A DNA stretch of 53,555 bases from positions 1 through 53,555 of IMG/VR virus record IMGVR_UViG_3300010935_000132. The stretch is one strand, 5' to 3'. How positions within the stretch are numbered: position 1 is the stretch's first letter; each line of letters starts with the position of its first letter. A program made the position numbers and the translations under genes. The notes beneath the pieces are model-generated. The model was not told where the DNA came from. It was given only the letters and a program-made list of their open reading frames with translations, and did not search any database. Shown in pieces: positions 1 through 53,555 of this stretch. The stretch is from a virus (taxonomy: Duplodnaviria; Caudoviricetes).

Positions 1-252
1 AAAGGTGAATTAAACTATAATTTTAAAGGATATTATTGCACTCCTAATGGTATATACTCATCAGCATTAGAAGCTAGCAAGTATATACCATTAGGAGATT
101 CTGCAATAAAAAAATATTGCAAGAATAATAAAAAGACTTTAACTAAATGTGGAGAAAAGCGTAGTCATTATTTTACATTTAATGATGTAGGAAAATCATT
201 CAGTGAACTAGGCTTCTCATTTAACCCCGTAGCTTGTGCATCACTTTCTTAA
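1..252 (+). CDS. 3' end of a probable free-standing homing endonuclease (partial, runs off the window start)
   Basis: Frame 1 is open from base 1 to TAA at 250-252: KGELNYNFKGYYCTPNGIYSSALEASKY...GKSFSELGFSF. This resembles the NUMOD/HTH-type C-terminal DNA-binding tails of T4-type Seg/Mob endonucleases. It overlaps the 3' end of rnh convergently. Confidence 0.65.
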   Translation, partial: KGELNYNFKGYYCTPNGIYSSALEASKYIPLGDSAIKKYCKNNKKTLTKCGEKRSHYFTFNDVGKSFSELGFSFNPVACASLS

Positions 253-712
253 CAGGTGCATATTGGTCGGCATATGGAAGTAGCTGCAACAAATCCCTAT
301 CATTTGACACAATCAGAATCTTTTCACGTGTATGATACTTACGCGCCAATGCTGCAATTGTATCATCAGCTTCAGCAAACTTAACACGAATAACCTTAAA
401 TGGAAAAATTGTATCCATTTCATCTACTAGATTATTCACCCACGTATAGATAGTATCCCAGGGAATTTTGTCGTCTTTAGTCTTTTTACGATTCTCTTTA
501 TATTCAGTTTGTACATCTTTGCGCCAATATGGTGCACAGTCAATACAAAGCACAAGTTCACCATAAGTTCCTTCAAAACGTACTTTATGTGAACGTAATG
601 AGTGTAGTATGGAATGCTTAAAGTATTCCTCTGTATAATCGTCCTTATGCATTGTTTTAATTTCGGCATGGACGTTCGCCATTGCGATTCCTGAAAAGTC
701 GACGAGTATGAT
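221..712 (-). CDS. rnh: RNase H / 5'-3' flap exonuclease, N-terminal fragment only
   Basis: Motifs ILVDFSGIA, LCID..YWRK, EADD and IVSNDRDLLQL match T4 Rnh. The frame extends upstream of the ATG at 682 to an ATC at 712 behind an AGGAG RBS. It stops at KLRG* before the H3TH (GD..D) region. Confidence 0.85.
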   Translation of the reverse strand: MILVDFSGIAMANVHAEIKTMHKDDYTEEYFKHSILHSLRSHKVRFEGTYGELVLCIDCAPYWRKDVQTEYKENRKKTKDDKIPWDTIYTWVNNLVDEMDTIFPFKVIRVKFAEADDTIAALARKYHTREKILIVSNDRDLLQLLPYADQYAPVKKVMHKLRG

Positions 713-971
713 AGTAATCTCCTAATGTATTCATAATTATTGGTTATCCTATTCCTTGTTAAATCTAATTTCAAGGAATTATTGTTTTTTCTTCTTATAT
801 GCTTTAATTTTAGCGAACACATCATACATAAAATTCTTATCTTCGTCGCTTAGTTTAAATATGCTCTAGTAGAATCTATCTCCACCTGTTATAGGGTCAA
901 CTCTAACAACCTTTGTAGTACACATATCACTAGGAAACGTTGATTTATAATGTATACATTTTCGACAAACT

Positions 972-1196
972 TTAAGCATTTCTCAACTCCATACTCCTTC
1001 TACTACTAACATTATGGCGGCTATCTCTTGCCATTTCTTTATTCAATAATTTAACATCAGACAAAGCTGCATAATTTCCACCACATGAATGCACGCGCAT
1101 AGTGGATGCCTTAGATAGGTGGTTACATTTAGGACAGCGCACAAGTATTTTTGTGCTATGATTTTGCCCATCGTAAAATGGATATTCTTTAGCCAT
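972..1196 (-). CDS. small hypothetical protein with a CxxC motif
   Basis: ORF overlaps the gp52 stop; RCPKC...HSC. Confidence 0.55.
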   Translation of the reverse strand: MAKEYPFYDGQNHSTKILVRCPKCNHLSKASTMRVHSCGGNYAALSDVKLLNKEMARDSRHNVSSRRSMELRNA

Positions 1197-2526
1197 CTTT
1201 AGACACTTCCTTTAATTCACTCAAATACTGTTCTTTGAAATTTACATTGCGCCACATAATAACGTCTTTGTCTAATAAATCAATCTCTGATTTCAATGAT
1301 AATATTTCATCAACACAGAAAGAGCCAATGTTAATCTTCAATAGGCGCGAACCATGCTTAAATTTAAGACCAATAAGTTCATCTAATAATATTGCTGATG
1401 ACTTACCTTTAAGCTTAATCTTATCATTAACTACCAACATGATAAACCTGCCACGCTCCATTAGCCATTCTCGACGCACCAATGCCTCTAGAATCAATTT
1501 TTCGTACCGTTCCGCATACATTGTATACCTGAAGTCACAGAAGCCCTTTAGGATGTCTATGCTGCTCTCAAAGATTTTAAGATTTCCATCCTCATCAATA
1601 ACTGTCAAATTCTCATTCAGGTTACGCTTAAGTTTAAACATGGTGATAATTTTAGCATCGGTCAGGTTATGACCTCTTGGTAAAGTTACGATAAACTCAA
1701 ATGTGTCTGAACACTTATCAATGTAGCTGATAATCTTTCCATCCAACTTAAGCTTATTGAGAACACCACGCATAATACCTTTTGGTGTCGTGTAACCAAT
1801 ATAGGATTTCATATCGAAACCAATTGGAACTTCTGTGATATGAAGCTTGGTTGGTGTTGTTAGTTTGTACGTGCCATATGATACCCATTTATCATCTTCT
1901 CTAACAATTTTACCTGTATAGCTTGGGTATGATGGTTTTAAATCTTCTTCTGTTATTTCTTCACCACTCAAATACTTAACACACGCCTTAGCTAAGTCTT
2001 TAGGGTCGTGGGCTAGAATATCTGTTGCAAACCCTGTAGCAATACCTGATATACCATTAACCAATACCCATGGGATAATTGGAAGGTAATATTTTGGCTC
2101 AGGGTTTTCGGGGTCAATTTGCTTAGGTGCTAAGTTTGAATCAGAAAACCACTTATCCATTTCCTTTTTATTGAACTTAACTGATGTGTATCGTGTTGCT
2201 GCAGCTTCAGGTACAAGGCGTGAACCAAATGAACCTTCACCTTTAAGCATACACACATTATTATTGTAATCAGCCGCAAGTTTATTAACTGCATCTTCCA
2301 TACTCGCACTACCATGATGATAGTTTGATGATAGGATTGCAGCACCTGCAAATGAAAATGTCTTGGATAGGCTTGTAGATGACCCTAGAGCAGAATAAAA
2401 CACCTTACGATGTACAGGCTTGAAACCATCAATCAATGATGGAATAGCACGTGAGTAAATCGTATATAATGAAAAGTCTTTTACCGATGAATTGAGTAGG
2501 TCTGATATTGCAATTTTATCTACCAT
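1189..2526 (-). CDS. 52: DNA topoisomerase II medium (GyrA-like) subunit
   Basis: RAIPSLIDGFKPVHRK, YHHG, GSFGSR and AATRY (catalytic Tyr). Confidence 0.95.
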   Translation of the reverse strand: MVDKIAISDLLNSSVKDFSLYTIYSRAIPSLIDGFKPVHRKVFYSALGSSTSLSKTFSFAGAAILSSNYHHGSASMEDAVNKLAADYNNNVCMLKGEGSFGSRLVPEAAATRYTSVKFNKKEMDKWFSDSNLAPKQIDPENPEPKYYLPIIPWVLVNGISGIATGFATDILAHDPKDLAKACVKYLSGEEITEEDLKPSYPSYTGKIVREDDKWVSYGTYKLTTPTKLHITEVPIGFDMKSYIGYTTPKGIMRGVLNKLKLDGKIISYIDKCSDTFEFIVTLPRGHNLTDAKIITMFKLKRNLNENLTVIDEDGNLKIFESSIDILKGFCDFRYTMYAERYEKLILEALVRREWLMERGRFIMLVVNDKIKLKGKSSAILLDELIGLKFKHGSRLLKINIGSFCVDEILSLKSEIDLLDKDVIMWRNVNFKEQYLSELKEVSKDG

Positions 2527-2623
2527 CTAAATCTAAGCCTTCTTAATTTCTGCGCTATAGACTCTTTGGGTCTAAGAACTTTTATAACAGTTTCAAGTTC
2601 CTCAATACGCATCTGTAAATTAG

Positions 2624-3115
2624 TCATATGGCTACTACTTGGTAGCGTACTACCGTACTCCACTTAATATCGCATACAGGCATCACTTCAAATGTGCCAT
2701 CCTTACTACGTACTAAAACCATCTGTTCTTCTGTTAATTCATCAGGGCGCATACCATTACAAAACTGTGGCTGTGATGGGTGGATTGTACAATGTGCGGT
2801 ATGACCATAATCTGAATAAAAAGGTGTATCACAACACCAACCATTTTCACGGAATCCAAACCCATTAATACCTTTTAGTTTAGCAATACGCTCACCCCAA
2901 AGTGTACTCACTACACAGATAAGCCCTTCAGATATAACCAGTTCCCATTGTTCCAAGGTGAGTCCATCATATAGCTTAGGTGCTGATTTATCAGCAAGCC
3001 ACTTATCATAACCAACTCGATGTATACTCAAGCAATTCTGTGCATATGCTATAGCATGCTCTTTAATTTCTTCAGGTGTCATCCTTCTTTTCTCCTTAAT
3101 TAACACACAATCCAA
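2624..3115 (-). CDS. hypothetical protein
   Basis: ORF on the coding strand; likely start at MTPEE behind an AGGAG RBS. Confidence 0.6.
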   Translation of the reverse strand: MDCVLIKEKRRMTPEEIKEHAIAYAQNCLSIHRVGYDKWLADKSAPKLYDGLTLEQWELVISEGLICVVSTLWGERIAKLKGINGFGFRENGWCCDTPFYSDYGHTAHCTIHPSQPQFCNGMRPDELTEEQMVLVRSKDGTFEVMPVCDIKWSTVVRYQVVAI

Positions 3116-3444
3116 TAGAATTTACATATTCAACTAACCTTGATGTTAAGGTAACCAAATAATGACGTGAGTGCTGTTTACGTTCAAATGTACCTACTAT
3201 CTACTATATCACCATCAACGGTTAAATGCCACTAGCAAGCCATCAAACATACTTACTTCGTATCCTTTTTTGGTCTATATCTTCATACCGTTTTGCATGT
3301 TCACTCATTTCAGAAAAGGATGTAGGCATTTCAATCACAAAGGAACTAATAGGATGTGGTGTATCGATAACTTCTATTGCGCCATCTTCGCTCATCAGGC
3401 GTTGCCACTCGACTATCTATTTTTTAATGGTTTCGTGTTGCTCA

Positions 3445-3792
3445 TTACTCTAACAAATCTGTGATTTTTGAACTATAATCATAAATAGATAATGTACCAT
3501 TAGGGGTAATCTTAAATGTTACATAGTCAAGTTCAATAATGATACTTTCTTCCTCATCATCAGAATCTGCTTGTGAGCGATAGATATCTTTAACATCTTC
3601 TGTAGATAGCTTGAATGATTCATCACGTTCAGCGATGGATAGTTGATAAACATCTACGCTTGCCTCACATCCAGGATATTGTGCATCTGGACCAGTTTCC
3701 GCAGCTTCTGCAGGTTGATATAATACAGTTGCATCTAGCTTGATATCGTGGTCAAATAGGTCGACCCAAATTGTTTCAATTGATTGTGACAT
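3445..3792 (-). CDS. hypothetical acidic early protein
   Basis: ORF preceded by the GAACGGAGA leader and an early promoter. Confidence 0.7.
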   Translation of the reverse strand: MSQSIETIWVDLFDHDIKLDATVLYQPAEAAETGPDAQYPGCEASVDVYQLSIAERDESFKLSTEDVKDIYRSQADSDDEEESIIIELDYVTFKITPNGTLSIYDYSSKITDLLE

Positions 3793-3800
3793 GTTAATAT

Positions 3801-3854
3801 TCTCCGTTCGATGTTTGATGTGTCGAATTATAAGGTGGCTAAAACTAATTGCAA
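3801..3854 (-). promoter_or_regulatory. sigma70-type early promoter plus conserved GAACGGAGA RBS leader
   Basis: Minus strand TTGCAA-N16-TATAAT (3854-3827), then GAACGGAGA at 3809-3801; repeated at several sites. Confidence 0.8.
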
Positions 3855-3858
3855 GCTT

Positions 3859-4239
3859 TTATTTTTTGTTAAGTTCATCACTCAACAATTTTACAGCTAA
3901 GGCTACTGCTTGGATACGTGATAATCCATCATCCATACCAACAACAGCATTATGACTAATATCATTCCATGATACATACCATCGCGCACCCGTATAATAT
4001 TTTCGGGTGCATCGAATCTCTATACCATGATTCTCAGCCAAAACAATAGTAACATCACGTTCATCTTCGGCAAATTCAATATTGAATATTCTTGCAGTTT
4101 TAATTGCTGTATTTACAGCAACCAAATCTAGACCATCAAAATCTTCATCTTCAAGACCTCTGATGTCTGTACCTGTCCAAAGAAAAGGCTTAAGACCACA
4201 TAGCTTAGCAGCATCCATATTTGTTTTTGTATCAATCAT
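3859..4239 (-). CDS. hypothetical protein
   Basis: ORF coupled to the upstream gene by an ATGA overlap. Confidence 0.7.
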   Translation of the reverse strand: MIDTKTNMDAAKLCGLKPFLWTGTDIRGLEDEDFDGLDLVAVNTAIKTARIFNIEFAEDERDVTIVLAENHGIEIRCTRKYYTGARWYVSWNDISHNAVVGMDDGLSRIQAVALAVKLLSDELNKK

Positions 4240-4499
4240 ACTAAATCCAATGATGCTTGAGATTCTGCAATAATCAATTCATACTCAGCATGGACACCAG
4301 GATTTCCCAAACGATTAATATGTGTGCGCTCATGTGTAAAGATATTAAATCCTTCAGCACGTAGATTGTAGATGATAGCGGATAGTCGTGTTATACCATA
4401 ATCAGACCATGCATCGTTTGATGTAATCATCCTACCTTGTAGTAGGTGGTCGCATACCAAATCTTTCTGTGTTAGTTTCTTCTTACCGAATTTATTCAT
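4236..4499 (-). CDS. helix-turn-helix DNA-binding protein (HTH_39-like)
   Basis: HLLQGRMITSNDAWSDYGITRLSAIIYNLRAEGFNI is typical of this phage HTH family. Confidence 0.8.
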   Translation of the reverse strand: MNKFGKKKLTQKDLVCDHLLQGRMITSNDAWSDYGITRLSAIIYNLRAEGFNIFTHERTHINRLGNPGVHAEYELIIAESQASLDLV

Positions 4500-4507
4500 C
4501 GTGATAT

Positions 4508-4566
4508 TCTCCGTTCAAATATTTTGTTCCTGAAGCGAATTATAACGTGGTGAAAACTAATTGCAA
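4508..4566 (-). promoter_or_regulatory. early promoter plus GAACGGAGA leader
   Basis: TTGCAA(4566-4561)-N16-TATAAT(4544-4539); GAACGGAGA at 4516-4508. Confidence 0.8.
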
Positions 4567-4567
4567 C

Positions 4568-4603
4568 AAAAAAAAAAAGCACGCCAAATTAATGACGTGC
4601 TTT
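4568..4603 (-). terminator. rho-independent terminator
   Basis: Minus strand AAAGCACGTC-loop-GGCGTGC followed by an 11-nt T run. Confidence 0.85.
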
Positions 4604-4633
4604 CTAGTAGCATTCCTTGTCGGGTTAGCTAAC

Positions 4634-4993
4634 TTATTTTGTTAAGAATGCAACCTTACATGCATCATACACATTACCACTTTTAAGCATTGTGCCTAAA
4701 TCTTCTTGTGCGCGTGCAAAGGTCAACCAATCAACACCATTACCTGATGCAGCTAATGCCAACTGAATCAACGAACGTGCGCCATGACCATCAGTTAGAT
4801 GCATTTCGCCTCTATCTTTCCACCATTCCGCAAATTTAGCTTCATCAACAACAGCAACAGGTTCTACTACCTTTGGTTCTACAACTTCAACAGGTGCATC
4901 AGCGACAGGTTCTACAGGTGCATCAACAACAACAGGTTCATCAGCAACAGGTTCTACTACCTTGGGTTCTACAACTTTTTTTGGACGTGCCAT
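4634..4993 (-). CDS. late hypothetical protein with V/E/P-rich repeats
   Basis: VVEPKVVEPVA repeated (4854-4887 and 4944-4977); AGGAG RBS; late promoter TATAAATA at 5029-5022. Confidence 0.75.
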   Translation of the reverse strand: MARPKKVVEPKVVEPVADEPVVVDAPVEPVADAPVEVVEPKVVEPVAVVDEAKFAEWWKDRGEMHLTDGHGARSLIQLALAASGNGVDWLTFARAQEDLGTMLKSGNVYDACKVAFLTK

Positions 4994-5024
4994 AATTTAA
5001 TTCTCCTAAGCGTTTATACGCTAT

Positions 5025-5648
5025 TTATATATTTTCTGACTCTGACAATATTTTGTGATGCATTTTACATATGAAATATGCATCGGCAATATCATCTATT
5101 GGGCTTGGTATCTTATCCATAGAGTGTTTGATTGGACAAAAAGGTAACTCAAACAAATCATACAAATTGATACCAACTTCTGCATGAAATCTATCTACCA
5201 TCTGATGCTTTTTAGCAGCACCTTTACCCTTGGCATTATCAAAAGCAAATTTCTTAACTTCCCCTGGGGAAGGCGTACCACTTTGTGCTATGCTATTCTT
5301 AAATAATTGAGACTTTAGAATACCTGCATTTTCTCCTAACTGAAATACTTGACCATTACCACTAAAGGAATAACCTTCTATACAGTAACTTTCAGCACCA
5401 TGTAAGGTAATAAAGGATTCGCATGTTTCGGCTAGATATGTCATACGTTCAATACCAAAGACCTTAGCACCCATATTCTCAACCATATAGTATTGTGCAT
5501 TACCATACACAGGTTCAAAAGGTGTTCTTTTCTTAAATGATGGTATAGCAAGGAATTTGCACGTACTTGGTGTAAATTCCTTACCAATACCTGTATGGAC
5601 GCATACAGCAGGACTGCTAATTGAGTAGTCTATACCACATGAAATCAT
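5025..5648 (-). CDS. RuvC-like Holliday junction resolvase
   Basis: GIDYS, IEGYSF, QLGENAGILK and DDIADAY acidic catalytic motifs. Confidence 0.85.
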   Translation of the reverse strand: MISCGIDYSISSPAVCVHTGIGKEFTPSTCKFLAIPSFKKRTPFEPVYGNAQYYMVENMGAKVFGIERMTYLAETCESFITLHGAESYCIEGYSFSGNGQVFQLGENAGILKSQLFKNSIAQSGTPSPGEVKKFAFDNAKGKGAAKKHQMVDRFHAEVGINLYDLFELPFCPIKHSMDKIPSPIDDIADAYFICKMHHKILSESENI

Positions 5649-5806
5649 TCAGCTTCGCCTTCATCTTCATGATATACTTCAATCCCTTCCTCACCACAAT
5701 TCATACAAAATTTAATACCTTTTGCATTTGATGCATTTGCAATATACACAGTTTCATTACACTCTGTACACTCGCATCTGATGTGTTCTGTACCATTTAT
5801 TGACAT
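5645..5806 (-). CDS. small zinc-ribbon protein (53 aa, not in the ORF track)
   Basis: MSINGTEHIRCECTECNETVY...KFCMNCGEEG...; GAGGA RBS; ATGA overlap with the RuvC gene. Confidence 0.75.
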   Translation of the reverse strand: MSINGTEHIRCECTECNETVYIANASNAKGIKFCMNCGEEGIEVYHEDEGEAE

Positions 5807-5830
5807 CTTAATTCCTCTTCTTTATTGGTG

Positions 5831-7432
5831 TTATTTAGTGTTGTTATACACCCACTTAGTAACACCACAGTCATATATTCTATAATATCCTCTTTCATTC
5901 ATTATTTCCTTTTCTGTTTTATTTTCATCATAGCCTTGTCTGACTAGAATATGTTTCATACATTGGCTTCTGCTTAAAGTGTCATCACTATCCTTAGTGT
6001 TGAAATACCTGTATGATGCAGGGCTTACACTATGAAATGTAAATCCTATCTTCTCATAGGTCTTTCCTAATCCATACGCATTATCAGAATATGATAGTAT
6101 AGAAGCGTGTGCATGACTTTTCTTGAAGTGTGATAACATCTTGCTAACACCACCAACAACACTCAATCCAATTTTAGTACAGCTTCTTATAATCTCATAA
6201 TCATAAGATTTATCATACCTTGGTTTTTTGAATGTCATGCACCCAATCAACTCACCATTTAAAAACATACCAACATAATCAGATGACCCACAAAACCCTT
6301 GAATATGATTATCATTAATAAATTTAGAGGCAGTCTTAGAATCAATGTTTATACATGATGTTTTTCTAGCGTATATTCTTTCGCTCATGCCTAACATGTT
6401 CAATAGCCTACCCTTAACAATATCCTTTTTGTTGCTCCACATAGTATCAAAAATAGTAATCAATGTTACACCTTTATCAGCACACATTTGCCACTTCATT
6501 TGATGATATTTCTTATCCCTGTTGGTTTGTTTATTATCAGGTGAATGCCAATAAGAACCGCAAAATTCAATAGCAATCTTTAGTTCAGGTAAAAATATAT
6601 CCAACTCATAAGGTGCGATTAGTTTTCTATCACCACTTCTAATCTTTCCTTTGTAGTTACTCTTTATAAAATTCAATAGACCAAGTTCGGTGCGTGATTT
6701 ACAATACCAAGTTCCTTTTGGTTTAATTATGTTATGCCTTTTCATGAATCCGTCTAGGATTTCTACCGTAACATCTAATAACTCACATGTATGAGTGAAT
6801 GTTAAATTATCTAGCATGTCTTGTAGTTTAGAGGACATACACAAATCGTATGTATATTGACCCTGTTTCTCTATGAACTCTTTATCCAATCTAGCAAGTT
6901 GTTTATCCATATCCTGCATAGATTGACCATACTTTTCTCTTTTTGCAGAAACAATTTTAGAAAACCTAGAAGTCTTTTCTCCTTCCGTCAAAGACTCATG
7001 AAAATCCTTTCTTTTCTTTATAGCGTTTGGGGTTGTTCCATTTTTAAAAGATTCTTTATCTTTAGCCCTACATGAGCAAGAACAATATTCATAATAACCA
7101 TGTGAAATTTGTTTGAATGCTGTATCTTTATCACACACAGCACATACACCTTTTTTATTCCCTAGAGCTAGGTATAGTTCTTCGCCTTCCCATTCTGTTA
7201 TATTCATTCTTTTTAGTAAAGGTTTGTAGGACTTTGGGTAAGTATTATATATTATTATCAACTGTTCTTTTTTTGATAACTGACCATCTACTAATAATAG
7301 GCTATCTAATCGAATATCGGTCATGTCTTTGCCAAACTTATTCTTTATTTTTGTCAAGACTTTTGATGTGGTTAAATTGTATTTGCTTGCTAACTGACCT
7401 AGTGATAGTTTTAGTATGTCATTAATTTCCAT
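5831..7432 (-). CDS. Hef-like free-standing homing endonuclease (Vsr/EDxHD-like nuclease plus C-terminal GNAT-like domain)
   Basis: YELDIFLPELKIAIEFCGSYWHS nuclease motif; IYARKT...NHIQG...VVGGVSKML...SYSDN...YEKIGF...YDCG C-terminal domain; lies next to nrdB. Confidence 0.8.
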   Translation of the reverse strand: MEINDILKLSLGQLASKYNLTTSKVLTKIKNKFGKDMTDIRLDSLLLVDGQLSKKEQLIIIYNTYPKSYKPLLKRMNITEWEGEELYLALGNKKGVCAVCDKDTAFKQISHGYYEYCSCSCRAKDKESFKNGTTPNAIKKRKDFHESLTEGEKTSRFSKIVSAKREKYGQSMQDMDKQLARLDKEFIEKQGQYTYDLCMSSKLQDMLDNLTFTHTCELLDVTVEILDGFMKRHNIIKPKGTWYCKSRTELGLLNFIKSNYKGKIRSGDRKLIAPYELDIFLPELKIAIEFCGSYWHSPDNKQTNRDKKYHQMKWQMCADKGVTLITIFDTMWSNKKDIVKGRLLNMLGMSERIYARKTSCINIDSKTASKFINDNHIQGFCGSSDYVGMFLNGELIGCMTFKKPRYDKSYDYEIIRSCTKIGLSVVGGVSKMLSHFKKSHAHASILSYSDNAYGLGKTYEKIGFTFHSVSPASYRYFNTKDSDDTLSRSQCMKHILVRQGYDENKTEKEIMNERGYYRIYDCGVTKWVYNNTK

Positions 7433-7440
7433 AGTATCTA

Positions 7441-7526
7441 TTTAGTATAATAATTTTTTAGGTGTTGTTATAACAATAATAATTATATCATATAACAACA
7501 CCTAAATATTAAATAATTATACTAAA
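7441..7526. repeat. long AT-rich inverted repeat upstream of the Hef-like gene
   Basis: tttaggtgttgttata (7457-7472) / tataacaacacctaaa (7491-7506), plus outer arms 7441-7451 / 7516-7526. Confidence 0.85.
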
Positions 7527-7553
7527 TTATGTAACCTATTGATAAACTTGACT

Positions 7554-8522
7554 TTAATCCCATACATCATCCCATTTACCACTCATACCGCCCTTTGAAT
7601 ACGATGTTACAGCTACTTCAAAGAAATTCTCATGTGCAGGAAGCCCTACAAGTTCATCAAACCAAGTCATAGGGTTGGTTACATTATATTCCTTTTTAAA
7701 GCCCATCATAGTTAAACGACGGTCAATGAGGTATTGGATATACTGCTTAACATCTTCCTTATTGATGCCTTCAAGAGTATATTGGTCAAATGCTAGGTCG
7801 ATAAACTTAGCTTCAAGGTTGTAGGTATTCCTAGCCATGTCGTAGATGGACTTTTTGAAATCATCGGTAGCAATACGTGGGTGTTCATCCATATACTCTC
7901 TGAAGAGGCGTACAAGCCCTTCACAATGGAATTGCTCATCAAGGATAGACCATGTATTGATTTCACACATGCCTTGCATTTTACCACGGCGTTGAAAGTT
8001 CAAAAGCATCACGAACGAACCAAACAATGATACGCCTTCTGCAAAGATATTTTTGCATAGTGCTTGTGCCTTACCTGTTTGAGTTGATACATCACAATCT
8101 TTCCAAAAGTCAATCTTATCTGACATTTCTTTATACTCTAGAAAGGCAGTAAATTCGCTGTCAGGCAAGTTTAACGTTTCAATCAATGCAGCATAAGCAC
8201 GCTGATGGATTCCTTCACGTGCGGCGAACGACATCAGCATATTCTGAATTTCATTGTTCTTGAATGTTGGTAGCAAGAATGTGGTATAATTGCTTCCAAC
8301 CTGAACATCTGATTGGGTGAATAATTTAAGGACTTGAGTAATGAAACCCACTTCATCCTTGGTTAGATTCATCTGCCAATCCTTAACATCCTTGTCAAGA
8401 GATACTTCACCATGAATCCAATGCATCTTTTCGTGGTTTTCTGCCATTTGCATAGCCCACGGATAAGCAAATGGCTTATATGATACGCTTTCTTTTAAAA
8501 CACTTGTTGTTTGTTCAGTCAT
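7554..8522 (-). CDS. nrdB: ribonucleotide reductase class I beta subunit
   Basis: YKPFAYPW, FTQSD, EGIHQRAY, EGVSLF, DEQFH and ENFFE di-iron/tyrosyl-radical motifs. Confidence 0.97.
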   Translation of the reverse strand: MTEQTTSVLKESVSYKPFAYPWAMQMAENHEKMHWIHGEVSLDKDVKDWQMNLTKDEVGFITQVLKLFTQSDVQVGSNYTTFLLPTFKNNEIQNMLMSFAAREGIHQRAYAALIETLNLPDSEFTAFLEYKEMSDKIDFWKDCDVSTQTGKAQALCKNIFAEGVSLFGSFVMLLNFQRRGKMQGMCEINTWSILDEQFHCEGLVRLFREYMDEHPRIATDDFKKSIYDMARNTYNLEAKFIDLAFDQYTLEGINKEDVKQYIQYLIDRRLTMMGFKKEYNVTNPMTWFDELVGLPAHENFFEVAVTSYSKGGMSGKWDDVWD

Positions 8523-8898
8523 AATAATAATTTTCTCCTAATTCGTTTAATTCTGTTACTACCATATCGTTTAACCCTCTAAGCTTCATATCAACCTCGT
8601 TTCTATCGCGACACACAATAAACCTAACCATTTTATCACCTAGATGATATTCATGTCTAGGTGTGTTTCTAGTTTTGTATAGTGATATATCATACTCAAC
8701 CGCAATATCTTTAAGCATAGTAAGCATCCATTCGATGTATTGTGTACATGGAACAACTATAGCCACATCCAGACCTAGCATAGTATAACCACAAACACAA
8801 TGTAAAAGATACGTTGTTTTTCCTGAACGTCTAGGTAATGCGATTCCATCCCGAATCGCATCACCTACTCTATGTAGCCTATCCAAATCAGTGTTCAT
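8515..8898 (-). CDS. small P-loop-containing hypothetical protein
   Basis: PRRSGKTT Walker-A-like motif resembling terminase/helicase ATPase N-termini; too short for a full ATPase. Confidence 0.6.
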   Translation of the reverse strand: MNTDLDRLHRVGDAIRDGIALPRRSGKTTYLLHCVCGYTMLGLDVAIVVPCTQYIEWMLTMLKDIAVEYDISLYKTRNTPRHEYHLGDKMVRFIVCRDRNEVDMKLRGLNDMVVTELNELGENYYYD

Positions 8899-9136
8899 TT
8901 CTAACCACCACCTGAAGGATTTTATTACCCAAAATAAGTGTATATGGAACTACAGATTTCTTGGCTAAAATCAACTGCCTTCTGAATCTCCAAAACAATA
9001 TTTCAGCTTCGTATGCATCCTTAGCGTAGCAGGTAACCAAAAGGTTACCTGCCTTGGTTAGTTGTTCGAGATACTCACCGATAAAGGATGAGTCTTCCTC
9101 TTTATAGATTTCGCTTACGCTGAGCATGCAACACAC
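8888..9136 (-). CDS. hypothetical protein
   Basis: ORF overlapping both neighbours inside the nrd operon. Confidence 0.5.
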   Translation of the reverse strand: MCCMLSVSEIYKEEDSSFIGEYLEQLTKAGNLLVTCYAKDAYEAEILFWRFRRQLILAKKSVVPYTLILGNKILQVVVRNEH

Positions 9137-10209
9137 TCTTCATTTTCTACATCTTGTGATGCATAATCTTTTAGGCTATTTCTAACAATAACACCATCAA
9201 CTTTTTCCATCTTGGCAGACTTAGTAGCACGACAGTAGTATAAAGACTTCAATGGAACACCACTACCCTCTTTTGAGAAGGCGTAAAGATGAACTTTATG
9301 CACATAACGTTTTGGTGCGCCTTCAGTAAAGAACAAGTTCACACTTTGCGCTTGACAAATGAACTCTTGACGAATCCTTGCTTGCTCAACAACAAACATC
9401 ATATCAATCTCATTAGCGGTTTTAAAGACTTTCTTCTGATGGTCATCCATCCATTCTAAACCTTGAACAGAACCATCAGCCTTGATAACTTCCATCCATT
9501 GTGCATCAATCCACTCTTGACCAAATACCATTGTGAAAGCGTGTGCTTCAAATGCCTTCTGTAGGTATGGATTCTTGACCACATGTGAACCAACACGCAA
9601 CTTATGCACGTACGCATTAGCTTTGATTGGCTCAATTGATGCTGATGTGTTGCCAATGATAGACGAATTTGCATTAGGTGCAATAGCAAATATCGTAGCA
9701 TTACGCATACCTGTACCAATTAAGTCCTCGGGTTCACCACGTTCTAATGCAAGTTGCTGTGATGCTGCAATACCTTGCTTATTCATGTGGCTGAAAATCT
9801 TGCTAGTCCATTGGCAACCTGAATCAAATCCACCTGATTCAAAAGCAATGTTATTCTTCATGAGGAAGTAATGCCAACCCATACCACCGATACCGATATC
9901 ACGTGACTTGGTAGCAGAATTAACAGCACGCCAAAGTTCTTTAGGTGCATTGTCGATAAACCATGTCAAGACATTATCCAACAAGTAGACGATATCAGCA
10001 ATCATTGTTGTATCTTTCCACAATTCAAACCACTCAATATTAGGTGACGATAAGCAACATACAGCAGTACGCTCTTCATTAATTGGAATAATGATTTCTG
10101 TACAGTTATGAACCACTAGACCGTTGGCGTAAAAGTTATGATTACCTGATACGTTTATATCATAAACGCTTACCTTCTTATTTATTTTCTTTCTTGTTAT
10201 CTTTAACAT
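9115..10209 (-). CDS. nrdA: NrdA C-terminal part fused to a split-intein C fragment
   Basis: 35-aa IntC (VYDINV..NHNFYANGLVVHN) followed by CTEI, AVCCLSS, IGIGGMG, AIAPNANSS, SLYYCR and the C-terminal CVAC redox pair. Confidence 0.95.
   Translation of the reverse strand: MLKITRKKINKKVSVYDINVSGNHNFYANGLVVHNCTEIIIPINEERTAVCCLSSPNIEWFELWKDTTMIADIVYLLDNVLTWFIDNAPKELWRAVNSATKSRDIGIGGMGWHYFLMKNNIAFESGGFDSGCQWTSKIFSHMNKQGIAASQQLALERGEPEDLIGTGMRNATIFAIAPNANSSIIGNTSASIEPIKANAYVHKLRVGSHVVKNPYLQKAFEAHAFTMVFGQEWIDAQWMEVIKADGSVQGLEWMDDHQKKVFKTANEIDMMFVVEQARIRQEFICQAQSVNLFFTEGAPKRYVHKVHLYAFSKEGSGVPLKSLYYCRATKSAKMEKVDGVIVRNSLKDYASQDVENEECVACSA
10105..10209 (-). mobile_element. split intein C fragment (35 aa)
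   Basis: Blocks F/G ending in HN immediately before the +1 Cys; very basic N-terminus (KITRKKINKK). Confidence 0.93.
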
Positions 10210-11099
10210 ATATCTCCATTCTTATGTTTTATATAGTCATTTCTACTTTTTCTGATGTTGTTCTTTTGCCTAATGGAGCGTACATTACCATATTTGTAAT
10301 CAGTACCATTAGTTTGGTTCAATTCATTAACTATGGCGTTTAAAAGGTCTTTCTGAGTACCGCCTTTACAGAAATTGTTACTAACCCACACCATAGACAC
10401 TTTCTTAAACTCCGTAAACTCTAATTTTATTTCCTTTGTAAATATACTCGTTTTAATGTATCCATCTTCTATGGCTCGCTCGGCACATAATAATACACGC
10501 GCTCTCCTTTCTATAGTCATTTCTTTATAGTTACTGTTTCCAGAACCTTTATACTTCTCGCTATATTCTTGCTTTCTTGATTCTGAAAAAGTAGAACCTT
10601 TGGAATGATGTACGTATTCGCCGCTTATAACTCTAGGGTCACTACACAACATTCTACCATAATAAACACCTGTTAAGGCATGTCTAACATTAATCTTACC
10701 TTTATTAATATTAGACATGGATTTTGCTCCAACTTCCCTACAATACTCATAAAATCTTGAGTTTGAACCCCTAAAATTTATGCTTCTTGTATGTTTGTTC
10801 ATCACCTTAGAAAAAAAGAAATTTAATGCTGCTCCATGTTGATAACCATACCGCTTACCATCGTGTATTTTAAAGAGTAAGATATGGGATAATATATGTT
10901 CTCTAGCAGTTAAAAGCACTAAATTTACTTTATCGTCTGGGTCTCCAGGAAGATGTCCTTTTTGACCTTCTCTACTACGCGCATAAAACATAAAATCAGG
11001 TATGATGTGGTGCTTCTCATAATAAACACCACACCCCTTTTTCCTTCCCTCTTGTTTAGCCCTAGTCATTAGTTGTTTATAAATTTTTAAGTAGTTCAT
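10203..11099 (-). CDS. MobE-like HNH homing endonuclease
   Basis: MNYLKIYKQL...EKHHIIP...DDKVNLVLLTAREHILSHILL matches the T4 MobE/I-TevIII-type HNH pattern; sits between the intein halves; TATAAATA late promoter at 11112-11105. Confidence 0.9.
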   Translation of the reverse strand: MNYLKIYKQLMTRAKQEGRKKGCGVYYEKHHIIPDFMFYARSREGQKGHLPGDPDDKVNLVLLTAREHILSHILLFKIHDGKRYGYQHGAALNFFFSKVMNKHTRSINFRGSNSRFYEYCREVGAKSMSNINKGKINVRHALTGVYYGRMLCSDPRVISGEYVHHSKGSTFSESRKQEYSEKYKGSGNSNYKEMTIERRARVLLCAERAIEDGYIKTSIFTKEIKLEFTEFKKVSMVWVSNNFCKGGTQKDLLNAIVNELNQTNGTDYKYGNVRSIRQKNNIRKSRNDYIKHKNGDIC

Positions 11100-11135
11100 A
11101 CTCCTATTTATACAAAATGATAATTTCAGTTCAAA

Positions 11136-12329
11136 CTAACTCACTAGAACGTCTGTACTGACAAGTTCTCCTGCCGCAACATAACCCCTATTTTTTGTTA
11201 AAACTAGATGTTCTGGTGTACATTCAATAACTTTACCATCAAATTCAATAACCATAAGTTCATCTACAATCGCCGTTTCAGCCGAAGCCACAACCAAAGA
11301 AAATTCTTCTTTGTGTGTTTCGGTATTAAATGATTTTACGTAAATTTCGGTGTAATATCCCATGTTGAACATTTCGTTAAATTTATCTAACTCAATAACA
11401 ACTGGATTCGCTCCATCTATAGTTTCACTTATAGTTATTTCAGTATTACCGACCAAGCATATGTTGGATGACTTAACTTCAAGACCCATTGCTTTTAATG
11501 CAGCATTCATCTTGTCGTTTGATTCATCTACATTATGAAGATATGGTTCGCCTGTTCTAAAGCGTGTTTCAAGAATTTCTTGCCATAATTCACGGGCTGA
11601 TGGTATAGTTTCTACAACTTCACCTGTGTCAGGCGCAATCAAATCCCACGACTCATCATTAATACAAGCATCCATAAATGCATATGTGAGATTAACCCCA
11701 ATATTAACATTATGTGCTTTACGGTTAATATCGCCACCAGTAGGGTTACGGATACCAATAAATTCTTGGATATCAGGGTGACTAATATCAAGGTATGATG
11801 CTACAGAACCACGGCGTGTTCCTGCTTGATGATAATACATGATATTAGAATCTTGTGTTTTAGCGTAGGGAATAGCACCAGGAGATTTAGAAGTGATACC
11901 GCGCATACCCAAGTATGAACCTACACCACCACCTGCACATGATAGGTTAGCCAATTCCTTAGCAGCTTCAATCTGACCCTGTAGTGTATCAGGTACAAAT
12001 TGGATGAAACAGCTAATAGGCATGCCTCTAATCTTATCACTATGCATGTATACACCATTTTCCCAAGTTCCCATAACTGAATTACTCAATAGTGGCGATG
12101 CAAAGGACATCCAACCTTGTGAAACATAATCATATAGCCGCTGTGCAAGTTTCATATCACCTGCACAAAAGTTAATAGCTGTTCTTGCGTATGCTTCTTG
12201 TGGTGATTTTTCGTTTTTCTTTAAGTAGTAGCCAACCACAAGTGACTTGCCTACCGTATTTAGATTATCATCCCTAGAATAGTCGATGGTTAATCCGTGA
12301 TATTTCTTAATTGTCAAAATTTTCTCCAT
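11136..12329 (-). CDS. nrdA: NrdA N-terminal part (no ATP cone) fused to a split-intein N fragment
   Basis: SPQEAYAR, FASPLLSN, PISCF, GGGVG, RRGSVASYL, TGEPY and SSNI, then CLVGNTEI (intein block A). Confidence 0.95.
   Translation of the reverse strand: MEKILTIKKYHGLTIDYSRDDNLNTVGKSLVVGYYLKKNEKSPQEAYARTAINFCAGDMKLAQRLYDYVSQGWMSFASPLLSNSVMGTWENGVYMHSDKIRGMPISCFIQFVPDTLQGQIEAAKELANLSCAGGGVGSYLGMRGITSKSPGAIPYAKTQDSNIMYYHQAGTRRGSVASYLDISHPDIQEFIGIRNPTGGDINRKAHNVNIGVNLTYAFMDACINDESWDLIAPDTGEVVETIPSARELWQEILETRFRTGEPYLHNVDESNDKMNAALKAMGLEVKSSNICLVGNTEITISETIDGANPVVIELDKFNEMFNMGYYTEIYVKSFNTETHKEEFSLVVASAETAIVDELMVIEFDGKVIECTPEHLVLTKNRGYVAAGELVSTDVLVS
11139..11459 (-). mobile_element. split intein N fragment (107 aa)
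   Basis: Block A CLVGNTEI and block B IECTPEHLVLTKNRGYV; acidic composition; ends at a stop codon. Confidence 0.93.
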
Positions 12330-13408
12330 GTTGTAAATTTAATTCGTGCGGTCAATCCTTGGTATGTGTGTTTTCTTATGATTTCATTTACGTTGACTCC
12401 TGATAATATCATATCATTTATGTCTTTTTGCTTAACTTCTTTAGGCCAGATTATTACTGATAAGCCAGCCTTGATAGCAGAATCCATACGTTTTACAATC
12501 TGTTTATTTCTAGGCTCATTATCGAACCCATAAACATACTCATCTGTTTGATATGTATCTATATGTAGTGTCTGTGAAACAAGGTCAGAACCACATACAG
12601 CAATTGCATTCTCTACGAAGGTAGCATCTACTGGACCTTCAAACACGATTATAGGCTTGGCTTTGTCTACTCTATCCAATCCCCAAATCTTACCTTCATT
12701 CTCGTTTAACTTGATGGTGATGTATTTAGCTTGTGCCTCAGAATTGGGTAGCCTCCTACCTTGGAATCCAACACACTCACCTGTCTCATCAAACATCAAT
12801 ATCACAATTCTAGGCTCATCAAATGCAGCAACAGCACCTTCTGAAAACATTGCAGGAATATGTTTATTCGTGTATGCCATAAATTCATCAGTATAGAATA
12901 TATATTTTTTAGCAATGTCCACTGGTATCTTGCGCTCATACAGATATTTCTGAATAGATATTGGTGCATTCATAATAGGCGTTAGATGTTGCAATACACG
13001 TCGATTCGCTCTTGGAATTGTAGGAGGTTCGCTAGAAGCCTCTGTAACAGCTTCTAGCTTCGGTTTCCTTACTGTGTATTGTAAAACAGGTTCTACGTCC
13101 TCATGGCGCGGTTTAGTAGGCTTGTGGTTAGCTTCTAGGGAATCAAAAGCACGCTCTTTTTTATAATCAGCATAGACTGCAGGCGCGTACAACTTAATGA
13201 ACGTTCCAAGAAGCATATTAGCATCACAGTTATGGCAAAAATAGTTCATACGCTTACGCTTTCCATTTATAATGAAATAACCGCGCATCTTTGATTTGTC
13301 TCTTTGACTATCACCACATATAGGACAACGACAAACCTTATGGTTGCCTTTGTCTACTATTTTAAATTTTGATGTTATTATTGATAGATATTTCTTATCT
13401 ATTAACAC
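12314..13408 (-). CDS. 61: DNA primase
   Basis: CRCPICGDS...CHNC zinc finger, GFQGR, FEGPVDA and DNEPRN TOPRIM motifs, KDINDM. Confidence 0.96.
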   Translation of the reverse strand: MLIDKKYLSIITSKFKIVDKGNHKVCRCPICGDSQRDKSKMRGYFIINGKRKRMNYFCHNCDANMLLGTFIKLYAPAVYADYKKERAFDSLEANHKPTKPRHEDVEPVLQYTVRKPKLEAVTEASSEPPTIPRANRRVLQHLTPIMNAPISIQKYLYERKIPVDIAKKYIFYTDEFMAYTNKHIPAMFSEGAVAAFDEPRIVILMFDETGECVGFQGRRLPNSEAQAKYITIKLNENEGKIWGLDRVDKAKPIIVFEGPVDATFVENAIAVCGSDLVSQTLHIDTYQTDEYVYGFDNEPRNKQIVKRMDSAIKAGLSVIIWPKEVKQKDINDMILSGVNVNEIIRKHTYQGLTARIKFTTWRKF

Positions 13409-13745
13409 AGACTACATCTTTTAGTTTCTCTTGATTGGTCATTTTTTGCTGATAACATATAGGCAGTTCAGGTACTTCAATCTTCATTACATGTGTTGGG
13501 TATGCTCTTCCAAGCCCCTTATGGTGCTCATGTTCATCCCAACGACCAGCCCATACTCCTGCAATGTTACCGAACCATACACGACTACCATGTTCAATTT
13601 TTGGATGTGTGTATAGGTCAATCCAATCATCAGATACCACATATACCTTATCACCGTGCTTCATTTGGCTATAAGCATGTTCATCGAATATGATATCACC
13701 ACCACGCAAACTTTCTTTATCTACAACTCCAATAAATGTCTTCAT
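13395..13745 (-). CDS. hypothetical protein
   Basis: ORF coupled to its neighbours. Confidence 0.65.
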   Translation of the reverse strand: MKTFIGVVDKESLRGGDIIFDEHAYSQMKHGDKVYVVSDDWIDLYTHPKIEHGSRVWFGNIAGVWAGRWDEHEHHKGLGRAYPTHVMKIEVPELPICYQQKMTNQEKLKDVVCVNR

Positions 13746-14038
13746 TTCAATTTACTCGCATCAAAGGATGGGTATGTTATTATAGCTTGCTCACGCTGAA
13801 TCTTACCATCTTGGTAGTATTCAATCCAAGCATCATCAACACCTGAATCACATTTTAGAACAAACACCAAGTCACTATACCTCTTAGAGAAATCTTCGAG
13901 TTCAGATATACGTGTTGTCCATGAGGAACATTGCTCTAATGCGTATCTAGCATGTGGGTGCTCTTTAAAAAATTCTTCTACTGGCCAGACAACATCACTA
14001 CCCAATATTGACAAATCATAATTGACATCTATCGACAT
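13742..14038 (-). CDS. hypothetical protein (likely start MSIDVNY)
   Basis: 3' part of ORF 13742..14215; the upstream part is antisense to a real plus-strand gene. Confidence 0.6.
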   Translation of the reverse strand: MSIDVNYDLSILGSDVVWPVEEFFKEHPHARYALEQCSSWTTRISELEDFSKRYSDLVFVLKCDSGVDDAWIEYYQDGKIQREQAIITYPSFDASKLK

Positions 14039-14060
14039 TTTCAACCCTATAAATACTTGC

Positions 14061-14432
14061 ATGAACTTTGACGTTATAACAAGTGAGAACTTTTTAATAT
14101 ATGCAACCAAGGCATATAATAACCCTTCCTGCACAACATTGGAAGAGTTTAATGATGACCTACGGTTATTTGTTAATATCAAAAGATGGTTGAATAAACC
14201 AACTAAGAATACCAATATTCGTATTCTAACAAACCAATTTATTATAGCAACAAATATATTCGGTGTTGAAGCTGTACCTAGATTATTGTTCTGTTATAAT
14301 GAGCAAAAGACACACGGAAAAATTAAGGCTATACTCGAATACCTGAATATGCTACCTGAGTCTATGACTGAAGTTGTGCTTGGTGAGATAGAAAGCTGTG
14401 TTGGTATCGTCAAGGAATTAGAATCACTATGA
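14061..14432 (+). CDS. conserved T4-like late hypothetical protein
   Basis: ENFLIYATKAYNNP...EEFNDDL...IKRWL...NIFGVEA pattern of marine T4-like phages; TATAAATA at 14048-14055, 5 nt before the ATG. Confidence 0.8.
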   Translation: MNFDVITSENFLIYATKAYNNPSCTTLEEFNDDLRLFVNIKRWLNKPTKNTNIRILTNQFIIATNIFGVEAVPRLLFCYNEQKTHGKIKAILEYLNMLPESMTEVVLGEIESCVGIVKELESL

Positions 14433-14444
14433 GGTACACTTACC

Positions 14445-14981
14445 ATGTCTGATGCATTAGGACTCTATTACGCATACAAAACAATTAAATTGATGTCTAC
14501 ACCCTGGGATAAGTGGCATGCTTTCGACTTAGGGTTGATTGATGCTGATGGTAAGACACTCAAGAAGGCATCTACACCTGATGAGAAAGATGCCATGGGT
14601 AAATTTGGTATCCTTGTACGTAACTTGAAACGTATGTTAGAGCGTCTACCTTTTGGTAAGACACGTACAGCATCACTAGCTGCAGCATTGTACCTGTTAA
14701 AGGAAGATGATGAAGCGGTTAAATATGGGGTTGAGAAAATAGCATACCAAATTATGAAAGAAATCAACGAAGGTGTTGCATCTGCAGATTTATTAGAATC
14801 ATGCGTTGATGAGGATTTAGCCTTAAAAGGTACGGTTGAAATTGACTGTGTATTATCTGAACATGCTTGTAGAAAATTCCATGCTACAGATGAAACCTTT
14901 CTAGGGTATATCGTGTATGAAGGTAAAGACTTATTGAGTGGTAAAACCATTCGATTTCTTAAGGAGTCAATCAAATGTTGA
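14445..14981 (+). CDS. conserved T4-like protein (gp61.1-like)
   Basis: YKTIKLMSTPWDKWHAFDLGLIDADGK...LVRNLKRML...AAALYLLKE. Confidence 0.75.
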   Translation: MSDALGLYYAYKTIKLMSTPWDKWHAFDLGLIDADGKTLKKASTPDEKDAMGKFGILVRNLKRMLERLPFGKTRTASLAAALYLLKEDDEAVKYGVEKIAYQIMKEINEGVASADLLESCVDEDLALKGTVEIDCVLSEHACRKFHATDETFLGYIVYEGKDLLSGKTIRFLKESIKC

Positions 14982-15262
14982 ATGAAGAATCAAGCGTAGG
15001 AACTACAATGGCTTCTAGCAGCCCTTCAGACGGTAGAACACCTAGCGGTAAGGTTGCAGGTAAAGCTTACTTCACGGTCAACTCAGACATCTTCCATGGT
15101 GCTATTAATGGTCGTAAGAAGGGTCAACGATGGGATAAGGCTCTAGGTAAGTCAGAAGTGGTTAAAGGAATTAGGGATTATGCACGTAAGAACAAAAATC
15201 CCTCTATCCTATTGAACAAGGCAGGAACTCAAGAGTTTCTATCTGTCCAAGGTGGCTTCTAA
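14975..15262 (+). CDS. conserved hypothetical late protein
   Basis: Third gene of the plus-strand island; AAGGAG RBS. Confidence 0.7.
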   Translation: MLNEESSVGTTMASSSPSDGRTPSGKVAGKAYFTVNSDIFHGAINGRKKGQRWDKALGKSEVVKGIRDYARKNKNPSILLNKAGTQEFLSVQGGF

Positions 15263-15438
15263 AACTCTACAGCAACACGTTCAGTTGTCCATTTAATCTC
15301 ATCACCATCATCACATTGGATGAAGCCTGATTCTTTACCTTCAGCAATGGCAGCAGCCACATCAGAAAGCATACCACTTGCTACTTGGATAGACAGTGAT
15401 TCCATGACCACTGTTAGTGTTACTTTTTGTGCTTTCAT
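15259..15438 (-). CDS. small hypothetical protein (59 aa, not in the ORF track)
   Basis: MKAQKVTLTVVMESLS...VAVEF*; AGGA RBS. Confidence 0.55.
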   Translation of the reverse strand: MKAQKVTLTVVMESLSIQVASGMLSDVAAAIAEGKESGFIQCDDGDEIKWTTERVAVEF

Positions 15439-15769
15439 ATCTTATCCTGTAATTTGATTATTTTGTTCTGAGCATTCTTAATTGTTTGAATAGCACGCGG
15501 TGTTATCAAATCATATTTGAATACATATAGGATTGCACTTATAGCAACTCTACATTCTCTTACTGTTTTTAGTCGTGAAATCATATTAGCCTTCCATGTT
15601 TAAGTTAAGTTTTCTCATATAAGAAATAAAGGTTAGATATGATTTAGTATTATTATCATAAGTAAGCCTAAGCTGACCTTTACTTTTATGAGAAATAGCT
15701 TTCCAAGTAAGCAAATCTGCTTTTTACCTACATACACACGCCTCAACATCTTTGACTGTTTACCGTTCA

Positions 15770-16180
15770 TTAAAAACACCCTGATTGAAATTTGCGCCAA
15801 TCCACAGCATTCTTGATTAAATAACTACGCTGTTCAATCATCTTCATAACCTTTTCAGTGTACTCCAATGTTTCACGGTAATACACCAATATCTTCAACT
15901 TCGCACCAATGTCTTCATCACCCTCAATCAAAAGGTTTATTTCAGATGCATTTTTAGGGATAATATGATAGTCATTACGATAGTAATAATACTTATCAGA
16001 ATACAACTTCTTATACTCAAGGTCATGCTTCTCATATACCAATTTTATGTCTGTAAAAATACCAAGAAATTTATGGTATATCATAGGAGTAACCATAGCT
16101 GCAGAATCTAACTTATCAGGGTCAATATATAAATCACGTTCAGCACGCTTCATAATATCTTCAAGTTTGTGTGTAGCCAT
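15770..16180 (-). CDS. uvsY: recombination mediator protein
   Basis: DLYID...YYY...YLIKNAVDWRKFQSG C-terminal signature; likely start MATHKLE. Confidence 0.9.
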   Translation of the reverse strand: MATHKLEDIMKRAERDLYIDPDKLDSAAMVTPMIYHKFLGIFTDIKLVYEKHDLEYKKLYSDKYYYYRNDYHIIPKNASEINLLIEGDEDIGAKLKILVYYRETLEYTEKVMKMIEQRSYLIKNAVDWRKFQSGCF

Positions 16181-16360
16181 CTTTATTCTTTCTCCGTACC
16201 TGTCCATGTTCGTTTACATTGTCTACATTTCATCAATGGTCATACCAATACACTACACAGAACCAACAAGACAGCAACATCAAAAATAGCAATATAATGA
16301 TAATCAGTACCTCTATAAGAAAAGTATCGGTCACCTAGCCATACAATTAATGTGAACATA

Positions 16361-16588
16361 TTAACTCAATAGACCCTTTAGATTATCTAACTCACCTGCA
16401 GCCATCATAGTAGCCATAACAGCTTTCATCTGTGAACGTTGTGCACGCTGTTCAGGTGTCATTGCAGCTAGTCTTGCTTCCTCTTGCTCTTTACGCAGCT
16501 TAACCATGGCTACATGACGTTCCTCATTAACAATAATAGCCTTAGCCTTACGTTCTTCATATGTTCCGCGTGCATTTGCTTGACCCAT
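16361..16588 (-). CDS. hypothetical protein
   Basis: AGGAG RBS; MGQANARGTYEERKA N-terminus. Confidence 0.7.
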   Translation of the reverse strand: MGQANARGTYEERKAKAIIVNEERHVAMVKLRKEQEEARLAAMTPEQRAQRSQMKAVMATMMAAGELDNLKGLLS

Positions 16589-16609
16589 CTTAATATTCTC
16601 CTATTGTTG

Positions 16610-16730
16610 ATTCTTACTGATGATGACTAGGTGGTGACAAAGCAATTCAGCTAGATAGGAGACAGTTACTAAAAAAGCTTCCTAGTCATCATCAGTAAGA
16701 ATGCTAGGTGACAATTTTTGTCACCTAGCA
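16610..16730. repeat. two adjacent perfect inverted repeats
   Basis: 22-bp arms at 16610-16631 / 16681-16702; 13-bp arms at 16702-16714 / 16718-16730. Confidence 0.9.
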
Positions 16731-16744
16731 ACACACTTATTTAT

Positions 16745-17614
16745 TTACTTCTGATACATTCGCATCTGTGCGCCAGAAGAATTGACAGCACCATAAGGAA
16801 TGAATACGGTAGTCACATCATTTTCGCTGATTGCATTAACCAAAGCTTCTTGTACTTCCAATTCACGTAGCTTGAGCAATGCAGGTGTGACACCATCGCC
16901 AATCATTTTATTGTAATCACGAATACGCTTGGCTTCTTTCATCTTGATACGATAGTTACCATCTGCTACACGCTCTTTACCTTTCATCTTAGCTAGTTCA
17001 ACTAAAATATCAGCTTCAGCTTGTTTGATAGATAACTCACGTGATGCAGCACCCAAAATTGCAGCGTCAATAACATCAGGATAGTCCAATTTACCTAGAG
17101 CAACATTACTAATTGATAGTGGCGTAGGTTTAAATTCTTCAGTTATTTGATTATAGATATCACTTGAAATTTTCTTGAAGTTTTGCTGTACTTCATTGAT
17201 ATTATATTCAGTTAAAATTTCGCGTGCTACTTTATTAACAATCATCTTACCGTAGGTGTTATAGACCTGCATCAAAGTAATAAGTTGACCATCACCAGGT
17301 TTAATATCATTGAATACAGCATTAAGTGAGTTTGGCTGTGTACCCATACGTAGTTGGAAACGAATTTGCACACCAAGATTCATATCATCTTTCATACGAA
17401 TTGTAATTGGTTCGTTGATAGTCTGTGTTGTTGTATCAACCAATACTAAATGACCAAACATACCCGTATTCACACGTGATGGTGGATACACTTCAGGTTG
17501 GAAACCACCACGGTCTAGAACCTTTCCTTTTGCACCCTGTGGAACAGTTTCATGACCACAACCAGTCAACCCCAATAAAATTACTACCATGATAGGCAAA
17601 ATATACTTATTCAT
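16745..17614 (-). CDS. SPFH / band-7 domain lipoprotein
   Basis: Lipobox LTGC after a signal peptide; SPFH-like core and coiled-coil C-terminus. Confidence 0.8.
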   Translation of the reverse strand: MNKYILPIMVVILLGLTGCGHETVPQGAKGKVLDRGGFQPEVYPPSRVNTGMFGHLVLVDTTTQTINEPITIRMKDDMNLGVQIRFQLRMGTQPNSLNAVFNDIKPGDGQLITLMQVYNTYGKMIVNKVAREILTEYNINEVQQNFKKISSDIYNQITEEFKPTPLSISNVALGKLDYPDVIDAAILGAASRELSIKQAEADILVELAKMKGKERVADGNYRIKMKEAKRIRDYNKMIGDGVTPALLKLRELEVQEALVNAISENDVTTVFIPYGAVNSSGAQMRMYQK

Positions 17615-17958
17615 TTGTTTAATTCCTCTTCTATTTTTTTATTTTTTGCATCATATTTTGCGTCTGAGATTGCAAGACGTTCTTCCAAATTAAGAACCTT
17701 TCGTTGTACAGGTACATTCAATTCTTCTGACTGTGATTCATATTTACTAGATTGATATTGCTCTTGGTAAACATGATATGATGTGCTGTTTGTGCCATCA
17801 ATTTTTAGTGGTGACATGATGTATAAAATAGTCATGATTGTAATGTACGCGCCTGCTATTTTATAATGCTTATTCTTAAGCAGTAAATAAGCGGCGTATA
17901 GTGCAGATGCAATTGCCACCAGTTTTAAGATTGGGTAGTATGCTACCATAAAATCCAT
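17611..17958 (-). CDS. membrane protein coupled to the SPFH gene
   Basis: Two hydrophobic segments; ATGA overlap. Confidence 0.7.
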   Translation of the reverse strand: MDFMVAYYPILKLVAIASALYAAYLLLKNKHYKIAGAYITIMTILYIMSPLKIDGTNSTSYHVYQEQYQSSKYESQSEELNVPVQRKVLNLEERLAISDAKYDAKNKKIEEELNK

Positions 17959-18076
17959 ATTGTTATTTCTCCTAATATTGAGACAGCAATAATGCTGTAT
18001 CTTTTTCTTCTCTTGATACTAAACCAAGTGACTCACTTTCACTATAACTTTGTCGTACTATTCTCCGTTCAATATT

Positions 18077-18406
18077 TTATTTGTTGATGTCCAACATGAT
18101 ACGCTCTACAAACATTTCTCTAAAAGTTTCCCAGGGTACTGAAACACAAGGGATACGACAAAAATCAGCAAGTGAGGTTATAAATGATACACCATCTTTT
18201 GTTAGTTCTTCGCTTGAGGTTAGATAAGATACTTGCATATCACCATTCCAATGCTCAGGAACTTCACGTGAATATGCATTAGGAAAGTTACCAAACTGCT
18301 TGCCACACTCATTAAAGAATCTAGCTTGCTGATGGTCATCCATATCACAAAACACGGTAGCAATCTGTTCAGGTGTTAGGTCTACAGCCATACTAAATTG
18401 GGTCAT
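18077..18406 (-). CDS. hypothetical protein
   Basis: AAGGA RBS; ORF on the coding strand. Confidence 0.65.
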   Translation of the reverse strand: MTQFSMAVDLTPEQIATVFCDMDDHQQARFFNECGKQFGNFPNAYSREVPEHWNGDMQVSYLTSSEELTKDGVSFITSLADFCRIPCVSVPWETFREMFVERIMLDINK

Positions 18407-18562
18407 GTTGTTATTTCCTTCTCTTGATTTTCGTTGGTCAATTCGAGTGAACTGTTTAGCTTTAATCTTATGCCTATCATCACGATGATATGGGTTGATG
18501 GCTCTTCCAATGTTCTCTAAATTATTCCATTGGCTAGCGTACTTGTTCGTTCATAATGATAA

Positions 18563-18625
18563 TCTCCGTTCAATGTTTTGTGTAGCTGATATGGAGAACT
18601 ATAAGACCAAGAAAACTAATTGCAA
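18563..18625 (-). promoter_or_regulatory. early promoter plus GAACGGAGA leader
   Basis: TTGCAA(18625-18620)-N16-TATAGT; leader at 18571-18563. Confidence 0.75.
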
Positions 18626-18635
18626 GTTTTTATTT

Positions 18636-18989
18636 TCAATCCTCAAAAAGCATATCCAAATCTATAACAGGTGTTTCATAATTCCTTCTTGGTAACCCAC
18701 ATAAATCATCCATCGCGTTTATAGACCTGATGGTGCTATTCAATTGTGTCCTTAGTATCACTAAACGCCTCATACGCCTAGCTAGGTAGGACTTTCGTGC
18801 CTCATCTATAGTTGGATAACAAAACCGCTTCTTAGACGTATTAGAAACCCATTTAGTCGACATACCATATGTATCATATACCCATACACCTTTTGGTGTG
18901 CTCTTGATATATCTACATTTGACCAAAGCAGGCATATAACTACTATTCGTGATGTATCGGTAATATAATGTATCGCTCATATTAACCAA
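18636..18989 (-). CDS. hypothetical protein
   Basis: ORF coupled to the topoisomerase gene. Confidence 0.65.
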   Translation of the reverse strand: MVNMSDTLYYRYITNSSYMPALVKCRYIKSTPKGVWVYDTYGMSTKWVSNTSKKRFCYPTIDEARKSYLARRMRRLVILRTQLNSTIRSINAMDDLCGLPRRNYETPVIDLDMLFED

Positions 18990-20797
18990 TCCTTGCGTAG
19001 TTCTGCAGACTTTCCATACACCACTTCAAGCATATGTGCAGCGTCAACATCTAAATCAACCACTAATGATTTTGGACTATGGATTAGTAACGAATATTCT
19101 TCTTTATCCATGCTACCTAACCCTTTGTAATATTTTGTAGTCCAACCTTCTAGCTTTCCTTGGTCTGCTTCATATTCATCCAAATGATAGTACCGTTTTA
19201 CCTTAGTACCCTTTCGTGCAATAATGATAGGTGCAAGGATGATAGAAATCTTACCTGACTTGTACATTTCTGGCCAGTAATAGAATAAGTTAGTAAGTAG
19301 ACCCTGAATAGATGCACCATCAGTGTCGGCATCAGTCATGATAGCAATATGACCATAATTAAGGTTCTCAGCCAACTCACCAAACTTTAATCCCATAATG
19401 GATAGTATAGATGCTACTTCTACATTCTTAACGATATCAACAGGCTTACAGTCGCGTACATTCATAGGCTTACCCTTTAATGGGAATGCACCATGGATAT
19501 CACGATTACATACAGATAGGAAATGTGATAGTGCTGATGCACCTTCAACCAAGAATAAAGTACACCTTTGACGCATCTTATGGTTAGCATGGATGTAGCT
19601 ATCAACAACCTTTGATTTTTGCTTCTTTTGCTCACGGCGTAATTCAAGCAAATCATCTTTACGCTCTTTAGCTGCAATCCAATCTAAAATAGTTTGAATA
19701 ATACTTGATGAGCATAGTTCACTTACACAAGATTTTGACACCTCATAAAGATGAGTCTTGTAGTCGCTAGGTAAGGTTACCAAGTTGTCTTTGGTCTGTG
19801 AATCATACCTTGGGTTGATAATCGTAGCATCAATAAACAGCATCAGTTGATTCTTGATGTCAGAAGGCTTTACATCGACCTTATGCTTAGTTTTTAGGTA
19901 ATCGCGTACACTTTGTATAATCTGTTTCAAAACATACTCTACATGCGTACCACCCACCTTAGATGCTGTACCATTGACGAATGAAACATGTTCAAAGCCA
20001 TATACTGAAGGTGCAATGGTAATATTCCAATCTTTTTGATTATCAACTATGGTATCTTGATGAACATACATTGTAGCGTAATCAGAAAATGACTTATATG
20101 AAATCTTAGTTCCATTGTATGAAATCTTAAGCTTTGGATTACACGCAGCAAGTTCATGCATACGTTTTTCTATCAGCAACATGGTATCATCTGATAATAC
20201 AGTACCAAGACGCTCATAATCAGGCAACCAAGATACACTGGTAAAATGTTTTCCTGATAACATTATGGTTGGTTCATGCTTAATGGATAGGTTATTTTCG
20301 TATAGGATAGAGAAGAATTTCTCACCATCTGCTGTTTCAACTCTGAACATTGTACTGAAAATATTAACCAAGCTAGAGCCTTCGCCATTTTGACCTGCTA
20401 AGGCTTGCTCTTCATCATCATCAAAATTACTACCTGAACGCAATTCACCGAAAATCATATCAGGAATCCATATATGGTGCTCATCATGCATCTGTACAGG
20501 TATTCCACCATTATCTTCTACACGAAATTCACCACTAAGTTGATTGACGGTTACAGCAATAGAGTTTAATTTAGAGCCTTTACGTTTGGACTCATCTGCA
20601 GAATTGGTAACTACCTCATCAAACATCTTTAAAAGTGCAGGATTGTAGTTCAATGACTTGATGATAAATTGGTTATCTTCTTTTGATAATATGTAGTCAT
20701 CTGATGTTTGGTCTACACATGCTCCAAGATATCTAGCAGGTCTTTTCAAGCAATGTTCTATATCCGTTAATTTGGTGTATTTCTTCGATGCATTCAT
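18977..20797 (-). CDS. 39: DNA topoisomerase II large subunit (fused gp39+gp60, GyrB-like)
   Basis: EVVTNSAD, DNGGIP, GQNGEG, VEGASA, PLKGK, MTDADTDG and YYKGLG. Confidence 0.96.
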   Translation of the reverse strand: MNASKKYTKLTDIEHCLKRPARYLGACVDQTSDDYILSKEDNQFIIKSLNYNPALLKMFDEVVTNSADESKRKGSKLNSIAVTVNQLSGEFRVEDNGGIPVQMHDEHHIWIPDMIFGELRSGSNFDDDEEQALAGQNGEGSSLVNIFSTMFRVETADGEKFFSILYENNLSIKHEPTIMLSGKHFTSVSWLPDYERLGTVLSDDTMLLIEKRMHELAACNPKLKISYNGTKISYKSFSDYATMYVHQDTIVDNQKDWNITIAPSVYGFEHVSFVNGTASKVGGTHVEYVLKQIIQSVRDYLKTKHKVDVKPSDIKNQLMLFIDATIINPRYDSQTKDNLVTLPSDYKTHLYEVSKSCVSELCSSSIIQTILDWIAAKERKDDLLELRREQKKQKSKVVDSYIHANHKMRQRCTLFLVEGASALSHFLSVCNRDIHGAFPLKGKPMNVRDCKPVDIVKNVEVASILSIMGLKFGELAENLNYGHIAIMTDADTDGASIQGLLTNLFYYWPEMYKSGKISIILAPIIIARKGTKVKRYYHLDEYEADQGKLEGWTTKYYKGLGSMDKEEYSLLIHSPKSLVVDLDVDAAHMLEVVYGKSAELRKDWLI

Positions 20798-20798
20798 A

Positions 20799-20999
20799 CT
20801 ATGCGACTCTATAAGGGTTAATTTTAGTTATGGAAATACTCAAGGTGTGTTTTGGCATACCATATCGAGTCATACGCATAGTTCTATTAACAGCCATTTC
20901 AGCACCTTCAAGTGTATCAGGATGCCTAGATGAAATTAATTTAATTGGTTGTTTTGTTGCAGGACAAATTACTTCGCATACTACATATAATTTTGACAT
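20799..20999 (-). CDS. small early hypothetical protein
   Basis: Preceded by the GAACGGAGA leader and a promoter. Confidence 0.65.
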   Translation of the reverse strand: MSKLYVVCEVICPATKQPIKLISSRHPDTLEGAEMAVNRTMRMTRYGMPKHTLSISITKINPYRVA

Positions 21000-21010
21000 A
21001 GTGTTTTTAA

Positions 21011-21058
21011 TCTCCGTTCAATTTAGCCGTATTATGATACCTCTAAAATAATATGCAA
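21011..21058 (-). promoter_or_regulatory. early promoter plus GAACGGAGA leader
   Basis: TTGCAT(21058-21053)-N16-CATAAT; leader at 21019-21011. Confidence 0.7.
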
Positions 21059-21088
21059 GCTTTATTTTAGAGGCATCAAATCAAGGGT

Positions 21089-21655
21089 TTATTTTGCTAG
21101 ACGTTTAATCTCTTTAACATCATCAGGTCGACGTTTCATGAAATCACCATTAACCAATTCTTCAATGTCAATGTTGCTCATTCCTGTCTGTGTGTATTGG
21201 AGAGACTTTTTCTTACCGCCAACTTCAAGACGCATTAACTGATTACCATTGGTATCACGCGAAAGACCGATAATACCTATACCATCACCTAAGTCAGCCA
21301 CAGATTTCAAGGTTTTCATCTTACCCTTCATTGACCAACCTTTAGCTTCGTTGATAATTGCATTTCCTGCTTCAATAGCTTCTTCCAAAGAACTATAAAC
21401 GCCATTCTTAACATCTAATAAAAATGCATCAGCCGCTTTCTGCATACTTAGACTACCTGATGGGTTATACTTAGTGAAGAACCAATCTGATGTATCAGGA
21501 TGAATACCTTTAATTGCTTGCGCCTTACTAAAAAAATCAGACCCATTTTTCGATTTTTTAGCGACATCAACAAACTGTTTCATTTCTTTAGGGATTTTAG
21601 TTCCCTCATTAATAGAGCGTGCAGCTTCCTTAATAATTTCTAATCTTCTACTCAC
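21089..21655 (-). CDS. hypothetical basic protein, possibly an internal virion protein
   Basis: GTG start with AGGAG RBS; upstream GATAAATA; repeated I/L-x-E motifs. Confidence 0.65.
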   Translation of the reverse strand: MSRRLEIIKEAARSINEGTKIPKEMKQFVDVAKKSKNGSDFFSKAQAIKGIHPDTSDWFFTKYNPSGSLSMQKAADAFLLDVKNGVYSSLEEAIEAGNAIINEAKGWSMKGKMKTLKSVADLGDGIGIIGLSRDTNGNQLMRLEVGGKKKSLQYTQTGMSNIDIEELVNGDFMKRRPDDVKEIKRLAK

Positions 21656-21689
21656 GATTTTATCTCCTATTTCAAATATTAGATATTAT

Positions 21690-22163
21690 TTATCTTCGTT
21701 CAAAGTTTTTTCTAGCCTTACCAAGCATAATATATGCTTTATGGTATTTTACCACACGTGCAATATCCTTATCTGACACAGTATCACTTTTTAGTCGTGT
21801 GATGCAAGAATTTTGATTCAAATCTATGCGCTTAACCCTAATAGTATCTAGATGCAAAGCAATACGTGGAATATACACAGTTAGATAGTCATCTTTAGGG
21901 TCATGGGTCAATACATCAAGAGCATTACACACACGTGAACTAAACCCTGCTACAAGAAGCTGTTCTATTGTCCATGAACTATCTTCAACAACATCATGCA
22001 TAACACCAATTGTAGCCAACTGAATATCATACATCAACTGATTCATGACGTGTAATGGGTGAAGGATGTATGGCTTACCACCCTTATCAAATTGACCCTT
22101 ATGTGCTTGGGTTGCAATTTCAATACCTAAAGCAAGTTGTTCATATTTACTTAATTTGGTCAT
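21690..22163 (-). CDS. HD-domain hydrolase of the RelA/SpoT hydrolase type (small alarmone hydrolase-like)
   Basis: AHKGQFDKGGKPYILHP...MHDVVED...VKRID..QN. Confidence 0.85.
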   Translation of the reverse strand: MTKLSKYEQLALGIEIATQAHKGQFDKGGKPYILHPLHVMNQLMYDIQLATIGVMHDVVEDSSWTIEQLLVAGFSSRVCNALDVLTHDPKDDYLTVYIPRIALHLDTIRVKRIDLNQNSCITRLKSDTVSDKDIARVVKYHKAYIMLGKARKNFERR

Positions 22164-22178
22164 ATTGACCTCCAAGTA

Positions 22179-22754
22179 TTAGTCAGATACCGTTAATCGG
22201 ATACAACCGATACAATGTTTGTCTGTTCTTTTGTTTACGTTTCCACAGGAAACTTCTTTAGACCAATCAGTTTCTTTATCACCTTCTTTTCGTAGAAGAT
22301 GCATAGGGTATGTATTATGACAAGCATACTCTGTTTGTGATTTCAGAATTTTACCTAAGCGACCTTCATCATCATCAAAACAACCAAACTTTACTGCATG
22401 TGGTTCAAGTGAGTTATTTTCGTTCAACATCCAATATTTTATACCAAATTGATAAGGGTTACTAATATGTAAACATCTAAGTTCTGCTATTGATAAATCT
22501 AAGATGCTTTCATTTTGTGTTAATGGGTTATGATGAAATCCTCTTACAGTTTTTAATATTATGTCGAACTCATCTTCATCAACAAAATCTTTAAAGGTTT
22601 CTGCCGTAGATAATAGACCAAGTTTCCAACGGTCTACCATATCAATCATCTCGTTTCGCATACCTTCATCAATAAAGGCATCACCTGAAAAGATTGCAGC
22701 ATCAATATTGTCTACTGCATCTTCAATATATTTTGGAAATTCTACGTCACTCAT
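22179..22754 (-). CDS. early hypothetical protein (likely start MSDVEF)
   Basis: GAACGGAGA leader at 22771-22763 and promoter TTGCAT-N17-TAAGAT. Confidence 0.7.
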   Translation of the reverse strand: MSDVEFPKYIEDAVDNIDAAIFSGDAFIDEGMRNEMIDMVDRWKLGLLSTAETFKDFVDEDEFDIILKTVRGFHHNPLTQNESILDLSIAELRCLHISNPYQFGIKYWMLNENNSLEPHAVKFGCFDDDEGRLGKILKSQTEYACHNTYPMHLLRKEGDKETDWSKEVSCGNVNKRTDKHCIGCIRLTVSD

Positions 22755-22792
22755 AACATTATTCTCCGTTCGATGTTTCAATACAGCGAATC

Positions 22793-23194
22793 TTACACTA
22801 GCGAAACACTCAATGCAAACTTTTCTTTTGCTGATAGTTTTTCGTTGATAGAATCTAGCTGTAATTGGTGTGCTTTATCAGTCGTGTATATCTTCACGAC
22901 TTCCAAACCACTTTCTCGTAACTTAACCAATAATGCAGGTAGATATGTTATATCAGATTTAATCTTCATACCAATAGCACCATCAGGTATAGTATCTTCG
23001 TATACTGATATAAGATTACCAATACAATCTAGCATCACATTAGGCTTCGTCACGCGAAATGATAGCGTAGCCTTATTAATCCTACGCTCAGGTATAGCAG
23101 TTAGGTCAAATTGTTCTTCAACCTCACATAGCTTAGCCGTGGTGTAGTTATTGTTATACCATTCTTCAAAGGACACAAAGCCGTATGAGTTCAT
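22793..23194 (-). CDS. hypothetical protein
   Basis: GGAG RBS; ORF on the coding strand. Confidence 0.65.
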   Translation of the reverse strand: MNSYGFVSFEEWYNNNYTTAKLCEVEEQFDLTAIPERRINKATLSFRVTKPNVMLDCIGNLISVYEDTIPDGAIGMKIKSDITYLPALLVKLRESGLEVVKIYTTDKAHQLQLDSINEKLSAKEKFALSVSLV

Positions 23195-23268
23195 TTTAAG
23201 TTATTCTCCATACCAACACATCTTTATTCGTTAAAAAGCTGTCTACGTGGACTACACGCTTCATAGCA

Positions 23269-24675
23269 CTATACTGTGAAGCCAGCAAATCCATTCTTTT
23301 TCTCTTCTTTGGCTTCCTTAATATAATTAGGCATGCCTTCTGAATCATCATCACTACCACTTATAAAAGTTTGATTTGAGTCAAACATACGCATCTTAGA
23401 GTAATCTAAACCAACAACAAATCTTTTGTTCACTGAAATATCACCAAACCGATTCTTCAATTGTGATACAATAAGTTGATTAGATTTCTTTAAATCATCA
23501 TTGGTGTATAGACCAAGGATGATATCAGCGGTCATAGTGATACCAAATGAGTCAGCGATAGAATCCAAGTCAAATTCATTATCACCATAACCACCACGGT
23601 TCACCTGTGCGCCTGTAATTAAAGCAAAATCATGTACCACAGCCAAACCACGTAAATCTTCAGCAACCTTCTGAAGTGCAGTATTGGTATTATCACCTTT
23701 AGAAGCACGTGCTGAAATACAAATACCAAGGTAGTCGATATAGACCTTATCAGGTATCATGCCTTTTTTAATCTTCAATTCACGTAATAGATGCGTAAAA
23801 TGACCTGAATGTGCTGATACAGGTGGATATTCTTTAACAAATAACTCACCCATTGTTTTTTCTCTAGCACCACCCATAGCAGCCATATATTGCTTCTCTG
23901 TGAGGTTTTCCAACTCATCCATAGTCACGTCAAGAATATTGGCATCAATACGCTCTGAGATACGCTCTTCAGCCATTTCCATAGTGATATATAAAACACT
24001 TCTACCCTGTAACAAATCTGCCGCTGCCATATGGCACATACATGCTGTTTTACCTGTACCTGTAGCACCAAGTAAAATAGTTTCTGTTTTCTTAGGTAAA
24101 CCGCCATGGGTTATTTTGTTTAGCATATCAATATCAAAAGGAATACGTGGTGTATCACGATGATAAAACTGATAACGCTCTGATGCATCAGCAAAATAGT
24201 TATGACCAACATTAGCATCCAAACAGACTGCCAAGGCATCATTTAATAGTTCAGGAATTTCACCATTACCTCTATCAGAATCTTCAATCACTTCGATTGA
24301 ATCCATGATAGCAAGATATACGGCACGCTCTTGAATATATTTTTCAGTGGTATCGGTTAGCCATTCGATATCAGGTTTATCAGTATTATGATAAATTTTG
24401 TGGCATTGGTTAATCTTTGCGAACGCACCTTGTACCTCATCCTCTTCTAAACCACCACGCACTTCTAACTCTAGTAACAATGCCTCTTTTGTAGGCATAC
24501 TAGAATATTTCTTGGAATACGCATCAATTTCTTCAAAAACGACTTGCACCGCTCTATCAGTAAAATATTTTGGCAAGATATGAGGAATCACTTTACGTGA
24601 AAATGATTCCTCATTCAGGATGTGAGACAAGATAAGGTCTTCTACTTCGATAGTAGAGGATTTCTCATCTGACAT
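23269..24675 (-). CDS. 41: replicative DNA helicase (DnaB-like)
   Basis: GATGTGKT, YITMEMAE, IDYLGI, AQVNR, DSFG and QLKNRFGD; uninterrupted. Confidence 0.97.
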   Translation of the reverse strand: MSDEKSSTIEVEDLILSHILNEESFSRKVIPHILPKYFTDRAVQVVFEEIDAYSKKYSSMPTKEALLLELEVRGGLEEDEVQGAFAKINQCHKIYHNTDKPDIEWLTDTTEKYIQERAVYLAIMDSIEVIEDSDRGNGEIPELLNDALAVCLDANVGHNYFADASERYQFYHRDTPRIPFDIDMLNKITHGGLPKKTETILLGATGTGKTACMCHMAAADLLQGRSVLYITMEMAEERISERIDANILDVTMDELENLTEKQYMAAMGGAREKTMGELFVKEYPPVSAHSGHFTHLLRELKIKKGMIPDKVYIDYLGICISARASKGDNTNTALQKVAEDLRGLAVVHDFALITGAQVNRGGYGDNEFDLDSIADSFGITMTADIILGLYTNDDLKKSNQLIVSQLKNRFGDISVNKRFVVGLDYSKMRMFDSNQTFISGSDDDSEGMPNYIKEAKEEKKNGFAGFTV

Positions 24676-24711
24676 TTATTGTGTCCTTTTTAAGTAGTTT
24701 CAGTATCTGGT

Positions 24712-24930
24712 TTAAGCTAAAGACATCATGAATCTGCAAAGAGCATGCTCAAATTCGTCAATATCGCTAGGCATAACATCATCAGTGATAGAATATTCGA
24801 CTATTAGATTATGTTCTGTATCCCCTTCTTCATGGTCTTCAACTCGAATATCAGTAACGATAATGTTAATGCCTTCAAGGGTTAATGAACCATTTCCATG
24901 TAGTGCAAATGTAGGAATATCAATACCCAT
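24712..24930 (-). CDS. small acidic protein at the gp40 position
   Basis: Synteny between uvsX and gene 41; no motif support. Confidence 0.5.
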   Translation of the reverse strand: MGIDIPTFALHGNGSLTLEGINIIVTDIRVEDHEEGDTEHNLIVEYSITDDVMPSDIDEFEHALCRFMMSLA

Positions 24931-25946
24931 TAGAATAAGTCCGTAGAGTCGATTCTATTGTGCTTAAAGGAGTATTTCTTTTCGAAGTATTGATGGAATT
25001 TCTCATCTTCCAATAGAGGCTTCCAAAATTCTTCAGCATTATCCCAAATAGTCTTTTCGCGCCATGACTTATCATCAGCAACAATTGGACGCGAATACCA
25101 ACCTTGTTTAGGCTTGATAACAAAACCACCTGCTAATGCATCTTCCAAGATACCGTAATATGGATGAATACCACCATCATGCTTAATCATATATTTCAGT
25201 TTTGCATGCTCAATAGCATAACGACCTTTCTGCACTTTAGCCGTAATGATAGCACCGTCAATCTCATCACCATCTTTAGAGCGTGCTTTAGAGGTACACA
25301 TAACAATTGAACTACATGCAAAGTATGCACCTTTACCACCACCAACAGCCAATGGGTTATACTGGTCCATTGTTGAGATAACATGGTTCACAATTAGAAC
25401 TGTACAACCAAGACCTGTTAGGATACGTGCAAAGCTATTCTTTTTCTTAGCTGCAGTCATATCAGAAACATCTTTTCCATCCATAGCATCTTTTACTGCT
25501 TTAGAAGTATTAACATTACCCCAGGAGTCGATTACCAAAATTAGATGTGAGCGTTCTTCTCTATCCAATTCATCAAGCATATTAACAACTGCTGTCTGAA
25601 CTTCTTCAAGCTGATTGTTTTGGACAACAATCATTCTATCACTTTTAACGCCGATAGTTTCAGCAAAAGATTGACTAAATGCAAATTCAGTATCAATCAA
25701 AGCAGCATCCATATCATATTGGCGTTGTGCATTGGCAATAATCTTATTAGCTACAAAGGATTTACCCAAGGCAGAATCAGCGGCAATCATGGATACCTGA
25801 CCACGTGGAATACCACCATACAATTTACCACTAAACAATACGTTAATTGGTAGACAACCTGTAGAGATAAATTCAGGGTCTTTTTGAACATGCAAAGATT
25901 CCTTCACAATCTTGTTCTTTAATAGTCGTTGTGTGATGCTACTCAT
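24930..25946 (-). CDS. uvsX: RecA-like recombinase
   Basis: ISTG, GGIPRG, ADSALGKS, IDTE, VIDSWG and VNH. Confidence 0.95.
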   Translation of the reverse strand: MSSITQRLLKNKIVKESLHVQKDPEFISTGCLPINVLFSGKLYGGIPRGQVSMIAADSALGKSFVANKIIANAQRQYDMDAALIDTEFAFSQSFAETIGVKSDRMIVVQNNQLEEVQTAVVNMLDELDREERSHLILVIDSWGNVNTSKAVKDAMDGKDVSDMTAAKKKNSFARILTGLGCTVLIVNHVISTMDQYNPLAVGGGKGAYFACSSIVMCTSKARSKDGDEIDGAIITAKVQKGRYAIEHAKLKYMIKHDGGIHPYYGILEDALAGGFVIKPKQGWYSRPIVADDKSWREKTIWDNAEEFWKPLLEDEKFHQYFEKKYSFKHNRIDSTDLF

Positions 25947-26230
25947 GATGAAGTCTCCGAATCCATATCGGCATCATATTCAGTTTCTTGTTCATCACCC
26001 ATACGGAAGTCTTCAACATTATCATCAAAATATTGCATAATGTGCTTCATATTTTCTTCGCTACGTAGGAAGAAATGGATAGCTGCAATATCATATGAGA
26101 AAGCAGGTGCTTCGGTTAGTGTGTGGTATGATTCAGGAATATGTAAATCAATACTATATCCTGTCATTTCGTCGTTAATCGGAATGAATAATAGACTAAT
26201 TGGTTCTTTTGGTGTTGCTAATTCTGTCAT
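25943..26230 (-). CDS. hypothetical acidic protein (likely start MTELATP)
   Basis: AGGAG RBS; ATGA overlap with uvsX. Confidence 0.6.
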   Translation of the reverse strand: MTELATPKEPISLLFIPINDEMTGYSIDLHIPESYHTLTEAPAFSYDIAAIHFFLRSEENMKHIMQYFDDNVEDFRMGDEQETEYDADMDSETSS

Positions 26231-26231
26231 G

Positions 26232-26690
26232 TTAAATGAACTCCTGCATGGCTTTTGAAAAATCATATGTTATTTTATTTTGACCGTATAGGTCGATTAG
26301 TTTTTCGATAAATTGTTTGCCTGTGATAATGCCTGCATCCATACTAGCATAATGCCAAGCTGATGCAATAAGTTTTGTTTCGATGGAGTTTAGCCCAACT
26401 TCAGTTAAGATAACCTCTGTATCATCTTGATTTATAATGAGTGAGGAATTAAATACCAACCCTGCAGTATCATCACCAAAATGAGAATATACTTGGTCGA
26501 TATTTAGTTTTGACTCTTTTATTAATGGCATGAAGTAGACTACTGCAGCCTGAATATCAGACCCACCATTTAGCTTGATAAGCTTTTCAACTTCTTCTAA
26601 AAACTTACACTGTTTAGTGGTAAGTTCAGCTAAAGCTATCTCTTTAATCTCATCTAATATTTTTGTGTTACCTTTATTATGTAATATCAT
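26232..26690 (-). CDS. degenerate HD/SpoT-hydrolase-like protein
   Basis: GGSDIQAAVVYFMPLIKESKLNIDQVYSHFGDDTAGLV follows the HD_4 pattern but lacks the HD and ED residues. Confidence 0.45.
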   Translation of the reverse strand: MILHNKGNTKILDEIKEIALAELTTKQCKFLEEVEKLIKLNGGSDIQAAVVYFMPLIKESKLNIDQVYSHFGDDTAGLVFNSSLIINQDDTEVILTEVGLNSIETKLIASAWHYASMDAGIITGKQFIEKLIDLYGQNKITYDFSKAMQEFI

Positions 26691-26734
26691 AAGCTAGATG
26701 ATAACACCACAAAACATTAAAGCAACAATTATTA

Positions 26735-27001
26735 TTAGTTGTTTAATTCAGCCTCATACCGTTTAAGCAAGGCATCATCAAGCGGCGAAATATCACCAGA
26801 TGCTTTCTTAAAGTTCAATATGAATATCTTATCTTCTAGGTCTTTGTGTCGTAAGTTATGGATATCAGTTTGGATTAATTGAACCTGAGATTTCTGATTA
26901 TAACGCTCTTCAGCGAATAGAACACTTGATACAAGGCTACCAAATACAGCAATAGTTCCTGTAATAACCTTTACAGGATTAGCTTTAATAAAATCAAACA
27001 T
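26735..27001 (-). CDS. small late membrane protein (holin-like topology possible)
   Basis: One N-terminal hydrophobic segment; GAGGTG RBS; TATAAATA at 27035-27028. Confidence 0.65.
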   Translation of the reverse strand: MFDFIKANPVKVITGTIAVFGSLVSSVLFAEERYNQKSQVQLIQTDIHNLRHKDLEDKIFILNFKKASGDISPLDDALLKRYEAELNN

Positions 27002-27053
27002 AGGTCACCTCGCATAATAATTGGTTATATTTATACGATGTTTGTTTTGGCAT

Positions 27054-27626
27054 TTAGAATGACCAAACAGTTTGTGCAAATATCTTTAATGGATACTTAT
27101 CACTACCAACACTACCATTATATTTAGATAGTGCCACAAACATGTCGTTGTCACTCTTTTCAAGATATATTTTAAGGATGGTAGAGCCATAATGAAGGTT
27201 TACTCGAAGGTCGTGTAGGTTATCGTTTGGCTTGCCTAATTCTTCTTTCCAAAATGGCATGACCTGAAGAAGACCTTTAGCACCTACACAACTCTTGGCA
27301 TCAACGTTAAAAGACGATTCTGATGCAGCAATAGCAAACAATAGCTTTGGGTCTAAATCCTGATATAGCGCAGTTAGTAGAACCTTATCGACTATCTCTT
27401 CAGTATTTCCAACATGATAGCTATTCACATAGTCTATATATTTCTGCTTATTTGGAAATGTGCGTAAGTAATGCATCACATTATTCTCAAGATATTCTAC
27501 GTGGGCTACAGGTTTTGTATGCTCTGCTACCCATTTATTTAAGAATGCATATGGTATTGCCACAAAACATAATGCTAATATTGCAGTTATTGATGCATTC
27601 TTAAGGAAAGATTCAAACTTAGTCAT
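27054..27626 (-). CDS. membrane-anchored lytic transglycosylase (SLT domain)
   Basis: AIAASESSFN, GAKGLLQVMP and ALSKYNG; N-terminal TM segment. Confidence 0.92.
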   Translation of the reverse strand: MTKFESFLKNASITAILALCFVAIPYAFLNKWVAEHTKPVAHVEYLENNVMHYLRTFPNKQKYIDYVNSYHVGNTEEIVDKVLLTALYQDLDPKLLFAIAASESSFNVDAKSCVGAKGLLQVMPFWKEELGKPNDNLHDLRVNLHYGSTILKIYLEKSDNDMFVALSKYNGSVGSDKYPLKIFAQTVWSF

Positions 27627-27722
27627 AGTAGTCTCCGTTCAACTTTTGGGAATACTACAAACTTTTACCTTCTCGTCAAACTTTCTTATTTGCATTATAG
27701 CCCTTGCTAAACCAATAGTTGT

Positions 27723-27797
27723 TGGAGCAATGACGGAATCTAACCGACATCTTCACATGCTGCATGTGCGTGCTATTCATTTGACACTAATCACTCC
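27723..27797 (-). tRNA. degenerate tRNA / pseudo-tRNA of undetermined identity
   Basis: Cloverleaf with acceptor GAGTGAT/ATTGCTC, D stem GTGT/GCAC and T arm GTCGG-TTAGATT-CCGTC, but the anticodon stem CACAT/ATGTG closes only a 5-nt loop. Confidence 0.55.
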
Positions 27798-27801
27798 AAA
27801 C

Positions 27802-27877
27802 TGGAGCCTTGTGCAAGGGTCGAACTTGCGGCATCGTCATTACAAGTGACGTGCTCTACCAACTGAGCTAACAAGGC
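27802..27877 (-). tRNA. tRNA-Thr(UGU)
   Basis: GCCTTGT-TAGCTCAGTTGGTAGAGCA-CGTCA-CTTGTAA-TGACG-...-GCAAG-TTCGACC-CTTGC-ACAAGGC-TCCA, 76 nt with encoded CCA. Confidence 0.97.
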
Positions 27878-28053
27878 TTATTTACTATACTCCTCCCTAA
27901 AGGAATATAGTAGTCGTAACCTCTGACCTAGAGGACATAACTTGATGGGGTTTGGATACTCGTCATGTGTACAATATCCAAATCATTAACAGACTGCCAA
28001 CATATGACTAGGGATGTCACTGTTAGATTTACTTGCCCACTATTGTATTCTAT

Positions 28054-28359
28054 TTATACTAAAATATAAGCCATTTCAGTGAGCGCAACACCAGGATGGA
28101 TATGTACTGTGGTGACATGTATGTTCTCATCATGACTTCCTGCCTCATATAGACCTGATGGAAGCTTCTTCACATACATGTTACATATGAGCATTAAATC
28201 AGCCCAATCACGACGATGTTTGCAAGGGTTACACTCAATGCGACCATTTAATAGAATTGTTACCTCTTGTGAGTGTGCATGGGTAGTTCCCATACTAACA
28301 ACACAATCAGGATTCATAATCTCAACTACACGTAAGGTTTTACGTAAATCACACACCAC
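28054..28359 (-). CDS. hypothetical protein
   Basis: AGGAG RBS; GTG start. Confidence 0.6.
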   Translation of the reverse strand: MVCDLRKTLRVVEIMNPDCVVSMGTTHAHSQEVTILLNGRIECNPCKHRRDWADLMLICNMYVKKLPSGLYEAGSHDENIHVTTVHIHPGVALTEMAYILV

Positions 28360-28474
28360 TCATTCTCCTAGTTTAGCCATAATAATCTTTATCTTTCTTT
28401 GATAATTTATGACGTTATTCATCAATATGTTGCGTATTATATCAACAAAGAAATAATACGCAACACTAACACTT

Positions 28475-29830
28475 TTAACTATATATCAATTTTCCTTTAT
28501 TTCTTGAAGCTGCTACATAAGCTGCATTCACAGCATAACCTGTAAAGTCACCTACATCCATGTAGACATCCCTAAAAGTGCTTCCTTGTGACTTGTGTGA
28601 AGTCATAGCGAAAGGATGAGCAAACTTCAATATAGCATTATCAATATCAAAGTAATCACGCCATGCTGATTTACGTTCCTCTTCCATACCACGTGCTGCA
28701 GCATAATCACCAATCTTCTTATACTCACTTGATTTCTTTTGAAGTGCTCTAGCTTCTCTCAAAGCCTTCTTCAATTCAACTTGATACTTCGATTCAGGGT
28801 CATCAGCACTTGGATGATAGAACACGTCATATAGTATCACACCTGACTCAGATTTAATAGTCAACTGATAACCAAATGTCTCATTCCAAACATCAGTTTT
28901 CTCAACCACTTCGATATAATCAAAGTTGTTGATAGCACCATCAGCTAATGTAGCTGTACAGATAACGATTTGACCTTTTTCTAGACCAAACCTATCATGA
29001 CCATACAATTTCATACAAGCATTGTCTAGGACGTGATTAACGACCTTGTTGGTATATCCAATGAATACATCCATACCCAATTCTGTTTCAGCGCATACAC
29101 CACTTTCAGGTTGTACAACAGCTTCAATAAAAGCTTCTGATGCATTGTCTACTTTAAACACAGCATCATCAATAGGTTTAATAGAATCAGCACCATTGAG
29201 TCTAACATCATTTAGCATCGCTAGATACTCAATATTGGTATTTCGCTGTGCCACAGTAAGGACATTACGACTTGGGATATTATCCAAATCAATAGGCTCT
29301 TGCTTAACAGGTGCTAATTGAAATGGGTCGCCAACAATGATAATCTTAAAGCCATACTCTTTAGCCATTTTATAAAGCTTGATGAGGGATTCACGTGAAA
29401 CCATCGAAATTTCATCAATGACTAAAATATGTGGAGTTTTATTCTCCAATATAGCTTGACCACCTGCACCAAACTTTGTGTTGCCTTCGTCATCAACATA
29501 ATCAGGTGCAATACCCAACATTTGCGCGATAGTTCCAACAACAACACTTTTACCGCTCCAATACTTCACAGTAAAGATTGGTACAGGTCGCTCAATATCA
29601 ACTTCACCTTTCAGATTTGCTATAGAAATCTTCAAAGCTTTATTAGTTGGCGCACAAAGCATAACTGACATTTTTTTAGTCTTAACAAGATACTTAATTA
29701 ATCGTCCTGTGGTGTATGACTTACCTACACCTGGACCACCATATAGTGAACTTATTATAGCCTTTTCATCATCAATCATTTTCAGTATATTAAATACTGC
29801 CACTTTTTGTGATGAGTCAAGAGTTTTCAT
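28475..29830 (-). CDS. dda: Dda/RecD-like SF1B helicase
   Basis: GGPGVGKS, APTNKA, IDEISMV, VGDPFQLAPV, TSHKSQGST and YVAASR. Confidence 0.92.
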   Translation of the reverse strand: MKTLDSSQKVAVFNILKMIDDEKAIISSLYGGPGVGKSYTTGRLIKYLVKTKKMSVMLCAPTNKALKISIANLKGEVDIERPVPIFTVKYWSGKSVVVGTIAQMLGIAPDYVDDEGNTKFGAGGQAILENKTPHILVIDEISMVSRESLIKLYKMAKEYGFKIIIVGDPFQLAPVKQEPIDLDNIPSRNVLTVAQRNTNIEYLAMLNDVRLNGADSIKPIDDAVFKVDNASEAFIEAVVQPESGVCAETELGMDVFIGYTNKVVNHVLDNACMKLYGHDRFGLEKGQIVICTATLADGAINNFDYIEVVEKTDVWNETFGYQLTIKSESGVILYDVFYHPSADDPESKYQVELKKALREARALQKKSSEYKKIGDYAAARGMEEERKSAWRDYFDIDNAILKFAHPFAMTSHKSQGSTFRDVYMDVGDFTGYAVNAAYVAASRNKGKLIYS

Positions 29831-30117
29831 TAAACAACGACATACAAAATATCAGTATCTTCTACAACACGCTGTGTGTCGCTGATAATTTGACCATTAT
29901 TTGTGGTGATGGCAACTGTAGCACCAACTTTGATATCGGAATCCATAGGAATACGATTACCCTTACCATCCATTTTACCTTCACCTACAGCCAAAACAAC
30001 ACCTGTTTCAGTAGCTGATTTACCTGCGGTATGTAGGAGAAGAATACCGCCTTCAGACTTTGCTTCTTCTGTGATGATTTCTAACAAAACCATATTATTT
30101 CTTAGTCGAATATTCAT
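29830..30117 (-). CDS. groES: GroES-like co-chaperonin
   Basis: KSEGGILL mobile loop, GVVLAVGEG, IKVG and EDTDIL. Confidence 0.9.
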   Translation of the reverse strand: MNIRLRNNMVLLEIITEEAKSEGGILLLHTAGKSATETGVVLAVGEGKMDGKGNRIPMDSDIKVGATVAITTNNGQIISDTQRVVEDTDILYVVV

Positions 30118-30119
30118 TG

Positions 30120-30962
30120 TTATTTGTTACCTTCTAAGGCGTTAATTAGTAGATTGAATACTTCCATGATGGCATCACGAACGATTAATAGGTCAGCTTC
30201 AACAGATTCACCATCAAATTCAACATCATACTTAATACCTTTCAAGGTCAAGTCATCTACCAACGTGAAGCTAACAGATTCAGTACCCATTGCAAGCTGA
30301 TTAACACGGTAACCACCATTAATCAATTTCTGAACATTTTCTTGCTGCATGATTTGATTCTTGAATGTAGCTTTTTGCTTATCGTGGGTCAAAACACCAC
30401 TATCCAACACACTTAATTCATCAATACCAACCAAAGAATTATCTTCAATAACCATACGTGTCATAAGCAACATAGGGTCTGATGGTAGGTTTGGAATGGT
30501 TAATTGCATACCAAGTGATTTTAGTAGTAGTACCATGATTGTATCACATTGATTTTTAGACGTACTAGACATCAAAATCTGATTAGTGTTTTGTAGAATC
30601 ATAACCTGTACTGATTTTGTTACTGTTAGTGCATTAACCATCAAGTCAGCCAATACCAAATCTTTCAGTTCTGAACGCTCAGAACGACTAGGTGTATGAC
30701 CATTTGATGCTTCAAATTTAACAATACGTTTATCAAGTGCACTACGGATAGCTGATGCAGGTATCATCTTTTCGCTTAATGTATACCGTAGAGAAATAAT
30801 ATCTTCTGATACAATATATCGTGTTCCATTTTGTACATCCCAACCTGCATGTGCTAATTCGCTTGGGTTTAAATCACGTGATGCATATGCCTCAAGTTTA
30901 TTTTCCAACGAAGATAGGCTAAGGTCTTCAACTCTATAATTATATAACGTACATTTCTTCAT
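30120..30962 (-). CDS. rdgC: recombination-associated protein RdgC-like
   Basis: GW, EKMIPASAIR, SRSERSELKD, VNQLAM and SFTLVDDLTLKGIKY follow the RdgC pattern. Confidence 0.85.
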   Translation of the reverse strand: MKKCTLYNYRVEDLSLSSLENKLEAYASRDLNPSELAHAGWDVQNGTRYIVSEDIISLRYTLSEKMIPASAIRSALDKRIVKFEASNGHTPSRSERSELKDLVLADLMVNALTVTKSVQVMILQNTNQILMSSTSKNQCDTIMVLLLKSLGMQLTIPNLPSDPMLLMTRMVIEDNSLVGIDELSVLDSGVLTHDKQKATFKNQIMQQENVQKLINGGYRVNQLAMGTESVSFTLVDDLTLKGIKYDVEFDGESVEADLLIVRDAIMEVFNLLINALEGNK

Positions 30963-31068
30963 GTTTATTCAATTCCTATATATTGGTATCAATTTTTATT
31001 TTAAATCGGTTTAATGCATACTAGAGCGTGCCACAAGTATATCATGACACGCTCCTTTTAGCTTATTG

Positions 31069-31371
31069 TTATGCAGTCAATAGTTTTGGGGTAGGTGGTT
31101 TAATGATAACACTAAACTGATTACTATACACGCCAACTAGATTTTCTGTTGGTTCAGCAACAAACATAATGTTTTCTTCATCAATTACAATAGTACGATT
31201 TTTAACAAAACCACACCAAGGAACTAAGGCAGATTCAAGCTGCTCAGTTTTTTCATTGATACGTTGAGAAACAACAACAGGATTCTCAACTACAATACCT
31301 GTATCAGTTTCTTCAACTACAGCTACGAACTCTTCACCGTTAGCCAATTTTACAAATTTTACTTCACTCAT
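31069..31371 (-). CDS. conserved T4-like small protein (Sm-like fold likely)
   Basis: VKLANGEE...ENP...VPW...Y...FS.I..P pattern. Confidence 0.75.
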   Translation of the reverse strand: MSEVKFVKLANGEEFVAVVEETDTGIVVENPVVVSQRINEKTEQLESALVPWCGFVKNRTIVIDEENIMFVAEPTENLVGVYSNQFSVIIKPPTPKLLTA

Positions 31372-31401
31372 ACTTCTGTTTCTCCTTTTATTAGTTAAAA
31401 T

Positions 31402-32829
31402 TTATGCATCCAAACTACGTTCAAGTCTGAACATTTCTTCGATTTCTTCAAAGGTATTAGCCTCTGTTTTTTCATTACGCACTTCAATGAAGATTGGTAA
31501 GTCAAGGCTAAAAGCACCTGTTTTAGAATTGCTTGTAATACCGACAGACTTAATTGTTATAATCTGACCACGCAGGTCTAGACCCCAAAATTCTTCTCGC
31601 TGTTGCATTGACAGACCAGAACCAACACCTGTAGAAATTATACCATCTTTTGACTTTACCTGAAACGCACCTAGCTTTCCCAAGCAATCGTTTTTCCCTT
31701 CTTCAAGAGCAACAATTTCCATTTCAAACTCAACAAACAACTTAAGTTTAACTTGGTCTACAGAACGTGTATTAGACCAAAAGCCTAGAAGATTTTTAAG
31801 TACGCTACCTTCTTTACCAAGTTTAATCATCTTACGGAAGAATGTTTTAGCTTCTTCGATGTTATTAACCATGGTAGTTTCAGGAAGACCAATGATAGGA
31901 TGTGAACCCAAATGTAAAGTATCAGATACAATACTCCAACGTTGACTATAAGGCACTTCAAATGGTGCTGCATCCTTGAAGTTACTCATAGGGATAGCAT
32001 CCCAAATCACAAATCGAACACGACTTAATTCATCGGTACTTAAAACATCCTTGTTCAAAATACCATTACCTATCTTACGCTCTAGTATATCACCTTTTTC
32101 ATCAACCACAAGCAATTCTCCATCCAACACCAATTCGCTTACTGAATAGGCAGATAGAACTGAAGCTAAATTTACTGATGCATGAATAGAAAGTTCTTTT
32201 GCATAGGCGATAATAGCTTTATCTAAAGCACCATTAAGCATAATAGGTTTACCTGAACGACCATTTACTTCAACCTTACCGCTATTGATACTAACTAGGA
32301 AGTTGACTCGCATACCATCCATTTTTTCTTGAATCAAAGCAGGATATCGAATTTTAGCGATATTATCTTCATTGTATGATTCAGCAAGCATACAAGGATA
32401 TACAGGAATCAAACCAACCCACACTTTATTAATTGTTGATACTGAGAAGCCTGAACGTAGGTTTTTAAGCACAACCTTTTCCAATACTTCAGCATCATCA
32501 CCTTCTACTGATTCCAATACACGTGCTAAAAATTCTGATGCTTTACCACCTGTTAATTGACGTGTGTGAATCACACTAAGTTGTTTTAGTGCTACCATCA
32601 ATGAGATACCAAACCCAGCAGGCTGTTTAGTATAAGCAGGAATTTTACGCATGAAGAAATTGATGTATGGGTTATTAGCCAAATAACAAACCCTTTCTAG
32701 GGTCGTATTATTCTTATTTGCTTCAAGAATAGCTTCTTTTTCCTTTTTCTTTGGTGTTGCTGCAATAGCATCCAAAATCTCTTTAGTTGTATGATACCGT
32801 GTTGGCATCTCGTATTCTTGTTTAGTCAT
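31402..32829 (-). CDS. 30: ATP-dependent DNA ligase
   Basis: QEKMDGMR (KxDG), LDGEL, EGSVLKN, VKLK, VGSG and LPIFIEVR. Confidence 0.96.
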   Translation of the reverse strand: MTKQEYEMPTRYHTTKEILDAIAATPKKKEKEAILEANKNNTTLERVCYLANNPYINFFMRKIPAYTKQPAGFGISLMVALKQLSVIHTRQLTGGKASEFLARVLESVEGDDAEVLEKVVLKNLRSGFSVSTINKVWVGLIPVYPCMLAESYNEDNIAKIRYPALIQEKMDGMRVNFLVSINSGKVEVNGRSGKPIMLNGALDKAIIAYAKELSIHASVNLASVLSAYSVSELVLDGELLVVDEKGDILERKIGNGILNKDVLSTDELSRVRFVIWDAIPMSNFKDAAPFEVPYSQRWSIVSDTLHLGSHPIIGLPETTMVNNIEEAKTFFRKMIKLGKEGSVLKNLLGFWSNTRSVDQVKLKLFVEFEMEIVALEEGKNDCLGKLGAFQVKSKDGIISTGVGSGLSMQQREEFWGLDLRGQIITIKSVGITSNSKTGAFSLDLPIFIEVRNEKTEANTFEEIEEMFRLERSLDA

Positions 32830-32859
32830 TATATTCTTACCTCAATTTTCATGCTAGGG

Positions 32860-33594
32860 TTATTTTGGTCGTTTGCAAGTTTTATTTTTAGGTTCTTTCT
32901 TGAAAGCATACTTATGGTCAAAACCATGAGCCTGTTTAATTGATTCGTTTGACATAGGTGGAATGTCTTCTTTACTACCTAAGACCCCAAATAGATACAT
33001 AGAAATCTCTTGATAGATTGTATATGCATCATACTGCTCTTTTACATATAGTGCTGTTAAATCAGGGTTTGTTTCAAGCCAAATCGTCTTGCCTATTAGT
33101 TGTAGACTAAAATATGGAACATGTAGTTTAATGAATACTTCATTTAAGAATGTATATTCTGTGTTGAAAAATGTACTGAACATATTCATATCTATATGCT
33201 TGTCTTTTGGCTTCGTTTCTGATAAAAATGAAACCATTCCATCATAGCTTCTGATTACAACATCATTCTTTAGTTTCTTAAAACCACCATAGGTTGAAAA
33301 TTCTTTATCAGGTACAGCAATAATCATAGGGTAGATTTTACCACAAAAACCAAATAATATAAAATGAAGTGTATAATTCCTCACATAACTATCTCTACGC
33401 CGTCTAGAGAAAATCTTATTGATTGCATCATAATCGCTTTCATATGCATATGGTTGTGTTTTGAGTATATTATTGATATCCAAAGTTTCCCATGGGTCTA
33501 CTGTTTCTCTCTCACGACACCAAACATCAGATTTTTCTAAATCAATTCCTTGTACACCATCATAATATTCTCTAACTTTTGATATGATTCTCAT
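32860..33594 (-). CDS. conserved phage hypothetical protein
   Basis: MRIISK..EYYD...GFCGKIYP...QEISMYL...AHGFD; GAACGGAGA leader at 33608-33600. Confidence 0.75.
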   Translation of the reverse strand: MRIISKVREYYDGVQGIDLEKSDVWCRERETVDPWETLDINNILKTQPYAYESDYDAINKIFSRRRRDSYVRNYTLHFILFGFCGKIYPMIIAVPDKEFSTYGGFKKLKNDVVIRSYDGMVSFLSETKPKDKHIDMNMFSTFFNTEYTFLNEVFIKLHVPYFSLQLIGKTIWLETNPDLTALYVKEQYDAYTIYQEISMYLFGVLGSKEDIPPMSNESIKQAHGFDHKYAFKKEPKNKTCKRPK

Positions 33595-33614
33595 AATATT
33601 CTCCGTTCAATATA

Positions 33615-33945
33615 AATCAATGCATGCCGCGATAAGGTACTTTTATGCAACTGTTGGTAGGTTTCATTGGCTACCTTGTAATTACGACCTGTTTCCGCAT
33701 GCTCTCGTTTGAGCGTGGTGGTTGACTGATGTTCGACATTACTCGTTAAGATTCTAAGTCAACCAACATTTAAAATAGCAGCTAAGACCATATAAGGCGG
33801 TTACTAACCAAAACCTATGGTTCACTTAGCTGCTATCGGTTACACTCCTTGTCTTTCTATTTACTCTTTGGTTTAAATAATTAAGCCTGAGCTTTCATAT
33901 TAACCTCCTATAACTCGACATTAAGAATCGTAATTATATCACATC
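33615..33945 (-). ncRNA. candidate structured non-coding RNA / regulatory leader
   Basis: About 330 bp with no long ORF; extended -10 (TGATATAAT); mini-ORF MKAQA; stems at 33775-33786/33825-33836, 33720-33727/33757-33764 and 33656-33675. Confidence 0.45.
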
Positions 33946-33950
33946 AAATA

Positions 33951-34520
33951 TTAATTACAACTATTATAATGAAGATAACCACCAATAATATACTTATCAC
34001 CTGATATTGGCATTTCACCTGCATGTGGATACGTCCATGTAGGAGGAAAAATCAGCACACGACCACGCTTAGCTTTAACCTTAACACCATAGTCAGTGAA
34101 TGAAGTTTCGCCACCTTCCTCGACATCATTTAGGTATAGGAAGAAAACAAGGAATCGCCGATTATCATGTAGGTTATTAACATCAACGTGTGGGCTGAAT
34201 TGACCATACCCTGCATCATACTTCTTCATACGAAAATCTTCGAACCTAACTTCATCTGGCCATTGGTATTCTTTAACACCACAATCATCACAGTATTGTT
34301 TTATGACCTCGATGAATTTATTCACTACCGCATCTCTCACATCATCAAATGCATCGTTAAGTGTTGTATCAACCACACGAAAAAAACGGTGACCTTCTAC
34401 AATATCAAGTTCTGATTTAGCTGATTCGAATAGACTGATTAGTAATCCACAGTCATCTTCCGAAAACACATCATCGTAAACCTTTACATATGGGATATTC
34501 ATATTCATCATCCTATTCAA
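33951..34520 (-). CDS. 2OG-Fe(II) oxygenase (prolyl-4-hydroxylase-like)
   Basis: HVD...LYLNDVEEGGET.F...FPPTWTYPH.G...KYI. Confidence 0.9.
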   Translation of the reverse strand: MNRMMNMNIPYVKVYDDVFSEDDCGLLISLFESAKSELDIVEGHRFFRVVDTTLNDAFDDVRDAVVNKFIEVIKQYCDDCGVKEYQWPDEVRFEDFRMKKYDAGYGQFSPHVDVNNLHDNRRFLVFFLYLNDVEEGGETSFTDYGVKVKAKRGRVLIFPPTWTYPHAGEMPISGDKYIIGGYLHYNSCN

Positions 34521-37095
34521 ACATACTTTCTAGTGTTGCAACTTTCTCCGATTTCCAACCAACCGCACTAAGCATTGCTTCCATTGGGTCAAGAAAGGTT
34601 TTCTGATACATAGTAGGATAATCAATACAGCTATCCAAGTCAAACACTTTAGGTAAATCAAGATGTGATGGGAATCCAACCACCTCATACTTGATATGAT
34701 TTGGTAACCGCAAATCAACAAATTTAATCTTATCAGCATCAACAATTGGTTTACTATCACTAAGACCATATTCTTCAATCAAGTGGTTGTACATTAGAGC
34801 AGCTTTAACCTGCTTAGGCGCACCTTTAGCATGTATGGTTGATGAACCCTTATACTTTTGAATGTTATTAACACCACGTGGATATGCGATGGATTCAACA
34901 GGTAGGGTCTTAAACTCTTTCTTGAATAGTGCGATGTAATCTATAACGGTTTGTTCATCAGTGGTTAGCATTAGGCGTACAGCTTCTTTAAGCACCTCTC
35001 GACACTTCTTAGGTGTTGATGATTTAACGATTTCAAGACCCATGATTTTAAGCTTAGGTTCAGTGTATCGAACACCTTCGGAATCATGCACCAACATAGC
35101 ATAACGCTTCTTAGCAGTCCAAAAACTCTTAGAAGTGATATTCTCACGACTCATGTTCATCTTTTGCTCTCTAGCGTTCATGATATCAGCTAACTCTTGA
35201 TACCAAATATTAAGTTTCTTCTGTATGATATCAGCAAAGAACTTGTCAAGGAAATTAACCCTATCTTCGGTAGTTCCTTTATCAGGATTAGGAAATACTT
35301 TAGCTACGATACCTTCCATATTAACGTACACTGAATCGGTGTCAATTGCTACAATATAATCAACTCCAACAGTACCTAAAGCCTTATTGATAAATTTGTT
35401 AATCTTGTTCTCAATCCATCTAATAGATAACTGACCCGATGTTGTAATAGCAGTAGCAATACGGATATCATAGAATTGGAATGATGATTGACCGATTGCC
35501 CCGTAACCACTATTCAAAAGTACCTTAATACCCTTTTGCGCATTATCACCTGTTGAAATCTTCTGTTCTAAATCATGTATAACTTTAGGGTCATTATTAC
35601 CTGCTTTTTCATTAACCAAAAGCTGCTCATTATGAAGCATCTCTTTCTTAATAGTTTTTCGTGTGGCATACAACATCTTCATCAGGCTAGAGAAGAATGA
35701 CTCTACTTCGCGTCTAAACAACTCACCATTTGCAGTAACACAAAGGTCTTTGTCAACTAATGATGAGGTGTCTATTGTCTTATCAATAATAGCATCAATA
35801 TTCTTATTGAAGTCACCTGAAAATTGGTCTTGAATTGGCTCTTTACGCTCATGAATAGTGTCTGGACCTAGATTATATTGAAAAATAAGATGTGGATATA
35901 GACCATCCAAATCTAATGATGAAACCCAATTATACATGTTTCCAATCGTAGGCTCTTTGACGTAACCACCAGGATACTGTTCTTTCTCTTTTGGTGAACC
36001 TTTTACTTCGGCTTGCTGACCACGTTCACGCAAGAAGTGGAATATTAAAGCTTCCCAGGTCTTAACAGGTGAAAAGGTATCGTTGTATGGCTGTTTACAG
36101 TGATAGGAAAGGTATAGAACCAAATCCATTAGGCTCATTTTCTCATCAAGTTCTTTGACCAATCGAACATCATGTATATTGTAATCACAGAATCTTGAGT
36201 GGTCTTTTACATATAAGTCTTTAATCGTACCCAAATCAGAATAATCAAGCTTCTGTGACCCTAACTCAAAGTTTGAAATGAAGTCTAGACTATATGACTC
36301 TTTTCCTGTATAGGTATACTTCTTATAGAGCATCATATAGTCAAGGATTGATACACCTACAATATCCCAGTTGACGACAACATTCTTAAAGTTGTCTAGT
36401 GTTTCTCTAGACTTAAGCTTACCCCATGGAGATAGGTAGTTTGCTGCGTCTTGACCCAATACAGCACGGATACGATTAATGATGAATGGAATATCAAACC
36501 CTTCGATGTTCCAACCTGTTACCACATGTGGCATATTAGTGTGCCAATACTTCAACACGCTTGATAGTAGGTGCTTCTCATCCCTACAGTTATGTACAAT
36601 TACTTCAGGGTCATCCGAAGAGTATTCTTCTCTAAAAGCCCAAATATGGTACTTCTGTTCAAATGAATCATGTATGGTGAATGTAACAATTGGATGTGTT
36701 GCTTCGTGTGGGTCAGGAAACCCAGTGAGCGTCAAAGAAATAGTCTCAATATCAAAATTGAATACTCTAATCTTGCTCATATCATATTTTAATTCTTGGT
36801 CATACTCACGTGAAATAAACTGAGTAATCCAATTTGAATTACCGTATACTTTGTATCCTTCAACACCTTTATATTGGTCGATATGTTGCTTAGCATCATA
36901 GATGGTATCAAAATTCTTAGTCTGTAATGGTTGACCCTCTAGGGTAGCATACTGTCCATCTACAACTTCTCTTGCAGGTACATACAATTCAGGCTGAAAC
37001 TTAACCTTTCGGTTGACGTGACTAATACCATCAAATTCTCTTACTAAAAGTGTGTTGCCTTGTCTATCTATATTTGTGAAAAATCGCGTCATCAA
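34513..37095 (-). CDS. 43: family B DNA polymerase
   Basis: FDIET, GWNIEGFDIP and YNIHD exonuclease motifs; DLDGLYPH, KVLLNSGYG, DTDS and KKRYA. Confidence 0.98.
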   Translation of the reverse strand: MMTRFFTNIDRQGNTLLVREFDGISHVNRKVKFQPELYVPAREVVDGQYATLEGQPLQTKNFDTIYDAKQHIDQYKGVEGYKVYGNSNWITQFISREYDQELKYDMSKIRVFNFDIETISLTLTGFPDPHEATHPIVTFTIHDSFEQKYHIWAFREEYSSDDPEVIVHNCRDEKHLLSSVLKYWHTNMPHVVTGWNIEGFDIPFIINRIRAVLGQDAANYLSPWGKLKSRETLDNFKNVVVNWDIVGVSILDYMMLYKKYTYTGKESYSLDFISNFELGSQKLDYSDLGTIKDLYVKDHSRFCDYNIHDVRLVKELDEKMSLMDLVLYLSYHCKQPYNDTFSPVKTWEALIFHFLRERGQQAEVKGSPKEKEQYPGGYVKEPTIGNMYNWVSSLDLDGLYPHLIFQYNLGPDTIHERKEPIQDQFSGDFNKNIDAIIDKTIDTSSLVDKDLCVTANGELFRREVESFFSSLMKMLYATRKTIKKEMLHNEQLLVNEKAGNNDPKVIHDLEQKISTGDNAQKGIKVLLNSGYGAIGQSSFQFYDIRIATAITTSGQLSIRWIENKINKFINKALGTVGVDYIVAIDTDSVYVNMEGIVAKVFPNPDKGTTEDRVNFLDKFFADIIQKKLNIWYQELADIMNAREQKMNMSRENITSKSFWTAKKRYAMLVHDSEGVRYTEPKLKIMGLEIVKSSTPKKCREVLKEAVRLMLTTDEQTVIDYIALFKKEFKTLPVESIAYPRGVNNIQKYKGSSTIHAKGAPKQVKAALMYNHLIEEYGLSDSKPIVDADKIKFVDLRLPNHIKYEVVGFPSHLDLPKVFDLDSCIDYPTMYQKTFLDPMEAMLSAVGWKSEKVATLESMFE

Positions 37096-37141
37096 GCCCT
37101 CTTGTGTTGTTTATGGGTGTGTTGTGTATATTTGATTGGAA

Positions 37142-37170
37142 AAGCTGCTAGCATCAAACGCTAGCAGCTT
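37142..37170 (-). terminator. hairpin upstream of gene 43 (terminator or operator)
   Basis: aagctgctagc-N7-gctagcagctt, followed by a short T run on the minus strand. Confidence 0.6.
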
Positions 37171-37179
37171 ATGATGGTA

Positions 37180-37944
37180 TTAATACTTATTTAATTCTCC
37201 GCGCTTAGCTTTGAACTTGTGTAGTTCGACCCAAGCGGTTAATTGACGCTTGATATCTTCCTTACATTCTCTCATTAGAGTAGCCACAATTAATGATGTA
37301 GGAAATCCATCAATAGTACCTAAAGATTGTCGTGTAATCATCTTATCCTTAACATGTTTGAAAAAGATATTATGGCTTAGGATGTCTGCAATCGGTCCAG
37401 AATATTTTACAGGTGAAATACCACATGTGTAGACTGAACTAACAGTGGTACATTGTGCCATATAATGCTTAGCAAACTTAACACCCATATTATTATCTGA
37501 TGGTCGACGAATAACCCTTGGTGAAGGTAGTTTGGCATCGTCAAATAAATGTAGATAACCGCGATTAAGGATATGATGCACCAACTGATGAAACATAACC
37601 CTCGTTCGAATACCATCAAACGTCAATCGGTACAATGTACCAAGTTTGTTACATGGCTGTGATTCATAACCATCTTTGTCGATGATTTGACATCTTTGAA
37701 GGTCATAGTTGATATCATCAGGTAAAACAATAATATCAGATACAGGATTGGCTGATAAGACTGACAATATGTATCGAACATCATAAGTCTTTTTACGACC
37801 TGCTTTAGGTGTAGATAATCTGATTGTTCCACTCTTGGTTAAACTCATAGGAGTCATATTTCGAATTGATACAATCTCACCTTTAACTAGAGTGTAGTTT
37901 TTCTTTATTATTGTGTACTCTTCTAATGAGTCAATTATATTCAT
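37180..37944 (-). CDS. hypothetical basic protein
   Basis: 254-aa ORF in the operon; no recognised motif. Confidence 0.7.
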   Translation of the reverse strand: MNIIDSLEEYTIIKKNYTLVKGEIVSIRNMTPMSLTKSGTIRLSTPKAGRKKTYDVRYILSVLSANPVSDIIVLPDDINYDLQRCQIIDKDGYESQPCNKLGTLYRLTFDGIRTRVMFHQLVHHILNRGYLHLFDDAKLPSPRVIRRPSDNNMGVKFAKHYMAQCTTVSSVYTCGISPVKYSGPIADILSHNIFFKHVKDKMITRQSLGTIDGFPTSLIVATLMRECKEDIKRQLTAWVELHKFKAKRGELNKY

Positions 37945-37954
37945 TTGACTTATG

Positions 37955-38479
37955 CTACTCCATCATTAACAATGCGTCAACATTTTTGTACAACTTATCT
38001 AATGAGCCATCATTAAGGATAAGTTCATCTGTATGATGTGTAATGATTCCTGATTCAGAACTATGAACATTTACAAGTTCTTGGTTAGGTCTTATGATGT
38101 GAACAATAGTGCCACCATTATCACGAATCCAATCAGCTTCATTATCGAAACGAACATCACTGATGACATTATTTGCTTCGAAGTTCAAGCCTCTAGATAG
38201 TCGCTTAATCCAAAAGTCTTCACCAAATACATCACGTGTACTTTCTGTACCAAATTTCTGAAGCAACTGACGAACCGTAGCATCATATTCAGGAACAATA
38301 CGTGTGTCCTTTTCGTCATCGTAACACCATGCAACAGGAATACCAAAATAGATTGCTGCAGACTGTTTAAGTGCATCAGCAAAGGCAAATTTCAAATACC
38401 CACTTCTATTCATTTTATCAGCTAAGGTATCCTTACCACTACGCGCCAAACCTGTTAATCCATATAATTTCTTAGTCAT
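37955..38479 (-). CDS. 1: deoxynucleoside monophosphate kinase
   Basis: GLTGLARSGKDT, FADALK, RQLLQKFGTE, ISDVRFDNE and HSSE; likely start MTKKLY (ATGA overlap). Confidence 0.92.
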   Translation of the reverse strand: MTKKLYGLTGLARSGKDTLADKMNRSGYLKFAFADALKQSAAIYFGIPVAWCYDDEKDTRIVPEYDATVRQLLQKFGTESTRDVFGEDFWIKRLSRGLNFEANNVISDVRFDNEADWIRDNGGTIVHIIRPNQELVNVHSSESGIITHHTDELILNDGSLDKLYKNVDALLMME

Positions 38480-39144
38480 TTTATCGCCATCCATCCACAA
38501 AAATTATGATTTTGCCAAAATTGAAAACACTTGGAAAATCCACACTGTCTAATATAACCATTTTCACCAACCAAATCATCTAGGATGTTAGGTCGCATTA
38601 TCTCACGTAAAGAATACTCTTTGTCTAAAATATCACTGTCAGAAAAACTCTTCCGTTTGAAGTCATAATGTATTGATGAAATTATACTCTGTGTTCTAGC
38701 ATCATCAATGAAAACTTTCTCTGAAAATACGAATACACCACCAGGATTTAATCCATCATATATCTTGCGTACAAGATTTATTCTATCTATAGTGTTCATA
38801 AATTGTAAAGTGAATATAGAACTAATAAATGATGCATGACTCCAATCATCATAAGCGCAGGCATCACCCTTATAGAAATCAACATTAAGTGAGTTATGAA
38901 GGTCTTTTGTGAAATTTTCTTCTATCTCTATACCAACATAACTCACATTAGTCTTACTATTACTATCTTTCAACCTATGAAGCATTTTTCCTGTTGAACA
39001 TCCAATATCAATAACCTTACTATGGTCTTCAATAAAGAATCTAGAAATATCACAAACATCATCAATTAATGATGAATAGCCGCGAATAGACTTGTCGATA
39101 TGACTATCAAAATTTTCCACTGTTGAAAACGAAAAATCACTCAT
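38476..39144 (-). CDS. cmoA: CmoA-like protein (carboxy-S-adenosylmethionine synthase family)
   Basis: FDSHIDKSIRGY, DIGCSTG, FTLQF, KIYDGLNPGG.F.FSEK, DFKR and WQNHNF align along the whole length with E. coli CmoA. Confidence 0.85.
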   Translation of the reverse strand: MSDFSFSTVENFDSHIDKSIRGYSSLIDDVCDISRFFIEDHSKVIDIGCSTGKMLHRLKDSNSKTNVSYVGIEIEENFTKDLHNSLNVDFYKGDACAYDDWSHASFISSIFTLQFMNTIDRINLVRKIYDGLNPGGVFVFSEKVFIDDARTQSIISSIHYDFKRKSFSDSDILDKEYSLREIMRPNILDDLVGENGYIRQCGFSKCFQFWQNHNFCGWMAIK

Positions 39145-40327
39145 TAATAGATAACTCCTTATAAGGCTTTATTATAGTATTATATAATTGTGTTGATATC
39201 GCCTTATACATTTTTGGTGCAACCATACGACCAATTCTCTCAGCTTGTTGGTTGAACTTTCCAGTTAGAACTAGGTCATCAGGTAACCCCTGAATCCTCT
39301 TCAACTCATCAATGGAAAATTTTCTATCTTCATCATAATGTACCGTACCTGCTACGCTAGTCTGTACACCTCTTTGTGTTAATGTTGGGCATGGTAGAAA
39401 TGGGCTACTTCTAGTTAGGTTAAAGTAAGAGCCTTTTGGATGAACATCAGCACCACTACCTATAGATATTTGATTTTTTGGTATGAGTGAAGTCCATCTT
39501 AGTAATTCACCAGTAACACCTAACATACTACGCTCTTCGTCTGTAACAACAATATCATCAATTGCATTACAAAGAGGAACAAATGTACTATTATTCCAAC
39601 CGATAGGAAATACCTCATTAGCTAATGAGAAATCATCAATATCTAAGACTTCAGCCACATCGTCACGAACACAAACAAAAATTAATCTTTCCCTTCTTTG
39701 AGGTGTTCCATAATGCTGAGCAAATAATGTCTTAGCAGTTACAATATAACCACAAGATTTCAAAGACATTATTATTTCGTTGAATTTCTTCTTAGACTTC
39801 CCAAGTAATAATCCTGGTACATTTTCAGCTATGATAATTTTAGGCTTTAGCCCTTCAGCAATACGAACATATTCAAAGAATAAGTCTTCAATGTTAGTTA
39901 CTGTTTTTCCATCAGAATACTTCTTTTCTTTACCCCAACCATCACTACCCTTCCCACATACAGAAAAGGCTGAACATGGTGGACTACCATCCAATATATC
40001 CAACTCGCCTACTTCCATACCAGAAGATTTTAGAAAGTCTTCTGGAGTGAAACTCTTTATATCACCATGTAATACTGTGGTGTCTTTAAAGTTTTCTAGG
40101 TAAGTGGCTACAGCCTCATCAACAAACTCATTAACTGTTCGTATATCACCACCACCTAGCTTATACCCAATAGAAGAACCACCACCACCAGCAAAGGTAG
40201 ATATAACGGTAAATAGCTTTCTATCTGCTGATGCATTAACATCAGATAGTGTATATGGCTCATAAGGCATAAAATTATACTTATGAGCCATATGTTCTAA
40301 GTTCTGTTCGTATGTTAAAGCACTCAT
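39137..40327 (-). CDS. C5 DNA cytosine methyltransferase family protein with a motif-X Arg (candidate carboxymethyltransferase)
   Basis: Motif I FAGGGG, IV GSPPCSAFS, VI ENV, VIII QRRER, IX R.QGLPD and X IGRMV. Confidence 0.93.
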   Translation of the reverse strand: MSALTYEQNLEHMAHKYNFMPYEPYTLSDVNASADRKLFTVISTFAGGGGSSIGYKLGGGDIRTVNEFVDEAVATYLENFKDTTVLHGDIKSFTPEDFLKSSGMEVGELDILDGSPPCSAFSVCGKGSDGWGKEKKYSDGKTVTNIEDLFFEYVRIAEGLKPKIIIAENVPGLLLGKSKKKFNEIIMSLKSCGYIVTAKTLFAQHYGTPQRRERLIFVCVRDDVAEVLDIDDFSLANEVFPIGWNNSTFVPLCNAIDDIVVTDEERSMLGVTGELLRWTSLIPKNQISIGSGADVHPKGSYFNLTRSSPFLPCPTLTQRGVQTSVAGTVHYDEDRKFSIDELKRIQGLPDDLVLTGKFNQQAERIGRMVAPKMYKAISTQLYNTIIKPYKELSINE

Positions 40328-40863
40328 GGTTTAATACCACCCAAATCAACAAACTCTACAATGTAGCCATGTTCTGAGGTGAACATGTTTTCAGACCCAC
40401 GAATAATAGGCAAAAACTTATTGATATAAGCCACAGTTTCACTATTAATACTAACATCACCTTTAAATTCATCGTGGAAGACAGTTAAATGGACGCAAGA
40501 ACACTCTTTAATGAACTCATCATACATTGTGCCGCCACCAATAAGAAAAACCTTGCTACGTGGCTCTACGTGCTCCTTAAGAGCATCTATTGATGTGATG
40601 ATGTGGTTATTATCGCCTACCATACCTTTAACGTTGTCAACATGCCGTGTAAGCACGATATTTTTACGGTTTGGTAGTGGTCTATATTGAGGTGGTAATG
40701 AATCCCATGTAGCGCGACCCATCAAAACGGTATGACCTTCTGTAAGGTTTTTAAATCGTTTCATATCTGCAGGTTCATGCTTCCATGGTAAGGCACTACC
40801 GTTTCCGATAGTGTGGCTTAAATCCATAGCTAGAATTGCTCTGAAATCATACTCGGAAAACAT
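40324..40863 (-). CDS. frd: dihydrofolate reductase
   Basis: IGNGSALPW, MGRATWDSLP..RPLPNRKN and LIGGG. Confidence 0.95.
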   Translation of the reverse strand: MFSEYDFRAILAMDLSHTIGNGSALPWKHEPADMKRFKNLTEGHTVLMGRATWDSLPPQYRPLPNRKNIVLTRHVDNVKGMVGDNNHIITSIDALKEHVEPRSKVFLIGGGTMYDEFIKECSCVHLTVFHDEFKGDVSINSETVAYINKFLPIIRGSENMFTSEHGYIVEFVDLGGIKP

Positions 40864-41393
40864 TATAGTTTACCCGTAGAGCCAAATCCACCAGTACGAT
40901 TTCCATCATTGGTTGGTGCTTCATCAATGAATCCAATAGGTGAACGTTTAACAGTAACCAATTCACCTTGACAGATTCGTTCACCATCTTTGATGACAAT
41001 ACTAGACTCAGAAATATTCACCAACATAACAAATGTTTCTGCTACATAATCTGAATCAATCACACCTTCACCATTTGCCAACATCAAGCCTTGCTTAAGT
41101 GCAATACCCGAACGCATATGCAGGCGTAAAGATTGACCTTCAGGAACATCAAAAATGATACCTGTAGGAACAAGAACGCGCTGCTTTGGTGAGATAATAA
41201 TAGACTTGCTTTTATCACTATCAACTCGAACAGAATTAGACTCTTTTCTGTTATATCCACTATAAGCTAAAACAGAATCCTTGTGTTCTAGGCATGCTCT
41301 AATATCAAAGCATGCGGCTTCATCAGTTGCATAATTAGGCAATTCAACTGATTCGTGTAGTGGGTGTACACCCAAACCTTGGTTCATATTCAT
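40863..41393 (-). CDS. dut: trimeric dUTPase
   Basis: AACFDI, RSG, GVIDSDY, RICQ and RTGGFGSTG; start inferred. Confidence 0.95.
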   Translation of the reverse strand: MNMNQGLGVHPLHESVELPNYATDEAACFDIRACLEHKDSVLAYSGYNRKESNSVRVDSDKSKSIIISPKQRVLVPTGIIFDVPEGQSLRLHMRSGIALKQGLMLANGEGVIDSDYVAETFVMLVNISESSIVIKDGERICQGELVTVKRSPIGFIDEAPTNDGNRTGGFGSTGKL

Positions 41394-41398
41394 TATTA

Positions 41399-41800
41399 TT
41401 ATACCTTTACTTTCGGAAATAGCTGCCAATCTTGCTTCAAGGCATACTTTAATACAAATACACGCGGGCGGTTTACATGGTCAAACGGAATAGGGTCTAC
41501 AGCTTCTAGTAGATTCCAAGTCTGAAGCATGTCAATAATACAATTACGACGTTCTTCATCTTCGATACCAAAATCAGACTCTTTACCTTCCATCAAGAAT
41601 ATTTCTTTGAAATGCACCACATAATACAGACCATTTTCTTCGATGATGTGGCAAGACTGCCAAAGCTTATGCTCTTTTACATTAACGACACCCATACGTG
41701 TTAGTGTTTCTTGGACTCGGCGGTAGAAATCAGGATTTTTAAGTTTTACCTGAATGCGTTTTTCTTCTGTCCATTCTTCAACTCTATTATCTTCGCTCAT
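41399..41800 (-). CDS. regA: translational repressor RegA
   Basis: PDF..VQETLTRMG...LWQSCHI...YYVVHFKE. Confidence 0.95.
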   Translation of the reverse strand: MSEDNRVEEWTEEKRIQVKLKNPDFYRRVQETLTRMGVVNVKEHKLWQSCHIIEENGLYYVVHFKEIFLMEGKESDFGIEDEERRNCIIDMLQTWNLLEAVDPIPFDHVNRPRVFVLKYALKQDWQLFPKVKV

Positions 41801-41852
41801 TTTAACTTACTTCCTTGTAATTATTTACTTCATTTTCTCTATGATATCAACA

Positions 41853-42251
41853 TTATTCTATAATGCAATAACTAATAATATCACTATTAACGTCAAACTT
41901 TAGTGCTATTATTTTGAACTCGTTGTTTTCGCGTGCAAGCATGTATCCAATTGAAAATATATTAGCTATAACTCCATGGTAATATAAAAACTCAAATGGA
42001 ACACGTGCACGCTTCATAACAACTTGAGTACATATATCAGAAATATCAAATGTTGCATTCTTATAATCAATATCTTTTTCGTACCTAACAGGAAGTGGAA
42101 TCGGTCTTTTAAAGTAATGCATAAATACAGGACTAGGTGCTTCTATAACCTCACACCCTAATATCGCACCAATCTCTTCATAGGTTGGTGGTCTAAACAG
42201 ACCACGCCCAATTCCAATGTTTGGTGGATGATAATAATAATCATCACTCAT
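41853..42251 (-). CDS. hypothetical protein inserted between gene 62 and regA
   Basis: ATGA overlap with gene 62. Confidence 0.6.
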   Translation of the reverse strand: MSDDYYYHPPNIGIGRGLFRPPTYEEIGAILGCEVIEAPSPVFMHYFKRPIPLPVRYEKDIDYKNATFDISDICTQVVMKRARVPFEFLYYHGVIANIFSIGYMLARENNEFKIIALKFDVNSDIISYCIIE

Positions 42252-42703
42252 TTTGTTCTTCCACCTATATCACAATCTGCTCTGATGTCAATCATATCAT
42301 CATCATCTAACAATGCAACATATTGTTCTGCTACACGCTCATTAACCTGATAATATTCCATCATTAGTAGTACATCTTCTTCTTTCTTATTAGCCTTAGC
42401 CCAAGGATTGAATTGTTTACCTTTTCTTACGCCATGAATATAGAAATCATACACCATTTGTTTAGATGTATTTGGAAATCTGTTCATTTCATTGGCATAG
42501 AAAATCGTACCCATACCCATAGAAAAGAACTTGTTGATAATGTATGATGAAAAATCCTTGTGGGCTTCATCATCCATTCTTAATATGTTCTTTTTGTCTA
42601 TGGTCAAATCAGGGATGAAGTCACCAAATAGAGTAAGCTTCTTGCGCTTATAATCCTCTTCAGGCTCTAGTTCGGTGACTTCTTCACCAAAGACATTCAT
42701 CAC
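42248..42703 (-). CDS. 62: clamp loader small subunit
   Basis: YIINK.FS...YANEMN...YDFY...RK.KQFNPWAK; synteny. Confidence 0.92.
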   Translation of the reverse strand: MMNVFGEEVTELEPEEDYKRKKLTLFGDFIPDLTIDKKNILRMDDEAHKDFSSYIINKFFSMGMGTIFYANEMNRFPNTSKQMVYDFYIHGVRKGKQFNPWAKANKKEEDVLLMMEYYQVNERVAEQYVALLDDDDMIDIRADCDIGGRTK

Positions 42704-43653
42704 TTAAATGAACACTCTGACATCAACTCAGTGAGCATTGCCATGGTGTTTATTGACTGATTTGATACTACCGCTGACTTGGCTTGATACTCAGCTAGAA
42801 TCAAAACAGATTGAGGTACAGATTGTGGTGAAAGTACATGATACAGGCTATCATACAATTGTTCGAAAATAACTGCAGGGTCACACGATTCATTATCCTC
42901 TACCCACTTACGCAACTCCTTAAAATTCTTACCCTTGATAAGAATAATAGCACTATCAATATTAACGCTTGATAATGATGTTAAGATTCCTGCATTGATG
43001 CTACCTTGTTTTGAATAACGTTGTAACTCACCAAGAGTACGACGAAAATCAGGAAAGAAGGTCTTAACCAATTCAGCAACTACTTTCTGTTCAAATTCTA
43101 CATCATTATCTTTAAGGATAATACATATACGTCTGAACATAGCAGCTTGAAGCTTAGGTGTTTCTTTATTACTATAATTAAAGTCAACAACAGCACATCG
43201 TGAATGCAATGGCTTGATGATACGATTCTTCATATTACAGGTCAAGATAAATCTACAATTGCTTGAAAATTGTTCCATGAAACCACGTAATGATGACTGA
43301 GCATTTGGTGTTAAGTAATCAGCTTCATCTAGGATGATAACTTTCTTCAAGTCAGAACCTGACATAGACACCGATGATGCATACTGAGCAATCTTAGTAC
43401 GAATAATATCAATACCATTTTCTAGCGATGCATTGATTAGGATATAATCACACCCAATTTCATTACATAAGGCTTTAGCAATTGTGGTCTTTCCTGTACC
43501 TTGAGTACCTGCCAATAGTAGATGAGGTATTTCAGCCTCATCTACATATTGTTGCATGACAGATTTAATAGATTCAGGAAGGACACAATCTTTAATTTTT
43601 TGTGGACGATAACGTTCAACCCACAGATTATTTACAATTTTACCTTCCGACAT
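42700..43653 (-). CDS. 44: clamp loader large subunit
   Basis: LWVERYRP, GTGKTT, ILDEADYL, HSRC and FPDFRR. Confidence 0.97.
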   Translation of the reverse strand: MSEGKIVNNLWVERYRPQKIKDCVLPESIKSVMQQYVDEAEIPHLLLAGTQGTGKTTIAKALCNEIGCDYILINASLENGIDIIRTKIAQYASSVSMSGSDLKKVIILDEADYLTPNAQSSLRGFMEQFSSNCRFILTCNMKNRIIKPLHSRCAVVDFNYSNKETPKLQAAMFRRICIILKDNDVEFEQKVVAELVKTFFPDFRRTLGELQRYSKQGSINAGILTSLSSVNIDSAIILIKGKNFKELRKWVEDNESCDPAVIFEQLYDSLYHVLSPQSVPQSVLILAEYQAKSAVVSNQSINTMAMLTELMSECSFK

Positions 43654-43659
43654 AATACC

Positions 43660-44325
43660 TTACCCTTCCACAAAAGTTGAAGAGTGTTCGATAGCGATGT
43701 AGTATTCAACATCAGTACCAACAAAACGACCTGCAGGACTTTTAATAGATACTTCATAATCACCAGGAAGGACTTTAAGGTTTTCTGATTTGAAGACGAA
43801 GTTGATTTCATCGACTTCATTAGCGTGTTCACCAACCTGTATATCATAGGTATTTGTTGAATCAGATTGTGTATCAGATGCAACCAAAATCAAATCAGAA
43901 CCTTTACGTGATACAACCAAATCAGCCAAATCCATTACAGATGAAGCACGTTGAATCTTAGCCAAAACATCACCCTTAAGTGAAAATTCGACGTTAGAGC
44001 CATTGAACTTAGGACGCTTATCAGTGAACACAATAACGTTCTTAGGTGCATAGCTATAACGACATGATGTTGTAGCATCAGTGATGGTAAACTGTTTAGT
44101 ACCAAAGTTAATTTCAGGGTCATCGAACAAGGTTAGTGTATTAAGGAACTCACTCAAATCATAGATTCCTGCTTCCATAGGAAAGGATTCTTCAATTGTT
44201 GCAGTTGCAAAAATGTTACCACTATGTGATACTGTACGTTGTTCATTACCTTCACGAAACAGCATAGAGTTATTAATTTGCGAGAAATTCTTTAGAACCT
44301 CAAGCGTCTTTTTTGAAAGTTTCAT
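43660..44325 (-). CDS. 45: sliding clamp
   Basis: MKLSKKTLEVLKNFSQIN, IYDLSEFL and ENLKVLPGDYEV. Confidence 0.96.
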   Translation of the reverse strand: MKLSKKTLEVLKNFSQINNSMLFREGNEQRTVSHSGNIFATATIEESFPMEAGIYDLSEFLNTLTLFDDPEINFGTKQFTITDATTSCRYSYAPKNVIVFTDKRPKFNGSNVEFSLKGDVLAKIQRASSVMDLADLVVSRKGSDLILVASDTQSDSTNTYDIQVGEHANEVDEINFVFKSENLKVLPGDYEVSIKSPAGRFVGTDVEYYIAIEHSSTFVEG

Positions 44326-44597
44326 TGTTTATTGTTCTCCATTTTAATTTTCACCCAAATTCTCTCAGTTTTTGGAATGTCTTCTTCATCATCATACACA
44401 CAACCTGTAGGTTCTATTTCTGTAAATAGTTTACAATTTTCTGTACACTGGTTTGGCTTTGAACAAGCCCAATCAATACTCATTTCTTACTCCATTGCAA
44501 TATCGTTACTGGATGGTACTACCGACTCCAATCGTAGTGTAACACATTGCATATGCAATGTAACCTTCCTTATACGTATATAAGTTGCTTACCCTGT

Positions 44598-44635
44598 CAT
44601 GATACAGAAAGGTGCGCTAACCTTTCTGTATCATG
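44598..44635. repeat. perfect 15-bp hairpin
   Basis: catgatacagaaagg-tgcgctaa-cctttctgtatcatg. Confidence 0.8.
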
Positions 44636-44863
44636 GTGTTTCCTAAGCTAACCTACCAGTAACGATACTGCATTGTTAATATTTTTACACGAAGCCTAAA
44701 CTACCACCACATAGTGATGATACAACTTCATTTAAATCTGATGAATCCATAAAATATGATGAAGTAGAAACCTCATCCAAAAAGGATACATCATCTAGAA
44801 CTTCTTGACTTACGCCTAAGATATCTAATTCTTTTGTAGTTAATTGTGTAGCCATGATAATAT

Positions 44864-44920
44864 TCTCCGTTCAAGTTATTTCAATATGCGTATTATGACT
44901 ACACCAAAAACTAAAAGCAA
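44864..44920 (-). promoter_or_regulatory. early promoter plus GAACGGAGA leader
   Basis: TTGCTT(44920-44915)-N17-CATAAT; leader at 44872-44864 before a small ORF starting MATQLTT. Confidence 0.7.
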
Positions 44921-44923
44921 GCT

Positions 44924-45517
44924 TTATTTAAAGAGGTCTGAATCTTCACACACATTTATCAAAACTTTCTCTTTCTTTTCAGTAACTTGCGGTAATACTG
45001 TCTCATCCAACCCACGTAGGAAGTCGACATAGTTGTTGCTAAAATTAACATCTGCATCATGTGTCTGTTGAGTTATTGAGTCAATATCACACATACCTGA
45101 TGTTTGTAGGTACTTAGCCTTGATGTTAATCTCATTCTGCTCAATCTTAATTCTCTTTAGAAAGGCTCGCTCTGATACGGTAGTAAAATAGGCAAATGGG
45201 TTATCATAGGTGAATCCATCATATCTATTTGCATAGAGCATACAGGTGTAAATAGCATCACCAATCATTTCATCTTTCCAAGTATATCTGTAAAATTTAT
45301 GACAAGATGCATAGCGGCGAACAATTTTTGTTATCATAGTTGCAATATCGTTTGGCAATTGTGGTTCAGGTTTACAATCAAAGCGTGCTGCCATTCGTGC
45401 ATAAGCCCACTTAACCATAGCTGCATGGAATGCTTTATTATTTACATAATTCGTATCGCCTTCTTTTTGTCTAACCCTTTTACGAATTGGTTCAACTTTT
45501 GTTATTTCATCTGTCAC
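44924..45517 (-). CDS. 55: late-transcription sigma factor
   Basis: NYVNNK, F.RYTWKDEMIGDA and NPFAYFT...AFLKRI..E. Confidence 0.95.
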   Translation of the reverse strand: MTDEITKVEPIRKRVRQKEGDTNYVNNKAFHAAMVKWAYARMAARFDCKPEPQLPNDIATMITKIVRRYASCHKFYRYTWKDEMIGDAIYTCMLYANRYDGFTYDNPFAYFTTVSERAFLKRIKIEQNEINIKAKYLQTSGMCDIDSITQQTHDADVNFSNNYVDFLRGLDETVLPQVTEKKEKVLINVCEDSDLFK

Positions 45518-45583
45518 GTATCCATCCTATAATATTTTTTTCTAGGATAACATTATAAAAACTAATAGCAAGCTTTATTATTA

Positions 45584-47080
45584 TCACAAGAGATTGACCT
45601 TCTTAATCTCATAATCAAATTGTTCCTTATCATAATGCTCACATCTTTCTATGAAATGCTTGATACCATAATTCTTGAACTTCTTGTATGACATATCATC
45701 GACGATATCATAAAGGATAACAGATAACTTAGTGCCATTCAAACGTAGACCACGACCAATAGATTGTAGCACACGAATCTTCGATTTGGTTGATGAACAA
45801 AACATCACGCTATGTAGATTCTTCAGTGAGAATCCTGTTGAAATTGTAGCGTATGTGCCAAGCAATATAGCATTAGTATGTGTTTCCATTAGCTGACGTA
45901 TTCTTTCGCGTTCAGCACCCTTCACACTACCCTTAATTTGATATACAGGTCTATCAGGGTCATCAGATTCTGCTACAAGAGCTTGTATACGTGCTAATAG
46001 GTCATCACCCTGTATATGACGGTCATACAATAGCAGGGTGTTTTTCTTTTGTGCTACAGCCATCTTAGCTATAAATTCTTGTCTATCGGGGTTTGTTATT
46101 AACCAATCAACTTCATCCTGATATTTCAATCCTCTACACGCACGCGAATATTCCTCACTATACATCAACTGTATAGCTTTAATTTTAAGTTGGGCTACTG
46201 AACCTCTATCCATAAGGTCTTTAGTTGATATAATCTTACTCACATCACCAAACAACCCTATAAGCTGCATTTCAGACGCTTTAGCATCTTCTAATGTACC
46301 TGTTAAGCCTATTCGATATGGACAAACCAATAGCTTGTTCATGATGGATGAAATACTTGCTGCTGTGGCTAGATGAGTTTCATCACATAATACAGCACCG
46401 AATTGCTTCCAATATGCCATTGGCATTTTATAGATACTTTGCCATGTTGAAATGTAGATATCTCTATCAGCATTCTTTGCTTTACCACTCATGATTAAAT
46501 GACAATGTGATTCAGCATCCCATTCATCATGTGAACTATAATCTTGGAAATCACCTGCAAGTTGATGTACCAGACCAACGTTAGGTACAATAATTAGGGT
46601 CTTTTTATTCGTGATGTGTTTAAGCATTCTACATATAAGGTATATCATCAAACTCTTACCGCTTGATGTTGGACTTAGGAGAAGCCTACGCTTGTTTTTG
46701 ATAGCAGCATACACAGCAAACATTTGGTAGTCGTGTGGCTCAATCTTAGTGCCTTTAGAGCGTATATCTAAATTGTTTATGAAGTATTTAATTTGCTTAG
46801 GGGATACAGGATTTACTGCGTGATACACATTAGAAATATCAACAGTATAGTCTTCAAATTTAGCGAACTTCTTTAGTTCATTTAGTAAACCAACAGGAAG
46901 AGTCCTGTCATTATGGTTGAATAATCTAATCCTACCATCCCAAAATCCGTTGCGGTATTTTGGCATGAATTGATATCCAGGAACAAGGTAAGAAAACCTT
47001 TCTGAGATTTCTCTAGTAATACCTTTGTCGCAATTTACTAATAAATTCACATCGTCTAATTGTTTAACTACTATATCCAT
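45584..47080 (-). CDS. uvsW: SF2 RNA-DNA/DNA helicase
   Basis: WDGRIRL, SPTSSGKS, DETH, GLTGT, QSIGRGLR and LYDIVDD. Confidence 0.96.
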   Translation of the reverse strand: MDIVVKQLDDVNLLVNCDKGITREISERFSYLVPGYQFMPKYRNGFWDGRIRLFNHNDRTLPVGLLNELKKFAKFEDYTVDISNVYHAVNPVSPKQIKYFINNLDIRSKGTKIEPHDYQMFAVYAAIKNKRRLLLSPTSSGKSLMIYLICRMLKHITNKKTLIIVPNVGLVHQLAGDFQDYSSHDEWDAESHCHLIMSGKAKNADRDIYISTWQSIYKMPMAYWKQFGAVLCDETHLATAASISSIMNKLLVCPYRIGLTGTLEDAKASEMQLIGLFGDVSKIISTKDLMDRGSVAQLKIKAIQLMYSEEYSRACRGLKYQDEVDWLITNPDRQEFIAKMAVAQKKNTLLLYDRHIQGDDLLARIQALVAESDDPDRPVYQIKGSVKGAERERIRQLMETHTNAILLGTYATISTGFSLKNLHSVMFCSSTKSKIRVLQSIGRGLRLNGTKLSVILYDIVDDMSYKKFKNYGIKHFIERCEHYDKEQFDYEIKKVNLL

Positions 47081-47117
47081 TATGTTGTGCTAGCAGAACC
47101 AAACTTTATATCAAGCT

Positions 47118-47573
47118 TTATTTATTATGAGTAAGCTGAACACACTCAAGAGTCAATTGTGCTACCTGAACTTCAGATGCCTCTTGACCATTTGAGAAGG
47201 ATAATTCGCTTAGGAACGTAGGAAAACACCCTTCCATCACAAAGTCAAATAGGCGTATAGAATTATTATTGAATATCACCATAGTTGCATCAGCCACACT
47301 ATCAGCATATGTGACGCTATTAGTGTTCTTGCATGACAACATCCAATCGAATATCTCAAGATAGTTACCAAGGTCTTCATCCACTAAAAATGAAAGCTGA
47401 ATAGGGTCAGTCATGATACTATCACCAGGTCGTTTAATCTGTTTGAATGGTGATGGTTGGTTAGATTCACCTAATTGCGTAGCAGGCAATACAATATCAG
47501 TAATCGTACCTTCTGTTAATGGCATCTTAGAACAAGTGAATCCAAAGTTACGTTTTAGGGTTGTAGAAGTCAT
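47118..47573 (-). CDS. 3: tail tube terminator / sheath stabilizer
   Basis: PGD...FLVDEDLGNYLEIFDWM...DATM...CFPT.LS; TATAAATA at 47586-47579. Confidence 0.85.
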   Translation of the reverse strand: MTSTTLKRNFGFTCSKMPLTEGTITDIVLPATQLGESNQPSPFKQIKRPGDSIMTDPIQLSFLVDEDLGNYLEIFDWMLSCKNTNSVTYADSVADATMVIFNNNSIRLFDFVMEGCFPTFLSELSFSNGQEASEVQVAQLTLECVQLTHNK

Positions 47574-47667
47574 ATCACTATTTATACCATTACATATATC
47601 TTACTTGGTGATACAATGTTATTATTTTAGGTGTTCGCAATACATGTCAATGAGTATGCGTAATTGA

Positions 47668-47736
47668 TATGTAGAAATAACTATGTAGAAATAACTATGT
47701 AGAAATAACTATGTAGAAATAACTATGTAGAAATAA
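47668..47736 (+). repeat. 14-bp tandem repeat (iteron-like)
   Basis: TATGTAGAAATAAC four times perfectly, plus a 13/14 fifth copy. Confidence 0.95.
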
Positions 47737-47747
47737 TTGCCCAACCT

Positions 47748-47906
47748 GTCACAAAGCGCGAAGCGCGTGTGACTTGGTTCGTAAGCGCGAAGCGCGTCTA
47801 CTTCAAGACCAATCGACATGTGTTCAAATGTGTTTAATATTTAAGCAACATACCATACATATTTATTAGGTGGCTTCGCCACTAGAATCGAACGCGCTTC
47901 GCGCTT
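47748..47906. repeat. cluster of GCGAAGC mini-hairpins
   Basis: AAGCGCGAAGCGCGT at 47754 and 47783 (+), its reverse complement at 47892, and GTGGCGAAGCCAC at 47882-47870 (-). Confidence 0.9.
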
Positions 47907-48076
47907 ATCAATTACTACTTACTATAACTATTAAAACAATTTACAAACAAGGCTTAGTAAGTTATTGAAGGGTACTATATGTAATTGTAAACTAAACGAT
48001 ATATTGAACCTGAATTTTAGGCACAAAAATATACCGTCAAAGACAGTACCAGTAATTTAAAGATGTGCAGAACCTT

Positions 48077-49384
48077 TTAGGCTTGTAAATGCGCCATTGC
48101 GTTTATATTGATAAATCTTTTAGATGCGGCAACAATACACAAAGTTTGTGATGTGATGTTGTCGTATGCTGCATTGATTACACGCTTGAAGTTTCTTGCT
48201 ACATTGTTGTCTACTAAAGAAGGTGCATTATTAGAAGCAAGGTCAATCTCTGTTACCCTTGTGACTTCATTTGAATGAACTTTACTTTTTCCTAATACTC
48301 TTGCATCAGTAGAACAGTATATATTTGGGCGAACCCTAATAAGATAATAAACATGAGCACCATCAACCAATCTTTTACCAATAGTAAAATGACCTGTTTC
48401 TGATGGTGAATTGTTATGTTTAATTTTTTCCTTGATAATTGTATCTTGGTCAGCACTAGACATTATTTCTTCGTATGAACCAATTCTACGGAAATTTGCT
48501 TTTGATAGCATATTACCAATTGTTCCACTTGAAAGACCTGTATGTTTTTGGATAGTGTAACGTGATACTTCAACCAACAAATTTGAATTGTCAGTGCTTA
48601 ATGTTAAGTTTAAATGGTCAATTAACACTAAAAGCTGATAACGCTTGAATGCTGATGTTCCTTGCTCTAGATGTTCGATTGGATGTGTACGCTTATGTGC
48701 TTTGTTTAGTTCAGCTTTAGTGGTCACCAATAGTTGCATTGTTGTTCTAATTTTATTTAGTTTAATGCGCCATGCTAGATTTGTGGTGCACTTTTTGTAG
48801 TTAGAACCAACAGCATTTTTATATGCTGTAATTGATTTATCCAACTCTTGAATATGAACCTTACTATCTTCACGGTCTGATGTTACTTTTGCATGAAGAA
48901 CTTCAATACCTAACAATCTACTATAATCAAATGCCGAATTAGCAACTTTAGATTCAACGAATGCTAAAGCACGCGATAAAATCATATCATCATTCTTTAT
49001 GTAGAATAGTTTTGTTTTTTTGTTATAATCCCAAATAGCAACATCACGTGTTTCAGCAATCCAATTAATAAGACAATCAATCTTGTCTTCATCATTATGT
49101 AGCTTTCTATTCTTAATTTTCAAATCCATACCACAAGCTTCAACAACCATTAACATCTGTTCGTGATTGATAAAATCAATGTATATATTTTCATTAGAGT
49201 CATTATGCTTAGCTACAATAGCACTAGCCATCAACTTAAGTTGATATAGGCGCGTGCATTGTTCTGATAATGGATGTTCTTTAATAATTGATAATGTATA
49301 TGGATTACTGATGTATGTTTTTGGACGCAAACTAACTGAACGAAGGATGGTTTCAAAAGATGTATAAATAGTTGTAGCTGACAA
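48077..49384 (-). CDS. hypothetical 435-aa protein, possibly origin-binding
   Basis: TTG start with AAGGAGG RBS; HTH-like VSRYTIQKHTGLSSGTIGNML; next to the repeat locus. Confidence 0.7.
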   Translation of the reverse strand: MSATTIYTSFETILRSVSLRPKTYISNPYTLSIIKEHPLSEQCTRLYQLKLMASAIVAKHNDSNENIYIDFINHEQMLMVVEACGMDLKIKNRKLHNDEDKIDCLINWIAETRDVAIWDYNKKTKLFYIKNDDMILSRALAFVESKVANSAFDYSRLLGIEVLHAKVTSDREDSKVHIQELDKSITAYKNAVGSNYKKCTTNLAWRIKLNKIRTTMQLLVTTKAELNKAHKRTHPIEHLEQGTSAFKRYQLLVLIDHLNLTLSTDNSNLLVEVSRYTIQKHTGLSSGTIGNMLSKANFRRIGSYEEIMSSADQDTIIKEKIKHNNSPSETGHFTIGKRLVDGAHVYYLIRVRPNIYCSTDARVLGKSKVHSNEVTRVTEIDLASNNAPSLVDNNVARNFKRVINAAYDNITSQTLCIVAASKRFININAMAHLQA

Positions 49385-49543
49385 ACTTTGTACCTCCTTC
49401 GGTATGTGTTAGATTGGTTGGGGCTGTCACCCGCGAACCATATTTATTTTCTATACACTTATTTATGTGTATATTTTGTGTGCATTATAGTAAAGGATTT
49501 TGCTATGTCAAGTAAATATATTTTTGGGAGATAAATACTTATT

Positions 49544-50353
49544 ATGTCTAACAACAAAATACTACAATTTCCTGCTGATATAGAGTCAAAGGCTAACTTC
49601 TCCTTCTTGTCTTTTAGTGCCTTTGTTAAGGTCGCTGAAAAAAGTGACTCAATAGCAACTGATAAAGCTAATGGTTCTATAGAAGGAACGCAATCACAAA
49701 CTGACTACTCAAATCCACATACAGCTTATTTGTACATTCCTGGAACTATGTCAGATAATACTTCATTCACATATGAAGATGAAAGTTTGGGTGCTATGGG
49801 TAATTTGGGTAACTTAAATGTTACATACGATGAATATTTATCTAAAGCCGCATCGCGGTCTTTGTCTGCCATGGGTCAGAATGCATTAGGCGCGGTTGAA
49901 GGTCTTACAGGTCTTAAAGTCAAGGGTGCATGGGAATACAATAGTAAAGCTGTATTGAATCCTCAGATGGTTGTTCTATTCAAGAATGTTGGCTTTCGTG
50001 AGCATAGCTTTACTTTTGATATGTTTCCTAAGAATGCATCAGAAGCTAGAGAAATTAAGAGTATTGTTCGTATGTTCAAGTATTATGCACACCCATATAT
50101 TAGCGGCGATTTTATGCAATACCCTGCATGGTGGCAGATTGAAGCTAAACGTGGTAAGTCTAGAACACCTATTAGAAAGTTCCATAGAGCGGTAATCACC
50201 TCATGTAATGTAGAAGAGAATCCTACAGGCGTTTGGGCTACGTTTGAAGATGGTAGCCCTATCAATACCAAGGTCACTTTGAACTTCAAAGAAATCAAGC
50301 AGACTATGCGCGATAACATTAGCCTTGATATTACTGATGTGGAGTCTTTCTAA
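49544..50353 (+). CDS. 48: baseplate tail-tube cap
   Basis: LQFP, LYIP, NPQMVVLFKNVGFREHSFTF.MFPKN..EA and LNFKE. Confidence 0.88.
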   Translation: MSNNKILQFPADIESKANFSFLSFSAFVKVAEKSDSIATDKANGSIEGTQSQTDYSNPHTAYLYIPGTMSDNTSFTYEDESLGAMGNLGNLNVTYDEYLSKAASRSLSAMGQNALGAVEGLTGLKVKGAWEYNSKAVLNPQMVVLFKNVGFREHSFTFDMFPKNASEAREIKSIVRMFKYYAHPYISGDFMQYPAWWQIEAKRGKSRTPIRKFHRAVITSCNVEENPTGVWATFEDGSPINTKVTLNFKEIKQTMRDNISLDITDVESF

Positions 50354-50868
50354 TGGCACTATATGAAAATTTCCAAACTATTAATTGGAATGGTTATGTC
50401 ATCAAAAACTTGACAGTCAAGTTAGGTATCATCAATCATCTTAAAAATATCATTTCTGTATATTCTGATTATATAGTTGAAGGTGAGGATACACCTGAAG
50501 ATTTAGGCAATAAATTTTATGGTGATTCAGAACTTCATTGGGTTATTCTATTGATGAATGATATCATTGACCCATTTTTTGATTGGGCTTTACCTAATGA
50601 TGCATTATCTGCATACGTGACAGCAAATTATGGTGTAGGTAATGAGCATAAGCCAAATCATTATGTACGAGATGGTCGTAGGGTATTTTATACTCCACCT
50701 GATATCAATAATCCTTATGTTGGTCTTCCAATAGGAACAACCTTAGTCACTAATTATGAGCATGAAGAATTTTTGAATGATGAGAAACGAAAGATTAAAA
50801 TTCTTGATAAGCAGTATATCTCATTCATAGAATCAGAACTAAAAACTGTGTTATCTTCTAATGTCTAG
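50353..50868 (+). CDS. 53: baseplate wedge subunit
   Basis: TPEDL..KFYGDSELHWVILLMNDIIDP..DW and TNYEHE...N..KR.IK. Confidence 0.92.
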   Translation: MALYENFQTINWNGYVIKNLTVKLGIINHLKNIISVYSDYIVEGEDTPEDLGNKFYGDSELHWVILLMNDIIDPFFDWALPNDALSAYVTANYGVGNEHKPNHYVRDGRRVFYTPPDINNPYVGLPIGTTLVTNYEHEEFLNDEKRKIKILDKQYISFIESELKTVLSSNV

Positions 50869-52129
50869 TTCAGGTGTACAACAAAATCAGCTTCAGATTA
50901 AGAAGCTTATGTTGACCAGTGGAAAATCTCAAGTTGATTTGACTCATATATTCACCACCATGACGATTTATGAAGACTTGTTTGCTAATTGTATGTCAGG
51001 TAATATAAGCCTGAATGATGCGCGTGCTCTTATGGAAGTGATACCTATCATGGGTGAGGAAACCCTAGAGGTTGAATATACAACATATTCTAAAGGAAAA
51101 GGAACAGAAGTTTTCTCAAAGACTTTTGATGTATATAAGTGTGGTGATTATCAACCATCTGATGATAATACCACGCACTCATATACCTTACATTTTCAAA
51201 GTCAACTGATGAGTATAAACTTGAAGAACAGATACAGGAATGCATTTGGCACTTCATCAAAAATGATTCGCTCTAGTGATATCGTCAATACAGTATGTAC
51301 TAAAATGCTTGGTATTAAAGAAGCTAACCTTGTCATTGGTGAGACATCAACATATAAGCATCTTGTGTGTGCTAATTGGACACCCTTTCAACTTATAAAT
51401 CACTTAGCTGAAACATCTGCTCCATCAGTGAACCTAAACCTGTTTGATAAGGATGTTTCATACCTATTTTTTGAAGATAGAATTGGTGTTAAATTTGTTC
51501 CTCTTAGTATGCTTATCGAGAATAAGTTACATAAGGATTCTGCATTACATGTCAAATCACTCACAATGCGTCAAGAGTCGGTTAGAAAGGATAAAGTAGG
51601 CACTATCAAGTCTGATATAAACAAAGTGCTTGAGTGGCGTTCTATTGGCTTGTTTGATAACAATACTAACACACGCCATGGTATGTATGCATCAACTACG
51701 CATTATTATGACCCAATGAAGAAATCATTGGTATCTACTACATATGATTATGATGTAGATTTTGCTAAGCAAGCACACCTTAAATCTAGCATTAATTTGA
51801 CTCGAAATAGAGATAATCTTCCAAGCGAAGCTACCTATATGTATAATGCTGAACACAATCAGAACAATCTACAAAGCATTATGAAGTCTAAGCATCAACA
51901 GATGGAAAATAATACCATAGTGGTAAGTGTAGTAGGATGTAGTGGATACCTACTTGGTCAGACTTTGACTTTTGATATACCATCAACCTTGATAAATAAG
52001 AATAAGAGACAAAATATAGCTTTCTTGTCAGGTGAGTTTTTGGTTAGTAGAATCAAATCAACTATGACACGTGAGAGTATCACTAATGACTTGGAACTTA
52101 GAAAAGGGTGTAGAGGTAAGGTATCATGA
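50861..52129 (+). CDS. baseplate hub protein (gp27-like)
   Basis: IYEDLF..CMSG.I...PIMGEE, W.PF..I..LA and YLFFED; sits between gp53 and gp5. Confidence 0.75.
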   Translation: MSSSGVQQNQLQIKKLMLTSGKSQVDLTHIFTTMTIYEDLFANCMSGNISLNDARALMEVIPIMGEETLEVEYTTYSKGKGTEVFSKTFDVYKCGDYQPSDDNTTHSYTLHFQSQLMSINLKNRYRNAFGTSSKMIRSSDIVNTVCTKMLGIKEANLVIGETSTYKHLVCANWTPFQLINHLAETSAPSVNLNLFDKDVSYLFFEDRIGVKFVPLSMLIENKLHKDSALHVKSLTMRQESVRKDKVGTIKSDINKVLEWRSIGLFDNNTNTRHGMYASTTHYYDPMKKSLVSTTYDYDVDFAKQAHLKSSINLTRNRDNLPSEATYMYNAEHNQNNLQSIMKSKHQQMENNTIVVSVVGCSGYLLGQTLTFDIPSTLINKNKRQNIAFLSGEFLVSRIKSTMTRESITNDLELRKGCRGKVS

Positions 52130-53112
52130 ATCCGTTCTTTGGTGCTGATGGTCTATTCATGTGGCAAGGTGTTGTTGAGGATAGACAAGACCCTTTAAAA
52201 GCTGGTCGTGTGCGCGTGCGTGTGATAGGTCTTCATACCGATGATACAAGCGATAGTGGACTACCTATAGACTCCTTGAAATGGGCGCAAGTCTTACAAT
52301 CAGGTGCTGCTATGAATGGTGTTGGTGAATCCTTATCAGGGTTTGTTGAAGGCACTTGGGTACTTGGTATTTCACGTGATGGTAGACTATGCCAAGATTT
52401 AGTTATCATTGGGTCATTAGCAGGTAAGCCTAATGCATCACCAAATAGCGTCAAAGGCTTTGGTGACCATAATAAGACCTATGATATCAATAAGCGACCA
52501 AAACGCCGTGGTGATGCGTCTGAGCACTATCCTAAGAAAGCCTATTTGAATGAAGCTGATGTTAATCGGTTGGCTAGAAATGAGAAAATTGATAAGACTA
52601 TCGTTGCCATAAAAAAAGCCAACCTAGATAAATGCGCACTATTCTCAGAACCTGTTACACCCTATGCTGCAGTTTATCCATACAATGTCGTAAACGAATC
52701 TGAGTCTGGTCATATTACTGAGATAGATGACACACCTAATGCAGAAAGATTGCATTCATATCATAGAATGGGTACATTCGAAGAGGTTCATCCAAATGGT
52801 ACTAAAGTTACTAAAGTCGTTAAAGATAATTATGAAATCACCTTGGGAAGTGACTATGTTCATATTCACGGCAATTGTTCTGTGGTTATTGATGGAAATT
52901 CTAACATCATAACTAATGGAAATTCTACACAGATAACTAAAGGAAATTCTACACAGATAACCAACGGTAATACTACTATTGATGCCACATCAGGAACAGA
53001 ACATAAAGGAACTATCAATGTTATCAATGGTGATGTTATTGCTGATGGTATAAGCGTAAAACATCATACTCATATTGGTAATCTTGGTGCTCCTGTATCT
53101 GAACCTAGTTAA
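52126..53112 (+). CDS. 5: baseplate central spike without a lysozyme domain
   Basis: GVVEDRQDPLKAGRVRVR OB fold, YPYN..ESESGH..E.DDTP..ER, 8-aa beta-helix repeats and C-terminal HHTH. Confidence 0.93.
   Translation: MNPFFGADGLFMWQGVVEDRQDPLKAGRVRVRVIGLHTDDTSDSGLPIDSLKWAQVLQSGAAMNGVGESLSGFVEGTWVLGISRDGRLCQDLVIIGSLAGKPNASPNSVKGFGDHNKTYDINKRPKRRGDASEHYPKKAYLNEADVNRLARNEKIDKTIVAIKKANLDKCALFSEPVTPYAAVYPYNVVNESESGHITEIDDTPNAERLHSYHRMGTFEEVHPNGTKVTKVVKDNYEITLGSDYVHIHGNCSVVIDGNSNIITNGNSTQITKGNSTQITNGNTTIDATSGTEHKGTINVINGDVIADGISVKHHTHIGNLGAPVSEPS
52894..52965 (+). repeat. 24-bp coding repeat (three beta-helix octapeptides)
   Basis: GNSNIITN-GNSTQITK-GNSTQITN. Confidence 0.85.
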
Positions 53113-53133
53113 TTTTGTATAAATAGATATGTT

Positions 53134-53523
53134 ATGATACTAAATAGAATTTTTTCAGATGTGAATCCTAATATGATTGTTCATCCTGCGACTAAGCAAT
53201 TAGTCAAGCAGTTTGATGTTAATTCCATCAATTTCTCAATTAAGAATTTGGTCATGACCAACTTCTATGATGCTCCTTTTCAGCCTAATAAAGGCTCATC
53301 TGTTAGAGCATTATTATTTGAGAATATGACAACAATTGTAGAGGATGCTATTGAACGTGCAATCAAACTATGTATTGGTTTGTATGAGCCTAGAGTGTCT
53401 GTTATCGGTGTGTTAGTTCAAGGAAACCCTGATATGAACTTATATAATATTTCGCTCACTTATAAGATTTTGAATCAAGAAGCACCTTATACTGTAGATT
53501 TAGTGCTCAATAGGATTAAATAA
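53134..53523 (+). CDS. 25: baseplate wedge subunit
   Basis: FSD, SIKNLVMTN..D.PF.P..GS and YEPRV; TATAAATA at 53118-53125. Confidence 0.93.
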   Translation: MILNRIFSDVNPNMIVHPATKQLVKQFDVNSINFSIKNLVMTNFYDAPFQPNKGSSVRALLFENMTTIVEDAIERAIKLCIGLYEPRVSVIGVLVQGNPDMNLYNISLTYKILNQEAPYTVDLVLNRIK

Positions 53524-53525
53524 TT

Positions 53526-53555
53526 ATGCCAACTCTAGACATTTCAGAAGTAGAC
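53526..53555 (+). CDS. probable start of baseplate wedge gp6 (partial)
   Basis: MPTLDISEVD directly after gp25; synteny only. Confidence 0.55.
   Translation, partial: MPTLDISEVD

What the first reader, a model, noticed from the sequence alone, without database searches (positions are those of the whole stretch)
38476..40327. Predicted DNA carboxymethylation module: C5-MTase with a motif-X Arg coupled to a CmoA-like carboxy-SAM synthase
Seen: a C5 cytosine methyltransferase overlaps a full-length CmoA homologue by 8 bp. Both sit in a tightly coupled dut-frd-MTase-cmoA-dNMP kinase run. Motif X reads IGRMV (Arg367, codon 39229-39227) where C5-MTases normally have GN(A/S)V. Established: CmoA makes carboxy-SAM from SAM and prephenate, and replacing this motif-X Asn with a basic residue (M.MpeI N374K) makes the enzyme transfer a carboxymethyl group to cytosine. 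Inference: the phage makes its own CxSAM and writes 5-carboxymethylcytosine into its DNA, probably against restriction. I recall a related pair being reported in a cyanophage, so the chemistry may not be wholly new. Here no amidating or hypermodifying partner is visible nearby, and the host looks proteobacterial. Caveat: the position matching E. coli CmoA Arg199 (QKRSML) reads DKEYSLR, so the Arg is shifted or replaced.
Basis: partly seen in the sequence, partly recalled or inferred. Interest (0 to 1): 0.9.

Follow-up and report, generated by a model that had tools for sequence, protein, structure and literature searches.

The report
Phage DNA carboxymethylation gene pair (CmoX–CmoA)

Summary
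A 396-aa C5-MTase homologue (39137-40327, minus) overlaps a 222-aa CmoA homologue (38476-39144, minus) by 8 nt. Both sit in a dut-frd-MTase-cmoA-dNMP kinase run, and motif X reads IGRMV (Arg367, codon 39229-39227).

Synechococcus phage S-B43 CmoX uses CmoA-made Cx-SAM to form 5cxmC. A ligase, CmoY, then adds glycine.

- **CmoX match:** the window enzyme hits the CmoX crystal structure 8YF3 at E 2e-101. Arg367 aligns with Arg350 of CmoX and Asn304 of M.HhaI.
- **CmoA caveat resolved:** the window CmoA is 42-45% identical to the assayed SpCmoA. Glu replaces E. coli Arg199, with Arg four residues later. SpCmoA shows the same swap, as do 72 of 72 CmoX-linked CmoAs.
- **Family context:** of 80 IMG/VR CmoX loci, 80 have SPPC and GRMV, 77 have cmoA, and 55 have a CmoY homologue.
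- **No ligase seen:** the window has no ligase, CmoB or ParB. However, the record is about 30% complete, and one relative keeps its ligase 16 kb away.

Verdict: a new, divergent, possibly ligase-less member of a known kind. The host is undetermined.

The parts
39137..40327 (-). cmoX: DNA cytosine-C5 carboxymethyltransferase homologue, 396 aa
   Evidence: PF00145 at E 4e-48. PDB 8YF3 (S-B43 CmoX) at E 2.1e-101 over residues 24-386. 48% identity to SpCmoX and 47% to the S-CRM01 homologue.
39227..39229 (-). Arg367 codon (cgt) in motif X (IGRMV), the predicted carboxylate-binding residue
   Evidence: Read directly from the sequence. It aligns with Arg350 of 8YF3 and Asn304 of M.HhaI. The paper shows that Arg350 contacts the Cx-SAM carboxymethyl group.
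39974..39976 (-). Cys118 codon of the SPPC motif (motif IV nucleophile)
   Evidence: GSPPCS aligns with S95-P96-P97-C98 of SpCmoX. The codon position was computed from the ORF start.
38476..39144 (-). cmoA: carboxy-SAM synthase homologue, 222 aa
   Evidence: TIGR00740 at E 3.3e-32, 112.1 bits. PDB 1IM8 at E 2.5e-26 and 4GEK at E 1.1e-22. 45% identity (MAFFT) or 42% (tblastn) to the assayed SpCmoA.
38605..38619 (-). Codons for Glu176...Arg180 (KEYSLR). Glu sits at the E. coli Arg199 position and Arg at the Glu203 position.
   Evidence: Alignment with E. coli CmoA. The same E/R pair occurs in SpCmoA, in S-CRM01, in L003, and in 72 of 72 CmoX-linked CmoAs that cover the site.
39137..39144 (-). 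8-nt overlap ATGAGTGA between the cmoX stop and the cmoA start, consistent with translational coupling
40324..40863 (-). frd (dihydrofolate reductase), ATGA overlap with cmoX
   Evidence: PF00186 at E 9e-35. Overlap seen.
40863..41429 (-). dut (dUTPase); start codon uncertain
   Evidence: PF00692 at E 9e-18. NF001862 scores 116 bits, above its cut-off.
37955..38500 (-). dNMP kinase. The likely start is the ATG at 38479, giving an ATGA overlap with cmoA.
   Evidence: PF21448 at E 1.4e-25. Sequence read.
37180..37944 (-). orf254, a neighbour of unknown function. It is not shown to belong to the module.
   Evidence: No Pfam or PHROG family. 41% identical to the syntenic ORF in L003. Absent from the other 79 CmoX loci. 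Only sub-threshold likeness to HNH/NUMOD4 proteins.

Best explanation
The two overlapping genes are the phage CmoX-CmoA system.

CmoA converts host SAM and prephenate into carboxy-SAM. CmoX is a C5-cytosine methyltransferase fold in which Arg367 replaces the motif-X Asn. Cys118 attacks C6 of a flipped-out cytosine in duplex phage DNA. The carboxymethyl group of Cx-SAM is then transferred to C5, giving 5-carboxymethylcytosine. This base shields the DNA from restriction enzymes.

The pair is translated as a coupled unit within the early nucleotide-metabolism and replication operon of a T4-like phage.

Shown here: homology, conserved residues, gene linkage, and conservation in a sister phage. Taken from the published homologues: the activities themselves. 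Inferred only: because no CmoY-type ligase is present in the 53.5 kb available, unamidated 5cxmC is the more likely end product (about even odds). The target sequence may be GC, as in S-B43, but this is not established.
For: - **CmoX homology:** 8YF3 (SpCmoX) is the top PDB hit at E 2.1e-101. The next hit, M.HaeIII, is at 1.8e-17.
- **Conserved residues:** every residue the paper names is kept: F25/E47/F48/D69/C98/R350 in SpCmoX correspond to F45/E67/F68/D89/C118/R367 in the window. ENV Glu168 and the motif VIII residues Arg212/Arg214 are also kept.
- **Published activity:** wild-type SpCmoX accepts only Cx-SAM, R350N is inactive, SpCmoA makes Cx-SAM at kcat 2.33 s-1, and 5cxmC blocks HhaI.
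- **CmoA homology:** the window CmoA scores 112.1 bits on TIGR00740, and the assayed SpCmoA scores 115.6. Both share the KE..LR signature.
- **Arg tracks cmoA:** of 80 IMG/VR CmoX loci, 80 have SPPC and GRMV and 77 have cmoA. The 3 without cmoA have at most 1.1 kb of sequence downstream. Of 35 related MTase loci with Asn (9) or Met (26) at that position, 0 have cmoA in the fetched stretch. Phage Melnitz has Leu there and is not among the organisms listed for the 70 isolate records that match the window CmoA.
- **Sister contig L003** keeps both genes intact in the same order (X 76%, A 66%, polymerase 86%).
- **No tRNA-pathway or ligase partner:** the window has no CmoB, so no tRNA use is apparent. 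It has no PF00733 match and no SpCmoY homologue.
- **A ligase-free precedent:** the complete S-CRM01 genome also has cmoA-cmoX but no PF00733 match, while the S-B43 control was found.
Against: - No biochemistry exists for these two proteins. Identity to the assayed enzymes is under 50%.
- The cmoA product falls below NCBIfam's equivalog cut-off (112 vs 193.3 bits), and it lacks Arg199 and Asn132 of E. coli CmoA. The active SpCmoA shares all three features.
- The first half of the target-recognition region is poorly conserved against SpCmoX, so GC specificity cannot be transferred.
- The record is about 30% complete. In G001, the record holding L068 (157.6 kb, 90% complete), a true CmoY homologue (53% identity, E 8e-74) lies 16 kb from cmoX. 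A distal ligase therefore cannot be excluded here.
- The genome also avoids GGCC (4 observed, 35 expected). That would be unnecessary if every GC were protected.
Confidence: 0.85

Rival explanations
1. Same CmoX-CmoA chemistry, but 5cxmC is only an intermediate. A CmoY-type or other amide ligase, encoded in the missing ~70% of the genome, converts it to an amide such as 5-glycylcarboxymethylcytosine.
For: 55 of 80 related CmoX loci carry an SpCmoY homologue. In G001, the ligase lies 16 kb from cmoX, just after the DNA polymerase gene. The window record is about 30% complete. In S-B43 virion DNA only the glycine amide was detected, not free 5cxmC.
Against: Neither PF00733 nor an SpCmoY homologue occurs anywhere in the window, which extends 38 kb on one side of the module and 13 kb on the other and includes the region after the polymerase gene. 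In the 55 ligase-bearing loci the ligase lies within 1.8 kb of cmoX or cmoA, although the flanks were capped at 10 kb. Sister contig L003 has none in its 11 kb. The complete S-CRM01 genome has none. On the quick tree the ligase label needs at least 11 changes, and several clades lack it entirely.
Confidence: 0.4
2. The MTase is an ordinary 5-methylcytosine writer. The CmoA homologue serves something else, such as host tRNA cmo5U supply or another methyl transfer.
For: Both proteins hit generic methyltransferase families (PF00145, Methyltransf_25 and others). The cmoA product is below the NCBIfam equivalog cut-off.
Against: Arg367 occupies the Asn304 position. SpCmoX, with the same Arg, uses only Cx-SAM and not SAM. 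There is no CmoB in the window. Arg at this position co-occurs with cmoA in 77 of 80 loci, and cmoA occurs in 0 of 35 Asn/Met loci.
Confidence: 0.05
3. The main benefit of CmoA is to deplete host SAM as an anti-defence measure, in the way SAM lyases do, with DNA marking secondary. This is not exclusive of the best explanation.
For: Yang et al. raise this as an open question in their Discussion. SpCmoA turns over about 10 times faster than E. coli CmoA.
Against: The tight coupling and near-obligate pairing with an Arg-type CmoX (77 of 80 loci) argue that Cx-SAM supply is the selected function. No data here bear on SAM pools.
Confidence: 0.1

Closest known systems
CmoX/CmoA/CmoY of Synechococcus phage S-B43 (Yang et al., Nat Commun 2025; PDB 8YF3)
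   Same: Same two enzymes. CmoX is 47-48% identical, with SPPC, Arg350 and all named Cx-SAM contacts kept. CmoA is 42-45% identical, with the same Glu/Arg swap. Both phages are T4-like, and the genes sit in the replication and nucleotide-metabolism region.
   Different: Gene order is cmoX then cmoA, with an 8-nt overlap, rather than cmoA-cmoY-cmoX. No CmoY ligase is present in the 53.5 kb. The first half of the target-recognition region is divergent. The DNA polymerase is only ~41% identical to those of cyanophages.
cmoA-cmoX pair of Synechococcus phage S-CRM01 (annotated only as methyltransferases)
   Same: An adjacent pair with no ligase between the two genes. The complete 178.6 kb genome has no PF00733 match. 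The pair sits between the gp44/gp62 clamp-loader genes and regA/gp43, the same genome module as here.
   Different: Order is cmoA then cmoX. The host is a freshwater cyanobacterium. I found no experimental work on it: the name is absent from the main text of Yang et al..
Engineered M.MpeI N374K and M.CviPI carboxymethyltransferases (Kohli laboratory)
   Same: A basic residue at the motif-X Asn position lets a C5-MTase use Cx-SAM to make 5cxmC (passages read in PMC13288465, and in the Discussion of PMC12783734).
   Different: Those are laboratory mutants of methyltransferases, carry Lys, and have CpG or GpC specificity. The window enzyme is natural and carries Arg. M.MpeI (4DKJ) aligned only over residues 108-226, so motif X was not compared directly.
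E. coli CmoA/CmoB tRNA cmo5U pathway
   Same: CmoA fold and SAM-binding residues: Y39, D62, G64, S66, D117 and F137 are kept as Y23, D46, G48, S50, D94 and F115.
   Different: 30% identity. Arg199, which forms the salt bridge to the Cx-SAM carboxylate, is Glu here, and the Arg has moved four residues later. Asn132 is Ile. There is no CmoB, and the acceptor is DNA rather than tRNA.
C5-MTase homologue of Methylophilales phage Melnitz (annotated hhaIM)
   Same: 41% identical. It shares the C-terminal tail (..KPYKE..) and lies next to the DNA polymerase gene. The locus has the same 36% G+C and, like the window, no GATC.
   Different: Motif X reads GLMV, with Leu rather than Arg. Methylophilales phages are not among the organisms listed for the 70 records that match the window CmoA. 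It is presumably not a Cx-SAM enzyme.

Membership tests
CmoX (DNA cytosine C5-carboxymethyltransferase; Yang et al. 2025) | SPPC motif (S95 P96 P97 C98) | tested here: met
   S115 P116 P117 C118 align with it.
CmoX (DNA cytosine C5-carboxymethyltransferase; Yang et al. 2025) | Arg at the position of SpCmoX Arg350 / M.HhaI Asn304, which binds the carboxymethyl group | tested here: met
   Arg367 aligns with Arg350 of 8YF3 and with Asn304 of M.HhaI.
CmoX (DNA cytosine C5-carboxymethyltransferase; Yang et al. 2025) | Cx-SAM adenine and ribose contacts Phe25, Glu47, Phe48 and Asp69 | tested here: met
   F45, E67, F68 and D89 are invariant in the alignments.
CmoX (DNA cytosine C5-carboxymethyltransferase; Yang et al. 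2025) | Conserved active-site Glu and Arg that contact cytosine N4 and O2 | tested here: met
   ENV Glu168 and motif VIII Arg212/Arg214 are present. The text I read does not number these residues, so which residues are meant is my inference.
CmoX (DNA cytosine C5-carboxymethyltransferase; Yang et al. 2025) | Genomic association with a phage cmoA | tested here: met
   The two genes overlap by 8 nt. The same pairing occurs in 77 of 80 related loci.
CmoX (DNA cytosine C5-carboxymethyltransferase; Yang et al. 2025) | Transfers carboxymethyl from Cx-SAM and not methyl from SAM; GC target motif | not testable with these tools
   Needs an enzyme assay or LC-MS. The target-recognition region is conserved only in its second half.
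CmoA (carboxy-SAM synthase) | NCBIfam TIGR00740 equivalog cut-off (193.3 bits) | tested here: not met
   The window protein scores 112.1 bits. The biochemically active SpCmoA also fails, at 115.6 bits, and the PaBG homologue scores 130.5 bits. The E. coli control scores 455 bits. The cut-off therefore defines bacterial CmoA, not the activity.
CmoA (carboxy-SAM synthase) | SAM-moiety contacts of E. coli CmoA (Tyr39, Asp62, Gly64, Ser66, Asp89, Asp117, Asn132, Phe137; Byrne et al. 2013) | tested here: inconclusive
   Y23, D46, G48, S50, D94 and F115 are kept. Asp89 becomes Glu73 and Asn132 becomes Ile. The active SpCmoA makes the same or similar substitutions.
CmoA (carboxy-SAM synthase) | Arg199 salt bridge to the Cx-SAM carboxylate | tested here: not met
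   The aligned residue is Glu176, and Arg180 sits at the E. coli Glu203 position. The arrangement is identical in the active SpCmoA and in 72 of 72 CmoX-linked CmoAs. The PaBG CmoA keeps the bacterial Arg and Glu.
CmoA (carboxy-SAM synthase) | Makes Cx-SAM from SAM and prephenate | not testable with these tools
   Shown for SpCmoA, which is 42-45% identical.
CmoY (ATP-dependent 5cxmC amide ligase, Asn-synthetase-like) | A PF00733-type ORF on the same contig | tested here: not met
   No PF00733 match at E<=1 and no SpCmoY homologue at E<=10 in the window. The positive control in S-B43 was found.
Canonical C5 DNA methyltransferase (5mC writer) | Motif X Gly-Asn next to the SAM methyl group | tested here: not met
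   The window has Gly-Arg where M.HhaI has GNSV and M.HaeIII has GNAV. The PF00145 domain itself is present.

The most novel reading that the evidence does not exclude
This rare lineage (the window plus L003) has no amide ligase at all, so its virion DNA carries free, negatively charged 5-carboxymethylcytosine as the final mark. In S-B43 only the glycine amide was detected. In addition, the Arg199-to-Glu and Glu203-to-Arg swap, shared by all CmoX-linked CmoAs examined, may loosen the grip on the product. That would turn a tRNA-pathway enzyme that holds its product tightly into a high-turnover Cx-SAM supplier for genome-wide marking.
Probability: 0.4. Interest if true: 0.5.

Novelty: new member of a known kind. 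Interest (0 to 1): 0.3.

Why it matters
The locus independently confirms that the motif-X Arg together with a linked cmoA is a reliable sequence signature of natural DNA carboxymethylation. It extends that signature to a deep-branching, uncultured T4-like lineage that also avoids restriction sites heavily.

Practical value is modest:
- It offers a diverged natural CmoX whose target-recognition region differs in part from the only characterised enzyme. That could supply a different sequence specificity for 5cxmC-based sequencing chemistry.
- It is a candidate for testing whether free 5cxmC, without amidation, occurs in nature.
- It points to the Glu/Arg swap in phage CmoA as a simple mutational test of why the phage enzyme is about 10 times faster than the E. 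coli enzyme.

Tried and rejected
- **Close relatives.** Megablast of the five-gene run against 50,697 phage records found nothing. A metagenome-contig scan with the window CmoX gave 67 loci, the best at 39% identity, so no further close relatives. L003 (76%) was the only one found.
- **orf254 (37180-37944) as a hidden hypermodifier.** It has no Pfam or PHROG family. It is present in 1 of 80 CmoX loci, L003 only. The Atlas gave only sub-threshold HNH/NUMOD4 likeness, from a model with pLDDT 0.42. No support.
- **2OG-Fe(II) oxygenase (33951-34520) as a partner.** A homologue lies in 8 of 80 CmoX loci, some with and some without a CmoY homologue. No specific link.
- **The weak Mom hit of the 533-aa ORF 5831-7432.** It scored 20.4 bits, under the 27.1 cut-off. 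PHROGs calls it a homing endonuclease at E 1.5e-99. Rejected.
- **Promoter and terminator scan of 36900-42400.** 29 promoter-like sites against 25.9 expected, and no minus-strand terminator. Uninformative.
- **'Ligase always adjacent'.** I first read this from a maximum distance of 1.8 kb in 55 loci. I withdrew it after finding the ligase 16 kb from cmoX in G001.
- **Tree.** The careful tree search did not finish, so only the quick IQ-TREE result is used. No rows were dropped: 80 loci plus 5 added sequences.
- **Steps not run.** I ran no structure prediction, fold search or complex prediction. With 48% identity to a crystal structure the fold is not in question, and the tools return no side-chain contacts. 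I did not use the search for homologous proteins or the search of protein representatives, because the IMG/VR scans already answered the question.
- **Supplements.** They may list this contig and CmoA residue comparisons.
Full report
**Observation**

The window is a whole IMG/VR virus record of 53,555 bases, estimated to be about 30% complete.

ORF listing confirms a 396-aa ORF at 39137-40327(-) and a 222-aa ORF at 38476-39144(-).
- The two ORFs overlap by the 8 nt ATGAGTGA, with an AAGGAG 10 nt upstream of the second ATG.
- Upstream lie dut (40863-41429) and frd (40324-40863), with an ATGA overlap between frd and the MTase.
- Downstream lies a dNMP kinase, with an ATGA overlap if it starts at the ATG at 38479.

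The rest of the window is the replication and recombination module of a T4-like myovirus. It holds topoisomerase II subunits, nrdA/B, primase, gp41-like helicase, UvsX, UvsY, Dda-like helicase, RdgC, DNA ligase, gp43 polymerase, RegA, gp62/44/45 and UvsW. Baseplate genes sit at the right end.

**What it is**

I read the outline, all of the Results, the Discussion, and searched passages.

In Synechococcus phage S-B43:
- CmoA makes Cx-SAM from SAM and prephenate, with kcat 2.33 s-1 against 0.23 s-1 for E. coli CmoA.
- CmoX, a C5-MTase homologue, transfers the carboxymethyl group to cytosine in GC motifs of dsDNA.
- The crystal structure (8YF3) shows Arg350 contacting the carboxymethyl group where M.HhaI has Asn304.
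- The wild-type enzyme uses only Cx-SAM, and R350N is dead.
- An Asn-synthetase-like ligase, CmoY, then adds glycine.
- Virion DNA contained the glycine amide and no free 5cxmC.
- A survey of IMG/VR v4, UniProtKB and MGnify found 5,615 CmoX candidates (SPPC plus Arg350), 4,257 CmoA and 2,251 ligases.

A full-text search for CmoX, 5cxmC, carboxymethyltransferase and carboxy-SAM from 2024 onwards found no other paper on the natural system. A 2026 paper confirms the engineered M.MpeI N374K precedent.

**Tests on the MTase**

- The best solved-structure match is 8YF3 at E 2.1e-101 over residues 24-386. The next is M.HaeIII at 1.8e-17.
- Counting along the printed alignments, Arg367 aligns with Arg350 of 8YF3 and Asn304 of M.HhaI.
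- SPPC (115-118) and the named cofactor contacts (F45, E67, F68, D89) are invariant in alignments with the S-B43 and S-CRM01 enzymes, at 48% and 47% identity.
- M.MpeI aligned only over residues 108-226, so its motif X was not compared directly.

**Tests on the CmoA homologue**

- It matches H. influenzae and E. coli CmoA structures at E 2.5e-26 and 1.1e-22.
- It is 45% (MAFFT) or 42% (tblastn) identical to SpCmoA.
- It fails the NCBIfam equivalog cut-off (112.1 vs 193.3 bits). So does the assayed SpCmoA, at 115.6 bits, while E. coli CmoA scores 455.
Arg199 of E. coli CmoA forms a 2.7 A salt bridge to the cofactor carboxylate (Byrne et al. 2013, PMC3663124; passages read). It aligns with Glu176 here, and an Arg (Arg180) sits at the E. 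coli Glu203 position.
- The same swap is present in the active SpCmoA, in S-CRM01, in L003, and in 72 of the 72 CmoX-linked CmoAs that cover the site. Those came from 77 detected; 5 are cut by contig ends.
- Pseudomonas phage PaBG, which also has an Arg-type MTase, a CmoA and an annotated asparagine synthase, keeps the bacterial Arg/Glu arrangement.
- The swap is therefore a clade signature and not a defect. The main text of Yang et al. does not mention Arg199; the supplements could not be seen.
- That the moved Arg still reaches the carboxylate, perhaps more loosely, is my inference.

**Linkage across relatives**

- A pattern scan of IMG/VR with a four-sequence CmoX alignment found at least 487 relatives, and the best 80 were kept.
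- All 80 have SPPC and G-R-M-V. 77 have cmoA, and the 3 without it have at most 1.1 kb of sequence downstream. 55 have an SpCmoX-linked SpCmoY homologue.
- The window's arrangement, cmoX directly followed by cmoA with no ligase detected, is seen in 22 of the 80.
- In contrast, 35 more distant MTase loci (L004-L038) have Asn (9) or Met (26) at the Arg position, and none has cmoA in the fetched stretch. Many of these contigs are short.
- Only one close relative exists in the collections searched. L003 (11 kb) has the same order regA-dut-frd-cmoX-cmoA-dNMP kinase-orf254-like...pol, at 76% (X), 66% (A) and 86% (pol) identity.
- On a quick, unfinished ML tree, the window and L003 form a long, fully supported branch of their own.

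**End product**

- The window has no PF00733 match, no SpCmoY homologue, no CmoB and no ParB-N domain.
- The complete genome of S-CRM01 likewise has cmoA-cmoX and no PF00733 match, while the S-B43 control was detected.
- However, 25 loci 'without ligase' is an upper bound. In the 157.6 kb, 90% complete record behind L068, a clear CmoY homologue (53% identity, E 8e-74) lies 16 kb from cmoX, just after the polymerase gene.
- With about 70% of this genome unseen, I put roughly even odds on free 5cxmC being the final mark.

**Host and specificity**

- The DNA polymerase is 41% identical to the best cyanophage polymerases, 39.5% to that of Melnitz and 38% to that of S-CRM01. The lineage has no cultured relative, and the host cannot be named.
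- The window contains no GATC at all (208 expected). It is also depleted in CCAG/CTGG, GGCC and CCGG.
- L003 and the Melnitz locus also lack GATC, while the two cyanophage loci do not. This hints weakly at a non-cyanobacterial host but does not show a proteobacterial one.
- If GC were the target, about 20% of cytosines would lie in that context. The first half of the target-recognition region differs from SpCmoX, so the motif remains open.

**Verdict**

The system is a known kind, described in December 2025 and surveyed at scale. This locus is a new, divergent and possibly ligase-less member.

Noticed in passing
window 9115-12329 (-): nrdA is split into three ORFs. The first (11136-12329) is the N-extein, ending ..SSNI, followed by an N-intein starting CLVGNTEI. 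The second (10203-11099) is a free-standing homing endonuclease (phrog_655). The third (9115-10209) is a 35-aa C-intein ending VVHN, followed by a C-extein starting CTEI. This is the 'fractured gene' split-intein layout that I recall from Dassa et al. 2009; that paper was not read here.
   Followed up: partly
whole window; also L003 and L122: Extreme restriction-site avoidance: GATC 0 observed against 208 expected, CCAG/CTGG 68 against 222, GGCC 4 against 35, CCGG 0 against 13, GTTAAC 0 against 14.5, GAATTC 0 against 12.6. L003 has 0 GATC against 41 expected, and the Melnitz locus 0 against 37. The cyanophage loci L001 and L002 show no such avoidance.
   Followed up: partly
L007-L020, L025-L026, L028-L037 (IMG/VR); L122:4001-5218: A large set of phage C5-MTase homologues carries Met (GMSV, 26 loci) at the motif-X Asn position, and Melnitz carries Leu (GLMV). 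No cmoA lies nearby. Which cofactor they use is unknown.
   Followed up: no
L041-L044 and similar loci (for example L044:11134-12300): In 17 of 80 CmoX loci (14 with order Y-X-A, 3 with order X-A), a gene of about 1.1 kb sits between cmoX and cmoA. I did not identify it.
   Followed up: no
G001:C1:68324-68785 (L123:1822-2631): In a 90%-complete T4-like record, the CmoY ligase homologue is detached from cmoX-cmoA by 16 kb and follows the DNA polymerase gene.
   Followed up: yes
window 5831-7432 (-) and 37180-37944 (-): A 533-aa homing endonuclease (phrog_3339, E 1.5e-99) lies beside nrdB. A fast-evolving 254-aa ORF between the dNMP kinase and polymerase genes has only sub-threshold HNH/NUMOD4 likeness.
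   Followed up: partly
L121 (Staphylococcus phage vB-SscS-F1) 3486-6004: A cmoA - 271-aa hypothetical - C5-MTase trio in which the MTase has Gly (VGGVI) at the motif-X Asn/Arg position. Its CmoA reads DKQRSIR, with Gln at the E. coli Arg199 position and Arg at the two positions corresponding to E. coli residues 200 and 203. This is a different solution from both E. coli and the cyanophage clade.
   Followed up: no
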